A stretch of 64,000 nt of DNA from Gemmatimonadota bacterium (GTDB lineage: Bacteria; JBHIER01; G020348925). This document shows positions 1 to 64,000 of this stretch, piece by piece. Each line of letters starts with the position of its first letter. Positions within the stretch are counted from its first letter, which is position 1. Under the pieces are notes generated by a model, which saw nothing but the letters and a program-made list of their open reading frames with translations, was not told the origin of the DNA and made no database searches. The stretch lies in assembly GCA_020348925.1 (NCBI GenBank), contig CP070758.1, positions 2,371,688 to 2,435,687 on the forward strand. Reading direction: 5' to 3'. The translations under genes and the position numbers were made by a program.

Positions 1-2
1 TG

Positions 3-1139
3 CCCATCAAGGACGATGACATCGGATCCCTCGTCGATTTCGCCAAGAGTGAGGCCATCGGTCTGACGGTCGTCGGCCCGGAGCTGCCGCTCACTCTGGG
101 TATCGTCGATGCCTTTCACAAGGAGGGCTTGAAGATATTCGGCCCTTCGAAGGAAGCGGCCCAGATCGAGGGGAGTAAAGTTTTTTGTAAGAATATTCTC
201 TTCAAATACGGCATACCGACGGGTGCCGCTGAAATTTTCGATGACAGAGACGAAGCCGTTGCCTATGTCAAAGGTCAGGAGACGCCCATCGTGGTCAAGG
301 CCGATGGGTTGGCTGCGGGCAAAGGCGTCATTCTCGCGGATAGCCAGGAGGAGGCCCTGGCCGCAGTTGATCTGATCATGATCGAGCGCGCCTTCGGCGA
401 TGCCGGGGAGCGAATCTTGATCGAGGAGTGTTTGACAGGCCAGGAAGCTTCGATATTGGCTCTGACTGATGGGGAGACGATTGTCCCCCTGGTGCCGTCG
501 CAGGATCATAAGCGTGCCTATGATCACGATGCGGGGCCGAACACAGGGGGCATGGGCGCCTATGCACCTGTGCCTGCCATGAATGAGCGGTTGCTGAGAC
601 AGATCTACGATGACATATTGGAGCCCACAATTATGGGTTTGGCGGAGGAGGACATCACATACAGAGGTGTCCTCTACGCCGGCCTGATGCTGACCCCGGA
701 GGGACCGAAGGTCCTTGAGTTCAATTGCCGGTTCGGCGACCCGGAGACACAGGTCGTCTTGCCCCTGTATAAGGGCGACGTGGTCGAGGCGATGCTGGCC
801 GTGGAGGAGGGGCGGCTGGGTACGGTCGGGGTCGGCACGGATCGGGGTGCTGCCGTGTGCGTCGTGCTGGCCTCGGGCGGCTATCCCGGGTCGTACCGAA
901 AGGGAAAAGAGATCCGCGGTCTCGAGGCGCTGGATGGGCTGGATGATGTTGTCGCCTTTCATGCCGGCACAACAATGTCCGATGGCAAACTATGCACCGC
1001 TGGCGGTCGGGTCCTCGGTGTGACCGCTTTTGCGAACGATATTCAAAGAGCGATTGACCGCGTCTATGAGGCCGTTGACATCGTCACCTTCGATGGTATG
1101 CACTACCGGAAGGATATCGGTCGTCGGGCGTTGGGGTAA
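3..1139 (+). CDS. purD: Phosphoribosylamine--glycine ligase (5'-truncated by window edge)
   Basis: Frame is open from position 3 (…TVVGPELPL…). Motifs VVKADGLAAGKGV, QDHKR, GPNTGGMGAY, EFNCRFGDPETQ and GGRVL. Confidence 0.97.
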   Translation, partial: PIKDDDIGSLVDFAKSEAIGLTVVGPELPLTLGIVDAFHKEGLKIFGPSKEAAQIEGSKVFCKNILFKYGIPTGAAEIFDDRDEAVAYVKGQETPIVVKADGLAAGKGVILADSQEEALAAVDLIMIERAFGDAGERILIEECLTGQEASILALTDGETIVPLVPSQDHKRAYDHDAGPNTGGMGAYAPVPAMNERLLRQIYDDILEPTIMGLAEEDITYRGVLYAGLMLTPEGPKVLEFNCRFGDPETQVVLPLYKGDVVEAMLAVEEGRLGTVGVGTDRGAAVCVVLASGGYPGSYRKGKEIRGLEALDGLDDVVAFHAGTTMSDGKLCTAGGRVLGVTAFANDIQRAIDRVYEAVDIVTFDGMHYRKDIGRRALG

Positions 1140-1156
1140 AAATGAGAGTAAATCCG

Positions 1157-1254
1157 CATTGCGAGGAATCCCGCACTTCTGTACGGGATGAGGAAGCAAT
1201 CTTTCACCAATATTAGGAGAGGTTGCTTTACTTCACTGTGTGAGGTTCGCAATG
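1157..1254. repeat. REP-like nested palindromic element (CATTGCGAGG…GAAGCAATCT…GGTTGCTTT…TCGCAATG)
   Basis: Outer arms CATTGCGA/TCGCAATG. Inner hairpins ATCCCG/CGGGAT and AAGCAATCT/AGGTTGCTT. Lies between purD and purE. Confidence 0.7.
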
Positions 1255-1310
1255 AGGGGAGAGCGATTTAAGATGTGGACTGAATTGAAAAATTGAAGGA
1301 GAAAGCAATC

Positions 1311-1772
1311 ATGGCCAAACCAGTTGTAGGGATCATCATGGGCAGTGAATCGGACCGGGAGGTCATGAGTGAGGCGGCGAAGCTGCTCGATCACCTCGGA
1401 ATTTCCCACGAGACGGTGGTCTCATCGGCCCACAGAAACCCGGAGAAGACGAGGGCGTATGCCCAGTCGGCCGTGGGTCGCGGGCTGAAGGTCATCATAG
1501 CCGGAGCCGGGATGGCGGCCCATCTGGCCGGCGTCGTGGCGTCCGGAACGGAGTTGCCCGTTATCGGAGTGCCCCTGGCGGGTTCGGCCCTGAGCGGGGT
1601 CGATGCCCTGTACTCCATGGTCCAGATGCCGGCCGGCGTCCCGGTGGGAACCATGGCCATTGGCAGGGCCGGTGCCAAGAATGCGGCCCTCTTCGCTGCC
1701 CGGATGTTGGCCCTGACGGATGAAGAGGTAGCCCGTAAATTGAAACAGTTCAGGGAAGAGATGGCGAAATGA
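1311..1772 (+). CDS. purE: N5-CAIR mutase
   Basis: Motifs IIMGSESD, SAHRNP, IAGAGMAAHL, PVIGVP and SMVQMPAGVPV. RBS AAGGAG upstream of ATG 1311. Confidence 0.97.
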   Translation: MAKPVVGIIMGSESDREVMSEAAKLLDHLGISHETVVSSAHRNPEKTRAYAQSAVGRGLKVIIAGAGMAAHLAGVVASGTELPVIGVPLAGSALSGVDALYSMVQMPAGVPVGTMAIGRAGAKNAALFAARMLALTDEEVARKLKQFREEMAK

Positions 1773-2662
1773 GGTTGATGGGCTCTGATGGGGCCACCTG
1801 CACCAGAATCGGTCTGCTCGTCAACATTCTTTTGACAGTACTGAAGCTTGCGGCCGGGATCCTGGGCCGGAGCCAGGCCATGATCGCCGACGCCCTCCAT
1901 TCCTTCTCCGATGTGGTGGCCACAGGGGGAGTCTATATCGGTTTCAAAATCGCCGAGAGACCGGCGGACAGGAACCATCCCTTCGGCCACGGCAATGCTG
2001 ACACGCTGGCGGCTATTTTTGTGGCCATCATTCTGTTGCTCACCGGGATCTATATCGGCGGTCAGGCCTTTCATATCATAGTGCACGAAGCGTATGACGA
2101 GCCGACTTCAGTGGCCCTGTGGGCCGCGGTGCTCTCAATAGTGGTCAAGGAGCTCCTCTTCCGGTACACGCTGAAGGTGGGTCGCAGGTTGAACAGTCGG
2201 GCGATCGTGGCCAACGCGTACGACCACAGGTCCGATGCTTACTCATCCGTGGCGGCCTTCATCGGAATTGTCGGGGCGAAACTGGGCCTGATCCTGCTCG
2301 ATCCGATTGCCGGATTCGTCATCGCCGGATTGATCGTCCGGATGGCCTTTCATTTGATGAAGACAAACGTGAACATCCTGATGGACGGCATGCCTGAGGG
2401 AACCGTGGTGACCGAGGTTCTGGACACGGCCGGGCGTGTGGAGGGGGTGGTGGGCACCAGGGGCACGCGGATTCATCCGGTGGGGCCGGGAAACATCGTC
2501 GATATCAAGATCCTGGTCGATAGACATCTCTCTGTTGAGGAGGGGCATCGCATCGCCAGTCAGGTGAAGGAGGTCCTGATTGCGGAACACGGACACATTC
2601 GGGATGTCATCGTTCATGTTGAGCCTGATAACAGGACTGACACCTCAGAGGGGAGAGCATGA
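1769..2662 (+). CDS. Cation diffusion facilitator (FieF-like) transporter
   Basis: ADALHSFSD, HPFGHG and DHRSD motifs, about 6 TM helices, C-terminal HVEP dimerization domain. Confidence 0.92.
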   Translation: MRLMGSDGATCTRIGLLVNILLTVLKLAAGILGRSQAMIADALHSFSDVVATGGVYIGFKIAERPADRNHPFGHGNADTLAAIFVAIILLLTGIYIGGQAFHIIVHEAYDEPTSVALWAAVLSIVVKELLFRYTLKVGRRLNSRAIVANAYDHRSDAYSSVAAFIGIVGAKLGLILLDPIAGFVIAGLIVRMAFHLMKTNVNILMDGMPEGTVVTEVLDTAGRVEGVVGTRGTRIHPVGPGNIVDIKILVDRHLSVEEGHRIASQVKEVLIAEHGHIRDVIVHVEPDNRTDTSEGRA

Positions 2663-3291
2663 GAGAGCCGATGCGCGTGCTCAAAATTTCACAGGAGCAT
2701 CCGGAAATGACGGAGGCGGCCGAGGTGATTCGGAGTGGCGGCGTCATCGCCTTTCCCACGGATACCCTGTATGGCCTGGGGGCGAGCATTCGTCACAGGG
2801 ACGCCTTGGAGCGAGTTTATGAGATCAAAGGCAGGGACCCTGGGCATCCGATCCTGTTGCTCGCACCTGACGTTGATTCGTTGTCGCCCTTGGTTGCGGG
2901 AATTTCTGAAGCGGCCCGACGTCTCATCGACGGGTTTTGGCCCGGTCCGCTCACGCTTGTTTTTGAAGCGTCGAAAGAGATACCGGAGATATGTCTGGGT
3001 GGTGGATCCACCATAGGCATACGCGTGCCGGACTCTCCGATTGCGGAAGCCCTCTTGCAAGCGGTTAAAGTGCCGGTGACAGCAACGAGCGCCAACCTTT
3101 CGGGTGGACCGCAGCCGACCTCCGCCCAAATCGTGGCCGAGAGCATCGGGGACCGGATCGATCTCCTTGTCGATGGGGGACCGTGCCAGGACCCCAGGCC
3201 GTCGACACTTGTTGATGTGAGCGGTGACAGGCCGAGGATTTTGAGGGAGGGCCGAATCTCCTACGAAACATTGCGGCCTTTTCTCAGTTGA
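2659..3291 (+). CDS. tsaC: L-threonylcarbamoyladenylate synthase (short Sua5/YrdC form)
   Basis: Motifs FPTDTLYGL, KGR, FWPGPLTLV, IGIRVP, ATSANLSG and PST…REG. Confidence 0.93.
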   Translation: MREPMRVLKISQEHPEMTEAAEVIRSGGVIAFPTDTLYGLGASIRHRDALERVYEIKGRDPGHPILLLAPDVDSLSPLVAGISEAARRLIDGFWPGPLTLVFEASKEIPEICLGGGSTIGIRVPDSPIAEALLQAVKVPVTATSANLSGGPQPTSAQIVAESIGDRIDLLVDGGPCQDPRPSTLVDVSGDRPRILREGRISYETLRPFLS

Positions 3292-3301
3292 AAATGTTGA
3301 G

Positions 3302-3829
3302 ATGCGAACGGAGAAATCAAAGAGAAAAAAGGGACCGTTGACGGTTCTTTTTGTGTGCACGGCGAACATGTGCCGCAGCCCCATGGCTGAGGGTATTTTG
3401 AAGCAGGTTATCGCGGAGAATGAATTGGGGGACAAGGTGGATGTCGTATCCGCCGGTGTGTTTGCCATCGACGGTGAGACCGCGACATCCTACGCCCGGG
3501 AGGTCAGCGCGGAGGCGGGGATAGACATTTCGGGCCACCGGTCTCAGCCCGTGACAAAGGGGCTGCTTCGAAAATCGGATCTGGTGCTGGTGATGACCCC
3601 CTCGCACAAGAGACAGATAGAGGAAATGAGCCGCGCTTCCGGTGAAAAGACCTTTCTTCTCGGTGAGTACGGTCGGAAAGGAGAGCCGACATCGGACGTG
3701 TCCATCGGCGATCCGTACGGCGGATCCAAGGAAACCTACGAGGTCTGTTTTCTCAGAATCAGGAGAGAGATCGAGCGGATCCTACCTGAGATTAAGAGAT
3801 TAGCCAAGAAAAACATAGAGACGTCATGA
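3302..3829 (+). CDS. Low-molecular-weight protein tyrosine/arginine phosphatase (YwlE-like)
   Basis: P-loop VCTANMCRSPMAE and DPYGG. Follows tsaC, as in ywlC-ywlE loci. Confidence 0.9.
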   Translation: MRTEKSKRKKGPLTVLFVCTANMCRSPMAEGILKQVIAENELGDKVDVVSAGVFAIDGETATSYAREVSAEAGIDISGHRSQPVTKGLLRKSDLVLVMTPSHKRQIEEMSRASGEKTFLLGEYGRKGEPTSDVSIGDPYGGSKETYEVCFLRIRREIERILPEIKRLAKKNIETS

Positions 3830-3896
3830 TTGGTTTGAAGGGAAGAGGTGTGAGAGGAATCTCTCGAAAACGAATACGCAACGACGAGGAGTGACG

Positions 3897-4418
3897 ATGG
3901 ATTTCTTCGGACTCATTCAGGTATATACGGGTGACGGCAAGGGGAAGACGACGGCCGCCATCGGGCAGGCCGTTCGAGCCGTGGGACAGGGGGCCCGGGT
4001 CGTTATGATTCAGTTCATGAAGGGCCGTGAATACGGCGAGTTAAAAGCTCTTGAGAAGGTGGACAATTTTGAAATCCACCAGTTTGGCCGGGACGAATTT
4101 GTCGATAAGGCGAACCCCGAGCAGAGGGACATCGATTACGCGCAGAAAGGGCTGGAAAAGGCCAGGGAAATCCTTGAGCATGGTGGCTGCGATCTCCTCA
4201 TCCTCGATGAAATCAATGTGGCCGTAGATTTCAATCTTCTCAAAATTGAAGATGTTCTCGAACTCATCGTTCACAAGCCGAAACAGGTGGAAATGATCCT
4301 GACAGGACGAAACGCTCCTCAGGAGTTTGAAAAAGTGGCCCATCTTGTCACCGAGATGAGGGAGATAAAACACCCGTATCAGCAGGGGATCGAAATGAGG
4401 AAGGGGATCGACTATTGA
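3897..4418 (+). CDS. cobO: Cob(I)alamin adenosyltransferase (CobO/BtuR family)
   Basis: Motifs VYTGDGKGKTTAA, IQFMKG, LILDEI, LTGR and KHPY…GIDY. Confidence 0.92.
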   Translation: MDFFGLIQVYTGDGKGKTTAAIGQAVRAVGQGARVVMIQFMKGREYGELKALEKVDNFEIHQFGRDEFVDKANPEQRDIDYAQKGLEKAREILEHGGCDLLILDEINVAVDFNLLKIEDVLELIVHKPKQVEMILTGRNAPQEFEKVAHLVTEMREIKHPYQQGIEMRKGIDY

Positions 4419-5311
4419 TGAGGGCTCTTCCTCTGTTCATCGCGGTTTTGCACGCAGGGATTTTTGCGCCTCCAGTGGGTCATCGGCCCGGGGCGGGGTC
4501 TTACGCCTCAGAACCTCAGCTCCCCTGCACCTCTGCCCCCTCGCACCTCAGTTTTCCGGTCTCCCTTTCTCCCGGCGTCCCGGACAGTTCTGATTCTCTC
4601 TCCTCGCTGCAGGGGACGGGGGTGTCTCTGAGAAGCATGCCGAACAAGGCCTTCGGTGTCGGCGAACGCTTGATCTTTTCCGTCGAGTATGGCCCGGTGA
4701 AGGCCGGACAGGCTGTCATGGAGGTCTCTGAGGTCACCGAGATCAATGGACGGAGATGCTATCATATCATCTCGGAAGCTGAGACGAGCGAGCTTTTCTC
4801 GAACTTCTTTGAGGTGAAGGATCGGGTTGAGTCATACATGGATGTGGAGGGTCTGTTTCCCTGGCGGTTCGAGAAACATCTGCGGGAGGGCAGTTACCGG
4901 TCCGATATGCGGGTCGAGTACGATCAGATCAATCACAGGGCCATTACTGACAAGGATACGATGGACGTCCCCCCCTTTGTCCAGGACATTCTCTCCGGTT
5001 TCTATTACGGCCGTGCTCAGAAATTGAAGAGAGGGAAATCGATCTTCATCGACCATCATTCCGGGAGGAAGTTGTATCCCCTGGAGGTGAAAGTACTGAA
5101 GAAAGAGCGGATCAAGGTTCCGGCAGGCGTTTTTAAATGTATCGTTATTGAACCGGTGCTCAAGGCGGTCGGCATCTTCAAACACACGGGAAGATTGCGG
5201 GTGTGGCTGACGGATGACCGGAGGAGGATGCCGGTCTTGATGAAGAGCAAGATGATTATTGGCTCCGTTGTGGCCAAGCTGATTGAGTACGATTTAGGAG
5301 AGGAGAACTGA
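4418..5311 (+). CDS. Secreted DUF3108-like protein
   Basis: Signal-like N-terminus, GERLIFSVEYG, KVPAGVFKC and WLTDD..MPV pattern typical of DUF3108. Confidence 0.7.
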   Translation: MRALPLFIAVLHAGIFAPPVGHRPGAGSYASEPQLPCTSAPSHLSFPVSLSPGVPDSSDSLSSLQGTGVSLRSMPNKAFGVGERLIFSVEYGPVKAGQAVMEVSEVTEINGRRCYHIISEAETSELFSNFFEVKDRVESYMDVEGLFPWRFEKHLREGSYRSDMRVEYDQINHRAITDKDTMDVPPFVQDILSGFYYGRAQKLKRGKSIFIDHHSGRKLYPLEVKVLKKERIKVPAGVFKCIVIEPVLKAVGIFKHTGRLRVWLTDDRRRMPVLMKSKMIIGSVVAKLIEYDLGEEN

Positions 5312-6276
5312 TGTCACAATACGAAGAGATCGATGTGAGCAAGACGAAGACGTATCCTATCAAAGAGAGAAAGAACAAGGTTGGCCTCGAGGATTTTGCC
5401 AAGGTGTGTCAGGCCGACGCGTCGGTTGGTGTATGGCTCTCGTCCTTGCCCCGTATTTTAGCCGGTGAGGATCTGAGGGCCGTCATTGCTGCCGTTGTTC
5501 GTGCGAAAGAGAGAGGAAAGCCTGTCATTTTTATGATGGGTTCGCACGTCATCAAGTGCGGGCTTTCGCCAATAATCATTGATTTGCTCGAGCGGGGGAT
5601 TCTTACGGCCGTTGCCATGAACGGTTCCGGCGCCATCCATGATTTCGAGATCGGAATGTGGGGCGCCACGTCCGAGGACGTGTCCGAAAATATTGAGAAC
5701 GGTACATTCGGCATGGCAGAGGAGACGGGCTCGCTCATCAACGAGATTGTTGCATCGGCAGCCAGAGAAGGGCTGGGATTCGGCGAGGCTGTTGGAAAGT
5801 ACCTTTCAGACAACGCAGCGCCGCACTGCGACGTCAGTCTGCTTGCCTCGTGCTATCGTCTGGAAGTTCCGGTGACGGTTCATGTCGCCATCGGCACGGA
5901 TATTATTCATCAGCATCCGAAAACCGATGGTGCTGCCGTAGGGGAGACCACGTACCGGGATTTTAAAATATTGACAAGAGTCGTATCCGAGCTGGGTGAG
6001 GGGGGTGTGATCCTCAATGTCGGTTCGGCCGTTGTTTTGCCTGAGGTCTTTCTCAAGGCTTTCAACCTGGCTCGAAATGTGGGTCATCCTGTCAAGAATT
6101 TTACGACGGCAAATTTCGACATGATCCAGCATTACAGACCCAGGGTCAATGTCGTGCAGCGGCCCACACAGAGCAGCGGGCAGGGCTACGCCCTGACCGG
6201 CCATCACGAGATTATGATACCTTTACTGGCAATTGGGATTAAAAGTGAGTTGAGTAAACTTGACAGTGAAACGTAG
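5311..6276 (+). CDS. Conserved hypothetical protein, possibly deoxyhypusine-synthase-like fold
   Basis: 321-aa ORF with MGSHVIKCG, AMNGSGAIHDFE, HVAIGTDIIH, GSAVVLPEVFLKA and GHHEIM. Translationally coupled to the upstream gene. Confidence 0.6.
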   Translation: MSQYEEIDVSKTKTYPIKERKNKVGLEDFAKVCQADASVGVWLSSLPRILAGEDLRAVIAAVVRAKERGKPVIFMMGSHVIKCGLSPIIIDLLERGILTAVAMNGSGAIHDFEIGMWGATSEDVSENIENGTFGMAEETGSLINEIVASAAREGLGFGEAVGKYLSDNAAPHCDVSLLASCYRLEVPVTVHVAIGTDIIHQHPKTDGAAVGETTYRDFKILTRVVSELGEGGVILNVGSAVVLPEVFLKAFNLARNVGHPVKNFTTANFDMIQHYRPRVNVVQRPTQSSGQGYALTGHHEIMIPLLAIGIKSELSKLDSET

Positions 6277-6297
6277 TACCACGAGAGATTTGCAAGT

Positions 6298-7335
6298 ATG
6301 AATACTGAAGAGAAGATTACATCTCGGGAAAAACTGAAGAAGATTATAGAAATCCTTCGAAAAGAGGGAAAGAAGATCGGGTTCACCTGCGGAGCCTTTG
6401 ATCTACTCCATGCCGGTCACGTCCAGTACCTGGAAGAGGCGAAGGAAATATGTGACGTTCTTGTCGTGGCCGTCAATACGGACGAGTCGGTTCATATGTA
6501 CAAGGGAGTGAAGCGACCGATCAATCCCGAGCAGGAGCGCATGCGATTGGTGGCCGGGCTCGAGGCAGTGGATTATGTCACGCCCCTTACCGAAAGACGG
6601 CCGCGGGACCTCATAGCCCTGCTCCAACCCGACTACTATTTCAAGGGGGGAGATTACGCCGCGGACGAGTTGCAGTCCAAGGATATCCTCGGAGAATGGG
6701 GCGGTGAAGCCGTCATTCTTCCCCTAACACAGGGGCGATCGACCAGCACCATCATTGACCGTATTGTGCAGCTGGAGCTGACGGAATGCATGCCGCAGGA
6801 ACAAACCGTTCAAAAAGCGGTCTTTCTCGACAGGGACGGGACGATCAACAAAGAAATCCCCTTCCTCCACGAACCTGGGAAGTTTCAACTTCTTCCCAAT
6901 GCCGCCACTGGTTTAAAAAAGATCCAGGATTTGGGGTACCGGCTTATTATCGTGACGAACCAGCAGGGCATCGGACTGGGATATTTTCCAGTGGAGGATT
7001 TCTTCCAGGTCAACAGCGCCATGTTCAGAGCACTCGCCCTACACTCCGTCGTGATCTCGAAAATCTACTTCTGCCCTCACAGCGCGGCCGACGAGTGCGA
7101 CTGCCGCAAGCCTGGCATCGGGTTGATCAAAAAGGCGGAAAAGGATTTGAACCTGGATTTGAATCGATGCTATTTCATCGGGGATAAGCCGGAGGATGTC
7201 GAGGCCGGTCATAAAGCCGGCTGTAAAACGATTCTTATTCGATCAAAAACTGAAACGGACACTTCTGTGCAGCCCACGTTCACAGTGACTGATCTGCTTG
7301 AGGCTGCCGAGATTATCTCTAAGGAAACAGAGTAA
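6298..7335 (+). CDS. Fusion of heptose-1-phosphate adenylyltransferase (RfaE domain II) and heptose-1,7-bisphosphate phosphatase (GmhB)
   Basis: N-terminal GAFDLLHAGH…KGGDY…STS. C-terminal HAD motifs FLDRDGTIN, VTNQ, CPH…CDCRKP and IGD. Confidence 0.88.
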   Translation: MNTEEKITSREKLKKIIEILRKEGKKIGFTCGAFDLLHAGHVQYLEEAKEICDVLVVAVNTDESVHMYKGVKRPINPEQERMRLVAGLEAVDYVTPLTERRPRDLIALLQPDYYFKGGDYAADELQSKDILGEWGGEAVILPLTQGRSTSTIIDRIVQLELTECMPQEQTVQKAVFLDRDGTINKEIPFLHEPGKFQLLPNAATGLKKIQDLGYRLIIVTNQQGIGLGYFPVEDFFQVNSAMFRALALHSVVISKIYFCPHSAADECDCRKPGIGLIKKAEKDLNLDLNRCYFIGDKPEDVEAGHKAGCKTILIRSKTETDTSVQPTFTVTDLLEAAEIISKETE

Positions 7336-7356
7336 CAGGGCTCTGCCTCACATGAC

Positions 7357-7839
7357 CTACATTTCAAGCTTCCGACACGCCTCGATGATTTTCGTCGTTG
7401 AATAATCACACACCAGATCCAACATCACCAACTGCCCACCGTACATTTCGACTGCGTTCTTCTCCTCTTCCACCCGCTCCTGAAAAAAGGTGCCTCCCTT
7501 GACATGAAAATCCGGTTTGAGGGTTTGGAGAATATTGAGCGGTGTCGCCTCATCGAAGATCGTGACGTAGTCGACCCAGCGCAATGCGCAGAGCATGGTG
7601 GCCCGTTCGGCTTGCGTGAATATCGGCCTCTGTGGTCCCTTGAGTTTTCTGACCGAGGCATCGCTGTTGATGGCCACAATGAGAATGTCGCCCATACCTT
7701 TGGCCTCTCGAAGGGTCGCCACATGGCCGGGGTGAAGCAGGTCGTATGTACCGTTGGTGGTGACGATCTGTTTGCCCTCATCTCTCAGCTCGGTGCAGAT
7801 ATGGATCAACTCCTCAAATGATTTCAGACAATGTGTCAT
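7357..7839 (-). CDS. Stand-alone RfaE domain II-type adenylyl/cytidylyltransferase
   Basis: Motifs NGTYDLLHPGH, INSDASVRKLKGPQRP, KPDFHVKGG and YSTT. Confidence 0.88.
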   Translation of the reverse strand: MTHCLKSFEELIHICTELRDEGKQIVTTNGTYDLLHPGHVATLREAKGMGDILIVAINSDASVRKLKGPQRPIFTQAERATMLCALRWVDYVTIFDEATPLNILQTLKPDFHVKGGTFFQERVEEEKNAVEMYGGQLVMLDLVCDYSTTKIIEACRKLEM

Positions 7840-7949
7840 AAGTCCCCTTCCCTTTCAACTCAAGATGCATTTTTATCAATTTAGGACTGTCCAGAGAACC
7901 TGTCAATCTTTTTTAACGAGAAAAAATGTGAGGAGGCTGCATAAAAAGC

Positions 7950-7978
7950 TTGCCTTTTCGGTAGAATTGCCATAAAAT
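7950..7978 (+). promoter_or_regulatory. Putative sigma70 promoter of the SPOR gene
   Basis: TTGCCT-N17-TAAAAT in an AT-rich intergenic region. Confidence 0.45.
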
Positions 7979-8020
7979 ATATATTTACCTGTCATAAGGA
8001 AATAAAAAGGAGAACCGGTT

Positions 8021-8551
8021 ATGCAGAAAGCCACAACAGTTACCATTATACTTATCCTGTTTGCGTTCATGATCATGAATTGGGGGTGCGCCTTTGCCCC
8101 GACGTCGCGGTTTCGACCTCAGGAGAAAGATACGAAGGAAGAGACGGAAGAAGTGGAGCAGGTCGAGGAGTTCGATCCCCTTACACTGGATGAGGATGGG
8201 ACGGCAGTGCCTGAGGTTGAGGAACCGCGAGAACCGACGGTTCAGCAGGGGGAGACGACGCCTGAGACGGGCCCCGATACCCTGAGAGCGGAGGATTTCG
8301 AACAGTTGCAGGGATACCGGGTTCAGATTTTCCTCTCGTCCAACCTGGAGAATGCCCAGAAGATCATGGGGGAAACCGGAGAGATATTCAGTGAACCGGC
8401 CTACCTGAAATACGACGCCCCCTACTACAAAGTCCGGGTCGGTGATTGTCTCACGCGACGTGAGGCGGATCTGCTGCGGGAGAAGGCCATCCGCCACGGG
8501 TACAAAGATGCCTGGGTGGTCCGAACTCTGGTCAACGTGCCGAAATACTAA
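8021..8551 (+). CDS. SPOR-domain lipoprotein
   Basis: Hydrophobic N-terminus ending WGC (lipobox-like), acidic linker, C-terminal GYRVQI…YYKVRVGD…GYKDAWVV. RBS AAGGAG. Confidence 0.85.
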   Translation: MQKATTVTIILILFAFMIMNWGCAFAPTSRFRPQEKDTKEETEEVEQVEEFDPLTLDEDGTAVPEVEEPREPTVQQGETTPETGPDTLRAEDFEQLQGYRVQIFLSSNLENAQKIMGETGEIFSEPAYLKYDAPYYKVRVGDCLTRREADLLREKAIRHGYKDAWVVRTLVNVPKY

Positions 8552-8602
8552 GATTGTTGTGTTCAATTGATCCACCGTTTTCTGTCAGGGAAAGGTCGAC
8601 AT

Positions 8603-10435
8603 ATGAAAAAATGTGCGGGTTTGTTATCAATTGTTTTTTTCATTCTCTTGTGTCTGTCCATCTTTTCGTCCTGTGCCTCCAGAAGACATTGGACGAAAGA
8701 TCTCAATGGACGGATAACGGCCCAAGAAATTATGAGACACATAGAGTATCTTGCCTCGGACGATCTGGAGGGACGGAGATCAGGGACGAAGGGGGCAGAA
8801 AAGGCCGCCGAATATATTGCCCGCGAGTTTGAATGGTATGGGCTGAAGCCTGTCGGTGATGACGGGACGTACTTTCAAAATTTCGATTTTGTCTTCGATG
8901 TGAGGCTCGGGCCCGGAAATAGCCTGTCCGTCTCAATTGGCGGGAAGGAGGAGACGTATTCCGTCGAGGAAGATTTTTTACCGCTCGCCTTCTCTTCCAA
9001 CGAGCGTGTTACGGGTGAGGTTGTCTTTGCCGGCTACGGAATTTCGGCTGAAGACCTGGATTACGACGATTACGAGAATATCGACGTCACGGGAAAAATT
9101 GTTATGGCTTTCCGGTACGGACCTGAAGGGGATGATCCGAAAAGTGAATACGATAAGTATGCCCCGACACGATACAAAGCGATGACGGCCCGTGAAAAGG
9201 GGGCGGCAGGCCTGCTGTTGATCACTGGGCCTGAAAGCTATGAACAGGACGAGATCATTTCGCTGAAATATGACAGCAGCGTTTCAAGCTCAGGCATCGT
9301 AGCCATGAGCATCAGCAGGGATATTGCCGCCCAAGTATTCAACCTTGCCGGTAGGGATTTACGTCACGTGCAGTCGAGTATTGATAGTACGAAAGTCCCC
9401 CAATCCTTTCACATCCCTGAGGTTACGGTTACTCTGAGGGCCGATGTGGTTCATGAGCGGAGGGTGACGAGCAATGTGGTGGGGTTTTTAGAGGGTGGGG
9501 ATCCTGAATTGAAAGATGAATTGATCGTCATCGGTGCCCATTACGACCATCTCGGTCTCGGGGAACACGGCTCCCGGGCTCCGGATCAGATCGGCGAGAT
9601 CCACAACGGAGCAGATGACAATGCCTCGGGCGTGGCCGGTGTGCTGGAGCTGGCCGAAGCCTTCTCCGCAGATCGATCTGTGCTCAGGCGCAGTCTCCTC
9701 TTCATCGCTTTCGGTGGTGAGGAGATCGGCATTATTGGTTCCAATTATTACGTGAACAACCCCATTTTCGAGCTGGAGAAGACAGTTACGATGATCAATC
9801 TCGACATGATCGGCCGGCTGACCGACAACAAACTCATCGTCCAGGGTGTCGGAACGGCCGCAGAGTGGGATAGTCTCATCACGTTTTCCAATGAAACATC
9901 AGGGTTTGATCTCGCTTTGAAGAAGTCCGGATATGCCCCGGGCGACAACACCCCATTCTACGCCAAAAAGATCCCGGTCCTCTTCTTTTTCACCGACGCT
10001 CACGAGGATTATCACACCCCTTGGGACGATGTCGAGAAGATCAATGTGGAGGGTGAGGAGAAGATCGTAGAGTATGTCCGATCCATAGCAACGTATGTTG
10101 ACACTTCAGAGACCAGACCGCTCTTGACCCAGATTGAGGAGGAGGAGAAACCCACTGGACATCCCCGGTTTCGCGTCTCCGTGGGGACGATCCCCGATTT
10201 TGCAGCGGAGGTAGAGGGGGTAAAGCTGACCGGAGTGAGGGAAGGTGGGCCGGCCGAGAGGGCCGGCATCAAAGGAGGGGACATTATCGTTCGCCTGGGC
10301 GAGAAAGAGATCAAGAACCTGTACGATTATACGTATGCCCTGGGCGAGTATAAGCCCGGAGATGTCGTCGACGTTGTCGTCATCCGGGACGGCCAAAGGC
10401 TGACCTTCGAGGTGACCCTGGAGAAACGTAAGTAA
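8603..10435 (+). CDS. M28 family peptidase with PA and PDZ domains (lipoprotein)
   Basis: FSSC lipobox, LASDDLEGR, VFAGYG (PA domain), GAHYDHLG, GADDNASG, GEE, NLDMIGR and YHTP. C-terminal PDZ GPAERAGIKGGDII. Confidence 0.92.
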   Translation: MKKCAGLLSIVFFILLCLSIFSSCASRRHWTKDLNGRITAQEIMRHIEYLASDDLEGRRSGTKGAEKAAEYIAREFEWYGLKPVGDDGTYFQNFDFVFDVRLGPGNSLSVSIGGKEETYSVEEDFLPLAFSSNERVTGEVVFAGYGISAEDLDYDDYENIDVTGKIVMAFRYGPEGDDPKSEYDKYAPTRYKAMTAREKGAAGLLLITGPESYEQDEIISLKYDSSVSSSGIVAMSISRDIAAQVFNLAGRDLRHVQSSIDSTKVPQSFHIPEVTVTLRADVVHERRVTSNVVGFLEGGDPELKDELIVIGAHYDHLGLGEHGSRAPDQIGEIHNGADDNASGVAGVLELAEAFSADRSVLRRSLLFIAFGGEEIGIIGSNYYVNNPIFELEKTVTMINLDMIGRLTDNKLIVQGVGTAAEWDSLITFSNETSGFDLALKKSGYAPGDNTPFYAKKIPVLFFFTDAHEDYHTPWDDVEKINVEGEEKIVEYVRSIATYVDTSETRPLLTQIEEEEKPTGHPRFRVSVGTIPDFAAEVEGVKLTGVREGGPAERAGIKGGDIIVRLGEKEIKNLYDYTYALGEYKPGDVVDVVVIRDGQRLTFEVTLEKRK

Positions 10436-10445
10436 AGGAAGAGGT

Positions 10446-12524
10446 ATGAAAAAATCTTCGATACCGTACTGTTGCGTGTGGTTGTTGATCATGGCTCTTT
10501 CACCCGTTTTGGCCTCAGAGGCAACTTCCTCTCGGACTGATCCATGGTTCCGCACAGCCAGCTCCGACAGCATCCCCCTCCTCCTGGAGAATGAGGTTGG
10601 AAATCCCTACCATATCGTCTTGGTTTTCGGGGTTCATCCTGCGGGAACTGACGGTTTCGATGGCAATCTTGATCGATTGCCGCCGCCACCACCACCCATG
10701 GGCTGGGATTTCGAAGCCTATTTTCCCCTCAACCATTCGGTTTTTAAGCAACTCAGAACGGACATACGCAGCGATCAAAATATCAGGACCGTGTGGACAA
10801 TTGTCACCAAAGGAGCTGAAGGGGCGATGACCTGGTATCCCGGCTCCTTTCCTCAGAACGGCACCCTTTTTCTTGATGATGTCGTAAACATGAGAGAAGT
10901 CACCTCGACTCGATTTGCATACAGGGATACCATGACGATTGCGTATTCGAGGGGACGACCTGATATCGAGATCGAATGGGGAAGTTACGACTTCGGAGAC
11001 GTGCTTCTCAGAGGTGGCGAACACGAGATGTTCTCCATTCGCAACACCGGAGAGGGCGATCTCATCGTCCACTCCGTTACGACGGACCAGGCCGATTTCG
11101 CAGTCGTCTCCCCCACGTCAGCTCGGGGTGTTGTGCCCGCCGGCAGTCTGGAGGTGGATCTTCTGTTCGCCCCATCTGTTCTGGGGCTTGTTACCGCCAA
11201 TGTCACCATTCTCAGCAGTGATGAAGATGAGCCGGCTCTCTTTGTTGCCCTTCGGGGCACCGGGGTTACACCGGAGATTGCCGTTTCGTCGACGAGCCAC
11301 GATTTCGGTCAGGTCGCAATGGGTGCATCGGCCGAGTGGGAGTTTAACGTTTTCAATGAGGGAACAGGGATCCTTTCGGTTCACAATATTGGTTCAAGCG
11401 AGCATGATTTTACGGTTGAGCGGACCTCCTTCTCAGTAAGCCCCGGCGATTCGGAGCGGGTGCAGGTCCGGTTTTCCCCGGGAGCCCATGGTGTTCTTTC
11501 TGGCCAGTTGGCCATTGCCAGCAGTGATCTTGATGAGCCCACCGTGACCGTCCAGGTCGCCGGAATCGGAATCGGCCCAGAAATTGAACCGTCGATCACA
11601 TATTATGAGTTCGGCAGCGTTGCTCTGGGCGATTCGAGCCTGTGGACATTGATCCTCATGAATAACGGAGCTGCTGTCCTCCTCGTCGATACGATCTCCT
11701 GTGGCCGACCAGAATTTGTCGCTGCTCCCAGAACCTTTGAGGTGTCCCCGTCTCAGGCGCAGCACGTCTCGGTCTCTTTTATTCCAGCCGTGCTCGGAAC
11801 CATTGCAGGTGATTTGATCATCGTGAGTAACGATTGGGATGAGCCCGTGCTTACGATTTCACTCTCAGGAACCGGCGTGGCGCAAACCTTTCCGGATATT
11901 TATGTGGCGACGACGGTCCACGATTTCGGGCAGGTGACGACAGGACAATCGGCCCTCTGGAACGTTGATGTGACCAACCTTGGCAGTGCTGAACTGACGA
12001 TCAGTGATATCCACGCAGACCATGCCTTCTTCACGGCGGATCCCACCTCGTTCAGTCTCAATCCTTCAAGGACGCAGGAGGTGCAGATTACGTTCGCCCC
12101 GACATCGACCGGCCCTCTCTTTTCTCAAGTATTTATTTCCAGTAATGATCCTGACGAGCCCACGGTTACCCTTTACCTCACCGGGGCAGGAACATCGGAA
12201 ACAGGGATAGAGGAGATGCTCTTCGACCATACACCGGAAGATTTTTTTCTCCACCAGAACAGACCCAATCCGTTCAACCCATATACAGAAATCGGATTTC
12301 TGATACCAAATGTTAAATCACCCATCCGTGCAACCCTCACCATCTATAATCTCATGGGTCAGCAGATGCGAAAGCTTGTCGATGAACCCAAGGGTGTTGG
12401 TTTCTATGCCGTAACCTGGGACGGTCGGGATGATCTCGGTCGCCCTGTGGGGAGCGGTATTTATTATTATAGTCTCCATGCTGGTCATTATGTTAAGACG
12501 CGGAAAATGATCCTTTTGAAATAA
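10446..12524 (+). CDS. Secreted protein with four tandem Ig-like (ASH/choice-of-anchor D) repeats and a FlgD-Ig-like C-terminal domain
   Basis: Signal peptide. Four repeats of [DE]FG…N.G…L…F.P…S[SN]D.DEP…G.G. C-terminal QNRPNPFNP…IYNLMGQ…WDGRDD…SGIYYY…KMILLK. Confidence 0.8.
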   Translation: MKKSSIPYCCVWLLIMALSPVLASEATSSRTDPWFRTASSDSIPLLLENEVGNPYHIVLVFGVHPAGTDGFDGNLDRLPPPPPPMGWDFEAYFPLNHSVFKQLRTDIRSDQNIRTVWTIVTKGAEGAMTWYPGSFPQNGTLFLDDVVNMREVTSTRFAYRDTMTIAYSRGRPDIEIEWGSYDFGDVLLRGGEHEMFSIRNTGEGDLIVHSVTTDQADFAVVSPTSARGVVPAGSLEVDLLFAPSVLGLVTANVTILSSDEDEPALFVALRGTGVTPEIAVSSTSHDFGQVAMGASAEWEFNVFNEGTGILSVHNIGSSEHDFTVERTSFSVSPGDSERVQVRFSPGAHGVLSGQLAIASSDLDEPTVTVQVAGIGIGPEIEPSITYYEFGSVALGDSSLWTLILMNNGAAVLLVDTISCGRPEFVAAPRTFEVSPSQAQHVSVSFIPAVLGTIAGDLIIVSNDWDEPVLTISLSGTGVAQTFPDIYVATTVHDFGQVTTGQSALWNVDVTNLGSAELTISDIHADHAFFTADPTSFSLNPSRTQEVQITFAPTSTGPLFSQVFISSNDPDEPTVTLYLTGAGTSETGIEEMLFDHTPEDFFLHQNRPNPFNPYTEIGFLIPNVKSPIRATLTIYNLMGQQMRKLVDEPKGVGFYAVTWDGRDDLGRPVGSGIYYYSLHAGHYVKTRKMILLK

Positions 12525-12540
12525 TTTACAGATGAGAATC

Positions 12541-12619
12541 TGACTTCCGACATCGTAAAAAGTTCGGAAGTCTCTATTATGAGAGTAATCTCCTTAAAGT
12601 TCGAAACCTTCGGGAGGTT
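12541..12619. repeat. Two copies (12541-12573, 12587-12619) of a 33-nt imperfect palindromic intergenic repeat
   Basis: TGACTTCCGA…TCGGAAGTCT and AATCTCC…GGGAGGTT. Related copies at 32983, 45857 and 60358. Confidence 0.6.
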
Positions 12620-12756
12620 CTGAGGGAACCGTTCATGGCTCCACGCAAAAATGATACTCCGTCACATTGAAACCTTCAGCATGTTTGCGAACAGAAAGGA
12701 GGGATCAATGCGGAACGAAATAGAGGCCTCTGTGAAAGCACGAAAGGAATACTCAC

Positions 12757-14016
12757 ATGACATTCGATCCGTATGAAATCCGATCTCATTTTCCGGCTTT
12801 GCAGAGCGGGGCGATCTTCTTCGACGGACCAGGCGGGACGCAGGTGCCTCAGGAGGTGATCGAGGCGTGCGGTGATTACTTGCGAACGGCCAATGCGAAC
12901 TTGGGCGGGACGTTCGAGACATCGAGGCGGACGATCGAAGTTATGGCCGACGCCCGCAGGGCCATGGCCGATTTTTTGAATGCCCGATCCCCGGAGGAGA
13001 TCGTCTTCGGACCGAACATGACAACGCTGACGTTCAACCTCTCCCGCGCTGTGGGCCGTACACTCCATGCAGGCGATGAAATCATCGTGACCGCTCTTGA
13101 TCATGATGCCAACATCGCCCCATGGGTGGCCCTCGAGGAGCGCGGCATCGTCATACAGTGGGTGGACATCAATCCTGAGGATTGTACATTGCATATGGCC
13201 GATATGAAAAGGCATCTCAGTATGAGAACGGAAATTGTGGCCGTCGCGTATGCTTCGAATGCTGTTGGAACGATCAATGATTTGAAGAGAATCATTGACC
13301 TTGCACACGAGAGGAATGCGCTGGTGTTTGTCGATGCAGTGCACTACGCCCCGCACGGTCCCATCGATGTGCAGGAGCTGGACTGCGATTTTCTGACGTG
13401 TTCGGCGTATAAATTCTTCGGACCGCATGTTGGGGTGCTCTATGGAAAGTACGATCTGTTGGAAAAACTTCCTGCTTACAAAGTGAGACCTGCGAGGGAT
13501 AGAACGCCTGACAAATTAGAAACCGGCACGCAGAATCATGAGGGTATTGCCGGCGTGGTTGCTGCCATTGATTACCTGACTTCAATCGGGGAGAAATACG
13601 GGATTGATGCTGTCAAGCAGTATCAATCCTTCACCGGTCGTCGATTCCATCTGAAAACGGCCATGGCAGCGATACAACAATACGAATCTAAGCTTTTCAC
13701 ACGGTTGATGGAAGGTCTGCAGGGGACTCGTGGAATAGAGATTTACGGTATCACCAACCCGAAACATTTTAACCAGCGCACACCGACCGTGGCCTTCACC
13801 ATGGAAAAACTCTCACCCCGTGAGATCTCCGGACAACTGGCGCAAGAGAACATCTATGTCTGGGACGGGAATTACTACGCCCTCGAGATCATGGAACGAC
13901 TGGGTCTGGAAAAGCACGGCGGCGCCGTGCGGGTGGGTTTGTGTCATTACAACACGGCTGAAGAGGTGGACAGGTTTCTGGAGGTGTTGGGGCGGATCCA
14001 GAGTGAGGAGTCATAA
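12757..14016 (+). CDS. Cysteine desulfurase-like class V PLP aminotransferase (VC1184 subfamily)
   Basis: Motifs FFDGPGGTQVP, LDHDANIAPW, VDAVHYAPH, CSAYKFFGPH, ETGT and VRVGLCHYNT. Confidence 0.88.
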   Translation: MTFDPYEIRSHFPALQSGAIFFDGPGGTQVPQEVIEACGDYLRTANANLGGTFETSRRTIEVMADARRAMADFLNARSPEEIVFGPNMTTLTFNLSRAVGRTLHAGDEIIVTALDHDANIAPWVALEERGIVIQWVDINPEDCTLHMADMKRHLSMRTEIVAVAYASNAVGTINDLKRIIDLAHERNALVFVDAVHYAPHGPIDVQELDCDFLTCSAYKFFGPHVGVLYGKYDLLEKLPAYKVRPARDRTPDKLETGTQNHEGIAGVVAAIDYLTSIGEKYGIDAVKQYQSFTGRRFHLKTAMAAIQQYESKLFTRLMEGLQGTRGIEIYGITNPKHFNQRTPTVAFTMEKLSPREISGQLAQENIYVWDGNYYALEIMERLGLEKHGGAVRVGLCHYNTAEEVDRFLEVLGRIQSEES

Positions 14017-14097
14017 GAAAGTATATAACATGTCGTTTGTTTTTTTTGAAATATTCCGGCCCCCACACGGACTTTTTATTGAAAGGATGATGGAATT

Positions 14098-16530
14098 GTG
14101 ACAAGGAAATATTGTATTTATGTGGCACTTTGCGGGGTTTTGCTGATTGTGGGTGCTGTCAGCGCCCAGGATGTGTCCTTCGTCGCCATTGCCGACAACA
14201 GAAGTTACGGGACGGAATTCAGATTGCTTCTCCATGAGCTGGACGAAATGAGGGTCAATCCTGAACCGATGATTCCCTACCCGCGGTTTTTAGTGGCGTG
14301 CGGGGATTTCGATCCGGTGGCCCCGAATATGGCCGTGTACTCTGATACTTTGACGTACCCCAATCTCCCTCCGTTCTACCCGGTCGTGGGGAACCATGAA
14401 TTCGAGACACCTTCGGACATGAGCTACATTCTCGATTCGATGATTCCCAATCTGGAGAACATAGCGCAGCACGGCGCGCAGGGGACATATTCCTTTGATT
14501 ATGGAAATGTGCATTGTGTTGTTCTGGATCAGTACGCGTCGACCGCTGATGGTGAAGTGGACGAGTACACAAGGGCTTGGCTGCAGACGGATCTCAACGC
14601 GACGGAAGCCGACCATGTCTTCGTCTTCGGCCACGAGCCGGCCTTTCCCAGATATCGCCACATCGGCGATTCCCTCGATCAATTCAGGGTTTCCCGTGAT
14701 GCTTTCTGGAACATGTTGGTCATGGATCCGCGAGTGCGGGCCTATTTTTGCGGGCACACCCATTACTACTCCAGGATGCGGGTGTATGATCCGGCCACAG
14801 TGGGCCAAACGGGTTTTCCCGATCAGGATGGCGGTCTCTATCAGGTCGACTGCGGAGCGGCCGGGCACTCTCTCAGCGATGGCAGACTGACCCTCGTTTA
14901 CGTGCATATTGATGGCGATACCGTGCGTTTTCGAGTCGTCACCTCTCCGCGCGAAGAGGTGGAGTGGGAGGTGACCGACGAGTGGACGCTTCCGAATGTG
15001 GGAAGAATTGGGATGGAACTTCTCGAACCCACGAGCGGGGAAGAGGTCTCAGCCGTTGTGAACATCTCCTGGTCGATTTCCGGCGAACCGGATCAGTCTC
15101 AGACGACGACACTTTACGTGAGCATGAATGAAGGTGCACAATGGGACACACTGGGGATAGTTACCCCAGGTGAGACACAGTATTCCTGGGATACGGCGGA
15201 ATATCCCGATGGAACCAGGTATATGCTCCGGGTGGTTGTCAGAGGAGATTCAGGATTCGGCATGGTTCAATCGTTAGGAACCTTCACTGTCAACAATCCG
15301 GGCAACGGCATACCTGAGGTTACCCTGAATTCACCGGCCGAGGATGATATCCTCACCGGAGAGGTGAATGTCGTGTGGAATGCTGCTGATGCCGATGGCG
15401 ACCCGCTTCTGATTTTTCTTGAGGTGAGTTTTGATGACGGTGTGACGTGGTTACCGATAGCTTCCGGTGAGGCCAACGATGGCGAATATACCTGGGACAC
15501 ACAATTTTTACCCAATTCAACGCATTACAAGCTCAAGGTGAGTTGTACTGACGGTGTCGAATGGGTCGAGGAGATCTCGGGAAGGTTTGCCATTCAGAAC
15601 GAGCGGGAAGAGCTCTCAGAGGTACGGTTTCATCACCTGTCCGGTTTCGGGACCGGTAGTATTCTTGCGTATGTTATAGATCCTGACGCACTGACGGATC
15701 ACCTCTATCGAATCACCTTCGATGACACGACCGAAGAGACGACCACCTTTGATGTTTTCGATGTGAATGAAGGGCTATTTGTTGTGGAGGATGCCACCGC
15801 AATGGATGGTCAAACGGAGAGTCCGCTCTTTGACGGCCTTCGCCTTTTAATCCACAATTATCCCATGGCCATCGTCGATGTGGAGAATACTGGATGGACA
15901 ATCGGCGCCAGCGATCTGGAATTTACGATCTCACTGCCTGAGATCGATCTCGGAGCCGAGATACTTCGGGGCACGGCCTATCCGGCCGATTATGAGATGA
16001 CGATATATGATTATGTGGTTGATACATCAAGCTCTTTCCTCGGTGCACCTGAAGTACCAATGTATTTCACCGTCTGGAATGTAACGGAGGATAGTCAGGT
16101 TGATGTCATTTTTATCGAATTGGACGGTGATTACACCATCAGCCGCTTTGACGAGGTATATATTTTAGAGGAAGATGAGGCCGGTGAACCCCTTTTAACG
16201 TGGCTGATTTTCTTCTCCGGGAGTGAATCGGTTACCCTTCCACTTGCCGGAGACGTCTTTACGTTTCAAACACTGAAACCCTTTACGCACAATGATGTCT
16301 TTGAGTTCACCCCTATCTCTTCGGGCTTGAAGGGCGATGTGAACGATGATGGAAGCATCAATATCCTCGATGTGGTGGCGGTCGTCAGACATATTTTAAG
16401 CATAGAGCCTCTCGAGGAAAATACCCGGTGGCGGGCCGATTGCAACAGCGATAATTTGGTGAATATTCTCGATGTCATTGGACTCGTCAATGTCATTCTG
16501 GGTATTGGTGAATGTGATCCGGATTTGTGA
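14098..16530 (+). CDS. Secreted metallophosphoesterase with Ig-like domains and a C-terminal dockerin
   Basis: Signal peptide. Calcineurin-like motifs ADNR, GDFD, GNHE and GHTH. Duplicated Ca-binding dockerin loops GDVNDDGSINILDV and ADCNSDNLVNILDV. Confidence 0.82.
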   Translation: MTRKYCIYVALCGVLLIVGAVSAQDVSFVAIADNRSYGTEFRLLLHELDEMRVNPEPMIPYPRFLVACGDFDPVAPNMAVYSDTLTYPNLPPFYPVVGNHEFETPSDMSYILDSMIPNLENIAQHGAQGTYSFDYGNVHCVVLDQYASTADGEVDEYTRAWLQTDLNATEADHVFVFGHEPAFPRYRHIGDSLDQFRVSRDAFWNMLVMDPRVRAYFCGHTHYYSRMRVYDPATVGQTGFPDQDGGLYQVDCGAAGHSLSDGRLTLVYVHIDGDTVRFRVVTSPREEVEWEVTDEWTLPNVGRIGMELLEPTSGEEVSAVVNISWSISGEPDQSQTTTLYVSMNEGAQWDTLGIVTPGETQYSWDTAEYPDGTRYMLRVVVRGDSGFGMVQSLGTFTVNNPGNGIPEVTLNSPAEDDILTGEVNVVWNAADADGDPLLIFLEVSFDDGVTWLPIASGEANDGEYTWDTQFLPNSTHYKLKVSCTDGVEWVEEISGRFAIQNEREELSEVRFHHLSGFGTGSILAYVIDPDALTDHLYRITFDDTTEETTTFDVFDVNEGLFVVEDATAMDGQTESPLFDGLRLLIHNYPMAIVDVENTGWTIGASDLEFTISLPEIDLGAEILRGTAYPADYEMTIYDYVVDTSSSFLGAPEVPMYFTVWNVTEDSQVDVIFIELDGDYTISRFDEVYILEEDEAGEPLLTWLIFFSGSESVTLPLAGDVFTFQTLKPFTHNDVFEFTPISSGLKGDVNDDGSINILDVVAVVRHILSIEPLEENTRWRADCNSDNLVNILDVIGLVNVILGIGECDPDL

Positions 16531-16631
16531 AAGAAATGGTAAGACTTGAAATGGGCTGGAGGGGTGGATGATACGTGAAACAATCAAGTGCAGACAATTT
16601 CAACTCTGTTTTTAACGAAGAGATTTCGAGG

Positions 16632-16687
16632 TTCTTCTCTTCATTAATGACAGGCGAGAAGAAGGCGATTGCTTCGCTCACAGTGAC
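16632..16687. repeat. Hairpin and half REP-like element between convergent genes
   Basis: TTCTTCTC/GAGAAGAA arms. GATTGCTTCGCTCACAGTGAC (16667-16687) resembles the right half of the 1157-1254 element. Confidence 0.45.
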
Positions 16688-16742
16688 AGGGAGGGAGATC
16701 TCGCCCTCATGACTGACTTGGTTGCGGTGTCGTGCGCTCCGA

Positions 16743-19265
16743 CTAGAAATCGAGTCCCATGCCAAAGCGGAAGCGACGTCTCAGATCCAACGCTCCCGGA
16801 TCGTCAAGTCTGCCCCCGGGGCGACCGTATTCATCGAGCCAGAGAATGTTGGATCGATCGAAGACGTTGAGAACCTCTCCGAAGAGAAAGACTTTCCAGC
16901 CGTTAAAGGTAAAATCCTTATTGAGCCTGATATCCAGCTCAGTCGTGACGCTCATCCTCTTGTTATTGGGCGTCGTGTGAGGACCGACATTTTTGGTATA
17001 GGGCAGGGGGCTGTTCCACCGCCACAGGAGGTTCAGTCCCCAGTTCTTCGGTTTTCGAATATCGAGATCAAGGACCAGTGTGTGGCGCTGGTCCCAACTG
17101 AGATAGTATTCACCGATGGGCACTTCATAGCCCTGGCGGGTCCAATCGTAGCCCTCCCGCTCGCTGGAGCCGGTTCCCTTGGCCGTCATGTAGGTGTAGC
17201 TTACTTTGCCGGAAAGAAAACGGCCGTACCTCTTCTTGAGGAAGACTTCGAGCCCGTGGATGTCCACCCAGGCCATGTTGACGTACTGGACGTACCCGCT
17301 CTCGTCCTCTTTCTCCGATTCGGGGCGGTAGGTTTTCGTATCCACCAGATTGGAGACGTCCTTGCTGAAGAGGGTTATATCCATAACCATGTCCGTGGCC
17401 AGCTGGTGTTTGTAGCTGGCCTCGTACATGATGGTCTTGGCCGGTTTCAAGTCCGGATTGCCGGCCAGGGGTGAAAATCCCTCTTGCGGATTGTAGTTCA
17501 CGTTTGTGTACAGATAGTCGAAGAGGGGCGTCTGGAAAAAGTAGCCGTAGTTGACGTGCAGCTCCTGGCCTTCGGCAATGGGCAGGTTGACCCCGAAGCG
17601 GGGGCTGATCTGGTATTTCACTTCGGCCGGAATCATCTCATCGTTGTGGACGACCCATTCCCATTGGCCCTGCTGCCCGGGTATTTTTTCCAGAGCAGGT
17701 CGGGAGGCCTGGGGATCAAGATAATCGAACCGCAGCCCGACATTGGCGATCATGCCCTCGTACTCGATCTTGTCCTGCACATAGAGGGCGCCTTTCTTCG
17801 GATAATAGTGGTAGTCGGTGACGTACTGAATATATAGGGGAAAATCGGGGTCCGGAGTGGGTTGATAGGTCCACTGTTTGTTCCATTTATACAGGTCATA
17901 GTAGACAAATTCGGCGCCCGCCTTCATCTGATGATTGTTCGTCATCTGGCTGACCCAGTCGAACTTCAGAATGTGTTGGATCTCCTCGTGATCGAGCTGC
18001 CAGGGGTAGCTGCCGCTCACAATAAAACTGTCAGGGTCGCTATTTTCCCATTCAATTTGATCCCTCGTCTCCCCGGGATCGGTACCGTAAATCGACTTCA
18101 GTACATTGTATATACTGAATTTCACGGAGAAAAAGGTTCTCGGGTTGAAGGTGTGGGTCCAGTCGAGGCTCAGCCGATAGCTTTTCTTCGACCGGAAAGG
18201 CAACCCTTCGAGATTCTTCAACCATTTGTTGTCGTACTCCCACCAGTCCCAGATGGAGAGGAGTCCCTGAAATGTCAAACGGTCGCTGTCCCGGAGATAG
18301 GAGGTTATTTTATTGATGATGTTGTAGCTCCTGCTTTCAGTCGAATTGAAGACCCGCATGCGTGTCCCGAACTCCTCCCGTTTCCAGCGAGAGTGGGGAT
18401 CTCTCAGATTGGCCGAGAGGAACCACTTGACGCGATCGCCCCACATCCACAAGGGGCCGCCACAATTCAGCTCGTAATTGAGATCATGATTGGAGTCGTC
18501 CAGGTCAAAAGGATTGTCATCGTTGCCGTAGTTCAATGTGTATATTTCGAGCCGCCCTTCAGGGGCTGAGCTTCCATCTTTGGTGATGATGTTGACCACC
18601 CCGGACATGGCATCGCCGTACTCGGCGTTGAAACCACCCGTTTGAACCGTCATGTCGATGACTGAGCTGTAGGGGAGTTCTGATCCGACCTCACCTTCAA
18701 TGGCCTCCTGGACCGGAAGGCCGTCGACGAGGTAGAGCACTTCCGTTTTTCGTCCTCCCCGAATGTGACCGGCGGCAACTCCGGGTTGAATATCCACAAC
18801 CTGTTGAAAGGATTGGACAGGAAGTTGTTCCATCTCCTCTTGGGAGATGAAATGGGTCGTTGCCGTCACGTCTCTCTGGATCATAGGTGCTTCGGCGGTG
18901 ACCGTGACCTCCTCTCCGAGGTCTAAGACGGTCGGAGAAAGGATGAATTCGATGGTGGTCCGCAGATCGACTAAGACGGTGACGCCCTCCTTGGTGACGG
19001 AGGTATATCCCATCATCGAGGCCGTGATCGAATATCTTCCGGCCGGAATATTGTTGATGAGGAAAAATCCGTTTTGGTCGGCCATCGTTCCCATTTTGGA
19101 ACCCTTGATGACGATATTGGCCCCGGGCAGGGATTCGCCTGTTTTCTGATCCGTGACCGTGCCAGCCAGCGTTCCGGTGACGCCGGCCAGGGCAACGTCC
19201 CCCACAACGAATTGCCACAGAAAGAATAGAGTGATACAGAGAATACCGAGTGGATATTTTTTCAT
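16743..19265 (-). CDS. TonB-dependent receptor
   Basis: Signal peptide, carboxypeptidase-regulatory-like N-domain (GTVTD..TGESLPGANI), plug HIRGGR…GGFNAEYG..MSGVVNIITK, SPRFG, GNPDLKP and C-terminal Phe. Confidence 0.92.
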   Translation of the reverse strand: MKKYPLGILCITLFFLWQFVVGDVALAGVTGTLAGTVTDQKTGESLPGANIVIKGSKMGTMADQNGFFLINNIPAGRYSITASMMGYTSVTKEGVTVLVDLRTTIEFILSPTVLDLGEEVTVTAEAPMIQRDVTATTHFISQEEMEQLPVQSFQQVVDIQPGVAAGHIRGGRKTEVLYLVDGLPVQEAIEGEVGSELPYSSVIDMTVQTGGFNAEYGDAMSGVVNIITKDGSSAPEGRLEIYTLNYGNDDNPFDLDDSNHDLNYELNCGGPLWMWGDRVKWFLSANLRDPHSRWKREEFGTRMRVFNSTESRSYNIINKITSYLRDSDRLTFQGLLSIWDWWEYDNKWLKNLEGLPFRSKKSYRLSLDWTHTFNPRTFFSVKFSIYNVLKSIYGTDPGETRDQIEWENSDPDSFIVSGSYPWQLDHEEIQHILKFDWVSQMTNNHQMKAGAEFVYYDLYKWNKQWTYQPTPDPDFPLYIQYVTDYHYYPKKGALYVQDKIEYEGMIANVGLRFDYLDPQASRPALEKIPGQQGQWEWVVHNDEMIPAEVKYQISPRFGVNLPIAEGQELHVNYGYFFQTPLFDYLYTNVNYNPQEGFSPLAGNPDLKPAKTIMYEASYKHQLATDMVMDITLFSKDVSNLVDTKTYRPESEKEDESGYVQYVNMAWVDIHGLEVFLKKRYGRFLSGKVSYTYMTAKGTGSSEREGYDWTRQGYEVPIGEYYLSWDQRHTLVLDLDIRKPKNWGLNLLWRWNSPLPYTKNVGPHTTPNNKRMSVTTELDIRLNKDFTFNGWKVFLFGEVLNVFDRSNILWLDEYGRPGGRLDDPGALDLRRRFRFGMGLDF

Positions 19266-19585
19266 ATGTACGACTCCTGTAATTTTTGAAACTCACCCTC
19301 GTCCCATGCTGTTCCTAAAATTACGAGAAAATGGTACCCGGTTCAAGAAAAAAATGAGCACCTTGGCGATTTCCCCTGCACAATCTGGTTTTTTCAGGGT
19401 GACGCACCTGGGGCATACGGTTGTCATCGGAATTTGTTCCCCATCGGAGGCTCGTCCGAAATTTTGGCAAAACGCTGAAAAAAGAGTTGACTTTTTTAGA
19501 AAATGAGTTTTATTTAGAGGGTCTGCCGTAAATATTTAGAGACACGGAAGATCAATTTTAACTGTGATCAAGGAGTACTGCCGTT

Positions 19586-20389
19586 GTGAGTTCAACATCT
19601 GCAAAGATTCGGTCCAGAGGAAAGTTCAGCGACGCGATATTCAATGTGATCTTCACTTTTGTCTTCTTAACGCCTGCTTTAGGTCTGGCAACGGTACTGA
19701 GCCTCCAGTTTTCATTAACCTTAAAAATCCTAATCCCCATAATATTTTTGGTGATTTCACTTCCCCTCTTTTGGTTTTTCGGTGTCCGCTTTATTCTCGG
19801 CGATACGGCTTTGTTGAGGTTGGTCGGATGGATCGTTCTTATCACCACCTTTTGTGTGCCGCCATTGTTTCTGGTCGATTTCTATAAGATGAATCCTACT
19901 CTTTGCGAAGCCTTTATCGGGATTGCAGGCTTCCTGGCTGTAGGGGTTGTGTTGTGGGGATTGGCCGAGATTATCGGCAATATTGCAGCCACCCGGATCG
20001 GACGGGTCTTCGGCTGGCTCTTTTTCGCTGCTGTCGTTCTCTTTCCAGTATTCTGGGTGAATTATCGGAAGCTCAGCACTGAGGATATCAATCTTCTCTA
20101 TGGAGGTATTATCGGCATTTTTGTCCTGGTGATGCTCACCGTAGCCTTCAGAGCGCTGCTCCGGGTCATTTTCAAGGAGAGAGTGTCCGATATTGCCTCA
20201 GTGTTGGATCGCATCGTCCGGATTGTTCTGACGGCGGGCGTGTTTTTTGGAGGGGCCATTTTTCCGGCTCTCTTTTTAACCATTAAAGAAAGCCAGAATC
20301 TCACGTTAGGGATCATTTTTCTGTTATGTGTTCCGGTCATTGCGCTCTTTGTTCATTTCAATTTTTTAGCCGAACGGCATGAATTATAA
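19586..20389 (+). CDS. Hypothetical polytopic membrane protein (about 8 TM)
   Basis: 267-aa highly hydrophobic ORF directly upstream of exbB. Start codon uncertain. Confidence 0.65.
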   Translation: MSSTSAKIRSRGKFSDAIFNVIFTFVFLTPALGLATVLSLQFSLTLKILIPIIFLVISLPLFWFFGVRFILGDTALLRLVGWIVLITTFCVPPLFLVDFYKMNPTLCEAFIGIAGFLAVGVVLWGLAEIIGNIAATRIGRVFGWLFFAAVVLFPVFWVNYRKLSTEDINLLYGGIIGIFVLVMLTVAFRALLRVIFKERVSDIASVLDRIVRIVLTAGVFFGGAIFPALFLTIKESQNLTLGIIFLLCVPVIALFVHFNFLAERHEL

Positions 20390-20441
20390 GATTTGAAAGA
20401 GAGACATTTTACACTCACCATTTAAAAGGAGGATTGCGTGC

Positions 20442-21056
20442 ATGGTTGAATTGTTCATTAAAGGGAAAGCCTTCATGTGGCCTCTCTTGGCCGCTGCAAT
20501 TATTGGGGTGGCTTTCATTTTCGAACGTCTCTGGACCCTCAGCCGGGCTACGATCAATACCAGAAAGTTCTTGGATAAGGTGACGAGCGCTCTAAAAGAA
20601 GGTGGCGTCACAGCAGCGGCTGATGTGTGTGCCAGGACGAGGGGTCCGATCGCTTCGATTTTTCACGCGGGTCTCATGAAAGCCGATCGGGGTGTGCCCG
20701 AGGTGGAGAAGGCCATTGAAAGTGCCGGTGCGATCGAAATGTCCTTCCTGGAGCGCGGGTTGGTATGGTTGGCCACAATCGCCAATATCGCTCCAATGTT
20801 AGGATTCTTGGGAACGGTGAGTGGTATGATCAACGCTTTTGAGGCCATTGCTCGAGCCGGGGATATCGAGCCCAGTTTGGTAGCCAGCGGTATCTCCGAG
20901 GCGTTGATAACGACCGCTACCGGATTAGCTATCGCGATCCCGATTCAGGCAGCACACAATTTCTTTGTTTCCAAAATCGATAAGCTCGTCATCGATATGG
21001 AGGAAAGTTCGACAGCCCTGCTCGACACCTTGGTTGAGATGGGGACCGCCAAATAA
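20442..21056 (+). CDS. exbB: MotA/TolQ/ExbB proton channel
   Basis: APMLGFLGTVSGMI and GISEALITTATGLAIAIP. RBS AGGAGG. Confidence 0.92.
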   Translation: MVELFIKGKAFMWPLLAAAIIGVAFIFERLWTLSRATINTRKFLDKVTSALKEGGVTAAADVCARTRGPIASIFHAGLMKADRGVPEVEKAIESAGAIEMSFLERGLVWLATIANIAPMLGFLGTVSGMINAFEAIARAGDIEPSLVASGISEALITTATGLAIAIPIQAAHNFFVSKIDKLVIDMEESSTALLDTLVEMGTAK

Positions 21057-21121
21057 ACACGGCTTGAGAGAGACTCAGGTTGTGTCAGGCCGTTCGGTGC
21101 GTTTCTTTTGGAGATGATGTT

Positions 21122-21520
21122 ATGAAGATTCGGAAAAAGCTCAGGGTGAGTGAGGAAATTCCCACATGCTCGATGGCTGATATTGCCTTTTTGCTCATAA
21201 TCTTCTTTCTTGTGACAACGACCATGAATATGGACAAGGGTTTGGGCCTCGTTCTGCCCGGGTTTGGTGAGCAAAAGAGAGTCCGGAAAACCCAAATTTG
21301 TAACGTCTGGGTCAACGCGGCGGGCTCGGTGATGGTGGGTGGGGAGATCATGGAGATTTCAAAGATCAAGGGTGAAATTAAGAGACGTCTGGCGGAGAAC
21401 GAGAAATTAATCGTCTCCCTGAAAACCGATAAAGAGTCACAATACGGGACGTTTATTGAAGTTCTCGATCAATTGAAGCTGGCCGAAGCGCCGGTCATCT
21501 CCTTGGCCGTTCCGGATTGA
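21122..21520 (+). CDS. exbD: ExbD/TolR family protein
   Basis: SMADIAFLLIIFFLVTT TM segment with the conserved Asp. Confidence 0.9.
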   Translation: MKIRKKLRVSEEIPTCSMADIAFLLIIFFLVTTTMNMDKGLGLVLPGFGEQKRVRKTQICNVWVNAAGSVMVGGEIMEISKIKGEIKRRLAENEKLIVSLKTDKESQYGTFIEVLDQLKLAEAPVISLAVPD

Positions 21521-21584
21521 TGTTGCAGGGCATTGTGTGAGAAACTTTCTCCGCTTCGAGCCGTTCAAGGATTAGGATGTCGAA

Positions 21585-21992
21585 ATGAAGTTTACGAGTA
21601 AAGCGAAAGTAACGGAAAAGATTCCGACAGCCTCGATGGCAGACATTGCTTTTCTGTTATTGATCTTCTTTATGCTGAGCACTGTTTTTAAACAGTATCA
21701 GGGTCTGCCGATTCAGTTGCCACGTGCCCAGAAGACGCAGAAGATCGAGACGAAACGGAATATCACGCACGTCTGGACGACCGCTCAAGGACGGGTGGCC
21801 ATTGACGATATGTTGGTAGATATTCCCTCAATTCGGACCATTATGTACAATAAGAGGGTGGTGAATCCAAAAATTATTGTCTCACTGAAGACGGACTGGA
21901 GGGCCAGGTACGGTGTGGTGGCCGATGTCATGGAGGAGTTGAAGAGAGCGGACGCCCTGCGCGTCAATTTTGCCACCGAGAGGAAGAGGTGA
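21585..21992 (+). CDS. exbD: ExbD/TolR family protein (second copy)
   Basis: SMADIAFLLLIFFMLST and LPRA. Confidence 0.9.
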   Translation: MKFTSKAKVTEKIPTASMADIAFLLLIFFMLSTVFKQYQGLPIQLPRAQKTQKIETKRNITHVWTTAQGRVAIDDMLVDIPSIRTIMYNKRVVNPKIIVSLKTDWRARYGVVADVMEELKRADALRVNFATERKR

Positions 21993-21998
21993 TGCATT

Positions 21999-22637
21999 AT
22001 GGCGAAAAATAAGAATCCGAATGATTTACGTGGCCATTATCGTGATGTCTTTGAAAAGTCCTTGGCTCTTTCTCTGGGAATTTTCCTGCTGGTTTTTCTC
22101 ACTTGGCAGAGCATTGATATCAGGGCGTATCAAAGCATGAGGCAGCAGGAGATTATTCAGGTTCAAGATATACCGAAGACGCGACAGGTGAAACAGCCGC
22201 CTCCACCGGCACGACCCGCTGTTCCTATTGAGACAGAGAGCGAGGATCTGCCGGAGGACGTTGAGATCGAAACGACGGAGTTGGAGGCCGTTATCGATGT
22301 TGCGCCTCCGCCTCCACCTGAGGAAGCTCCGCCTCCCGATGAGTTCTGGTGGGCTGAGGAGATGCCGCAGTTGACCCATTTCTCTGTGCCCAAGTATCCT
22401 CCCATTGCTGAAAAAGCGGGTCTCGAATGCGTCGTTTTCGTCCATATTTTGGTGGATGAGAAGGGGAATGCGGCCAAAGTGAAGATTGCCAAACCTTGCG
22501 GGAATGTTGGTTTCAATGAGTCCGCAGAGGAAGCAGCGTGGAAATGCAAGTTCACACCGGGCAAGCAGAACGACAAACCGATACGTGTCTGGGTATCCAT
22601 TCCGTTTCGGTTTGAGATGAAAAAAGGGAGTCGATAA
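21999..22637 (+). CDS. tonB: Energy transducer TonB
   Basis: N-terminal TM, Pro-rich linker, C-terminal YPPIA…VDEKG…FTPGKQ…PFRF. Confidence 0.9.
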   Translation: MAKNKNPNDLRGHYRDVFEKSLALSLGIFLLVFLTWQSIDIRAYQSMRQQEIIQVQDIPKTRQVKQPPPPARPAVPIETESEDLPEDVEIETTELEAVIDVAPPPPPEEAPPPDEFWWAEEMPQLTHFSVPKYPPIAEKAGLECVVFVHILVDEKGNAAKVKIAKPCGNVGFNESAEEAAWKCKFTPGKQNDKPIRVWVSIPFRFEMKKGSR

Positions 22638-22676
22638 AAGTACCGTTTTCGTAGATTCGGTTCATAAGATAGAAAG

Positions 22677-22710
22677 AACGGCAGTGCCCTGTCACACTGT
22701 CGTTTTTTTT
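22677..22710 (+). terminator. Rho-independent terminator after tonB
   Basis: AACGGCAGTG-loop-CACTGTCGTT followed by a T-run. Confidence 0.8.
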
Positions 22711-22896
22711 ATGGTTTCTCCCGTGAGGCTGATATACATTGAGGTGTTCCGAGCGTGTCTATCATAAGGAAGGAGTCGAAACTTTTTATCGTAGTTTCGG
22801 TCTAATCTTCGACTTAGGAAATCTTATAGTTTTCATTTCATAGGGGGGACCTTCATTGATGAAGGTGAGAACAAACTCTGAAAGGAGGTACGGCAG

Positions 22897-23643
22897 ATGA
22901 ATGAGGAACATGGTGTGCAGGAGGCCGTTCGAGAGGACGTGCAGGAACTGAGTGCTGTCCAGAGGATCATGGGGATGTACTTCAGTCCGAGGAGGACCTT
23001 TGAATATTTGCGAGAAAAACCCAAATGGTTGGTTCCCTTTATCCTCATCTGCCTCGTGGCCATGGTCTCGAATTTCCTGGCCAAAGATATCGCCATACAG
23101 GAGCAGAAGGAACGCGTCCTGATGAGCGACAGAATTCCGGACGAACAGAAAGATGCCATCATCGAGAGAATCGAGAGCAGTGCCAGCGGTCCGCAGGCAT
23201 ATATTCAGCATGCGGCGACGCCTGTGGTTATTTTTATCATACTCTCCGTTGTAGCTGCCATTTTTCTCTTTTTTGGCAATATGCTCTTTGGCGGGCAGGC
23301 CAGTTTTCGGCAAATGCTGAGTATGTACGCTCACGCGGGTGTCATCGCCCTTCCGGCAGCTATTGTGAAAGTGCCGCTCATGTTATCCCAGCAGTCCCTT
23401 CGCGTGTATACAAATTTGGCCATTCTTCTTCCGGCAGATGCCGAGCAAACCTTTCTGCACAGATTGTTATCAAAGTTTGACCTCTTTACGATCTGGGAGG
23501 TTGTTCTTCTTATCATTGGGATATCGGCCATCTATCGCTTCTCCACGGGGAAAGCGAGCACCATTGTTTTGATCCTGTGGGCCTTGTGGATTGTGCTGAG
23601 CGTTACCTTGGGTGGGTTTTTGCGCGGTTTTGGGTTGGCATAG
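22897..23643 (+). CDS. Yip1-family membrane protein (YknW-like)
   Basis: SPRRTFEYL..KPKW, about 5 TM helices, DLFTIW. RBS AGGAGG. Confidence 0.8.
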   Translation: MNEEHGVQEAVREDVQELSAVQRIMGMYFSPRRTFEYLREKPKWLVPFILICLVAMVSNFLAKDIAIQEQKERVLMSDRIPDEQKDAIIERIESSASGPQAYIQHAATPVVIFIILSVVAAIFLFFGNMLFGGQASFRQMLSMYAHAGVIALPAAIVKVPLMLSQQSLRVYTNLAILLPADAEQTFLHRLLSKFDLFTIWEVVLLIIGISAIYRFSTGKASTIVLILWALWIVLSVTLGGFLRGFGLA

Positions 23644-23705
23644 TATCAAATCGTATTGAACAGCGAAAAATTAACCGAAAACAAGAACATGAGGAGGTGT
23701 ATGGG

Positions 23706-25094
23706 ATGAAAAGTAGAAGTCGTTCGTGTCAAGGGGTTGATCTTCGGATGTTTGGTTTGCTTTTATTCATACTCTCAACCCTTTTCCTTGGTGTGAGTCA
23801 TGTTATCCCTCAAGAAACTGATTTGGACTTCAGCGAACCGCTCACGATTGACGCTTGTATCGAGATAGCCAAACGAAATGCTCCCTCGATAAAGACGGCT
23901 CAATTTGCCTTGAAATCGGCCGAGGCGAACGTTCTCGGTGCCTGGGCGAACATGTTTCCCAGTGTGAATGCGAGTGTAACCGGGTATAGAACGACTTACG
24001 GTCCTCAAACGGTCCCAAAAGTCGATCAAACAACCGGTCTCGTTATTGGATTGGAGGAATCGGAGTCCGAGGCATTTTCCAGTTATTCTTCTCGAATCTA
24101 CTACGGAATATCCGTTTTCAATAAGGGAAACTGGTCGAATCTGTCTCGCCAACAGGCGAATCAACGTGCCTCGGAATTCGATGTGGAGATAACGGAGCAG
24201 GATCTGATCTATCGGGTGAAGGAGGCCTACTACGGTCTCCTTGCTTATCAAAGATTGCTTCAGGTGCATGAGGAGACTGTGAGGAGCCGCGAAGAGAACC
24301 TGAGAAAGATCGAAAGTATGTTCGAGGTTGGCTCGGCCTCGAAGGCCGATGTCTTGAAACAAAAGGTACAGGTCCAGAACGCCAAGGCTTCTCTTATTCA
24401 GGCGAGAAATGATGTTGAGTATGCTCGGGCCAATCTCGCCTTTACGTTAGGTTTCCATGTAAACACTCCGTTGCAAATTGTCGATGTTTTGGATATTGAA
24501 GAACCGGGGGTTGAGTTGGAGGAGGGTCTCGATTTCGCTCTTGGGAATCATCCGAGTCTTTTGAGGGCTGAAGCTCAACTCAACGCTGCGAAGGCTTATG
24601 TCGGGTACACGCAAGCTGCGTTCTGGCCGAGCCTCGGGGCCGGCGGATCTTACAGCTGGGGACCGGGTGAAAAACTGTCAAGAATCAAGGAAATGTTTGA
24701 TAAAAATTATAACTGGAATCTTGGTCTTCAATTGAGCTTTGATATTCCTGATTTCTCCACGATCGCGAACATTCGATATGCGAAAGCGGAACGGGCGCGA
24801 TCGGAGGAGCAGCTGGTGGAAACAAGGGGGAACATCTCCCTTGCCGTGAAAAAGGCCTATTTGGATTTGAATGCGGCCAAGGAGATTATTACAGCCCGTG
24901 AGGAGGAGGTGGCTTCGGCCGAAGAGGATCTGAAATTTGCTGAGGAGCGGTACCGGGTGGGGGCGGGAACGGCCCTCGAATTGATCGATGCTCAGGTAAA
25001 CTCGACGTCGGCCCAGAGCAACCACGTCCAGGCCCTGTATGATTACAAATTGGCCTTGGCACAATTGGAGAGGGCCATAGGAAAGGAACTGTAA
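23706..25094 (+). CDS. TolC family outer membrane efflux protein
   Basis: Two OEP repeats (VKEAYY…FEVG; VKKAYL…RYRVG…ELIDAQ…LERAIG). RBS GAGGAGG. Confidence 0.9.
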   Translation: MKSRSRSCQGVDLRMFGLLLFILSTLFLGVSHVIPQETDLDFSEPLTIDACIEIAKRNAPSIKTAQFALKSAEANVLGAWANMFPSVNASVTGYRTTYGPQTVPKVDQTTGLVIGLEESESEAFSSYSSRIYYGISVFNKGNWSNLSRQQANQRASEFDVEITEQDLIYRVKEAYYGLLAYQRLLQVHEETVRSREENLRKIESMFEVGSASKADVLKQKVQVQNAKASLIQARNDVEYARANLAFTLGFHVNTPLQIVDVLDIEEPGVELEEGLDFALGNHPSLLRAEAQLNAAKAYVGYTQAAFWPSLGAGGSYSWGPGEKLSRIKEMFDKNYNWNLGLQLSFDIPDFSTIANIRYAKAERARSEEQLVETRGNISLAVKKAYLDLNAAKEIITAREEEVASAEEDLKFAEERYRVGAGTALELIDAQVNSTSAQSNHVQALYDYKLALAQLERAIGKEL

Positions 25095-25125
25095 GAGCTC
25101 GTTTCGATTATCAGGAGGTTTGGGC

Positions 25126-26436
25126 ATGTCGAAAAAGAAGAAGATACTCATAGGTATCGGTGTGGTGGTTGTGGTGGGATTTTTCGTTGTTTTCAATCTG
25201 ATGAAATCAACGGAAAAAGGATTGAACGTTCAAGCGAAAAAAGTGAAGAGGGGGGACCTGACCGCAAAGGTCGCTGCCACGGGGCGAATCCAACCCGCGA
25301 AGAAAGTCGATATCAGCGCCAACGTCAGCGCAAGGATAATTTCGTTGGCCGTGAAAGAGGGAGACTGGGTTGAGGAGGGTCAGTTGCTCGTTCAGTTGGA
25401 TCGAACGCTCTACAAGGCCAGGGTTGAAGGCGCTCAAGCCTCTCTGAATTCCTTTAAGGCGCAGGCGCGTTTGAACAAAGCAAATCTCGATCAGGCCGAG
25501 CTGGAATACAATCGTCAGAAGGAACTCTTTGAGAAGAGACTGACATCCCAGGAACTTCTCGATGCGTCCAAAACCAACCTTGAGGTTCAAAAGGCCCGGT
25601 ACGAGTCGGCGAAGCAGCAGGTCGCGCAAGCCCAGGCCTCCCTCGAACAGGCTGAGGACGATCTGTCCAAGACGACCATCACGGCTCCCATGGCCGGTAT
25701 CGTCACGCAACTCAATTCGGAGGTGGGTGAAGTTGTCCTGGGCACATCCATGGCATCCGGGACGATCATCATGACCATTTCCGATCTTTCTGAAATGGAG
25801 GTCGAAGTCGAGGTTGATGAGAGTGATGTGGTTGACGTTGATCTCGGACAGCTCGTCGAGATAGAGGTCGATGCGTTACCGGATACGGTTCTCAGAGGGC
25901 AAGTGAAGGAGATTGCCAACACAGCGTTCACCAGGTATGCGGGCACGGCTGAGGAGGTCACGAACTTTATGGTGACCATCGGAGTTCTGGATAATGTGCC
26001 ACAACTGAAACCCGGTATGTCAGCCACCGTCGATATCACGACGGCGACGCACGAGGATGTGCTCCAAGTACCCATCCAGTGCGTTGTCATGAGGGAGCCG
26101 AAAATCCCGAAGGAGGAGAAGGACAGCTCCCTGGTTGCGGAAGCGGAGGCGTCCGAAGTTGAGCCCTCGGAACGTGATGAGGAGGGGGGGGCTGATGCGG
26201 AGGATGAGGAGGAGGAGAAGGAGCCCATCGAAATGGTCTTTGTGGTGGTGGATGGGGAAGCCCACATGAGGCCGGTGAAAACCGGGATCATTGGCGATTT
26301 GGACATTGAGATCGTCGAGGGGCTCGAGGATGGAGAGATGGTGGTGACTGGCAGCTACAAGGTTCTGAGCAAGGTCTTGAAAGACGGGCAGAAGGTCAAG
26401 GTCGAAAAGAAGAAAAAAGGAAAAGCGCAGCGGTAG
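25126..26436 (+). CDS. MacA-like periplasmic adaptor (MFP)
   Basis: N-terminal TM, VKEGDWVEEGQLL lipoyl half, coiled coil, ITAPMAG, EVDESD, LKPGMSATV and GLEDGEMVV. Confidence 0.92.
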   Translation: MSKKKKILIGIGVVVVVGFFVVFNLMKSTEKGLNVQAKKVKRGDLTAKVAATGRIQPAKKVDISANVSARIISLAVKEGDWVEEGQLLVQLDRTLYKARVEGAQASLNSFKAQARLNKANLDQAELEYNRQKELFEKRLTSQELLDASKTNLEVQKARYESAKQQVAQAQASLEQAEDDLSKTTITAPMAGIVTQLNSEVGEVVLGTSMASGTIIMTISDLSEMEVEVEVDESDVVDVDLGQLVEIEVDALPDTVLRGQVKEIANTAFTRYAGTAEEVTNFMVTIGVLDNVPQLKPGMSATVDITTATHEDVLQVPIQCVVMREPKIPKEEKDSSLVAEAEASEVEPSERDEEGGADAEDEEEEKEPIEMVFVVVDGEAHMRPVKTGIIGDLDIEIVEGLEDGEMVVTGSYKVLSKVLKDGQKVKVEKKKKGKAQR

Positions 26437-26502
26437 ATCCGACACCAGAATGCATGAGGGTTTCGAATGGCTTTTCGCTTTTTTCCATAATGGGGGCGTT
26501 TG

Positions 26503-27198
26503 ATGCTGATAGACATAGAAAACATCGAAAAACTGTACGAGTTGGGGGCGACGCATGTTCACGCGATACGGGGTATAAGCCTGAGTATTGAGAACAATGA
26601 ATATCTGTCCATCATGGGACCTTCGGGCTCGGGCAAATCGACTCTGATGAATATCCTCGGTTGCCTGGACACACCGACGAAGGGAACCTACCTCTTTCGA
26701 GGGGAAGCTATTCAGGACATGAACGACGATCAATTGGCTGCCATCCGGAATCGGGAGATCGGGTTCGTCTTCCAAACCTTCAATCTTCTGCCCCGAGCCA
26801 ACGCGCTGCACAATGTGGAGCTGCCCCTGGTCTATGACGGGACGCCGGCGCGGGAGAGGAAACAGCGGGCGGTGGAAGCGCTGGAAGCCGTCGGCCTCGC
26901 GGACCGGGCCCATCACAGACCGAGCGAGATGTCAGGAGGCGAGCGGCAGAGGGTGGCCATTGCCAGAGCCCTGGTGAACAATCCTTCTCTCATCCTGGCC
27001 GATGAGCCGACAGGAAACCTGGACAGCAAGACCGGCGAGGAAATCATGAAGATTTTCGAGAAGATCCACGGCCAGGGCAACACGATTATATTGGTGACCC
27101 ACGAAAAATATATCGCCGCTTACAGTCAGCGGGCCATTCATCTGTTGGATGGCAAGATCGAGCGGGAGGAGCGGATAGAGGATTCGCAGAAAACCTGA
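26503..27198 (+). CDS. ABC transporter ATP-binding protein (MacB/LolD-like)
   Basis: [33 protein letters not shown] and [10 protein letters not shown]. Confidence 0.95.
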
Positions 27199-27265
27199 TG
27201 GCCGTCGGCCTCAAAGCTCGTGACGCGTTTCCAGAACGAGACATGAGAGACGGAGTATTTTTCAC

Positions 27266-28492
27266 ATGAAACTTTCACTCACCATATGGGAGGGTCTGAA
27301 GATTGCCCTCGATGCCTTGAAACAGCACCGACTCAGGGCCATTTTAGCCACCTTGGGCATCGTTATTGGGATCACCATGGTGGTGGGTATCGCCTCTATA
27401 ATCGACGGGCTGAACAAAGCGTTCTATTCTTCGATATCGGCCCTGGGCTCGGACACGTTGTACATTCAAAAAATCCCGTGGTTCGCCGAGGATTATTGGA
27501 CCTATCGCAATCGAAAAGACCTTACATTGAAGGAGGCTCAGGCGGTCCGCGAGTACGCCACCCTGGCAAGTGCTGTCTCTCCCATGGTCGGTACGTCGAG
27601 GGATGTGAAATTCGGCAACCAGAAGTTGAACGACATCATCGTTGTCGGGACGAACCACGAATTCAGGGAAACGGGCAATGCCATCCCAGAATTGGGCCGA
27701 TTTCTCTCAGAGGCCGATGTTCATCGAAACAGGCACGTCTGTGTTCTGGGCTACGAAGCCTCGCAAAAACTGTTTGAGCGTATCAATCCTTTGGGGCGAA
27801 CGATTAAAGTGGGAGGCCATCCCTTTCAGGTCGTCGGCGTCCTTGAGGAGAAAGGAAAGTTTCTGGGTATTGATATGGACACCCGGATCTACGTTCCTGT
27901 GGGTGCCTTTAACAAATTGTTCGGCATCAGGAAACGGTATATGACGATAGGCGTGAAAGTGGTCGACCAAGAGCATCTCGAAGATGCCAAGGATGAATTG
28001 CGCGGTATTTTGCGCCGCGTCCGCAAAGTACCTCCCGACAAGGAGGACGATTTTGCCATCAACCAGCAGGATGTCTTCTCGCGCCTGTATAACAGCTTAA
28101 CTGGGGGATTATGGGCGGCAGCCATCGGTATCGCCGCAATGTCGCTCTTGGTCGGTGGCATCGGCATCATGAATATTCTTCTCGTCTCAGTGACCGAGCG
28201 GACTCGGGAAATTGGGATACGGAAGGCCATCGGAGCGCGGAGAAGAGACATCTTGTGGCAATTTCTCATAGAGTCTTTGGCCATCACGGCTGTTGGTGGG
28301 GCCATCGGTTTTTTTATCGGACTCGGTTTGGGACGGCTGGTCTCGGCGGTGAAGTTTCTGCCGTCATCCCTGGCCGTGTGGATGGTCTATATCGGAATCG
28401 GCTTCGTGACAGCCGTGGGGCTCCTTTTCGGCATCTATCCCGCTTCGAAGGCGGCCAGGCTGAATCCCATTGATGCCTTGAGTTACGAATAA
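27266..28492 (+). CDS. MacB-like ABC permease
   Basis: LGIVIG, periplasmic core, VGGIGIMNILLVSVTERTREIGIRKAIGA and YPA.KAARLNPIDAL.YE. Confidence 0.95.
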   Translation: MKLSLTIWEGLKIALDALKQHRLRAILATLGIVIGITMVVGIASIIDGLNKAFYSSISALGSDTLYIQKIPWFAEDYWTYRNRKDLTLKEAQAVREYATLASAVSPMVGTSRDVKFGNQKLNDIIVVGTNHEFRETGNAIPELGRFLSEADVHRNRHVCVLGYEASQKLFERINPLGRTIKVGGHPFQVVGVLEEKGKFLGIDMDTRIYVPVGAFNKLFGIRKRYMTIGVKVVDQEHLEDAKDELRGILRRVRKVPPDKEDDFAINQQDVFSRLYNSLTGGLWAAAIGIAAMSLLVGGIGIMNILLVSVTERTREIGIRKAIGARRRDILWQFLIESLAITAVGGAIGFFIGLGLGRLVSAVKFLPSSLAVWMVYIGIGFVTAVGLLFGIYPASKAARLNPIDALSYE

Positions 28493-28510
28493 ACGGACAA
28501 AGAGGGTTCT

Positions 28511-29734
28511 ATGAATTTTGGTGAAAATATAGGCACTGGGTTTTCCAATTTGCGCGCAAACAAATTGCGATCGGCTTTGACGATCCTGGCCATTATTATT
28601 GGCGTCATGGCTATTATGGGTCTCTGGTCCATCCTCCAGGGACTCCAAAATAATGTCGAGCAGCAGTTGGCTATTCTGGGTTCGAATACCTTTCAGGTTC
28701 AAAAGACACCGGCTCTTCAAATGGGACGTTTGGACCGCAAGTATCGGAACAGGAAAAACGTGACGGTCGAACACGCCCTGGCCATTCGGGACAAGGCCTC
28801 TGCCGTAAAATTGGTCGGTCCGGAGGACTGGCAATTTGGGGTGACCGTAAAGTATGAGGATAAAAAGACGAATCCAAATGTGCAATTGGCCGGAGGCACG
28901 CCGGAGTTCGCTGAGAACAACGGATACTTCGTTGCCGAGGGTAGATTCATTACCAACAATGATGTGGATCGAGCGCGCCGTGTCATCATCCTGGGAAAGG
29001 ATGTGGTGAAAAAGGTTTTTCCGTACGGAAATCCCCTCGGGAAATGGGTCCGCGTCGATGCTGACAGGTATGAGGTTGTGGGTCTCTTGGAGGAGCAGGG
29101 GGCGATCTTCGGGGAGAGCCAGGACAATCAGGTTGTCATTCCTCTGACGACGTTTCAAAACGTGTACGGGAAAAATCGGTCGATCAACATTACGGTTCAA
29201 GCCTGGAGCGCCGATGACATGGAAAGGGCGATTGAGCAAACGGTCGCCATTTTGCGGGTCGAACGAAAAGTACCACCCGGTGAGCCGAATGATTTTGAAA
29301 TCTGGTCAAGTAAAACCTTTATCGATACGTTCAATAACATCGCGCGCATCATCAAGATGGCCGCCATAGGTATTGTCTCCATTGCCCTCATCGTAGCCGG
29401 TATTGGAATTATGAATATTATGCTTGTATCGATCAGGGAGCGCACGAGGGAGATTGGCATCCGCAAGGCGGTGGGAGCAAAGCGGCGCGATATCCTGAGT
29501 CAATTCCTGACGGAAGCCGTTATTCTGTGCGCTGCCGGTGGAATCATTGGCATAGCGCTGGGCATAGGAGTTGCAGAACTTTTGGCAGCGACCACGCCCC
29601 TGCGAGCGGCCATCCCCATCGTACCCGCTTTTCTGGCTCTCCTCTTTTCATCGGCCGTGGGACTCTTCTTTGGTATCTACCCAGCGACCAAGGCCGCCCG
29701 GCTGGACCCGATAGAATCACTGCGATACGAGTGA
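28511..29734 (+). CDS. MacB-like ABC permease (second paralog)
   Basis: NKLRSALT, GIGIMNIMLVSIRERTREIGIRKAVGA and YPATKAARLDPIESLRYE. Confidence 0.95.
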   Translation: MNFGENIGTGFSNLRANKLRSALTILAIIIGVMAIMGLWSILQGLQNNVEQQLAILGSNTFQVQKTPALQMGRLDRKYRNRKNVTVEHALAIRDKASAVKLVGPEDWQFGVTVKYEDKKTNPNVQLAGGTPEFAENNGYFVAEGRFITNNDVDRARRVIILGKDVVKKVFPYGNPLGKWVRVDADRYEVVGLLEEQGAIFGESQDNQVVIPLTTFQNVYGKNRSINITVQAWSADDMERAIEQTVAILRVERKVPPGEPNDFEIWSSKTFIDTFNNIARIIKMAAIGIVSIALIVAGIGIMNIMLVSIRERTREIGIRKAVGAKRRDILSQFLTEAVILCAAGGIIGIALGIGVAELLAATTPLRAAIPIVPAFLALLFSSAVGLFFGIYPATKAARLDPIESLRYE

Positions 29735-29893
29735 CGTCGACTGCTCAAGGCGGACTGGGAGATGATCCGGTAAGATCAACGCCTGGCTGTGACACTTCAC
29801 ACCGCTCATATTTTTCTTGCACACCTTTCTGCGGTACGTTATACTATAAACCATGTGACGAGACGTGTCTCCACTTATCCTGGGGGTGATACT

Positions 29894-31252
29894 ATGTTCG
29901 ATATTGGGATGAAGCGGCTGTTTCAGTTCGTTGTGTTTCTTCTCGTCGGGGCTCCTCTCATTCTCATGTATTTTCCCGCCGGAGCAAAGAGCCAAGCTGA
30001 GTTCGTGGACACGGGGACTCTTGCCGAGCCGATTTTTTATCTGGACTACGCCCGTTTCCGGGCAACGGATCCCGCCCAGACATATATCGAAATCTATTAC
30101 AAAATTGAGTACGATAACTTACAATTTCTTCAAACCGATCAGGGCTATCAAGCAACCTTCGATATAACCGCCATTATTTACAATGACCAGGGCCGACAGG
30201 TGGAGGTCAAAGAATGGCGTGAGAGCGTTTCTGTGGAAACGTACGACGAGACAAACGATGACTTATTGTTTAAGAGTGATCAGATTTCCTTTGTTCTCGA
30301 TCACGGTGAGTACAAACTGGTGGTGCAGTTGGTTGATAATGAATCGAAGAAAATGAGTTCACAGGAGCAGGTCTTCAAGGTGACGCCCTTTCAAGAGGAG
30401 GAGCTGGCCATCAGCGACATTGAGTTCGCCAGTTTTATCTCCCCGGACACTTCCGAATCGAGATTTGTGAAGAATGGACGAAAGGTTGTTCCCAATGTTT
30501 CGAGAATCTACGGTGTTGATAACCAGGACGTCTATCTCTATTATGAAATTTATCATATGCACGTTGATGATGACCTGAAGACGGGAACTTTTGATGTTCT
30601 GTATCAGATTCGCAGCAGCATGGGGAAGTTGGGTTTATCGTATGAGACGACGATTGACAAACCTGGGGAGAGCAGCGCCCAAAGCCTGAAGCTGAACTTG
30701 AGCAAGTTGAAACAGGGTCCCCATGAACTGAAAATAAAAGTGAAGGATAATGACACAGGTGAGGAGGTCGAAGTGAGGGGGGAGTTCACGATCCAATGGT
30801 CGGATTTTTATTTGGTTGAACACGATTTCGACCTTCTGGTGGATCAACTCCGTTACATTGCCCGCGAGGATCAGATACGGGAATTGAAAAACGCTCCAGA
30901 GGAAAAGCGAACGGAACTTTTGAACACCTTTTGGGAGGACAAAGATCCCACACCTGGAACCCCTCAGAACGAGCTGAAGAAGGAGTATTACCGACGTATT
31001 CGGTACGCCAATGAAAATTTTTCCACTTTCGGTCAGAACGGATGGAAAAGTGACATGGGTGCCATTTACATTATCTACGGTCCGCCGAGTGAGGTCGAGC
31101 GTCACCCCTATGAATTTACGTCAAAGCCTTACGAAATCTGGTGGTATTATGCCATCAATCGGCGGTTTCTCTTTGTCGATGAGAATGGCTTTGGTGACTA
31201 TAGGTTGCATTATCCGGACTGGTACGACGATGGACTCTATCGAAGTCGGTAA
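29894..31252 (+). CDS. GWxTD domain-containing protein
   Basis: Signal/TM segment. C-terminal FWEDKDPTPGTPQNE..EYYRRI.YAN…GWKSDMG.IYI.YGPP…YEIWWY. Confidence 0.85.
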   Translation: MFDIGMKRLFQFVVFLLVGAPLILMYFPAGAKSQAEFVDTGTLAEPIFYLDYARFRATDPAQTYIEIYYKIEYDNLQFLQTDQGYQATFDITAIIYNDQGRQVEVKEWRESVSVETYDETNDDLLFKSDQISFVLDHGEYKLVVQLVDNESKKMSSQEQVFKVTPFQEEELAISDIEFASFISPDTSESRFVKNGRKVVPNVSRIYGVDNQDVYLYYEIYHMHVDDDLKTGTFDVLYQIRSSMGKLGLSYETTIDKPGESSAQSLKLNLSKLKQGPHELKIKVKDNDTGEEVEVRGEFTIQWSDFYLVEHDFDLLVDQLRYIAREDQIRELKNAPEEKRTELLNTFWEDKDPTPGTPQNELKKEYYRRIRYANENFSTFGQNGWKSDMGAIYIIYGPPSEVERHPYEFTSKPYEIWWYYAINRRFLFVDENGFGDYRLHYPDWYDDGLYRSR

Positions 31253-31332
31253 GAATTGGACGTGCCAATCACATGTGTCTGGTGAAATCCTTTCACGGAG
31301 AAAGGTGAAACTTGAGAAGTGAGGTACTTTCT

Positions 31333-32754
31333 ATGAAAAAACGGAAAAGTGATACGTCTGTCGTGTCTCGTTTCTTCTTTCTTTCTCTGTCAATTCTCAG
31401 TCTTTGTATTGCAGGAACGGCATCTTCCCAGGGGAACGAGGAACTCATTCCACAGATAAGCAGAGGTGATATTCAGTTCTATGTGGATTGCGCAGGATTT
31501 AAAAGTTTCGAGGACCATACGGTGGCGTATGAGGAGATCTACCTCTCCGTTGTTGGGAATCAATTGACCTTCGTTGAAGAAGAGGGTACGATTCGTGCCG
31601 TGGCAGAAGTGCATGTCGTCCTGCGTGATGTCCGAGGGAGTAGGGTCAAAACTGAACACTGGAAACTTGGGTGTGAGGTTGATAACTTTGAGGAGGCTCA
31701 GAAGAAGATTTTTCTCTTCGATGTCTTCGGTTTTATGATGAAGCCTGGGGAGTACTCGCTTGAAGTCAAAGTGAAGGATGCGTATTCAGGAAAGGAAGGC
31801 TCGAATACACTGAAGCTTGAGATTCCACCCTACAAAGGGGATAAGCTCATGCTCAGTGAACTCCAATTGGCCGCAAAGATCGAGCCGGACACCTCCCGGC
31901 ATAAATTTGTCAAGAACGGCCGCAGAATTACCCCGAATCCCATGCGAGTTTACGGTATCAATTGGCCCATGCTCTATTTTTACGCCGAGATCTATAATCT
32001 CTCCCTTGACAGTGATCAGCCTTCCACCTATACGACCCAATACGCGATCCTCGACGAGGAGGGAAGTGTTGTCAAAGAATATCCGGCCAAGGAACTTCAC
32101 AAGCCAGGAGCATCGAGTATCGTAATGAGCGGCCTCAATGTCATTACGCTCCCCAGGGGTTTCTATACCTTCCAGGTGAGCGTTCGAGACAATGATACGC
32201 AGCAAGCGGTCGTTGCTCAAAGGAGTTTTCAGATTTTAAAGCCGGCCAGTCCGGAAGATGCTGAGGAGATGTCCTCCGAATTTACGCCGGAAGTGGCAGA
32301 ACGAAGTTTGGATATTATTAAATATCTGGCATCAAAGGATGAACAGAACACATACAAAGACTTAAACTTAGAGGGAAAGAGAAAGTTTTTAGAGGATTTT
32401 TGGAAACGCAGAGATCCTACACCTGACACTCCAAAAAATGAGTTTCAAGAGGAGCATTTTCGGCGTTTCAGTGAGACCAATCGACTTTTCACGTCGAGCA
32501 ATAGAGAAGGCTGGAAAACGGACTTTGGCCGGACCTTTATTGTCTACGGAAAGCCAGACGACGTTGAACGACATGTCCACGAGGTCGACGTGAAGCCGTT
32601 CGAGATATGGTATTATTATTCCGTAGAGGGTGGTATTCAATTCGTCTTCGGTGATCTCGACGGATTCGGCAATTACACGCTCATCCACTCGACTGCCCGC
32701 AACGAGGTCAATGACCCGGATTACATGCGCTGGCTTCAACACAGCCCCCGCTAA
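31333..32754 (+). CDS. GWxTD domain-containing protein (tandem paralog)
   Basis: FWKRRDPTPDTPKNE…GWKTDFGR.FIVYGKPD…FEIWYY…FVFGD. Confidence 0.88.
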   Translation: MKKRKSDTSVVSRFFFLSLSILSLCIAGTASSQGNEELIPQISRGDIQFYVDCAGFKSFEDHTVAYEEIYLSVVGNQLTFVEEEGTIRAVAEVHVVLRDVRGSRVKTEHWKLGCEVDNFEEAQKKIFLFDVFGFMMKPGEYSLEVKVKDAYSGKEGSNTLKLEIPPYKGDKLMLSELQLAAKIEPDTSRHKFVKNGRRITPNPMRVYGINWPMLYFYAEIYNLSLDSDQPSTYTTQYAILDEEGSVVKEYPAKELHKPGASSIVMSGLNVITLPRGFYTFQVSVRDNDTQQAVVAQRSFQILKPASPEDAEEMSSEFTPEVAERSLDIIKYLASKDEQNTYKDLNLEGKRKFLEDFWKRRDPTPDTPKNEFQEEHFRRFSETNRLFTSSNREGWKTDFGRTFIVYGKPDDVERHVHEVDVKPFEIWYYYSVEGGIQFVFGDLDGFGNYTLIHSTARNEVNDPDYMRWLQHSPR

Positions 32755-32982
32755 TTTGTCATCTCGGAAATACAACGGTTTTCAAGATGGTTCAGGGGAG
32801 GTCGGGAAAAAGGGTGTGCTTTCCCCAGAGGGTAGCGCGTTTCGATGTGAATTGGCGGAGCGTCTTAACTCGTCCCAATTATCGACCTGAGGACGAGAGC
32901 CTTCACCATATCCCGAACGTTTTCGGGACGGGGATGATGCGAGCGAGGCTCTTTTTCAGAGATGAGGTTTCATCAGTGAAAT

Positions 32983-33015
32983 AACCTTCCGGAAATTCGG
33001 AACCTCCGGGAGGTT
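32983..33015. repeat. 33-nt palindromic repeat, also terminator-like
   Basis: AACCTTCCGGA/TCCGGGAGGTT arms followed by TTCTCTTT. Aligns without gaps to 12587-12619. Confidence 0.65.
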
Positions 33016-33675
33016 TTCTCTTTGTGCGAAATGAAATCCGAGGTTTCGGGTCTCTTTGTCCTTTCGAACCCCGAGCTGAGCAATACAACAGGTGTCACCA
33101 GAAAACTGGCCGTGCTGCCCGATGCACATGGCAGTCCCGTTATCTCCTGCTGAGTCAGGAGTCCTCCTTCTGACCCAAACGGAATCACATGATCGGGTTT
33201 ATCCGTGTGGGCATAAAACGTCTCCCCGAGCGAAGAAGAAGAATCCGCGGCTCCTTTGAACGAAGAAATCCATGCATGTCTCATATTATCTCGTGTATTG
33301 AACCTATTTTTCCCCTGAGCTTCTCATCATTCTTAGCCTTATCATTCCCTCTAAGTTCCATATAAAAAACTACTTGTTTTTTTTTGAAAGATTTGTATAT
33401 TCAGAACGAGAGGCTTGATTATGAGGTTTGAAGCTTTCCGCAGTCAAACGCCTCTTGAAGGAGTTGATTGTCAACCGGAGGGAAGGGGTTGTTCAGATGA
33501 ATATTGTTGTCATTCATGTATCATATATTTATACCAATAAGTAATATATTCAGTAGCAGTCCCCACGTTAGGAAAAAATGATGTGTTTTGCGTTCGGAAA
33601 AAACGCGTCTCTTCGAATTGACGAGGCAGGGCGTGCGGGAATTGCCGATCACCACATTTGTGTGGGCAAATAACA

Positions 33676-35355
33676 ATGGAGAAGAAGACGGTTCTGTCGT
33701 TATTTTTTATTTTTGTAAGTACTTTAGTATTGCTCTTTGGTTCCTATTCCTTGGACAAAAGCGGCTTCTCTTCGGGCTCTTTTGAGAACGGGATATGGGA
33801 TTGGCTCTTGCCGGATGATCCCTTTACCGCCCAGAGTTTCTTGGGCTCGGTAGCGGAGGTCATCTGCGGGATTTTAGCTATTGCCATCACTGTCGTGGCA
33901 ATAATAGTCCAGCTTGCTGCAAACAGATATACCTCGAAAATAATTGACTTGTTCATCAACAACGCGGTCAATGTCATCATTTTAAGTTCCTTTGTCGTGA
34001 CTTCGGTTTACGGTCTTTGGGTGACGAATTCGATCGAGGTCACAGCGAATGGACTGCCTGGGGAGAATTTTTTCCCGAGAATAGGGATCTCGGCTTATTT
34101 GGTCTTGACAAGCATAAGCTTTTTCGTGTTGGTTCCGTATTTCTTTTATGTCTTCTATTTTCTTAAACCGCAAAACATTATTAATAGAATAAAGAGGCAA
34201 GCCGACGGTTTTCTGAAGGAGGCGGTTATTAAGAACAGGAAATTGGGTACTGAAAAGAGCAATGACTTGCTTCAGGATAACGTCAACACCCTTCAAGATA
34301 ACGTCATAGCCAATATAGAGCAATTAAGTGAGATGGCCATGAGCTCGCTCACCCAAGCCGATCGAAGTTTGGGTGTGGATTGTATAAAATCTATGCAAGA
34401 AATTCTAACCGGAGAGAGTGATCATACTGAAGGACATGACCTGAAAGAGGGGTACTTGGATCGAAAAAAGCAATTTCCGAAAGAGTGGCTTGAGGTTCAG
34501 CGGAAGCATTTTGGGGAATTTGATCAGGAAACTATCAACGAGCTCGTGTTACTCAGGTACTGGGTCGAAATGAAAATCGCGCAGGAATTTTTAGCGATCC
34601 TCATTCACTCTCTGAATAAGGAACGAAAATTGGTGAACACCATTGCCATCAGCACTCGAGAAATTGGGGAGAAGGCATTGAGATTGAGAAGCGGGTCGGA
34701 TGATGCTGTTTTGCATCTCACAATAAACTCATTCAATACATATTTAAAGCATGGTATAGACAAAGATGACATCCTGTCCACTATTGACATACTCTACCAG
34801 TATCGTTTTTTTGCTGAAAAAATATTACAGGAAAGCGAGGATCCAAACATTGTCATTGTCATTGCAAATCGTTTCAAAGATTACGGGCGCATTGCTTTTG
34901 TGGAACACATGGCTCCTGTGTTAGAAACCATTGCTTTTGATCTGAGAAGCTTAAATGAGGTTGCGTTCAAATGTTACAGAGCAAAGAATGAAGCTGACGA
35001 GTATAAAAATATCATACGGAAGCTTTTAGATATTTTTCTCGCCGTGGATGATTTTCCGGAGCGCAGTCAAGATGAAGAAACACTCGTTGGGGTGCGGAAA
35101 AGCCAGGCAATATTGGCCAGTTTTTATATGTTGCGAAAGCATGATACCTTTTGCAGTGAACTTCTCACGAAGATAAGAAATGATATGAAAGAAGAGCCTC
35201 TTGATCGATTGCGATCGATTAAAAAGGAGATCTTGGCGTGTGAAACGGAAATGCAGCCTGTGATTGATGAAAATAGGCCAAACAGAGAATATATCACACT
35301 CAACAGAAAGGATGCGTTAATCGAGTTCTTTGAGCAATTGGGAATCGATCCTTAA
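33676..35355 (+). CDS. Membrane protein, DUF2254-like N-terminal TM domain plus a helical cytoplasmic domain
   Basis: About 4 TM helices with IIVQLAANRYT and VPYFFYVFYFLKP.NII, then a long soluble region. AT-richer coding sequence. Confidence 0.6.
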   Translation: MEKKTVLSLFFIFVSTLVLLFGSYSLDKSGFSSGSFENGIWDWLLPDDPFTAQSFLGSVAEVICGILAIAITVVAIIVQLAANRYTSKIIDLFINNAVNVIILSSFVVTSVYGLWVTNSIEVTANGLPGENFFPRIGISAYLVLTSISFFVLVPYFFYVFYFLKPQNIINRIKRQADGFLKEAVIKNRKLGTEKSNDLLQDNVNTLQDNVIANIEQLSEMAMSSLTQADRSLGVDCIKSMQEILTGESDHTEGHDLKEGYLDRKKQFPKEWLEVQRKHFGEFDQETINELVLLRYWVEMKIAQEFLAILIHSLNKERKLVNTIAISTREIGEKALRLRSGSDDAVLHLTINSFNTYLKHGIDKDDILSTIDILYQYRFFAEKILQESEDPNIVIVIANRFKDYGRIAFVEHMAPVLETIAFDLRSLNEVAFKCYRAKNEADEYKNIIRKLLDIFLAVDDFPERSQDEETLVGVRKSQAILASFYMLRKHDTFCSELLTKIRNDMKEEPLDRLRSIKKEILACETEMQPVIDENRPNREYITLNRKDALIEFFEQLGIDP

Positions 35356-35414
35356 GACACCATCGCCAAATTGATGTCAACAGAGTTCATATCATGGAGG
35401 GTGGAGGTACTGTC

Positions 35415-35840
35415 ATGATTGATAAAAACAGAGCAAAGAAAAAGATTATCTGGGTTGTTCAAATTTTAGATAATAAGGGTACCGAGTACCCTCTCGATGC
35501 AGGGAAAACAAAAATAGGCAGATATCCGAAGGTGAACGATATTGTGATAGACGCACAATTCGGACGTGTTTCCAGGGAACACTGCTCTCTTACTGTTAAG
35601 GAGACCAGTGCCAAGGCAGGAGACGAACCATCCATTCCGGATTGTTTGTATAAAGATATTGGGAGTGCAAACGGAAGTTACAAGATACTCTCCGGACAGA
35701 GACCTCGGGAGTTAACCAAGGGACGCTCGTATCCACTTGAAGATGGGAACATTATTCGATTGGGACACCCGGAGAACATCGAAGGTACGGTGGACATTCG
35801 ATTCGTAACGAGGAAATTTCTTGAAACCTTGATTGAATAG
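35415..35840 (+). CDS. FHA domain protein
   Basis: FHA signature IGR…NDIVI…VSREHC…DIGSANGS…LEDGNIIRLG. RBS GGAGGT. Confidence 0.88.
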   Translation: MIDKNRAKKKIIWVVQILDNKGTEYPLDAGKTKIGRYPKVNDIVIDAQFGRVSREHCSLTVKETSAKAGDEPSIPDCLYKDIGSANGSYKILSGQRPRELTKGRSYPLEDGNIIRLGHPENIEGTVDIRFVTRKFLETLIE

Positions 35841-35926
35841 AAAGCCTGCCGTCAGGAATCCGTATTCTTGTATTGGTGCCAAATGTTCATGCAGGGAAAT
35901 GATTTCGCTTTCAGATAGGATGTGCC

Positions 35927-38900
35927 ATGAAGGGAACATTAGCCGGGGGAAAATATAAAATCGGCCAATTTATAGGAGAAGGCAGGTTTAGCAAGGTCTA
36001 TGATGCCCATCATAGCGCTTTGAATAAAAAAGTGGCCATAAAGGAATTAAAGGAAGATTTACGGAAAGACAAAAGAGCGCTCGAGCGTTTCAAAAATGAG
36101 GCCCAAATGATCGCTCGCTTGGAGCATCCAAACATCGTGAAGATTTACGATTTTTTTGAGCACGATTACTATTTTGTCATGAGCAGGCTCTATCGTCCAT
36201 TGGATTTGGAAATTCGAAGAACCAAGGGGTTTTCCTTCCCCAGAGCCCTTGGATTTTCGCTGGATCTTGCGAAAGCCCTGGAGTTTCTATCCGAAAAGAA
36301 TATTATTCATCGGGATATCAAGCCTTCAAATATAATGTTCACGAAGGAAGAAAAAGGTAGGGCGGTCTTAACAGATTTTGGTATCGCTGTCAAAATGGGT
36401 ACGCCTCTGAAAGGAGCGGCTGGTACTCCGGAGTATGCATCGCCAGAGCAAATCAAAGTGGAACCGGTAGATCAGCGCTCAGATATGTATTCCTTCGGGG
36501 TGGTCCTGTATATGATCGTCACGGGTCGAGTTCCATTCTCCGGAGAAGATTTTGATGAAATCATCCAGAAACACACCACCCAAAAGCTCGTTCCTCCAAG
36601 TAAGATTGTGGGAAGAATTGATCAGCAGTTTGAAGGGATCATACTGCGACTTCTCCAGTTTGACAGAAAAGATCGGTATCCGTCGGTCGTCTCATTGAGT
36701 GACGAATTGAATGAGGTAAAAAATCGGTATCGGGATACCGTTTTTGATCGGGCCGAACGATACGAATCCGAAGGTAAGATTATACTGGCTATTAATGAAC
36801 TCGATTCATATCTGGAAGATGTCGATCCGGACGATACGGAAATTGTGAAAAAAAGAGGTCGCATTCAAAAGATCCAGTATATCTCGAATGCCGAACATGC
36901 CCTGAAGCGGGGGGATGTGAGCAAGGCGAAAGGGGAGATTGAGTGTGCCCGATCGTTTGACATCAGGGACGGTGTATTAGAGGATAAGGAGTATACCGTT
37001 GAAGCACGCATACGAAAAGCGGAAGAGTTGACCGAAGATGCCAAAAAGTTGTTAGAGACAAAACGTTTTGAAGCGGCCAAGGAGAAGTTTCAGGAACTGC
37101 AGAACGTGGAACCAGAGAACTATGATATCAATAAATATATTGAGTCATGTGAGTCGCTTGTTGAGGCGTTTGAAAACAAGAAAAAGAAAGATTATCAAAG
37201 TGCGTTGCAGAAATTAAGAAATGCCAAGGAGAGTTTCCCTGATGTTCTCTATATTGAAGACGAGATGAAGCAGATTGAAAAAGTCGTTCAGGAGTTGGAA
37301 CACCTTGTTGATGAACATAATGACTTGGTCAAGACGTATACTGAGAATCTACCAATCTCCAAGCTCGGTTCGGAATTGGAGAAAGTCAAGGAGTCCAACG
37401 TGCTGTTCGACAACACTGCTCAGGATGAACTGAAACAGATTTACTGCCAAATTCATTTCGCCATTGCCGAAATATTATTAAAGGATGGGGAACCTGACGT
37501 CGAATCGATAAAACTCCAATTGCGGCAAGCTTTAAATGACGATCCTGAATTTCTACCGGCGAAGATAAAGATGGCACTGGTTGAAGTTATGGCTGAGAAT
37601 TATCAAGCCGCCAAAATGATTTACCATGACCTGACTCCCGTTGATAGTACGTTCAATACGAATTTGGAGCTGATGACGCTTCTCAGTGCGGCGAGTAAGA
37701 AGAGCAGGAACAGACATTATGATGAAGCACTTTCCGCACTGAACGAGGCGAGTAGGACATTGGACGAGGAACAGGCCCATCATGCCAGCATTATCGGAGA
37801 GAAGATACAAAAAATCCGACAACAAATTGAAGATAAACAGAAAATGAAGCACATTGATGAGACCCAGATAGAACACACACCCCTGCCTTCTGGACGGAAA
37901 CCCGAAAGGATGGGAAGGGAAAAAACAATAACCGAACCTATTGAGGAAGTCAAAAAGAGTCGAGTGAAAAGAGCATGCATCCTCATCCCTGCGGCTGTTG
38001 TGGTTCTATTTTGCTTGGTTTATCTTCTCTTCTTCAACAAACCCGGAGTCACGCCGGAAGATACGAAAGCGTATCAACATGCTTTGGCTTTCGACGACGA
38101 TGGAGAGAAGAGTATCGATGAGAAAATCAGAGTATGGAAAGATTTTGGGGTAGACTTCCCCACCTCCCAATGGATACAACAGGCGCAGGAACGTCTACGG
38201 TATTGGGGTGAGGCGGCTTATCAGCAAGCACAACGGATTGATGCCGATAGCACCGCCTCGGACGATGAGAAGCTGGGGGCCTGGAAGTATTTTATAGAAC
38301 TCTGCGAAAGTCTGGTTCAAGATTCTCTCGTGGGCTCACGGATTGATTCTGCCAATGAGAGATTGAACTATTACCAGGCGATACTCGTTGATCCTGGCAA
38401 AGGGAAGGCAGAGGAGGCCTTTGCGCATGCTCAGGCCGTGGATCAAGACCCGGCGCGTTCCCCTCAGGAGAAGATCGGAATGTGGCAAGAATTACAGAGA
38501 GAGTATTCCTCCTCCCCCTATGTATCGGAGGCCGAGAAAAGGATCCGTTTCTGGACAGGGGAGTTGGGGAAAAAGGCTTATATCCTGGCCCAAGAGGCCG
38601 ATCAGGATCCCATGAGATCTCCGCAAGAGAAGATCGGAATGTGGCAGAAATTTGTAAAGGATTATCCCTCCTCTGCAAACGTATCGAGGGCCAAGAAGAG
38701 AATTCTTTTCTGGCGGAGCGAAATTGTTTTCAATGACACCTACAGCCTGGATAGGGATGAGGGTGCTTCTCCTCAAGAGAAGAGCGCAGCGTGGAGCGCA
38801 TTTATCGAGAACTATCCTTCATCGGAAAGAGTTGGTGAGGCCGAGGAAAGAATCCGCTATTGGGCAATGGTATTCATTGAAGACTTCGAAAACAATGATC

Positions 38901-39400
38901 ATGGCTGGCCGCAGAACAGCAGCAAGGATGTGACCAATTATACGGACCTGGGGGATTACACGGTCTTCTACAGCACCACCGCCCGGATGACGACGTACAA
39001 CGACGCTCAGGATTACGGCAATTTTGAGCTTCGGACGTCAGTCCGGTACAGCAGTGGCGAGAACACACAGATGTTTGGTATCGCCTTCCGGATCAAAGAT
39101 CACGGCAATTTCTATATATTCGGCATCTCAGGAGATGGTCGGTACTCTTTCCGAAAAAAGGTCGACTATGAGACCTACAGTATTTCCGGTGGTGAGTCGA
39201 ATGCTATTCATCAGGAAAAAGGAGCTGTGAACTCGATCAGATTTTTAGTGGATACTCACCGATTCGAGTTTTATATCAATGGAGTTTTTGTGGCCGGTCG
39301 AGAGGATGAATCGATTGATTCTGGTAAAATTGGTTTTTATGTCGAACCGCGAGTAATGGTTCATTTTGATTATCTCAATGTTGTGCCTTTCACCAAATAA
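35927..39400 (+). CDS. Transmembrane Hanks-type Ser/Thr protein kinase (kinase, TPR-like region, TM, helical repeats, beta-sandwich)
   Basis: GEGRFSKVY, VAIK, HRDIKPSN, DFG, GTPEYASPE and DMYSFG. TM ILIPAAVVVLFCLVYLLFF. C-terminal EDFENN..GW…FYING…GKIGF (DUF1080/LamG-like). Confidence 0.92.
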   Translation: MKGTLAGGKYKIGQFIGEGRFSKVYDAHHSALNKKVAIKELKEDLRKDKRALERFKNEAQMIARLEHPNIVKIYDFFEHDYYFVMSRLYRPLDLEIRRTKGFSFPRALGFSLDLAKALEFLSEKNIIHRDIKPSNIMFTKEEKGRAVLTDFGIAVKMGTPLKGAAGTPEYASPEQIKVEPVDQRSDMYSFGVVLYMIVTGRVPFSGEDFDEIIQKHTTQKLVPPSKIVGRIDQQFEGIILRLLQFDRKDRYPSVVSLSDELNEVKNRYRDTVFDRAERYESEGKIILAINELDSYLEDVDPDDTEIVKKRGRIQKIQYISNAEHALKRGDVSKAKGEIECARSFDIRDGVLEDKEYTVEARIRKAEELTEDAKKLLETKRFEAAKEKFQELQNVEPENYDINKYIESCESLVEAFENKKKKDYQSALQKLRNAKESFPDVLYIEDEMKQIEKVVQELEHLVDEHNDLVKTYTENLPISKLGSELEKVKESNVLFDNTAQDELKQIYCQIHFAIAEILLKDGEPDVESIKLQLRQALNDDPEFLPAKIKMALVEVMAENYQAAKMIYHDLTPVDSTFNTNLELMTLLSAASKKSRNRHYDEALSALNEASRTLDEEQAHHASIIGEKIQKIRQQIEDKQKMKHIDETQIEHTPLPSGRKPERMGREKTITEPIEEVKKSRVKRACILIPAAVVVLFCLVYLLFFNKPGVTPEDTKAYQHALAFDDDGEKSIDEKIRVWKDFGVDFPTSQWIQQAQERLRYWGEAAYQQAQRIDADSTASDDEKLGAWKYFIELCESLVQDSLVGSRIDSANERLNYYQAILVDPGKGKAEEAFAHAQAVDQDPARSPQEKIGMWQELQREYSSSPYVSEAEKRIRFWTGELGKKAYILAQEADQDPMRSPQEKIGMWQKFVKDYPSSANVSRAKKRILFWRSEIVFNDTYSLDRDEGASPQEKSAAWSAFIENYPSSERVGEAEERIRYWAMVFIEDFENNDHGWPQNSSKDVTNYTDLGDYTVFYSTTARMTTYNDAQDYGNFELRTSVRYSSGENTQMFGIAFRIKDHGNFYIFGISGDGRYSFRKKVDYETYSISGGESNAIHQEKGAVNSIRFLVDTHRFEFYINGVFVAGREDESIDSGKIGFYVEPRVMVHFDYLNVVPFTK

Positions 39401-39415
39401 AGAAGGGGAGGTGTC

Positions 39416-39895
39416 ATGTTGAAAAAATATGTTTCGCTCGTCTTGACCGTAACATGTCTCTTTTCGGTTCTCCTGACGGATTTGAATTGGGCCTTCTTGA
39501 TAATGGAATCCGCTACAGTGACGATCAGTACGAAGCCGGGAGAAGCGGATGTCTACATTGATGGCAATTTTGCCGGGACGTCTGCGATCAAGGGGAAACG
39601 CATATCTGTGGGAAAACATATCATCCGTGTGGAGAAAGAAGGATATATCCCCTGGGAGGGCGAAATTGAAATAGTTGCCGGTGAAAACGTGATAGATATT
39701 CCTCCCTTACAGATTAAGACAGAACCGGAACCTCTGGTAACAAAAAAACAAAAGTCATGGTATGAAAAATGGTGGATATATGGCTTAGGAGCGGTCGTTG
39801 CCGGTTCGCTTGCCGCTCTGTCAGGTGGTGGTGGTAATGGAGGTAACGGTGGTTCAACGCCTCTCCCGTCACCGCCTTCACCGCCCGGAAACTGA
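39416..39895 (+). CDS. PEGA domain protein with C-terminal WW-TM-Gly/Pro tail
   Basis: Signal peptide, STKPGEADVYIDG…GKHIIRVEKEGY, WYEKWW plus hydrophobic segment, GGGGNGG and PSPPSPP. Confidence 0.82.
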   Translation: MLKKYVSLVLTVTCLFSVLLTDLNWAFLIMESATVTISTKPGEADVYIDGNFAGTSAIKGKRISVGKHIIRVEKEGYIPWEGEIEIVAGENVIDIPPLQIKTEPEPLVTKKQKSWYEKWWIYGLGAVVAGSLAALSGGGGNGGNGGSTPLPSPPSPPGN

Positions 39896-39974
39896 TCGCG
39901 TAAATGAGAACAATATCTTAAATAATTGAGATGGTTCCTGTCATGTATACTCTCGCAAGAAGGAGGTACGAACT

Positions 39975-42587
39975 ATGATCAGAAAAGGATTGATTCTTGT
40001 GGTAGTTGTGTCTCTCTTCTCCCTGCTTTTTGCTCAAACGGAAGCCGATGCAGAAAGGTTCAAGAGCAACGTTCAAAAAAAAGTATATTCTGTCCCAAGC
40101 CAGGAACAAAAGATTCGGCCTATTCAATCGGAGAAGCCTCAGGCAGTGATCCGATCTTTTTTCGGTGAGGGAGACACCCTTCAAAATGATGATTACCCGA
40201 CCAATTGCGGAGAATATGTTCACTATTTCCGGGACGTGGATTACAATGCGGCAAAATTTTCTCCATTGAAGAATTGCACGTTAGATTCGGTTCTGTTCCT
40301 TTTTTGGGTGCCACCCGATTCTGCCTATGTTTTTCAAGAGTGTAGCCTTTTTGTTTGGAACGATTCGGGCATGAACATGCCGGGGAACCGAAGATTTGCC
40401 GAAGCATTTGTACTGCCTTCATTTTTTCCCGGCGAAATTAAATGGCTCATCTGGGATATGTCCCAGGTGGAGCTCACGTTCTCATCGGACTTCTGGATTG
40501 GCTATAAAAAAATGGCTGTGGGACCTCCTTTCTCTATAATAGACTGCACGTCAACGGCCGAAATGCGCAATATGTGGCGAACGTTTCCGACCGATTCATG
40601 GATGTCCTGGCAGGAGAACGATGTCGTCATCCGCGCCATGGTGACCTACCATTCCGGGATCACGGCATCCGAAGATTTTCACAATTTTGGAGATGTCGGG
40701 ATAGGGTGTTCGTCAAATTGGGTCCTGAACATTTCAAATCCGGGGACCGAAGCGGTGACTGTGAGCGACGTCACTTCAGATCAAACGGAGTTTAGTGTGA
40801 ACATTACTTCCTTCACTTTGAATCCGGGCGCAGAGCAGGACATCACCGTTCTCTTTGCACCTCTGAACGTGGGGGAAATTTCCGGGGGACTCGCTCTTCT
40901 GACCAATGAAGAAACAGACACGCTCCACGTTTCGCTTCGCGGTAGCGGGATTCTCGAAAACGTTGCCCCAGATATCACTTTTAACCCAGCCTCGGTTTCA
41001 ATCCCAAGCGTCGAACATTCGGCGACCATCAATACGATTACGATAACCGATAACTGCACCCTTGAGAAGGCCCGCCTTTTTTATCGAAAAGGCGGGACGA
41101 CCTCCTATGACTCTTTGGAACTTCAGGGGGTGGGTGGAACAAGTTACAGCGGAACGATTCCCAGTTCTTCGGTCACGCCTCGGGGAGTGGAATATTACAT
41201 GAAAGCAATCGACATGAGTGGCAACAGTGCAACCTCCCCATCAACAGATCCCGGGATCAATCCTCATGTTCTGCGTGTCAATGTCCCCGATTTGACCAAA
41301 ACTCCCGAGCAGCCTGCGGGGTTCTATCGGATGATATCCGTTCCTCTCAATTTGGATGACGAATCCCCTGATGCAGTCCTGGTGGATGATCTGGGGAGCT
41401 ATGATAACACCGTATGGCGGCTTTTCCACTATCAGGGGAGTGATTACGTTGAATACGGAGAAGGCATAGAGAGTTTTACCTCAGGTAATGGATTTTGGCT
41501 TATCACCAAGAATGCCAAGACGATTGATAGCGGATCGGGTCAATCGGTTACGACGGCATCGAACTTTGTCATTTCCCTTCAACCCGGATGGAATATGATC
41601 GCCAATCCCTTCTACTTTGACGTTGCTTGGAATGAGGTGATCAGAGATGATGCGGTGGAGGAATCGTTCTGGGGATATGATGGTCAAGGCTATGTCGAGA
41701 AGTCTCGATTGGTTCCCTGGGAGGGTTATTTTCTCAAGAATCGGGAAAGTTACCCTGTGAATATCGAAATCCCTCCGAAGGAGGCTGGTGGATCAACCAA
41801 ATCAGGGTTTGTGTCATTCGCCGAGAATATGAATTTGGAAGGGGAGTGGTGGATTCAGATCCGGGCCCGAGTGGGTGATTTCTGCGATTCAAAGAATTAC
41901 ATCGGCCATTGTGCCGGTTCTCGTCTCGAGTGGGATGCGATGGATCTCTCAGAGCCACCGAAGCCGCCGGGCGACTATGTGGCGCTCTATTTTCCCCACC
42001 ACAACTGGGAGAACTATCCGGGATGCTACACGACTGATTTCAGGTCGATGGCGGAAGAAGGAACAGTCTGGGACTTTCGCGTCGACACGAATACTCCGGA
42101 GTTCCATGGTCATCTGGAATTCGGAAATCTCTCCTCGGTCCCGGCACATCTTGAGGTTTTTTTGCTCGATATCTCGTCCCGCAAAGCTGTGGATGTTCGA
42201 TCGAACGAAGACTACGCGTTCAGGGCGCAAACCGGTCGCTCCTTTTCTATTGCCGTGGGCCCTAAGGATTTCACTTTGCCGTACTGTGAGAGTGAAATTT
42301 CCGTTCCTGAAGAGTATGCTCTCCGGCAGAATTACCCCAATCCCTTTAACGCCGAGACACGAATTTGTTATGAGCTGCCCCAGCCCTGCCACGTGACGTT
42401 GAAAATCTTCAATCTCGTGGGGCAGGAGGTGAGAACACTTGTCGAGAGTGAGAGGGACGCAGGATACCAAGCGATACCCTGGGACGGAAAGAACAGCCAT
42501 GGCATCGATGTGTCCAGCGGAGCGTATCTGTATGTCCTCGAGACGGAGTATTTCAGACAGACGAAAAGCCTCATTCTCCTCAGGTGA
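39975..42587 (+). CDS. Large secreted multidomain protein with FlgD-Ig-like C-terminal domain
   Basis: Signal peptide, jelly-roll-like domain, Ig domains, LQPGWNMIANP, C-terminal QNYPNPFNAET…IFNLVGQEVRTL…WDGK…SG.YLY. Confidence 0.8.
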   Translation: MIRKGLILVVVVSLFSLLFAQTEADAERFKSNVQKKVYSVPSQEQKIRPIQSEKPQAVIRSFFGEGDTLQNDDYPTNCGEYVHYFRDVDYNAAKFSPLKNCTLDSVLFLFWVPPDSAYVFQECSLFVWNDSGMNMPGNRRFAEAFVLPSFFPGEIKWLIWDMSQVELTFSSDFWIGYKKMAVGPPFSIIDCTSTAEMRNMWRTFPTDSWMSWQENDVVIRAMVTYHSGITASEDFHNFGDVGIGCSSNWVLNISNPGTEAVTVSDVTSDQTEFSVNITSFTLNPGAEQDITVLFAPLNVGEISGGLALLTNEETDTLHVSLRGSGILENVAPDITFNPASVSIPSVEHSATINTITITDNCTLEKARLFYRKGGTTSYDSLELQGVGGTSYSGTIPSSSVTPRGVEYYMKAIDMSGNSATSPSTDPGINPHVLRVNVPDLTKTPEQPAGFYRMISVPLNLDDESPDAVLVDDLGSYDNTVWRLFHYQGSDYVEYGEGIESFTSGNGFWLITKNAKTIDSGSGQSVTTASNFVISLQPGWNMIANPFYFDVAWNEVIRDDAVEESFWGYDGQGYVEKSRLVPWEGYFLKNRESYPVNIEIPPKEAGGSTKSGFVSFAENMNLEGEWWIQIRARVGDFCDSKNYIGHCAGSRLEWDAMDLSEPPKPPGDYVALYFPHHNWENYPGCYTTDFRSMAEEGTVWDFRVDTNTPEFHGHLEFGNLSSVPAHLEVFLLDISSRKAVDVRSNEDYAFRAQTGRSFSIAVGPKDFTLPYCESEISVPEEYALRQNYPNPFNAETRICYELPQPCHVTLKIFNLVGQEVRTLVESERDAGYQAIPWDGKNSHGIDVSSGAYLYVLETEYFRQTKSLILLR

Positions 42588-42821
42588 TGGGACCTGATGC
42601 CGCGGGGGGACGAAGGAAAAAAGATCGGAGTTGCCATCCAAGCACATTTCCGAAAGATCGAGACGAATACGCATAGTTGACAGCCATGATTGTGAGTAGA
42701 ATCCTTTGATGGGTGTTCGGTGATACCTATGACGAGGGGTACGAAATCACCCACACATTGAAATACCCGGTAAATCATACTCAAACACATTTGTCTGCGT
42801 TCTTGGCAGAGGAAGGGTATC

Positions 42822-45800
42822 ATGAGAACCATGAGGTGGCGGATCCTGGTTTGTACAGGTCTCCTGTTTGTGACAACGGGTCTCTTTTCAAAAGTGAGTT
42901 CCACGCAACAAGGAAAACAGAACTGTGGTGAGAGGCTTCCGCACATGTCCCCTGCATCTCGATCGGAGGCCCTGAGACTCTCGCTGTTCGTGGAGGAAGA
43001 CGTCTCTCTCTTGATTGGAGAAAAAAGGGAAGCTGTGGACGAACTTCAGCGGCTTCTTCGTGCTGCGACATTGAGAATTCCTGAACGAGAAGCAGACGAT
43101 GACCGACATGAGAGAACATCACGTGAAGGGAACGTGGAGCTGCTCCGGGAAGACTTTGAAGGTGTTTTTCCTTCGGGAAATTGGGATGTTTTTGATTGCG
43201 ATAGTACGATGCATGGTGAGTATTATTGGGGACGAGATGATTCGAAACCGCATCAGGGGAGCCACAGCGCCTGGTGCGCGGCCGGCGGAGCCAACGGTTG
43301 CGACCCAACCAGCGACGATTATCCCAATGACGCCTGTTCATACATGGTCAACGGTCCTTTTGATCTCAGCGACGCCGGAGGCGCCCACCTCAATTTTTAT
43401 TTCTGGATGGATACGGAAGATGACGCTGATTCCTTCATGTGGTTTGTTCTTCGGGGCGACTCTCTCTTCGGTACAATCACTTCGGGGAAGACGGGTGGTT
43501 GGATCTCTCAAAACGAGGATTTGTCGTCCTTCGCTGAACGGAATTTCTTGGGAGCGCCTCAAATTTTTGTAGGCTTCGTCTTTCTCAGCAACGGCAACAA
43601 CACGAATAAAGGGGTTTTCTTGGATGATATCCTTGTGAACAAAACAGCAAGTGAACCGGATATTGCCGTCTCCCCGGATACGCTCGCTTTTCAGGTAGCG
43701 GGCGAAGTGCGGTGCGCAGGCTCACGTTCAAAAGTTCAAGGGGAGGCCTATCGAGGGCAGGGTGATCCTTCGTTCAAGAGATTATCGGCTGATGGAGTTG
43801 AGGGCGTGATTTCTTCGCTGACCTCGGTCCAGAAACAATCACCTCCTTCAAGCGTTCACTTTCGTATCGACAGTGATCAAAGTGATACCCTCATATATGA
43901 TGATGGGACACCGGCAGGTACGTATCATTGGGGAGCTGGGGCGAAAATGGCGTCCCGGATGAGTCCGGTCGATGCCTGTCAGATAGTGGCAATCCAGATA
44001 TTTTGTCATCACGCCCAGACCTATAAAGTGGGCCTGTATGACTGGACGGGCAGCGCGCCCGGGGCTGAACTTTTCGAAACGGGTCTCGTTTCTGCCTCAG
44101 ACCAGGGTTGGAACACAACGGACATCGCTTCCCAGACCATCACCGTGACCGGAGAGTTCGTAGCGTCTTTCAATATGGTGGACACGGTTGCCGCTTTAGG
44201 GTTTGACCCCTCGAACAACGGCAGGGCTTGGGATTATAACGGTTCATCGTGGAGTTCTTGGGACGAGACGTATTTCATCCGGGCGATTGTTGCGTATGCG
44301 GGAGGGGTGCCAGATACGATCGGGACGATGGTTGTCAGAAACACCGGTGGCGTGGACCTCGTGGTGAGTGATATCACGACGAGCCAAGGTTGGATCACCT
44401 CCATCGAGCCCCGTGCCTTTACGGCTGCGGCCGGCGGGACGGAACACGTGACTGTGACCGTGAGCACTGTAGGACTTCCTCTTGGGATGTATTATGGGTT
44501 TCTGAATATTTCTTCGAACGACCCTGACGAGAATCCCTATGTCGAACCTGTGAGGTTAGAGGTCTATGGTGGGGGTGCACCACGTATGGTTGTCTCCCCG
44601 GATACGCTCTTCTTCTCGCTCGGACCCGCCTCTTTGAAATCCTCACCGAGAAAGTGTGCCACGGTTCGAAAGAGCGATGGTGTGGATGGGCTCAAGCTTG
44701 GTGCGGCGGTTTCCATCTCGATCATGGATAGTAATTTTCCGGGAACAAACGGTTGTCTTGGTGGCGAGGCCGATACCCTTTCGAATCTTTTTGAACTCCC
44801 GTTCTATTGTTTTAACGATGAGTGGCAAACGTACTATGAGGCCACAAGATTGGTTCCGTCCAGGGCTTGTACCTTGAAGGCGATTTTCGTATCCTTCTAC
44901 AATTACGAGTCTTTAGCCCGGAGTAAGAGTTGTGAGTTTTATGTCTGGGACGATGGCAACGATCGACCCGGCTCAGCTCTGTGGACAGTTGTGGAGACGA
45001 TATCGTTGCCGGCCGATGAAGCCGGATGGATTGTGCGCGACGTTTCGGAGAAGGCGCTCGTTCTCGAGGGCGCGTTTTGGGTGGGTCACCGGGAAATGGC
45101 GGCGGGTGCGCCCAGTTCCCTGGCGGACACGATCGTGACGGTTGGTGCAAATTATTACAGTTCAGACGGTTCATCATGGGAGGAAGACAGTTATGACTAT
45201 TTGCACATGGCGGCTGTCGCGTATGCTGAAGAGATCTCCGGCGAAGAGGACGCAGCCACAATGACGATCCGCAATACGGGGGAAGGGGTCTTGGAGGTGT
45301 CACGTATCTCCTGCAATCAGTCCTGGGTGCAGTCCATTGTTCCGGCTTCGTTTCTCGTTGTTCCCCAGAACAGCCAGCTCGTCACCATAACAGTCAGTTC
45401 TGCCGGGCTTGAGAGGGGACGGTATGATGGAATTCTGCACATTGTCTCGAACGACCCGATTGCTCCCGAGTATCAGGAACCTCTTGTGTTTGATATTACG
45501 CAGGTGGGTGTTGAAGAGGATGGATCTGTCTCCTTTGTGCCGCAAGCATGTGCCCTGTCTCAGAACTCTCCCAATCCCTTCAATCCTGAGACGCATATTG
45601 AATACCAGATAGGAGAAGGGGAATCGCCCGTCCACACGACCCTCGCGGTCTACAATGTTCTTGGGCGGAAAGTGGGCACGCTGGTGGATGAGATTCAGGC
45701 GTCTGGACACTACACCGTCACCTGGGATGGACGGGACAATGCTGGCCACGAACTTCCGAGCGGATTGTATTTCTTCATGTTGAAAGCAGGCCATTTCACG

Positions 45801-45830
45801 GCGACCAAGAAAATGGTGCTGTTGAAGTAG
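42822..45830 (+). CDS. Large secreted multidomain protein (cleaved-adhesin/MAM-like, jelly-roll and Ig domains, FlgD-Ig-like C-terminal domain)
   Basis: Signal peptide, REDFEG…W…SAW…GPFDLS…GVFLDDI, two Ig repeats ending SNDP, C-terminal QNSPNPFNPET…WDGRD…SGLYF…KKMVLLK. Confidence 0.8.
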   Translation: MRTMRWRILVCTGLLFVTTGLFSKVSSTQQGKQNCGERLPHMSPASRSEALRLSLFVEEDVSLLIGEKREAVDELQRLLRAATLRIPEREADDDRHERTSREGNVELLREDFEGVFPSGNWDVFDCDSTMHGEYYWGRDDSKPHQGSHSAWCAAGGANGCDPTSDDYPNDACSYMVNGPFDLSDAGGAHLNFYFWMDTEDDADSFMWFVLRGDSLFGTITSGKTGGWISQNEDLSSFAERNFLGAPQIFVGFVFLSNGNNTNKGVFLDDILVNKTASEPDIAVSPDTLAFQVAGEVRCAGSRSKVQGEAYRGQGDPSFKRLSADGVEGVISSLTSVQKQSPPSSVHFRIDSDQSDTLIYDDGTPAGTYHWGAGAKMASRMSPVDACQIVAIQIFCHHAQTYKVGLYDWTGSAPGAELFETGLVSASDQGWNTTDIASQTITVTGEFVASFNMVDTVAALGFDPSNNGRAWDYNGSSWSSWDETYFIRAIVAYAGGVPDTIGTMVVRNTGGVDLVVSDITTSQGWITSIEPRAFTAAAGGTEHVTVTVSTVGLPLGMYYGFLNISSNDPDENPYVEPVRLEVYGGGAPRMVVSPDTLFFSLGPASLKSSPRKCATVRKSDGVDGLKLGAAVSISIMDSNFPGTNGCLGGEADTLSNLFELPFYCFNDEWQTYYEATRLVPSRACTLKAIFVSFYNYESLARSKSCEFYVWDDGNDRPGSALWTVVETISLPADEAGWIVRDVSEKALVLEGAFWVGHREMAAGAPSSLADTIVTVGANYYSSDGSSWEEDSYDYLHMAAVAYAEEISGEEDAATMTIRNTGEGVLEVSRISCNQSWVQSIVPASFLVVPQNSQLVTITVSSAGLERGRYDGILHIVSNDPIAPEYQEPLVFDITQVGVEEDGSVSFVPQACALSQNSPNPFNPETHIEYQIGEGESPVHTTLAVYNVLGRKVGTLVDEIQASGHYTVTWDGRDNAGHELPSGLYFFMLKAGHFTATKKMVLLK

Positions 45831-45856
45831 CATGTATCGTATTTTCTCCGTCACCT

Positions 45857-45889
45857 CGACTTCCTCAGTCTCCCAGATGCTGGAAGTCG
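45857..45889. repeat. 33-nt palindromic repeat copy
   Basis: CGACTTCC…GGAAGTCG arms with the same length and ends as 12541-12573. Confidence 0.55.
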
Positions 45890-46005
45890 GCAGGAGCTTC
45901 TCGCCTCAGGCAAACCCTCGACACTCCGCTGATGGCACCAAATCCCCGGGAATGGAATGGGGAACCTCAAGATTCAAACTTTTTCTTTGCCGAGAAAATT
46001 TTCCC

Positions 46006-46034
46006 TTGACAATCCCGTGCAGGTACATTATATT
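46006..46034 (+). promoter_or_regulatory. Sigma70 promoter of the perR/fur gene
   Basis: TTGACA-N17-TATATT. Confidence 0.8.
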
Positions 46035-46035
46035 T

Positions 46036-46054
46036 GATAATGATAATTATTATT
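46036..46054. promoter_or_regulatory. Fur/PerR operator box
   Basis: GATAATGATAATTATTATT matches 17 of 19 positions of the classical Fur box GATAATGATAATCATTATC and overlaps the predicted transcription start. Confidence 0.85.
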
Positions 46055-46070
46055 AATAAGGATATTCTTT

Positions 46071-46451
46071 ATGAATATTAGGCAAACGAGACAAAGAGAG
46101 ACGATTTTAGAAATTTTGAGGTCGACGCACTGTCACCCGACGGCGGACTGGGTTTACGAGCAGGCGCGGAAGATCATCCCGAACATCAGCCTGGGTACGG
46201 TCTATCGCAATTTAAACTTTCTGGCCAAGCAAAATCAAGTCCTCCGCTTTGAACACGATCACGTCTGTCGGTACGATGGGTATACGGAGAACCATTATCA
46301 CTTTGTCTGCACGGATTGTGGGAGGGTGTGCGATATTAACGTACCCATTGATACGACGTTAAACAGGAGGGTCGCACGGGGTTCGGGGTACTCCGTTTCC
46401 TCCCATCGAGCCATGTTCTTTGGATTGTGCTCGGAGTGTAAACGAAAATGA
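46071..46451 (+). CDS. perR: Fur-family transcriptional repressor, PerR-like
   Basis: TRQRETI, HPTADWVY, SLGTVYRNL, RYD…HYHFVCTDCG and GLCSEC. Heads an oxidative-stress cluster. Confidence 0.85.
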   Translation: MNIRQTRQRETILEILRSTHCHPTADWVYEQARKIIPNISLGTVYRNLNFLAKQNQVLRFEHDHVCRYDGYTENHYHFVCTDCGRVCDINVPIDTTLNRRVARGSGYSVSSHRAMFFGLCSECKRK

Positions 46452-46526
46452 GGGTGATTGTGGGGGCGGGTTCGGTTGACAATGTTTTTGAAAAGGTTGA
46501 GAGGAGGTGATATACGAAAGGGAAGA

Positions 46527-46561
46527 TCCAAAATCAAAAATCATAAATTCAAAACTCAAAA
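46527..46561 (+). repeat. Five degenerate 7-nt tandem repeats
   Basis: TCCAAAA TCAAAAA TCATAAA TTCAAAA CTCAAAA. Confidence 0.6.
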
Positions 46562-46611
46562 TGTGTGAGAGAGTTGAAAAGGAGAAGAGTTAACAGGTTC
46601 CTTGAAAGGAG

Positions 46612-46851
46612 ATGGAGGCGATGGAAACATTGAAGCAGAGAGTTGAAGCGGCGTTGAATAAGGTACGGCCCGGATTGCAAGCCGATGGTGGGGATGTGGA
46701 ATTGGTGGATGTTGAAGAGGATGGCGTCGTAAAAGTGAGACTCACCGGAGCATGCGGTGGATGTCCCATGTCCCAGATGACCTTGAAGATGGGCATCGAA
46801 AAGGTTTTAAAACAGGAGGTGGCGGAAGTAAAAGAGGTTGTGTCTCTATAG
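46612..46851 (+). CDS. NifU/NfuA C-terminal domain Fe-S carrier
   Basis: VRPGLQADGGDVELV and GACGGCPMSQMTLKMGIE. Confidence 0.93.
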   Translation: MEAMETLKQRVEAALNKVRPGLQADGGDVELVDVEEDGVVKVRLTGACGGCPMSQMTLKMGIEKVLKQEVAEVKEVVSL

Positions 46852-47040
46852 TCGGCTCTGATGTGTCCTTTCGCAGAAGTCCTGAATTTATTAAAAAGTG
46901 ACGAAGCGGTGTGAGGATTTATGCCTGTCGAGCGTGCGAGGAACTCATCAAGGAGTCTGTGCACCATACACCCGTAAAGGGCTCCACTCCAGTTTTCATT
47001 TCTGTGATCAATGAGGTATTCGAAAGGAATGTGGGAGAAC

Positions 47041-48045
47041 ATGGAGAAAGAGATTGACGCTTTGAGGAATGAGGCCTCGGCTTTTATGAGGTCGCAGGTG
47101 CTCCTCGTGGCCAACCAGTATGACCTCTTTACCAGAATAGAGGGGCGGAGATTGAAGGCAAGTGAGATCTCGGATATTTTGGGAACCGATGGGAGAGCCA
47201 CCCGCATGCTGCTCGATGCGTTATGCGGCATGAACTATTTGGAAAAGCACAACGGGAGGTATCGGAATTCCGAAGTCTCAAGCAAACTCCTGGTTGCGAG
47301 TTCGCCTCATTACCAGGGGGACAGTTTGCGTCATCGGTACAGATTGTGGTCCAGTTGGTCGGCCCTGCGGAACGTGGTAAAAACAGGTGTGCCTCCGGAG
47401 GAGCCTCACGGCGAAGAGGTCGTGGCGGAAAAAGAACGCACCAGGGATTACATTCTGGCTATGGAAAATATCGGCCGGATCAGTGCTGACCGGTTGGCCG
47501 AGAACATTGATCTGACCGACGTGCAACTTCTTTTGGACCTTGGGGGCGGACCGGGGACCTATGCTGTGGCCTTCGCTCGGCAATATCCTGGGTTGAGAGC
47601 GGTCGTGTATGACCTCCCTGAAGTCTGCCCTATTACGGAAGAACAGATTGCGCAGGAGGGATTTACCGACAGGGTGACGACGAAGGCCGGCGATTTTCTT
47701 GTGGACGAGCTTGGGAGCGGATACGACATGATTTTCGTCTCGAATGTTCTTCACATGTATTCCTTGGTCGAAATTCGGCATATTCTATCCAAGTGCTTTC
47801 ATGCCCTCAACCCCGACGGTCGCATCGCCGTGAAAGATTTCTTTCTGAATGAGGACAGATCAGGACCGCTCTTCTCTCAGCTTTTTGCCGTGAACATGCT
47901 GCTCAGAACGAGGGCTGGCGATACGTATACTTTTGGCCAGATTGAGGGAGCACTCACCGAGGCTGGATTGAGGAGGCTGCGAAGGGAGAAATGTACGGAG
48001 GAGTCCTGGTTGATTTTCGGTGAAAAAGAAAGGGGTTGTTCATGA
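47041..48045 (+). CDS. SAM-dependent O-methyltransferase (dimerization domain plus Methyltransf_2)
   Basis: LLDLGGGPGTY, VYDLPEV, GDFL, SNVLH and ALNPDG. Confidence 0.85.
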   Translation: MEKEIDALRNEASAFMRSQVLLVANQYDLFTRIEGRRLKASEISDILGTDGRATRMLLDALCGMNYLEKHNGRYRNSEVSSKLLVASSPHYQGDSLRHRYRLWSSWSALRNVVKTGVPPEEPHGEEVVAEKERTRDYILAMENIGRISADRLAENIDLTDVQLLLDLGGGPGTYAVAFARQYPGLRAVVYDLPEVCPITEEQIAQEGFTDRVTTKAGDFLVDELGSGYDMIFVSNVLHMYSLVEIRHILSKCFHALNPDGRIAVKDFFLNEDRSGPLFSQLFAVNMLLRTRAGDTYTFGQIEGALTEAGLRRLRREKCTEESWLIFGEKERGCS

Positions 48046-49016
48046 AGCGTATCTTCAGTGGCATCCAGCCGTCCGGGGAAATTCATATCGGAAATTATGT
48101 CGGTGCTATCCAGAATTGGGTCAAACTGTTGGATTCATGCGATTCCATCTTCTGCATCGTCGATTACCATGCCATCACCGTCGAGTACGATGTTTCCCGC
48201 ATGCAAAGAAATATCCGAGAGGCGGCCATTGTCAATATCGCCTCGGGGTTGGATCCGAGTAAGTGTACGCTCTTCGTACAATCGAAGGTTCCAGAGCATA
48301 CTGAGCTCACCTGGATATTCAACTGTGTTTCACCTTTGGGTGAGCTCATGCGCATGACCCAGTTCAAAGAGAAAGCAAAGCAGCACTTGCGGAATGTCAA
48401 TGTGGGATTGCTCGACTATCCGGTGCTTCAGGCTGCCGATATTCTTCTGTATAAGGCTGATGGCGTGCCAGTGGGAGAGGATCAGGTGCAGCATATCGAG
48501 TTCTCGAGAGAGGTCGCTCGAAAGTTCAATCACCGCTACGGTGAGACGTTTCCAGAGCCGCAGGCATTGCTGACCAAGAGTCCGCGGATCATGGGGCTCG
48601 ACGGTAAAACGAAAATGTCAAAAAGCTTGAACAACTACATCGGTCTTCTCGAAGATGGGGATGTGATCTGGGAAAAATTGCGGACCGCCCTGACCGATGA
48701 AAATCGAAAACGACGGAACGATCCGGGGAATCCGGATATCTGTAATCTCTTTACCCTTCACCAGGCATTTTCAACCCCGGAGGAGATCGAGCGCATAAAC
48801 AGGGAATGCCGGACAGCGGAGATCGGCTGTGTTGCATGCAAAAAAAACCTGTTCAATAATATGATGGCCCATTTGGAGCCGATTCAGAAGCGAGCGAAGG
48901 AATTGACGAAGGATCAGACCTATGTCGATTCGGTGCTGGCTCAGGGCGCGAAGCGTTGCCAGGAGATCGCCGGGGAGGTCATGAGGGAGGTTCGAGAGGT
49001 TATCGGCCTGAAATGA
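48042..49016 (+). CDS. trpS: Tryptophan--tRNA ligase
   Basis: SGIQPSGEIHIGNY, YPVLQAADIL, VPVGEDQ and KMSKS. Confidence 0.97.
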   Translation: MKRIFSGIQPSGEIHIGNYVGAIQNWVKLLDSCDSIFCIVDYHAITVEYDVSRMQRNIREAAIVNIASGLDPSKCTLFVQSKVPEHTELTWIFNCVSPLGELMRMTQFKEKAKQHLRNVNVGLLDYPVLQAADILLYKADGVPVGEDQVQHIEFSREVARKFNHRYGETFPEPQALLTKSPRIMGLDGKTKMSKSLNNYIGLLEDGDVIWEKLRTALTDENRKRRNDPGNPDICNLFTLHQAFSTPEEIERINRECRTAEIGCVACKKNLFNNMMAHLEPIQKRAKELTKDQTYVDSVLAQGAKRCQEIAGEVMREVREVIGLK

Positions 49017-49063
49017 TGGACCGTGTATTCTGTGTTCAGGAATCAAGGAGAAAGGATTGCATT

Positions 49064-49591
49064 ATGGCGAAAGCTCCAGAAAAGATTTACAGAGAGGCCT
49101 CGGGCAGAGTTTGGGAAACGATGGGAGCTTTGGAAGCTCTCGGGATTGCCATTTATAACGAACAAGCGGCTTACGATTTTTACCGTAACCTCGAACATAC
49201 AATCGAGAACGAGAGCGGTAAAAATAAGTTCAAATTTCTGGCAGAGGATGAACAGCGACACCGCCGGCTATTAGAGGAGCAGTACGAAAAAGAGAGCGAC
49301 GGTCAAAAATTCGTTTACGATTCGGGCCGGGCAAAGACGGTCGATGTCACTGTCGATAGTCAAGCGAGCGCCGTTGATGCCGTTGATCTGGCCCTTGAGG
49401 CTGAGAAAGCCGCTCATGAGTTTTACAAACAGGCAGCCGAAAAGACAAACGATGAGGAAGGGAGACGCATGTTCGAGCGTCTGGCGGAGGATGAGGAGAA
49501 CCATTACGAGACACTCCGCGCAGAACGAGAGGCACTCTTGGGCGGACCATACTGGTTCAGTGCGGACGAGCACAGGATGATGGAAAGTTAA
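49064..49591 (+). CDS. Ferritin-like (rubrerythrin-family, no rubredoxin domain) di-iron protein
   Basis: Duplicated E…FY…ExxH (AEDEQRH; AEDEENH). RBS upstream of ATG 49064. Confidence 0.85.
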   Translation: MAKAPEKIYREASGRVWETMGALEALGIAIYNEQAAYDFYRNLEHTIENESGKNKFKFLAEDEQRHRRLLEEQYEKESDGQKFVYDSGRAKTVDVTVDSQASAVDAVDLALEAEKAAHEFYKQAAEKTNDEEGRRMFERLAEDEENHYETLRAEREALLGGPYWFSADEHRMMES

Positions 49592-49628
49592 GATCTGGGT
49601 TCGTGTATCAAAACAGGAGGTTACGGGC

Positions 49629-50138
49629 ATGGCAGTGGATTCCGGTTTGACGTCATTAGAGGTTTTAGGCATCGCGATTCAGTCGGAGATTGAGGCGGCG
49701 AAACTTTACGAGAGGATGGAGAAGAGGGTTCGAAATATCGATCTGAAGGAGAAATTGGAATTCCTCAAGGGAGAGGAGGAGAAGCATCGGTCGATCTTCG
49801 AAGATATCCACCGGAAGAGATATCCGGATGTGGAGCTGAAACTGCCAGAGAAATCGATGGTGCCCATGATGGACGTTGCTCTGACGAAAGAGATGACCCT
49901 TAAAGAGCTTTTCGAAGTGGCCATGAAGGCTGAAAAAATTTCGGAGGAATTTTATACGGATCTGGCGAGAAAATCGAAAGACGCATCCGGTACTTCAATG
50001 CTCAACTATCTCAGCGGTATAGAACGGGGACATTACAATCTTCTCAAGAACGAATATGATATGGTGGTTACGTTTCCGGCCTATGCTGAGACGGAGGAGT
50101 TCTTGATGGGTGAGAGGCTGACGCACGTCGGACCATAG
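49629..50138 (+). CDS. Ferritin-like di-iron protein
   Basis: IQSEIEAAKLY…EEEKH and MKAEKISEEFY…ERGH. RBS AGGAGG. Confidence 0.85.
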   Translation: MAVDSGLTSLEVLGIAIQSEIEAAKLYERMEKRVRNIDLKEKLEFLKGEEEKHRSIFEDIHRKRYPDVELKLPEKSMVPMMDVALTKEMTLKELFEVAMKAEKISEEFYTDLARKSKDASGTSMLNYLSGIERGHYNLLKNEYDMVVTFPAYAETEEFLMGERLTHVGP

Positions 50139-50162
50139 TTGAGAAAGGGGGAACGTCAGAAA

Positions 50163-50825
50163 ATGGCATTTCTTCAGGATAAAGACAAAAAGGTTATTCA
50201 GGATCGGCTTAAGGATCTGGTCGATCCTGTGAAATTGATCAATTTCACCCAGGAGTTGGAGTGCCAGTTCTGCCGGGAGACGAGGCAGCTTGTGACCGAG
50301 CTCGCTGCGCTGTCGGACAAGTTGGAATTGGAGGTCTACAATTTTCAGATCGACAAAGAGAAAGCGGACCAGTATAAGGTCGACAAGGTCCCGGCCATAG
50401 TGATCGAAGGGGCGAAGGACTATGGTGTGAGGTATTACGGGATACCCTCCGGATACGAGTTCGCATCTCTTCTGGAAACAATCCTGGCAATATCGCAGGG
50501 TGCATCGGGCCTGTCCGAGGAGAGCAAGGAAAAACTCCGTACGCTCGATCAAGAACTTCATATACAGGTCTTTGTCACACCCACCTGACCGTACTGTCCC
50601 TCGGCCGTAGTTACGGCTCACAAGCTGGCCATTGAAAGTGATTTCATTGTGGCTGATATGGTGGAAAGTACTGAATTTCCCCAACTGGCCATCAGATACA
50701 ATGTGCGCGGTGTCCCTCGGATTGTCGTCAACGAGGAGACTCAGATTGAAGGCGCTTTGACGGAGCAAAACTTTGTGGACGAGATCCTGAAGGCCGCGCG
50801 GAAGAAGACTTCAAAAGAACAATAG
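50163..50825 (+). CDS. Protein disulfide oxidoreductase (AhpF-N/PDO family), selenoprotein with UPYC motif
   Basis: First Trx fold has CQFC. In-frame TGA at 50586-50588 occupies the first Cys position of VFVTPT-[C]PYC. The frame then continues 78 codons (…YNVRGVPRIVVNE…EGAL.EQNFVDEIL) to TAG 50823-50825. Confidence 0.9.
50603..50618 (+). promoter_or_regulatory. Putative bacterial SECIS hairpin for the PDO UGA
   Basis: GGCCGT-AGTT-ACGGCT stem-loop starting 14 nt after the TGA, with G in the loop. Confidence 0.7.
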
Positions 50826-50857
50826 AGGAAAGGTATCACAGAGAGGTGAAAAGCAAA

Positions 50858-51022
50858 ATGAACTTCGTGGTCGTATTGGTAATTTTTCTGGCGTATGTGT
50901 TTCTCATGGGGTACGTTCTCCCCAAATTGGGCGTTTCTACCTGAATATCAAATGTCTGCAGCGTTTCGGGGGAACGCGAAAATAAGACCGATGATGAGAG
51001 AACATCACCGAACTTAGAGTAA
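50858..51022 (+). CDS. Small membrane-anchored putative selenoprotein (54 aa, UxxxxC)
   Basis: RBS GAGAGGTG and ATG 50858. Sequence MNFVVVLVIFLAYVFLMGYVLPKLGVST-TGA(50942)-ISNVCSVSGERENKTDDERTSPNLE-TAA. The read-through product fills the gap exactly up to the rubrerythrin RBS. Confidence 0.65.
50961..50977 (+). promoter_or_regulatory. Putative bacterial SECIS hairpin for the small-protein UGA
   Basis: GCGTTTC-GGG-GGAACGC stem-loop 16 nt after the TGA, with a G-rich loop. Confidence 0.55.
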
Positions 51023-51036
51023 GAGGAGGTTTCGTT

Positions 51037-51540
51037 GTGAAGAAAATGACGGAGCAAAATCTGAGAGCTGCTTTTGCGGGAGAAAGTCAGGCCCACATGC
51101 GGTATCAGATTTTTGCCGATAAGGCGGAAGAGGAAAGAAAGCCAAATGTGGCTCGGCTCTTCCGGGCCATCTCCTTCGCCGAGCGGGTTCATGACACGAA
51201 CCACTTCAAGACCTTCGGCGATCTGGCCAACACGGCCTCCAATCTCCAGATGGCTATAGACGGAGAGACTTTTGAGGTCGATGAGATGTATCCGGCCTAC
51301 GACGCTGTGGCCACATTGCAGAATGAGAAGGGGGCCGAATCGAGCATTCGCTTCGCTTTGGAGGCAGAGAAGATCCACGCGGCCATGTATCAAACGGCCA
51401 AGCAGGCCGTGGCAGCGGGCCAGGACGTGGATCTCGGCGCGGTTCAGATATGTGGAGTATGCGGCTACTCGACTGAGGGGAATGCCCCGGACACATGTCC
51501 GATCTGTGGTGCTCCGAAGGGGAAGTTTCGCAGTTTCTGA
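51037..51540 (+). CDS. rbr: Rubrerythrin
   Basis: TEQNLRAAFAGESQA, AERVH, GETFE..EMYP and AEKIH. C-terminal rubredoxin CGVCGY…CPICG. Confidence 0.95.
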   Translation: MKKMTEQNLRAAFAGESQAHMRYQIFADKAEEERKPNVARLFRAISFAERVHDTNHFKTFGDLANTASNLQMAIDGETFEVDEMYPAYDAVATLQNEKGAESSIRFALEAEKIHAAMYQTAKQAVAAGQDVDLGAVQICGVCGYSTEGNAPDTCPICGAPKGKFRSF

Positions 51541-51618
51541 GAAAGAAATCTCAACCTCTTGGGGCTCCGTCAGAGAACCGAACCAAAAGATGATGCCCAA
51601 CGATCCGCTTTTTGAAGG

Positions 51619-53010
51619 GTGCAATCCATCGTGAGAACGTCCACATCGATCGCTGTTTTTTTTCTCGGGGCCGTCTCCCTTGCCCCGGTATTTGCCCAGG
51701 AGAGCGCGAGGGAAACGTATCCCTTTTTCCCGTCGTTGATCAATACTTCGTCTGGAAACCCGGTGGCCTCGAAACGATTTATGGACCCGGCACTATGTCA
51801 GGGTTGTCACGGAGAGATCTTCGATCAATGGCAGGGATCGATGCATTCCTTTGCCTTTCCCGATCCGGTATTCCAGGCTCTGTGGAGACTGGCCTCTGAG
51901 GAGACGGGAGGTCTGACGGACATCCTCTGTGCCGGGTGCCACACGGCCATCGGCACGGTGAGCGAAGAGGTGGTCTTTGAGGGTGGCGAGTTTCGGGTCA
52001 GCGAGATCGCGCGAAAGGGGGTTCAGTGCGATCTGTGCCACAGTATCAGCGCCTCCAGCTTTTTGAAGACGCCCACGCATTTGCCGCAAAATGCCTCCAT
52101 CATTGTCGATCCCGGAGTGGTGAAGCGGGGTCCTTACGATGACTCTGTGTCCCCTTTTCATGAATGCGCCTATTCAGAATTGCACACAACGTCAGAATTT
52201 TGTGGGAATTGTCACAATGTTTTCCATCCGGTGACGAATTTCCACATTGAAAACACTTACAGTGAATGGAAATTTTCCGTGTATGCCCAGAAAGGTATTC
52301 AGTGTCAGGATTGCCACATGATGCCGGTGGAGAAAGCCATCGAAGTGGCTCGGACGCTCGAAAAGCCGAAAAATCCTGGGAAGGCTTCCATCATGGGACC
52401 GGAGCGGGATCAGGTCTATACCCATGAATTTGTTGGAGCAAATTATACGGTCACCTCACTCCTTGGCTCGGATCGGCATGCAGAGATTGCCCGGGAACGG
52501 TTGAAGGGCGCAGCGGAAGTTGAAATTCTTGCGCCGGAGTCAGCGCAAAAGGGAGGTTTGGTCACAGTCAAGGTGAAAGTGACCAATGTGGGGGCAGGTC
52601 ACAATTTGCCGACGAGCTTGACGGAAGTGCGACAGATGTGGCTGGATGTCTCGGTTAAGGATGCTTCAGGAGTCGAAATATTCAGGTCCGGGGCTTTGGA
52701 CGCTGCAGGAAATATCGACGAGGAAGCTGTGATATTCAATGCCCACGCAGTCACTCAGGATGGGCATCATACTGTGAGGCCCTGGGAGATTGCGCGGTTC
52801 GAGTACAATCGCACCATTCCCCCCAAGGGTTCGGCCAGGGAAAAATACAGCTTCCTAGTCCCCCACAACGCCCATGGACCATTGGCAGTTGAAGCTACCC
52901 TGCGATATCGCTCATATCCTCAATCGATGGCGGACATGTTGTTGGGGGATGAGGCGCCGGTGTTGCCGGTTGTGGACATGGCTCGAAAAGAGGTGCAGAT
53001 CGTCATCTGA
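51619..53010 (+). CDS. Periplasmic multiheme cytochrome c (c554-like, 5 CxxCH) with C-terminal beta domain
   Basis: Signal peptide (VFA-Q). Heme motifs CQGCH, CAGCH, CDLCH, CGNCH and CQDCH, plus WQGSMH and GAGHNLPT. Confidence 0.88.
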   Translation: MQSIVRTSTSIAVFFLGAVSLAPVFAQESARETYPFFPSLINTSSGNPVASKRFMDPALCQGCHGEIFDQWQGSMHSFAFPDPVFQALWRLASEETGGLTDILCAGCHTAIGTVSEEVVFEGGEFRVSEIARKGVQCDLCHSISASSFLKTPTHLPQNASIIVDPGVVKRGPYDDSVSPFHECAYSELHTTSEFCGNCHNVFHPVTNFHIENTYSEWKFSVYAQKGIQCQDCHMMPVEKAIEVARTLEKPKNPGKASIMGPERDQVYTHEFVGANYTVTSLLGSDRHAEIARERLKGAAEVEILAPESAQKGGLVTVKVKVTNVGAGHNLPTSLTEVRQMWLDVSVKDASGVEIFRSGALDAAGNIDEEAVIFNAHAVTQDGHHTVRPWEIARFEYNRTIPPKGSAREKYSFLVPHNAHGPLAVEATLRYRSYPQSMADMLLGDEAPVLPVVDMARKEVQIVI

Positions 53011-53062
53011 TAGGGTCAGGTAGTCAGAGACTGATAAACAGCCTGGGAGACCACTTTTGCTC

Positions 53063-53091
53063 TTGACACGAAAGGAATTTGTTCCTACATT
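53063..53091 (+). promoter_or_regulatory. Sigma70 promoter upstream of katA
   Basis: TTGACA-N17-TACATT. Confidence 0.7.
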
Positions 53092-53510
53092 ATTTCCGAT
53101 CCCATGCAATTCATTCCCGCCAGGTGGGTGATTCAAATGAACCTGAAGAGACAGCGCCGTATGCTTCAACGTTGTAAAGTGTTTGACATGGAGACGGGGT
53201 ATTGTCGGATGAAGGGAGGCTTCTCCAAACAGGAGAGTCCACACCTCAGGGCTGACAACCCTGCGAAATGACGCTGAAACGTACCATTGTTTTGGGACGC
53301 GACATATGGGTGACGAGGGGAACGGACACATCGTTTTGAGATCGTCGTCCACTGTCACTTGTTCACGGAAGCGGTAATCAATCGTGACATGACAGGTTCC
53401 TGTAAAGTGTGTCGCACCCGGAACAATGTGTATCCCTGGCAGGGGCAGAGGGAACCTTCACATCATGAAGCGGAGAGATGTTCCATTGATGTGAAAAAAG
53501 GAGGGTTCAC

Positions 53511-55022
53511 ATGGCAAAGAAGAAAAAAAATCTGACGACCGCTTTTGGAATTCCGGTGGGTGATGACCAGAACAGCCAAACCGCCGGTGACCGAGGGCCG
53601 GTTCTGATGCAGGACGTTCACCTGCTGGAGAAGCTGGCCCATTTCGACCGAGAGCGCATCCCGGAACGCGTGGTGCATGCCAAGGGTGCTGGTGCGGGCG
53701 GTTATTTCGAGGTGACCGCCGACGTGACAAAGTATACCAAGGCCAAGTTCTTTTCCGACATCGGCAAGCGCACGGAGATCTTCGCCCGCTTTTCAACGGT
53801 GGGTGGAGAGAAGGGTTCTGCGGATGCCGCGCGCGATCCCAGGGGGTTCGCCGTCAAGTTTTATACCGAGGAGGGCAACTACGACTTTGTGGGCAACAAC
53901 ACGCCGGTGTTCTTCATTCGTGACCCGCTCAAGTTCCCCGACTTCATCCACACCCAGAAGCGGCACCCGGCCACAAATCTCCCGGATCCGGATATGTTCT
54001 GGGATTTTCTGTCCCTCACCCCGGAATCGATCCACCAGGTGACCATCCTCTTCTCCGACCGGGGGACGCCTGCCACCTACCGCCACATGAACGGCTACTC
54101 CAGTCACACGTTCAAGTGGTACAACAAGAAAGGAGAGTCCTTCTGGGTCCAGTATCATTTCAAGACCGACCAGGGTATCAAGAACCTTACCCGGGAGGAG
54201 GCGACGCGCATCTCAGGGGAGGATCCGAATAACGCCACCCGGGACCTGTACGAGGCCATCGAGCGGGGCGAGTATCCCTCCTGGACACTCGAAATGCAGA
54301 TCATGACGCAGGAGCAGGCAAAAGACTACCGTTTCGACATTTTTGACATCACTAAGGTCTGGCCTCATGGAGACGTTCCGCCCATCAAAGTGGGTCGTCT
54401 GGTACTGAATCGCAATCCGGTCAATTACTTCGCAGAAGTGGAGCAAGCCGCCTTCTGTCCGGGGAATCTGGTGCCGGGCATCGCCGCCTCGCCGGATAAG
54501 ATGCTTCAGGCCCGGCTCTTCTCCTATCACGACACTCACATCCACCGTCTGGGACCCAACTATCACCTGCTTCCTGTGAACGCGCCCAAGAACGCGCCGG
54601 AGAGCAGTTACCAGCGTGACGGCTTCATGCGGACCGACGTCAACGGCGGCGGCGGACCCAATTACTGGCCGAATAGCTTCGGGGGACCGGAACCAGACCC
54701 GGGTGCTCTGGAACCACCCTTCGAGGTCTCCGGACATGCGGCCCGTCATCCTTACACCCATCCCAACGACGATTTCGTCCAGGCCGGGGATCTGTATCAC
54801 AAGGTGATGACGGACGAGGATCGCGATCACCTTGTAGGCAACATTGTGGATCACCTGGGTGGAGCGCAGAGGCGCATTCAAGTGCGTCAGACAGCCCTCT
54901 TCCATAAGGCCGACCCCGATTACGGTCGCCGCGTGGCCGAGGGATTGGGCCTGGACGTGAAGGAGGTCGAGCGTCTGGCCGAAATGTCCCAGGAGGACCG
55001 GGCTGAAACAACATCACAATAA
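53511..55022 (+). CDS. katA: Monofunctional heme catalase
   Basis: [40 protein letters not shown] and proximal RLFSYHDTH. Confidence 0.97.
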
Positions 55023-55047
55023 GATTGATGTGGAAAGGAGGTTTGTT

Positions 55048-55566
55048 ATGTTGAGTAAAAAGATGGTGAAGGCGCTGAACGAACAGATCAATAAGGAGAT
55101 CTATTCGGCCTATCTGTACATGTCGATGTCGTCCTATAGCGACTCAATCGGATTGAAGGGCTTTGCCAACTGGTTCATGGTCCAGTACCAGGAAGAGATG
55201 GAGCACGCCATGCGGTTCTACAATTACGTTCAGGAACAGGGTGAACAGGTAACGCTGATGGCTATCGACCAACCTGAAACGAAGTTTGCATCGCCGTTGG
55301 CCTTGTTTGAAAAGACTCTGGAGCATGAGAAGTACGTCACCAAACGGATCAACACATTGGTTGATCAGGCCATGAAGGAGAACGATCATGCCACCCGGAT
55401 TTTCCTCCAGTGGTTCGTGACCGAGCAGGTCGAAGAAGAAGCCAATGCCTCGGATATCATTGGGAAGTTGAAGCTTGTGGGGAAGGACAGCAGTGGCTTG
55501 TTGATGGTGGACCAGGAGTTGGCTGCGAGGACGTTCACGCCCTCATTGGGGAAGGGGGAGGAGTGA
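55048..55566 (+). CDS. ftnA: Non-heme ferritin
   Basis: LNEQINKEIYSAYLY, EEMEHA, EHEKYVT and FLQWFVTEQVEEE. Confidence 0.95.
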   Translation: MLSKKMVKALNEQINKEIYSAYLYMSMSSYSDSIGLKGFANWFMVQYQEEMEHAMRFYNYVQEQGEQVTLMAIDQPETKFASPLALFEKTLEHEKYVTKRINTLVDQAMKENDHATRIFLQWFVTEQVEEEANASDIIGKLKLVGKDSSGLLMVDQELAARTFTPSLGKGEE

Positions 55567-55622
55567 GGCGTCACTGCTCGTAAACTGAAATTCATGAATT
55601 CTACATTTTGAGGAGGTGTCCA

Positions 55623-55988
55623 ATGGCGAAATTTGGGGATATTCTCAATCCTCCTGAGAAAGAGGGGAAAGAGAAGCACGTGCCGGTGATCGAGGCTCCG
55701 TCTTCTGTGAAGGCAGGAGAGGCGTTTGATGTGACCGTCGTTGTCGGAAAGGAAGTGGCCCATCCCAACACCATCGAGCACCATATCAAGTGGATTCAAA
55801 TCTACGCTTCCATTGAAGGGCGGCCGAACAACCCTGTTCACGTCGCCACATTTGACGTCGGGCCCACTTTTGGAGATCCGAAAGTGACGTTTCCCATGAA
55901 ACTTGAAAACAGCGCCAGCATCTTTGCCTTAGAGTACTGCAACATTCATGGTGTATGGGAGAACTCAGTCGACATAACAGTTGAATGA
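55623..55988 (+). CDS. sor: Superoxide reductase, 1Fe class (neelaredoxin)
   Basis: EKHVP, HPNTIEHHIKWI and YCNIHGVWE. No N-terminal desulforedoxin domain. Confidence 0.93.
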   Translation: MAKFGDILNPPEKEGKEKHVPVIEAPSSVKAGEAFDVTVVVGKEVAHPNTIEHHIKWIQIYASIEGRPNNPVHVATFDVGPTFGDPKVTFPMKLENSASIFALEYCNIHGVWENSVDITVE

Positions 55989-56079
55989 GTCAGGTAACGG
56001 AGCGAAGAATTTTCGTGACGGTGTATCGAACTGACGGTTGGGAGCGGAACGCGCGACACACGGAAAGGAGAAACGAAGC

Positions 56080-56382
56080 ATGGCGGAGGAGGCAGTAAAG
56101 GTATCTCCAGAGGTATGCGCCTGGGTTGATGAGGACCATACAAAGATACATCTTGAGATATCTCTTCCAGGTGTGAAGAAAAAGGATATAAAGCTCAAGA
56201 TGCATGAGGACAGTTTTAACCTCACTGCACCAAGAACGGATTTCGAGTATGTTACCGCTTTGTCCTTCTGTTGCCCGGTAAGACCGGAAAAAGCGGAGGC
56301 GAGGTATGAGGACGGTCTTCTCAAAATTGAAATTCCGTTCAAGGATCCCATGGAGGATGTTGTCGAAATAGCAGTGACGTGA
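56080..56382 (+). CDS. Small Hsp20/alpha-crystallin family protein
   Basis: EISLPGVKKKDI and A.YEDGLLKIEIP. RBS AAGGAG. Confidence 0.85.
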   Translation: MAEEAVKVSPEVCAWVDEDHTKIHLEISLPGVKKKDIKLKMHEDSFNLTAPRTDFEYVTALSFCCPVRPEKAEARYEDGLLKIEIPFKDPMEDVVEIAVT

Positions 56383-56431
56383 GAGGGTGTCGATCGGTGA
56401 GATGATCTTCAGGTAGCAAAAGGCGAAAGGC

Positions 56432-57193
56432 ATGGAAAACAATGTTGGCCTGGCCTTACTACTCACGGCTGTGGCAGGCCTTTCCACGACCATCGGAAGC
56501 GGACTGGGCTTAATTTTTCGAGAACCTGAGCGGCGCTTCATGGGGTTCACGTTGGGCTTCTCAGCAGGCGTAATGATCCTGGTCTCCTTTGTTGAATTGC
56601 TTCAGGGTAGCATCGAATCGATTGGATTTCTGTTCGCACATATGGGGTTCATCCTCGGGATGGGGGGATTCTTTCTTATCGATTTTATTGTGCCCCACGA
56701 TTACATCGGCCAGCACGATCATCCTCAGGGTCAGTCCGGTGACCGATTCATGCGGATTGGTTTGCTGGTCGCAGTAGGGATCGGGATCCATAACTTTCCT
56801 GAAGGCATGGCCACTTTTACCGGTGCTCTCAAGGACATACGATTGGGAATTGCTCTTGCCGTGGCCATTGCCATACACAACATTCCCGAAGGGCTGGCAG
56901 TATCGGTTCCAGTCTATGCGGCCACCGGCAGCCGTAAAAAAGCGTTTCTCTGGTCCTTTTTATCCGGAGTGAGCGAGCCGGCGGGAGCGGCGTTGGCCGC
57001 ACTTGTTCTCCTACCAATTTTGACGCCAATCCTCTTGGGTTGGATTCTTGCGGGTGTCGCAGGCGTAATGGTGGCGATATCACTCGATGAGCTTATGCCG
57101 GCGGCCAAATCATTCGATACCGAGCATATTCCGATCCTTGGTGTCATTGTTGGCATGTCCGTAATGGCACTCAGCCTTTGGATGTTGAAGTGA
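56432..57193 (+). CDS. zupT: ZIP family metal transporter
   Basis: GFSAGVMI.VSF, IHNFPEG, IAIHNIPEGLAVS and SGVSEP. Confidence 0.92.
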   Translation: MENNVGLALLLTAVAGLSTTIGSGLGLIFREPERRFMGFTLGFSAGVMILVSFVELLQGSIESIGFLFAHMGFILGMGGFFLIDFIVPHDYIGQHDHPQGQSGDRFMRIGLLVAVGIGIHNFPEGMATFTGALKDIRLGIALAVAIAIHNIPEGLAVSVPVYAATGSRKKAFLWSFLSGVSEPAGAALAALVLLPILTPILLGWILAGVAGVMVAISLDELMPAAKSFDTEHIPILGVIVGMSVMALSLWMLK

Positions 57194-57312
57194 AAACTGA
57201 AATACGGTCAAGGCACAAACAGAACGCACCATTCTGTTGAAGAGGAGGTGAAATCGTTGAGAGTAGAACTCCTGTAAGGCAGGGGTGACGCTCCTTCAAG
57301 GAGAACTTTCGA

Positions 57313-58083
57313 ATGAAGCGATATGTGCTGTTGTTATCGGTTTGGATCCTGGGAATAACTTTTTCTCTCGATGCCTGGGCTGCAGGTTTTAAAGTTTACG
57401 GATATAAGACTCGGAAACAGGGGGAAATCGAGCTCGTCTATTTCAACAACTTTTTTGCCAAGAGCGATCTGATGCAGTCGTTCTTCGGGAAAACAGTGGA
57501 GAAGAAAGGGCATCTTTCGCATTCCCTCGAGATCGAATACGGTTTTACGAATCGGTGGACTGTATCGGCCTATGTGGATTTCGAGCAACCGGAGGGTCAG
57601 GGAATACGGTATACCCGCATGCGAAGTGTCTTCTTCAGATATCGTTTTTTCGAGAAGGGGGATCGCTTCCTCGATGCGGCGATATACTGTGAGTACTATC
57701 TTCCCAGGAAGAGGTACAAAAATGAAGAAGAGCTGGAAATCAAGCTGATCCTGGAGAAAGAGACCGGTCCGTTCACAATCGACCTCAATCCATCGGTCGA
57801 GAAAGCAACGAGTGGACCGGAGATAGGGGAGGGGCTCAAATTCAACTATGCATCAGGTGTCTATCACAATCTCTCACCGAAGGTGCGGGCCGGATTGGAA
57901 TTTTACGGCAAAATCGGTGAGCTGGGTGCACCGGAAGAGATGCGTCGGCAACGTCACTGGATCTTCCCGGCGCTGAAGGTAAAACTTCCGAAGCGAATCG
58001 GTTGGGATATTGGTGCCGGTTTCGGATTGACCGAGGCAAGTGATGATGTCGTCCTAAAGAGCATTACCTCAATCGTGTTTTAG
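57313..58083 (+). CDS. Putative outer-membrane beta-barrel protein
   Basis: Signal peptide (AWA-A), alternating aromatic beta-strand pattern (EIEYGFTNRW, AGLEFYG, DIGAGFGLT) and C-terminal Phe. Confidence 0.65.
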   Translation: MKRYVLLLSVWILGITFSLDAWAAGFKVYGYKTRKQGEIELVYFNNFFAKSDLMQSFFGKTVEKKGHLSHSLEIEYGFTNRWTVSAYVDFEQPEGQGIRYTRMRSVFFRYRFFEKGDRFLDAAIYCEYYLPRKRYKNEEELEIKLILEKETGPFTIDLNPSVEKATSGPEIGEGLKFNYASGVYHNLSPKVRAGLEFYGKIGELGAPEEMRRQRHWIFPALKVKLPKRIGWDIGAGFGLTEASDDVVLKSITSIVF

Positions 58084-58158
58084 CGGGAATGTCGTCTGAT
58101 GCTTGGTTCGGTTTCTGCTCGTTCTTGAAAAGGTGTTTTTGACAACGAGGAGGTGTGT

Positions 58159-58632
58159 ATGTCTCATCATTATCCGAAAGTGGGCGAAAAGGCCCCGGAT
58201 TTTGAACTCCCCGCCGTTGGGGACAAGAGGGTCAGATTGAGCAATTTCGCAGGGGAAAAAAACGTGATTCTCTCGTTCCATCCTCTGGCCTGGACCGGAC
58301 TCTGCGCCGCCCAGATGCAGGATCTTGAAAAGAATATTGAGAAGTGGATTGAGACGGATACAGTTGCCCTGGGTGTCAGTGTCGACAGTATTCCGACAAA
58401 GGATGCCTGGGCAGATTCGCTGGGGGTGACGCACGTTGAATTCCTCTCGGATTTTGAACCAAAGGGGGAGGTTGCTCAGATGTACGGCGTCTATCGCGAG
58501 AATGGTTTTAGCGAACGGGCCATTTTCGTCATCGACCGGGAAGGGACCATACGTTTTGCCAAAGTGTATCCGATCAAGGAGAAACCCGACCTGTCGGAGA
58601 TCTTTCCGGTTTTAGAAACTCGGAAATCATAG
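58159..58632 (+). CDS. Peroxiredoxin (AhpE/BCP-like)
   Basis: VGEKAPDFEL, PxxxTxxC motif HPLAWTGLC, GVSVDS, LSDF and ERAIFVID. Confidence 0.92.
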   Translation: MSHHYPKVGEKAPDFELPAVGDKRVRLSNFAGEKNVILSFHPLAWTGLCAAQMQDLEKNIEKWIETDTVALGVSVDSIPTKDAWADSLGVTHVEFLSDFEPKGEVAQMYGVYRENGFSERAIFVIDREGTIRFAKVYPIKEKPDLSEIFPVLETRKS

Positions 58633-58673
58633 ATTCGCCTTGGGGAATCATGTAACAGACAAGGAACAGTGAC

Positions 58674-59207
58674 ATGCGCGAGAAAAGATTGTCTCGAAGA
58701 GGTTTTGTGAAACAGGCAACTCTGGGTGCTGCGGCTCTGGGTGTTTCGGGGATGACTTGGACTGGAGAAAAAACAGCTCGGGTGTTTCCCGGAAAAATGG
58801 AGCCAACCGAAGTTGTTCGGCTCCTCAACCAGGACATTACGGGAGAGATCGACGCCATTCTCACTTACATGAGAAATGCATTCATCATCCCCCAGTGCGA
58901 GGCACGTTGTGAGATGGAGGAGATCGGCAAGGATGAGATGAGGCACGTGGAATGGCTTTCGGGTTTGGTGACCGATTTCGGCGGAATTCCGACCATGGAA
59001 CACCACGAGCTTTCTTTTGGGGGGGATAGTCCTAGGGATTTTCTCAAGCGGGCGATTGCGCTGGAAAAAGGCGCCATTGCCCAGTACAAAGATCATAGTG
59101 AACAGATCGATCACAGGGAAGTGGTAGAGTACTTGGAGGTCATCCTGTGGGAGGAGGAGAAGCATCTGAAGGAATTTGAGGAGCTCCTTGAGGATATGAT
59201 GGAATAG
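58674..59207 (+). CDS. Ferritin-like di-iron protein with twin-arginine (Tat) signal
   Basis: SRRGFVK plus hydrophobic stretch. Di-iron motifs GEIDAILTY…DEMRH and LEKGAIAQY…EEEKH. Confidence 0.8.
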   Translation: MREKRLSRRGFVKQATLGAAALGVSGMTWTGEKTARVFPGKMEPTEVVRLLNQDITGEIDAILTYMRNAFIIPQCEARCEMEEIGKDEMRHVEWLSGLVTDFGGIPTMEHHELSFGGDSPRDFLKRAIALEKGAIAQYKDHSEQIDHREVVEYLEVILWEEEKHLKEFEELLEDMME

Positions 59208-59305
59208 GCCTCCTCGTGCAAAAATGGTGTTTTCTATTGTACCAAGTTGTTATTTTAAACGGAGTATTGCGTTCTTCATAGTTGGTATAGATCCAAAGGA
59301 GGTAC

Positions 59306-59788
59306 ATGATGGCCGTTCTGTTTTCTGCGCGTGAAATTGTCGAAGCCGCTGTTGAGAAGGAAAGGAAGAGAAAGGGGTTCTATTCGAATGTGTCGGAGTT
59401 GAGCGAAAATGAAGAAATGAAGGACCTGTTTCGATTCCTGACAGAAGAGGAACAGAGGCATGTTGAGTCCTTTCTCAACATCCGGGATCGCCTCCCTGAA
59501 GCATCACACACCATTGAGTATTCTGAAGAAATGCAGGCCTATATGGACTCCGTCATTGACGATCGCCTCTATTCCGATATTGATTCAAAGGGTTTTGTCC
59601 AAAAAGCCATAGATGCCAAAAACGTTTTCCGTTTGGCCATCGGTTTTGAGAAAGATGCGATCCTGTACTTCAGAGAATTTCTGCCCTATCTGTCTGAATC
59701 GGACCGGAAGGTCGTGGAGGAACTGATTGAACAGGAAAAAGGCCATATTCGGAGGCTCTCAGATATGAAGAAGCGGATGGCTGAATAG
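59306..59788 (+). CDS. Ferritin-like di-iron protein
   Basis: EKE…FY…EEEQRH and GFEKDAILYF…EQEKGH. Confidence 0.85.
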   Translation: MMAVLFSAREIVEAAVEKERKRKGFYSNVSELSENEEMKDLFRFLTEEEQRHVESFLNIRDRLPEASHTIEYSEEMQAYMDSVIDDRLYSDIDSKGFVQKAIDAKNVFRLAIGFEKDAILYFREFLPYLSESDRKVVEELIEQEKGHIRRLSDMKKRMAE

Positions 59789-59808
59789 GATTAAAGGAGG
59801 ATGGTAGC

Positions 59809-60345
59809 ATGGGAGAAACTGTGGGATGCCCGACAGAAATATTGGAGTATGCCCTCACACTGGAGAAAGATGGCTACGACTTCTATTGCAGCGCCAGCGA
59901 GAAGGTTGCGAATCCTATAGGAAAAAAGATGCTGGCGTGGTTGGCCAAAGAGGAAACAGAGCATATTAAGACGCTGACAAAGGCCCTCAAAAGTATGCAG
60001 GAGGAGGGGAAGTTGGCCTGCTCGGAGGAGGAGCTCGAGAGGGCCGATACATTCAGATTTCGAACGATGTTCAGCCAAGCCAAGGAGAAGGTCAAGGCCC
60101 TCGTCCCAGCAGATGCGGATGATCTCAAAGCCCTGGAAATTGCCATGGAAATGGAAAACAAAGGGTACACCTTTTATAAAGATTCGGTGAAAGAGGTTGA
60201 TGATCCTGAAGGAAAAGCTCTTCTTGAATCGTTGGCACAGGATGAATCTGACCACTACGATGCGCTTCAAAACACCTATACCTATCTGAAAACGCCTGAT
60301 CTCTGGTTCGCCTGGGAGGAGGGGCATATGTACGAGGCCGGATAA
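59809..60345 (+). CDS. Ferritin-like di-iron protein
   Basis: LEKDGYDFY…KEETEH and MENKGYTFY…DESDH. Confidence 0.85.
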   Translation: MGETVGCPTEILEYALTLEKDGYDFYCSASEKVANPIGKKMLAWLAKEETEHIKTLTKALKSMQEEGKLACSEEELERADTFRFRTMFSQAKEKVKALVPADADDLKALEIAMEMENKGYTFYKDSVKEVDDPEGKALLESLAQDESDHYDALQNTYTYLKTPDLWFAWEEGHMYEAG

Positions 60346-60357
60346 GAAACAAGAAAA

Positions 60358-60390
60358 AGATCTCCGAGGTTTCCGAGACTTCGGACGTCT
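60358..60390. repeat. 33-nt palindromic repeat copy
   Basis: AGATCTCCGAGGTTTCCGAGACTTCGGACGTCT. Confidence 0.6.
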
Positions 60391-60413
60391 GATGATGAAA
60401 GGAGGTGATTTTC

Positions 60414-60530
60414 ATGGCGGAGCAAGGGAAAACCTATGTATGTAACATCTGTGGACAGGAAGTCACTGTCACAAAAGCAGGCGTGGGGACGCTCGTCTGT
60501 TGCAACAAGCCGATGGAAGTGAACGAGTGA
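60414..60530 (+). CDS. Desulforedoxin (stand-alone FeCys4 protein, 38 aa; absent from the ORF track)
   Basis: RBS AAGGAGGTGA. Sequence MAEQGKTYVCNICGQEVTVTKAGVGTLVCCNKPMEVNE carries the CxxC…CC..PM signature. Confidence 0.93.
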   Translation: MAEQGKTYVCNICGQEVTVTKAGVGTLVCCNKPMEVNE

Positions 60531-60599
60531 AAGAAATCGTGATATGGACAGCGCTCTTTTTTTGAGCAGACATTCGTGTCTATCTGAACGGAGGTGACA

Positions 60600-61052
60600 A
60601 TGGAGCACAAGGAATTTCAGGACGTGTTGACATTTGCCATTGAAAAGGAAGAGGAAGCGGCCGCTTTTTATCAGGAAGCGAGCCGGAAAGCCGAAAAGTC
60701 TCACATGAAGGAGGCTTTTCTGAGTATGGCGGAAGAAGAACAGAAACACAAGGAACTGCTCACGAATCTCGATGTGGAAAAAGTTGCCGAGAAAAAAATC
60801 GAGAGTGTCGCGGATTTGAAGATCTCCGATTATCTTGTGGATGTAAAGTACAGCCCTGATATGGAGTATCAGGATGTATTGATTCTGGCCATGAAACGGG
60901 AGAAGAAGGCCTTTCAGCTCTATACGAACATTGCGGACCGGACGGACGACACTGACATACAAAAGCTGTTTCAGGTTCTGGCCCAGGAGGAGGCCAAGCA
61001 CAAGCTGAAGCTGGAGACCGAATACGATGAACATGTCATGGAGGGCTATTAA
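60600..61052 (+). CDS. Ferritin-like di-iron protein
   Basis: AIEKEEEAAAFY…EEEQKH and AMKREKKAFQLY…EEAKHKLKLE.EYD. Confidence 0.88.
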   Translation: MEHKEFQDVLTFAIEKEEEAAAFYQEASRKAEKSHMKEAFLSMAEEEQKHKELLTNLDVEKVAEKKIESVADLKISDYLVDVKYSPDMEYQDVLILAMKREKKAFQLYTNIADRTDDTDIQKLFQVLAQEEAKHKLKLETEYDEHVMEGY

Positions 61053-61090
61053 TCGGCCGGATGATGCGTGATACATAGGAGGGAGTCAAC

Positions 61091-61585
61091 ATGACGATCT
61101 ATTGGTCCGGGGAAGAGATCCTCGAAATGGCCGTTCAGATAGAAAAGAATGGTGTGGATTTCTACCTGGGACTGGCCGAGTCGGCGAAAGATGATAACAT
61201 GAGAGGACTGATGCAATACCTGGCCGAAGAGGAAAAGAAGCACATGGCCATCTTTCGGAAATTGTCCGGTGTGTCTGACCAAGAGCACCTGAAAAACCTG
61301 TACGAGCTTCAGTATGGTGAGGAAGGGCGTCTCTACCTCAAAGCATTGGCCGACACGAAGATTTTTGCTGATTCCAACGAAGCGGCGCACTGGGCCAGGG
61401 GGGCGGAAAATCCCTCAGAGGCCCTGGGGACAGCGATCGATCTGGAGAAGGATTCTATCCTTTTCTATCAGGAAATGCGGAATTTCGTGCGTGCCGATGA
61501 CCGGAACCTCGTTGATGAGATCATCAACGAAGAAAAAAAGCACATTCAGACGTTGGCCACGTTGAAAAAGGAATGTCTTTCATAG
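61091..61585 (+). CDS. Ferritin-like di-iron protein
   Basis: AVQIEKNGVDFY…EEEKKH and LEKDSILFY…NEEKKH. Confidence 0.88.
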   Translation: MTIYWSGEEILEMAVQIEKNGVDFYLGLAESAKDDNMRGLMQYLAEEEKKHMAIFRKLSGVSDQEHLKNLYELQYGEEGRLYLKALADTKIFADSNEAAHWARGAENPSEALGTAIDLEKDSILFYQEMRNFVRADDRNLVDEIINEEKKHIQTLATLKKECLS

Positions 61586-61715
61586 GGAGAGTCTTTAAGA
61601 TGAAAGGAGTATTTCAATATCGTCTCTCACCGCTTCTCCCTCTTTCCGAGTTTTGAATGTCATTTTTGAACGAGGCGATCTCATTTCAACACAGTTCGGT
61701 CTTGGAGATAGAAAC

Positions 61716-62717
61716 ATGAGGCTTGAAAAAGCACTTTTGGTCGTCAGTGTTCAGAACGATTTCTGCTCGGGTGGTGCTCTGACCGTTCCGTGGGGTGATG
61801 ACGTTGTACCGGTGCTCAATGCGTACATTGAGCTCTTTTCTGAGAGGCGCTTGCCGGTTTTTGCCTCGCGGAATTGGCATCCAAAAAGGTCAAAGCATTT
61901 TCGGGAGTTCGGCGGTCAATGGCCCATCCATTGTGTGCAGAATACCGATGGAGCCCGATTCCATGGAGCACTCACATTGCCCCAAGATGTCATTGTCCTG
62001 TCAAAGGGGATGGATCCTGAGAAGGATACCTATTCGGATTTTGAGTCGTTCGATTCCAACGGAGTCGCTTTTTCAGATATACTGAGAATTCTTGGAATAG
62101 ATGAATTGTTCGTAGGTGGACTTGCCACGGACTCCTGTGTCAAGCATACGGTTCTCGATGCGCTGAAATTTGGATTTCAGGTGAAATTATTGATGGATGG
62201 TATCAGAGGCGTCAATGTAAAATCCAAAGATTCAGAAGCTGCGATACGGGAGATGATGAAGCATGGCGCCAAGAAGATGACTCTGGGGAGGCTGCCGGCT
62301 TCCGTGCCGGAGCGGAAGCGTGCAACCTGCGATCACATCGGTATTTTCACTATGAACGTCAAAAAATTATCCGATTTTTATGTGAGGACCCTGGGGTTCA
62401 AAAGTGAAAAGGAAGAGGTGTTCACCACGTCCCTTATGAGAAAGGCTCTGGGAGTGCATTCGGATTGTATGATGATTCGACTTGTATCGGGCGATGTCAG
62501 ACTTGAGTTATTCCAACCAACTTCGGTTCGGCTCGCAAGGAGGCTCAATATTTCGGCAGGCTACAATCATTGGGGATATCACGTCGGTGACAGAGGGAGA
62601 TATGTTCGGAAGCTCAAAAAAAAAGGTGTTCCTATCATTGAGGTTCGACGGAACGACCGGACAGTCTATTTCGTGAAAGATCCCGATGGAAACAGGATCG
62701 AAATTCGAGGATATTAA
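61716..62717 (+). CDS. Nicotinamidase/isochorismatase-like domain fused to a VOC (glyoxalase-like) domain
   Basis: VQNDFC.GGAL, WPIHCVQ, SKG and GLATDSCV, then DHIGI…FY..LGF…LELF…HWG…YFVKDPDGNRIEI. Confidence 0.8.
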   Translation: MRLEKALLVVSVQNDFCSGGALTVPWGDDVVPVLNAYIELFSERRLPVFASRNWHPKRSKHFREFGGQWPIHCVQNTDGARFHGALTLPQDVIVLSKGMDPEKDTYSDFESFDSNGVAFSDILRILGIDELFVGGLATDSCVKHTVLDALKFGFQVKLLMDGIRGVNVKSKDSEAAIREMMKHGAKKMTLGRLPASVPERKRATCDHIGIFTMNVKKLSDFYVRTLGFKSEKEEVFTTSLMRKALGVHSDCMMIRLVSGDVRLELFQPTSVRLARRLNISAGYNHWGYHVGDRGRYVRKLKKKGVPIIEVRRNDRTVYFVKDPDGNRIEIRGY

Positions 62718-62756
62718 ACCAACCGTGAAGTGGCACAGGAATTGGAGGTATACGGA

Positions 62757-63956
62757 ATGCCAGCAGTGGAAATCAAGCCAGGCGTCTACTGGATCGGAGT
62801 TAATGACCGGACCACAGATCTTTTTGAAGGTCTGTGGCCCATCACGAAGGAGGGGGTCTCATACAACAGCTATTTTGTGGACGATGAGAAGAAAGTTCTT
62901 ATCGATTTGACCAAATCCTTCAAAGTTGATGAGTTTCTCAATCAGATCAGCCAGATTACGGATATTGCACGGATCGATTATATCGTGATCAACCATATGG
63001 AGCCGGATCACTCCGGCGTGTTGAGCACGATGAGGAAGATCGCACCGAATGTGACTCTTGTAGGGTGCAAGAAGACAAAAGACATGTTGGCATCATTTCT
63101 CGGTATTACAGAAAATATCAGAGTTATCCAAGACGGAGAAACCCTCCCTCTTGGAAAAAGGGAGCTGCAATTCTTCGTCACTCCCTTCGTCCACTGGCCT
63201 GAGACCATTATGACCTATGAGCTGTCGGATAAGATACTCTTCTCCTGCGATGCCTTCGGTGGATACGGCGCACTTCGGGGGGCGATATTTGACGACGAGT
63301 GCACGGATTTCGATTTCTATGAGAGAGAGTCGCTCCGGTATTATGTCAATATCGTGGCCAAATACAGCGCTCCTGTGCTCAAGGCTACTGACAGACTGAC
63401 CGATGTTCCCGTTGATATTATCGCGCCCTCCCACGGTCTGATCTGGCGAAAAAATCCTCAGATCATTGTCCAATTGTACAAAACGTGGGCGGGGTATGCA
63501 GGTGGAAAGACCGAACCCGGTGTGACACTCGTATACGGTTCGATGTACGGCAATACCGAGGCGATGATGAACGCCGTGGCGCAAGGTATCTCAAGCGTTG
63601 GCGTTCCCGTGGATATCTTTGATGCGGCGCGGACCCATTCCAGTTATATTTTACCGTCGTTATGGACGAAGAGAGGGGTGATGATCGGCGCCCCCACGTA
63701 CGAGACGAAGTTGTTCCCGCCGGTGGCCCAGATTCTTGAGATGGCGGTTCAAAAGCGCGTCTTGAATAAGAAAGTGGCTGTTTTTGGAAGTTACGGATGG
63801 AGTAAAGGAGCCGAAAAACATCTGGAGGAGATCATCGCACCGCTGGAATGGGAGATGGTCGATCTGTTCCAGTTCAACGGGCGTCCGACCCAGGAGGATC
63901 TGAAAAAAGGTGAGACATTTGGGGTGAACTTTGCTACTCTCGTAAAGACTGAGTAG
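62757..63956 (+). CDS. fprA: Flavodiiron protein (FprA/ROO family)
   Basis: SYNSY, NHMEPDHSG, HWPET, SCDAFG and APSHG. Flavodoxin domain YGSMYGNT and FGSYGWS. Confidence 0.95.
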   Translation: MPAVEIKPGVYWIGVNDRTTDLFEGLWPITKEGVSYNSYFVDDEKKVLIDLTKSFKVDEFLNQISQITDIARIDYIVINHMEPDHSGVLSTMRKIAPNVTLVGCKKTKDMLASFLGITENIRVIQDGETLPLGKRELQFFVTPFVHWPETIMTYELSDKILFSCDAFGGYGALRGAIFDDECTDFDFYERESLRYYVNIVAKYSAPVLKATDRLTDVPVDIIAPSHGLIWRKNPQIIVQLYKTWAGYAGGKTEPGVTLVYGSMYGNTEAMMNAVAQGISSVGVPVDIFDAARTHSSYILPSLWTKRGVMIGAPTYETKLFPPVAQILEMAVQKRVLNKKVAVFGSYGWSKGAEKHLEEIIAPLEWEMVDLFQFNGRPTQEDLKKGETFGVNFATLVKTE

Positions 63957-64000
63957 TGATCGTGAATTGCACTGAATAGGCGATTTGGAGAGGAGGTGAG

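Follow-up and report, generated by a model that had tools for sequence, protein, structure and literature searches.

The DNA analysed here, a stretch of 64,000 nucleotides from a Gemmatimonadota bacterium (the window), carries on its + strand a small gene at 50858..51022, TAA included, that encodes a protein of 54 residues if an in-frame TGA is translated as selenocysteine (Sec, U). This extent of the coding sequence rests on the Sec translation of the TGA, on profile matches and on two family alignments, A1 and A3, described below. The ATG start codon (50858-50860) is preceded, with a 9-nt spacer, by the ribosome-binding site (RBS) GAGGTG at 50843-50848, and the same layout (gagaggtga...ATG) is found in the family relative G001. 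The residues ahead of the TGA read M-N-F-V-V-V-L-V-I-F-L-A-Y-V-F-L-M-G-Y-V-L-P-K-L-G-V-S-T; codons 3-21 (50864..50920) make up a single hydrophobic stretch, predicted to be a transmembrane helix on its Kyte-Doolittle profile (19-residue mean of 2.84). The TGA, codon 29, lies at 50942..50944, 7 residues past the helix and at a site that is conserved in homologues, and is read here as Sec. It is followed by I-S-N-V-C and then by a polar tail that runs to the TAA at 51020-51022. The TGC of codon 34 (50957..50959), five residues past U29, encodes the candidate resolving cysteine of a U-x4-C pair, with the +5 spacing that prevails in the family, and codons 21-34 (50918..50959) form the motif L-P-K-L-G-V-S-T-U-I-S-N-V-C, which the family alignment shows to be conserved. 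A hairpin of the SECIS type, with a 7-bp stem and a GGG loop (GCGUUUC-GGG-GGAACGC, 50961..50977), begins 16 nt past the TGA, its loop beginning 26 nt from the U of the UGA; its assignment relies on the family-wide hairpin criterion given below.

The small gene belongs to an operon in which two rubrerythrin-family genes (49064-49591 and 49629-50138) are followed by a PDO gene (50163..50825, + strand), the small gene and a further rubrerythrin gene (51037..51540, + strand). The PDO gene, which scores 295.8 bits against TIGR02187 (cut-off 185), is a selenoprotein gene too, with an in-frame TGA at 50586-50588 within the motif T-U-P-Y-C, and a gap of 32 nt separates it from the small gene. PDO stands for protein disulfide oxidoreductase. 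On the other side, the TAA runs directly into GAGGAGG, the RBS of the rubrerythrin gene, whose GTG start at 51037 lies 14 nt away and whose product matches the Pfam Rubrerythrin model and carries a rubredoxin-like domain. No terminator-like site was called on the + strand between the operon genes. Past the operon lie a gene for a c554-like multihaem cytochrome (51619-53010) and a catalase gene (53511-55022). The sequence-only reading of this DNA had described a hidden gene by its RBS and ATG, a hydrophobic helix, an in-frame TGA at codon 29 with a cysteine five residues on, a 7-bp hairpin with a G-rich loop shortly after it, a read-through stop abutting the rubrerythrin RBS and a preceding gene that is itself UGA-recoded; all these features were recovered at the coordinates given above. 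Decoding of the TGA as Trp or Gly under another genetic code was rejected, because a TGA (51538-51540) terminates the rubrerythrin gene in the same operon, where it thus serves as an ordinary stop.

Distribution of the family and conservation around the TGA

As far as sequence comparison can tell, the small gene belongs to a widespread, unannotated bacterial family. A first search with the 54-aa protein (U as C) against 61 genomes gave matches in five other genomes, each of which has a single in-frame TGA in the corresponding position, followed by the same motif. A profile (A1) built from six members matched the only two genomes that the window's own phylum contains, 12 of the 14 genomes of a second phylum, each with one TGA, 4 of the 7 genomes of a third and the single genome of a fourth. 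Over a domain-wide sample, matches with E up to 0.001 were obtained in 48 of 401 genomes, from many families. Forty-two of these matches contain a TGA at the same aligned site, 5 stop at profile position 28, just ahead of the TGA site, and the last one (G182) is a weak partial match containing a TAA. The finding that would have refuted the sequence-only reading, homologues ending at this site with TAA or TAG, was not encountered except in that weak partial match.

From these searches 41 non-redundant members were extracted and aligned (A3). P22, G25, T28 and U29 are invariant in this alignment, L21 is conserved in at least 90% of the members, and a hydrophobic stretch is present in 41/41. The family motif, L-P-[KR]-[LMF]-G-[VI]-x-T-U-[ML]-S-x-x-C, stands directly past the helix, so that the family layout consists of an N-terminal transmembrane helix, the motif, and a short polar tail, replaced in one candidate phylum by a fused thioredoxin (Trx) domain. 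Another scan, with the peptide pattern [IV]LPKLGIPT and a single genome for each species, yielded 70 confirmed loci; the site could be located in 67 of them, with a TGA in 62 and a Cys codon in 5. The carriers found in this way, nearly all of them MAGs, belong to Obscuribacterales/Melainabacteria, Acidobacteriota, Desulfobacterales, Syntrophobacteraceae, Geobacteraceae and Pirellulaceae, and further to Chloroflexota, KSB1, Spirochaetes, Cytophagia/Bacteroidota, Thermodesulfovibrionia, Gammaproteobacteria and CSSED10-310.

Conservation does not stop at the TGA. Among 105 unique members, a cysteine stands at +5 in 95 and within +11 in 99, and a serine at +2 in 72, the [LM]-S-x-x-C motif thus continuing past the TGA, as the sequence-only reading would have it. 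Ten of the 105 have no cysteine at +5; three such members occur in the 41-genome set, all of them Trx fusions. In the 94 short members the tail has a median length of 23 residues. K, E, S, Q and D abound in it, hydrophobic residues are few, and judged by this composition it looks disordered. In 10 of the 41 genomes the reading frame continues into a thioredoxin domain with the WCxPC motif, across linkers of ten different lengths (42-104 aa). Four of the ten fusions lack any Met between the U and WCxPC, and one of them scores 98.7 bits against TIGR01068 (cut-off 96.8).

A search of the protein database gave 1320 relatives with E up to 0.001, of which 120 were listed and 60 fetched. Among the 120 listed, 55 are entries of 28-31 aa that end just ahead of the site, which is what had been predicted of gene callers faced with this TGA. 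The 60 that were fetched comprise 50 with a cysteine at the U site and the same downstream motif, six with W, R, G or S at the U site and four that end just ahead of it. Two similar entries with W, R, G or S at this site look like calls made under another genetic code. All the names on record for these relatives are 'hypothetical protein', without a precomputed Pfam domain. Longer database forms amounted to three matches, apparently mis-called upstream extensions or alternative-code calls, and no new fusion partner emerged from them. The expectation that homologues would carry TGA or Cys at position 29 is thus met, by the TGA in 42 of the 48 genome matches and by the Cys in 50 of the 60 fetched relatives.

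The SECIS-type hairpin and the selenocysteine machinery

Hairpins were scored sequence by sequence against shuffles, because the MAFFT alignment of the UGA-flanking DNA (A2), which is ungapped, leaves them out of register. Taken by itself, the hairpin in the window exceeds chance only modestly (z-score -2.1; 3.5% of 200 dinucleotide shuffles are as good). Over the 41 members, the loop of the best hairpin begins 19-26 nt from the U of the UGA in 36 and has a G as its first nucleotide in 35, the commonest loops being GGUC (12), GGA (7) and GGC (5). The first of these loops is similar to the apical one in the fdhF SECIS of E. coli. The mean z-score is -1.88 (200 dinucleotide shuffles), with 21 of the 41 within the best 5%. 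A composite criterion, which asks for at least 5 bp in the stem, a G as the first loop nucleotide and a loop start 19-26 nt from the UGA, is satisfied by 70 of 100 unique Sec-form loci, compared to 2.4 expected from shuffles, and by one of the five Cys forms (L082). The stems concerned are of 44 distinct kinds, and the sequence-only reading had called for just such a co-varying hairpin. At the level of sequence, then, the signal that rises far above chance is that of the family, that is, a conserved TGA, a downstream motif and an in-register hairpin across about 100 loci. A search of Rfam over 50100-51600 returned sub-threshold noise only and no match.

The window's own genome possesses the machinery needed to decode such a UGA: selA (598.8 bits), which adjoins selB (396.5 bits), and tRNA-Sec (65.8 bits). 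Of the 401 genomes in the domain-wide sample, 178 possess selA. All carriers but the doubtful G182 are among them (47 of 48), versus 131 of the 353 non-carriers. The association is significant (one-sided Fisher p = 1.7e-17), a value that is overstated since related genomes are not independent. The family is thus present in 47 of the 178 selA-positive genomes of this sample, which is not a random one. Lack of Sec machinery, which would have disproved the sequence-only reading, can thus be discounted. In the absence of translation or selenium-incorporation data, we consider it close to certain that the small gene is real and that UGA-29 encodes Sec; the idea of a hidden selenoprotein finds strong support in the TGA of the family, its Cys forms, the SECIS, the Trx fusions and the presence of selA.

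Gene neighbourhoods, proposed mechanism and alternatives

What the protein does is less secure. Our overall reading, that 50858-51022 is the gene of a single-pass membrane selenoprotein, for which a selenol/thiol redox mechanism at the membrane is proposed, is probably correct. On this reading, SelB and tRNA-Sec decode UGA-29 as Sec under the direction of the hairpin at 50961-50977. By the proposed mechanism, the selenol of U29, a few residues from the membrane surface, would react there with an oxidant or an electrophile, Cys34 would resolve the product into a selenenylsulfide, and a thioredoxin-fold reductase would regenerate the centre; the candidates are the Trx of the fusions, a Trx or TrxC encoded next to the gene and, in the window, the Sec-PDO, a possible reductant of the small protein. 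The suggestion of the sequence-only reading that the small protein might link the Sec-PDO or rubrerythrin to the membrane is conjecture: a PDO gene adjoins the small gene in only 3 of the 41 genomes, and no family other than the window's own has a rubrerythrin neighbour. A redox role of the U-x4-C pair is inferred from the thioredoxin fusions and neighbours; in 19 of the 41 genomes a thioredoxin-fold domain is either fused to the module or encoded no more than about 1 kb away. The mechanism with its thioredoxin-fold recycling is likewise an inference and has not been shown; we favour it with some reserve.

Neighbour clusters were counted by locus over 108 loci, the scanned clusters being named by their domain matches. 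The counts are inflated by kinship, because many of them come from related Obscuribacterales, which alone contribute about 25 loci. Rhodanese-linked operons (rhodanese/YgaP-TM, MBL-rhodanese or CoA-disulfide-reductase-rhodanese) lie upstream on the same strand in 24 of the 108 loci. ArsR-type regulators are found in 22, a downstream alpha/beta hydrolase gene in 14, thioredoxin in 12 (these are the in-frame fusions, L119 repeating L042), an ECF sigma factor gene just downstream in 11, RND pumps in 10 and a zf-HC2 anti-sigma factor in 9. Less frequent are the TauE sulfite exporter and ACR3/SBF (8 loci each), FeoB-like proteins (7, by eye), 4Fe-4S proteins (6), c554-like cytochromes (5) and ArsA-like and ArsD-like proteins (5 each, by eye). 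Wider flanks were taken in twenty genomes of other phyla, and their nearest neighbours, mostly on the same strand, were scanned. These include a thioredoxin together with an OsmC-like gene (L147), another OsmC-like gene (L164), a Zn-ribbon TrxC-type thioredoxin together with ArsR (L148), ArsR (L156), MarR (L150), a GDSL lipase (L154), a class-V aminotransferase (L159), ZnuA (L161) and SecG and Amt (L162). Among the neighbours that recur are OsmC-type peroxidases, rubrerythrin, catalase, ArsR/MarR regulators and ECF sigma factors with their zf-HC2 anti-sigma factors. Neighbourhoods as heterogeneous as these (rhodanese/persulfide-dioxygenase-like, ars, RND, FeoB, ZnuA, SecG/Amt) do not imply any single partner or substrate.

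The most likely substrates would be peroxides, possibly lipid or organic hydroperoxides, the setting being that of oxidative or thiol stress operons. This class is favoured because of the window's operon and of the OsmC, MarR, ZAS-type and lipase/hydrolase neighbours found elsewhere. The U-x4-C pair and the Trx fusions and neighbours fit a thioredoxin-dependent peroxidase, without homology to Prx, GPx or OsmC. There are no activity data, and a peroxide or organic hydroperoxide, while the likeliest substrate class, remains a tentative choice that we would put below an even chance. A likeness of the motif to that of Prx, with a P at -7 as in PxxxTxxC, was dismissed as coincidence, the T being at -1 and not at -3.

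The evidence on topology is conflicting. Over 105 proteins, 169 K/R residues lie in the 15 residues past the helix versus 55 in the N flanks, and these counts, together with the cytoplasmic-type Trx/TrxC neighbours, argue for a C-terminus inside. The opposite orientation is favoured by lipoprotein-type TlpA look-alikes next to the gene in two genomes and by a PDO with an apparent lipobox in one (by eye). We lean towards a C-terminus inside and regard the topology as unresolved.

The same neighbourhoods can be interpreted differently, with the U-x4-C of a real selenoprotein serving as a soft-ligand site and not as a peroxidatic centre. The protein would then bind or pass on arsenite, heavy metals, selenium or sulfane sulfur at the membrane, a carrier or sensor in the service of transporters and detoxification enzymes. 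A selenol-thiol pair is a strong chemical ligand for As(III) and Hg(II), and this general chemistry would suit the ArsR-family regulators (22 of 108 loci), the ACR3/SBF (8 loci), ArsA and ArsD look-alikes (5 each, by eye), RND (10) and FeoB (7) genes, the rhodanese-type and TauE operons directly upstream on the same strand (24 loci) and the ZnuA gene and the cysteine-desulfurase-type gene that adjoin in single genomes. Most of these counts, however, come from the one lineage of Obscuribacterales, and redox turnover is what the Trx fusions and the neighbouring Trx, TrxC, PDO and OsmC genes suggest. The window's own operon, with its rubrerythrins and PDO, and the catalase gene, includes no gene for a metal or for sulfur transfer. 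A soft-ligand role is an unlikely but serious alternative.

It could also be imagined that the main role of the short ORF lies in regulation. The balance between termination and read-through at UGA-29, dependent on selenium, would tune the next gene downstream by translational coupling, and the peptide as such would be of little importance. The very small size of the gene would agree with this, as would the TAA that abuts the rubrerythrin RBS, 14 nt from the GTG, and the ECF sigma factor gene of 11 loci, with a median distance of 58 nt between its start and the motif. Yet conservation is seen at the protein level (the helix, the invariant P, G and T, the Cys at +5), the Cys forms keep the whole motif with no need of recoding, the frame is continued into thioredoxin in the fusions, and the downstream genes, often encoded on the opposite strand, vary widely from lineage to lineage, all of which makes a primarily regulatory role very unlikely. 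That UGA-29 is a true stop releasing a 28-residue hydrophobic peptide, as the public gene calls of 28-31 aa (55 of the 120 listed) would have it, with an RNA element (a terminator or stabiliser, for which the hairpin alone could be taken) accounting for the downstream conservation, is hardly tenable in view of amino acids that are conserved past the TGA while the stems vary (44 distinct), of homologues whose Cys codon is read straight through, of ten in-frame Trx fusions, four of them without a Met between U and WCxPC, of credible carriers that are all selA-positive, and of the absence of a T run past the hairpin and of any terminator called on the + strand.

Comparison with known selenoproteins

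The proposed membrane selenoprotein has no counterpart in the resources consulted. Pfam-A and NCBIfam 20.0 gave noise only with the small module (best E-value 0.0094, to an unrelated membrane family), in a search whose sensitivity is limited because the query is short and hydrophobic. No Pfam or NCBIfam model matched the small module in the 41 members, including the models cited for 119 catalogued selenoprotein families. These 119 families make up Table 1 of a 2026 review of prokaryotic selenoproteins (PMC13188914); in the parts of it that were available, no U-x4-C single-helix family appears among them, and the word 'transmembrane' is absent from the passages searched (PMC13188914). The deep-Sep paper, also available in part, describes the hypothetical families DG, DW and DF from Desulfosediminicola and Desulfosarcina, and none of the NCBIfam models that the accessible portion of the review cites for these three matches. 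The BSepDB paper mentions 111 families, and its available passages contain neither 'membrane' nor 'transmembrane'. A full-text search for small or single-pass membrane selenoproteins of bacteria retrieved only the literature on eukaryotic SELENOK and SELENOS. In the ESM Atlas, a cluster without any name beyond 'hypothetical protein' (score 0.88) and single-helix structural look-alikes were all that came up. The statement of the sequence-only reading that this is not a named family therefore stands as regards Pfam, NCBIfam 20.0 and the review table as it was available. The family is in all likelihood uncatalogued, with the proviso that the supplementary tables of deep-Sep, of BSepDB or of the review could list it.

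If our reading is true, counts of the bacterial selenoproteome, for which recent inventories, as far as they were accessible, give 111-119 families, miss a common one. The family would also be, within the literature searched, the first bacterial single-pass membrane micro-selenoprotein to be described. Annotation would have to be corrected in many genomes, there being at least 1320 related database entries, many of them truncated at 28-31 aa, and the thioredoxin genes of one candidate phylum would turn out to encode N-terminally extended, membrane-anchored selenoproteins. With its approximately 25 soluble residues, the protein would offer a tiny, synthetically accessible model of selenol-thiol chemistry at a membrane surface, and it would add a testable player to the operons with which anaerobes and uncultured lineages meet oxidative, thiol and sulfide stress.

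With the catalogued selenoproteins that depend on a bacterial SECIS, as the available text of the review presents them (PMC13188914), the family shares an in-frame UGA, a stem-loop within about 20 nt, a G in the apical loop, Cys homologues, a redox-type motif with a nearby cysteine and carriers that possess selA, selB and tRNA-Sec. It differs from them by its U-x4-C, where UxxC or CxxU is usual, and by its size of about 50-70 aa, its one helix and its lack of a thioredoxin fold (PMC13188914). TsoA (NF045695), which is named after its LULAXC motif according to the same partial source (PMC13188914), resembles the small family in having a U-L-x-x-C-like motif. Its model, however, has 144 positions and a cysteine at +4 rather than +5. 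Identity of the small family with TsoA was rejected on account of this spacing and of the absence of any match to the TsoA model (170-bit cut-off) in the window's own genome (E up to 10) or in the 41 members.

SELENOK and SELENOS, the single-pass selenoproteins of the eukaryotic ER, offer a closer likeness in build, being small, with one transmembrane helix and a polar tail. In the accessible part of the SELENOS literature, a Sec-Cys selenenylsulfide has been proposed and the Sec is placed at position 188 of 189, next to the C-terminus (PMC3628699). The Sec of both proteins is near the C-terminus, whereas that of the small protein is 7 residues past the helix; they also use a eukaryotic 3'-UTR SECIS, and they bear no sequence relation to the small protein (no Pfam match), which makes this an analogy of design only. 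To the PDO of TIGR02187, a homologue of the AhpF N-terminal domain, and to the Sec-thioredoxins, the small protein is linked by operon, by the use of Sec and by thiol-disulfide chemistry, and it is set apart from them by the absence of a thioredoxin fold. It is thus likely to be a client or partner of the thioredoxin-fold selenoproteins and not a homologue. One could finally speculate, and the idea is more likely to fail than to hold, that the family is among the most widely distributed selenoprotein families of bacteria (47 of the 178 selA-positive genomes sampled), overlooked because its gene has fewer than 70 codons and is truncated at codon 28, and that it is a minimal membrane-tethered selenoperoxidase, reducing lipid or organic hydroperoxides at the surface of the bilayer and recycled by thioredoxin, in function a bacterial analogue of GPx4 and in build like SELENOK and SELENOS.

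The oxidative-stress cluster and the Sec-PDO gene

The stretch between positions 49064 and 55022 of the window is a dense oxidative-stress cluster, comprising two rubrerythrin-family genes, the Sec-PDO gene (encoding a protein disulfide oxidoreductase with selenocysteine, Sec), the small selenoprotein gene (50858-51022), a further rubrerythrin, this one with a tail resembling rubredoxin, and the genes of a c554-like multihaem cytochrome and a catalase. A signal peptide is present on the cytochrome, whose score with the ExtKL (seleno)cytochrome model is 61.9 bits, far under the cut-off of 250.

The Sec-PDO gene (50163-50825, forward strand), directly upstream of the small gene, matches TIGR02187 with 295.8 bits and has its TGA at 50586-50588, within the motif T-U-P-Y-C. 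The protein is a member of an already known selenoprotein family. A standard ORF listing breaks it into pieces of 149 and 58 amino acids. The hairpin located 3' of its UGA, GGCCGU-AGUU-ACGGCU, has a loop that does not start with G, and the 65-nt fold is not unusual (z of +0.46).

The genome of the window is a single contig of 5.04 Mb; the collection searched has only two species genomes for its phylum. Those DNA runs in which most of the window stretch occurs are labelled as sediment metagenomes.

Residues other than Sec at the Sec site

A member of the small family with Cys at the position aligned with U29 (the Sec site) was found in L082, a locus of a metagenome-assembled genome (MAG) labelled Chloroflexota. 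The region (L082:4582) still carries a SECIS-like hairpin, CUGCUC-GGUU-GAGCAG, and the member is almost identical to those of Obscuribacterales. It looks as if Sec had recently given way to Cys here, or as if sequences had been mixed up during binning. At the Sec site, database relatives P0023, P0041, P0051, P0053, P0055, P0072, P0128 and P0129 have W, G, R or S instead; some of these look like gene calls made under codes in which TGA is read as Trp or Gly, and others could be true sense-codon replacements.

Fusions and gene neighbourhoods

Among the 12 carriers (L037-L048) from the phylum of genome G023, 10 have the small module as the N-terminal part of a thioredoxin; public gene calls in this phylum would place the start of the thioredoxin too far downstream, or leave out its membrane anchor and its Sec. 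One record from this phylum is labelled candidate division CSSED10-310.

In Desulfobacterales-type MAGs (L133-L136, L139 and similar loci), the small gene lies a few tens of nucleotides upstream of an ECF sigma factor gene, itself followed by one for a zf-HC2 anti-sigma factor of 90 residues in which no membrane segment is obvious. This arrangement may constitute a redox-sensing module, with the small protein as a part or a target of it.

In Obscuribacterales (L078, L093-L101 and others), the gene order is kept: rhodanese-YgaP-TM, TauE, MBL-rhodanese, CoA-disulfide-reductase-rhodanese, the small selenoprotein and an alpha/beta hydrolase, with ArsR, ACR3, ArsA-looking and ArsD-looking genes nearby. 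This order around the small selenoprotein is reminiscent of sulfide/persulfide detoxification operons.
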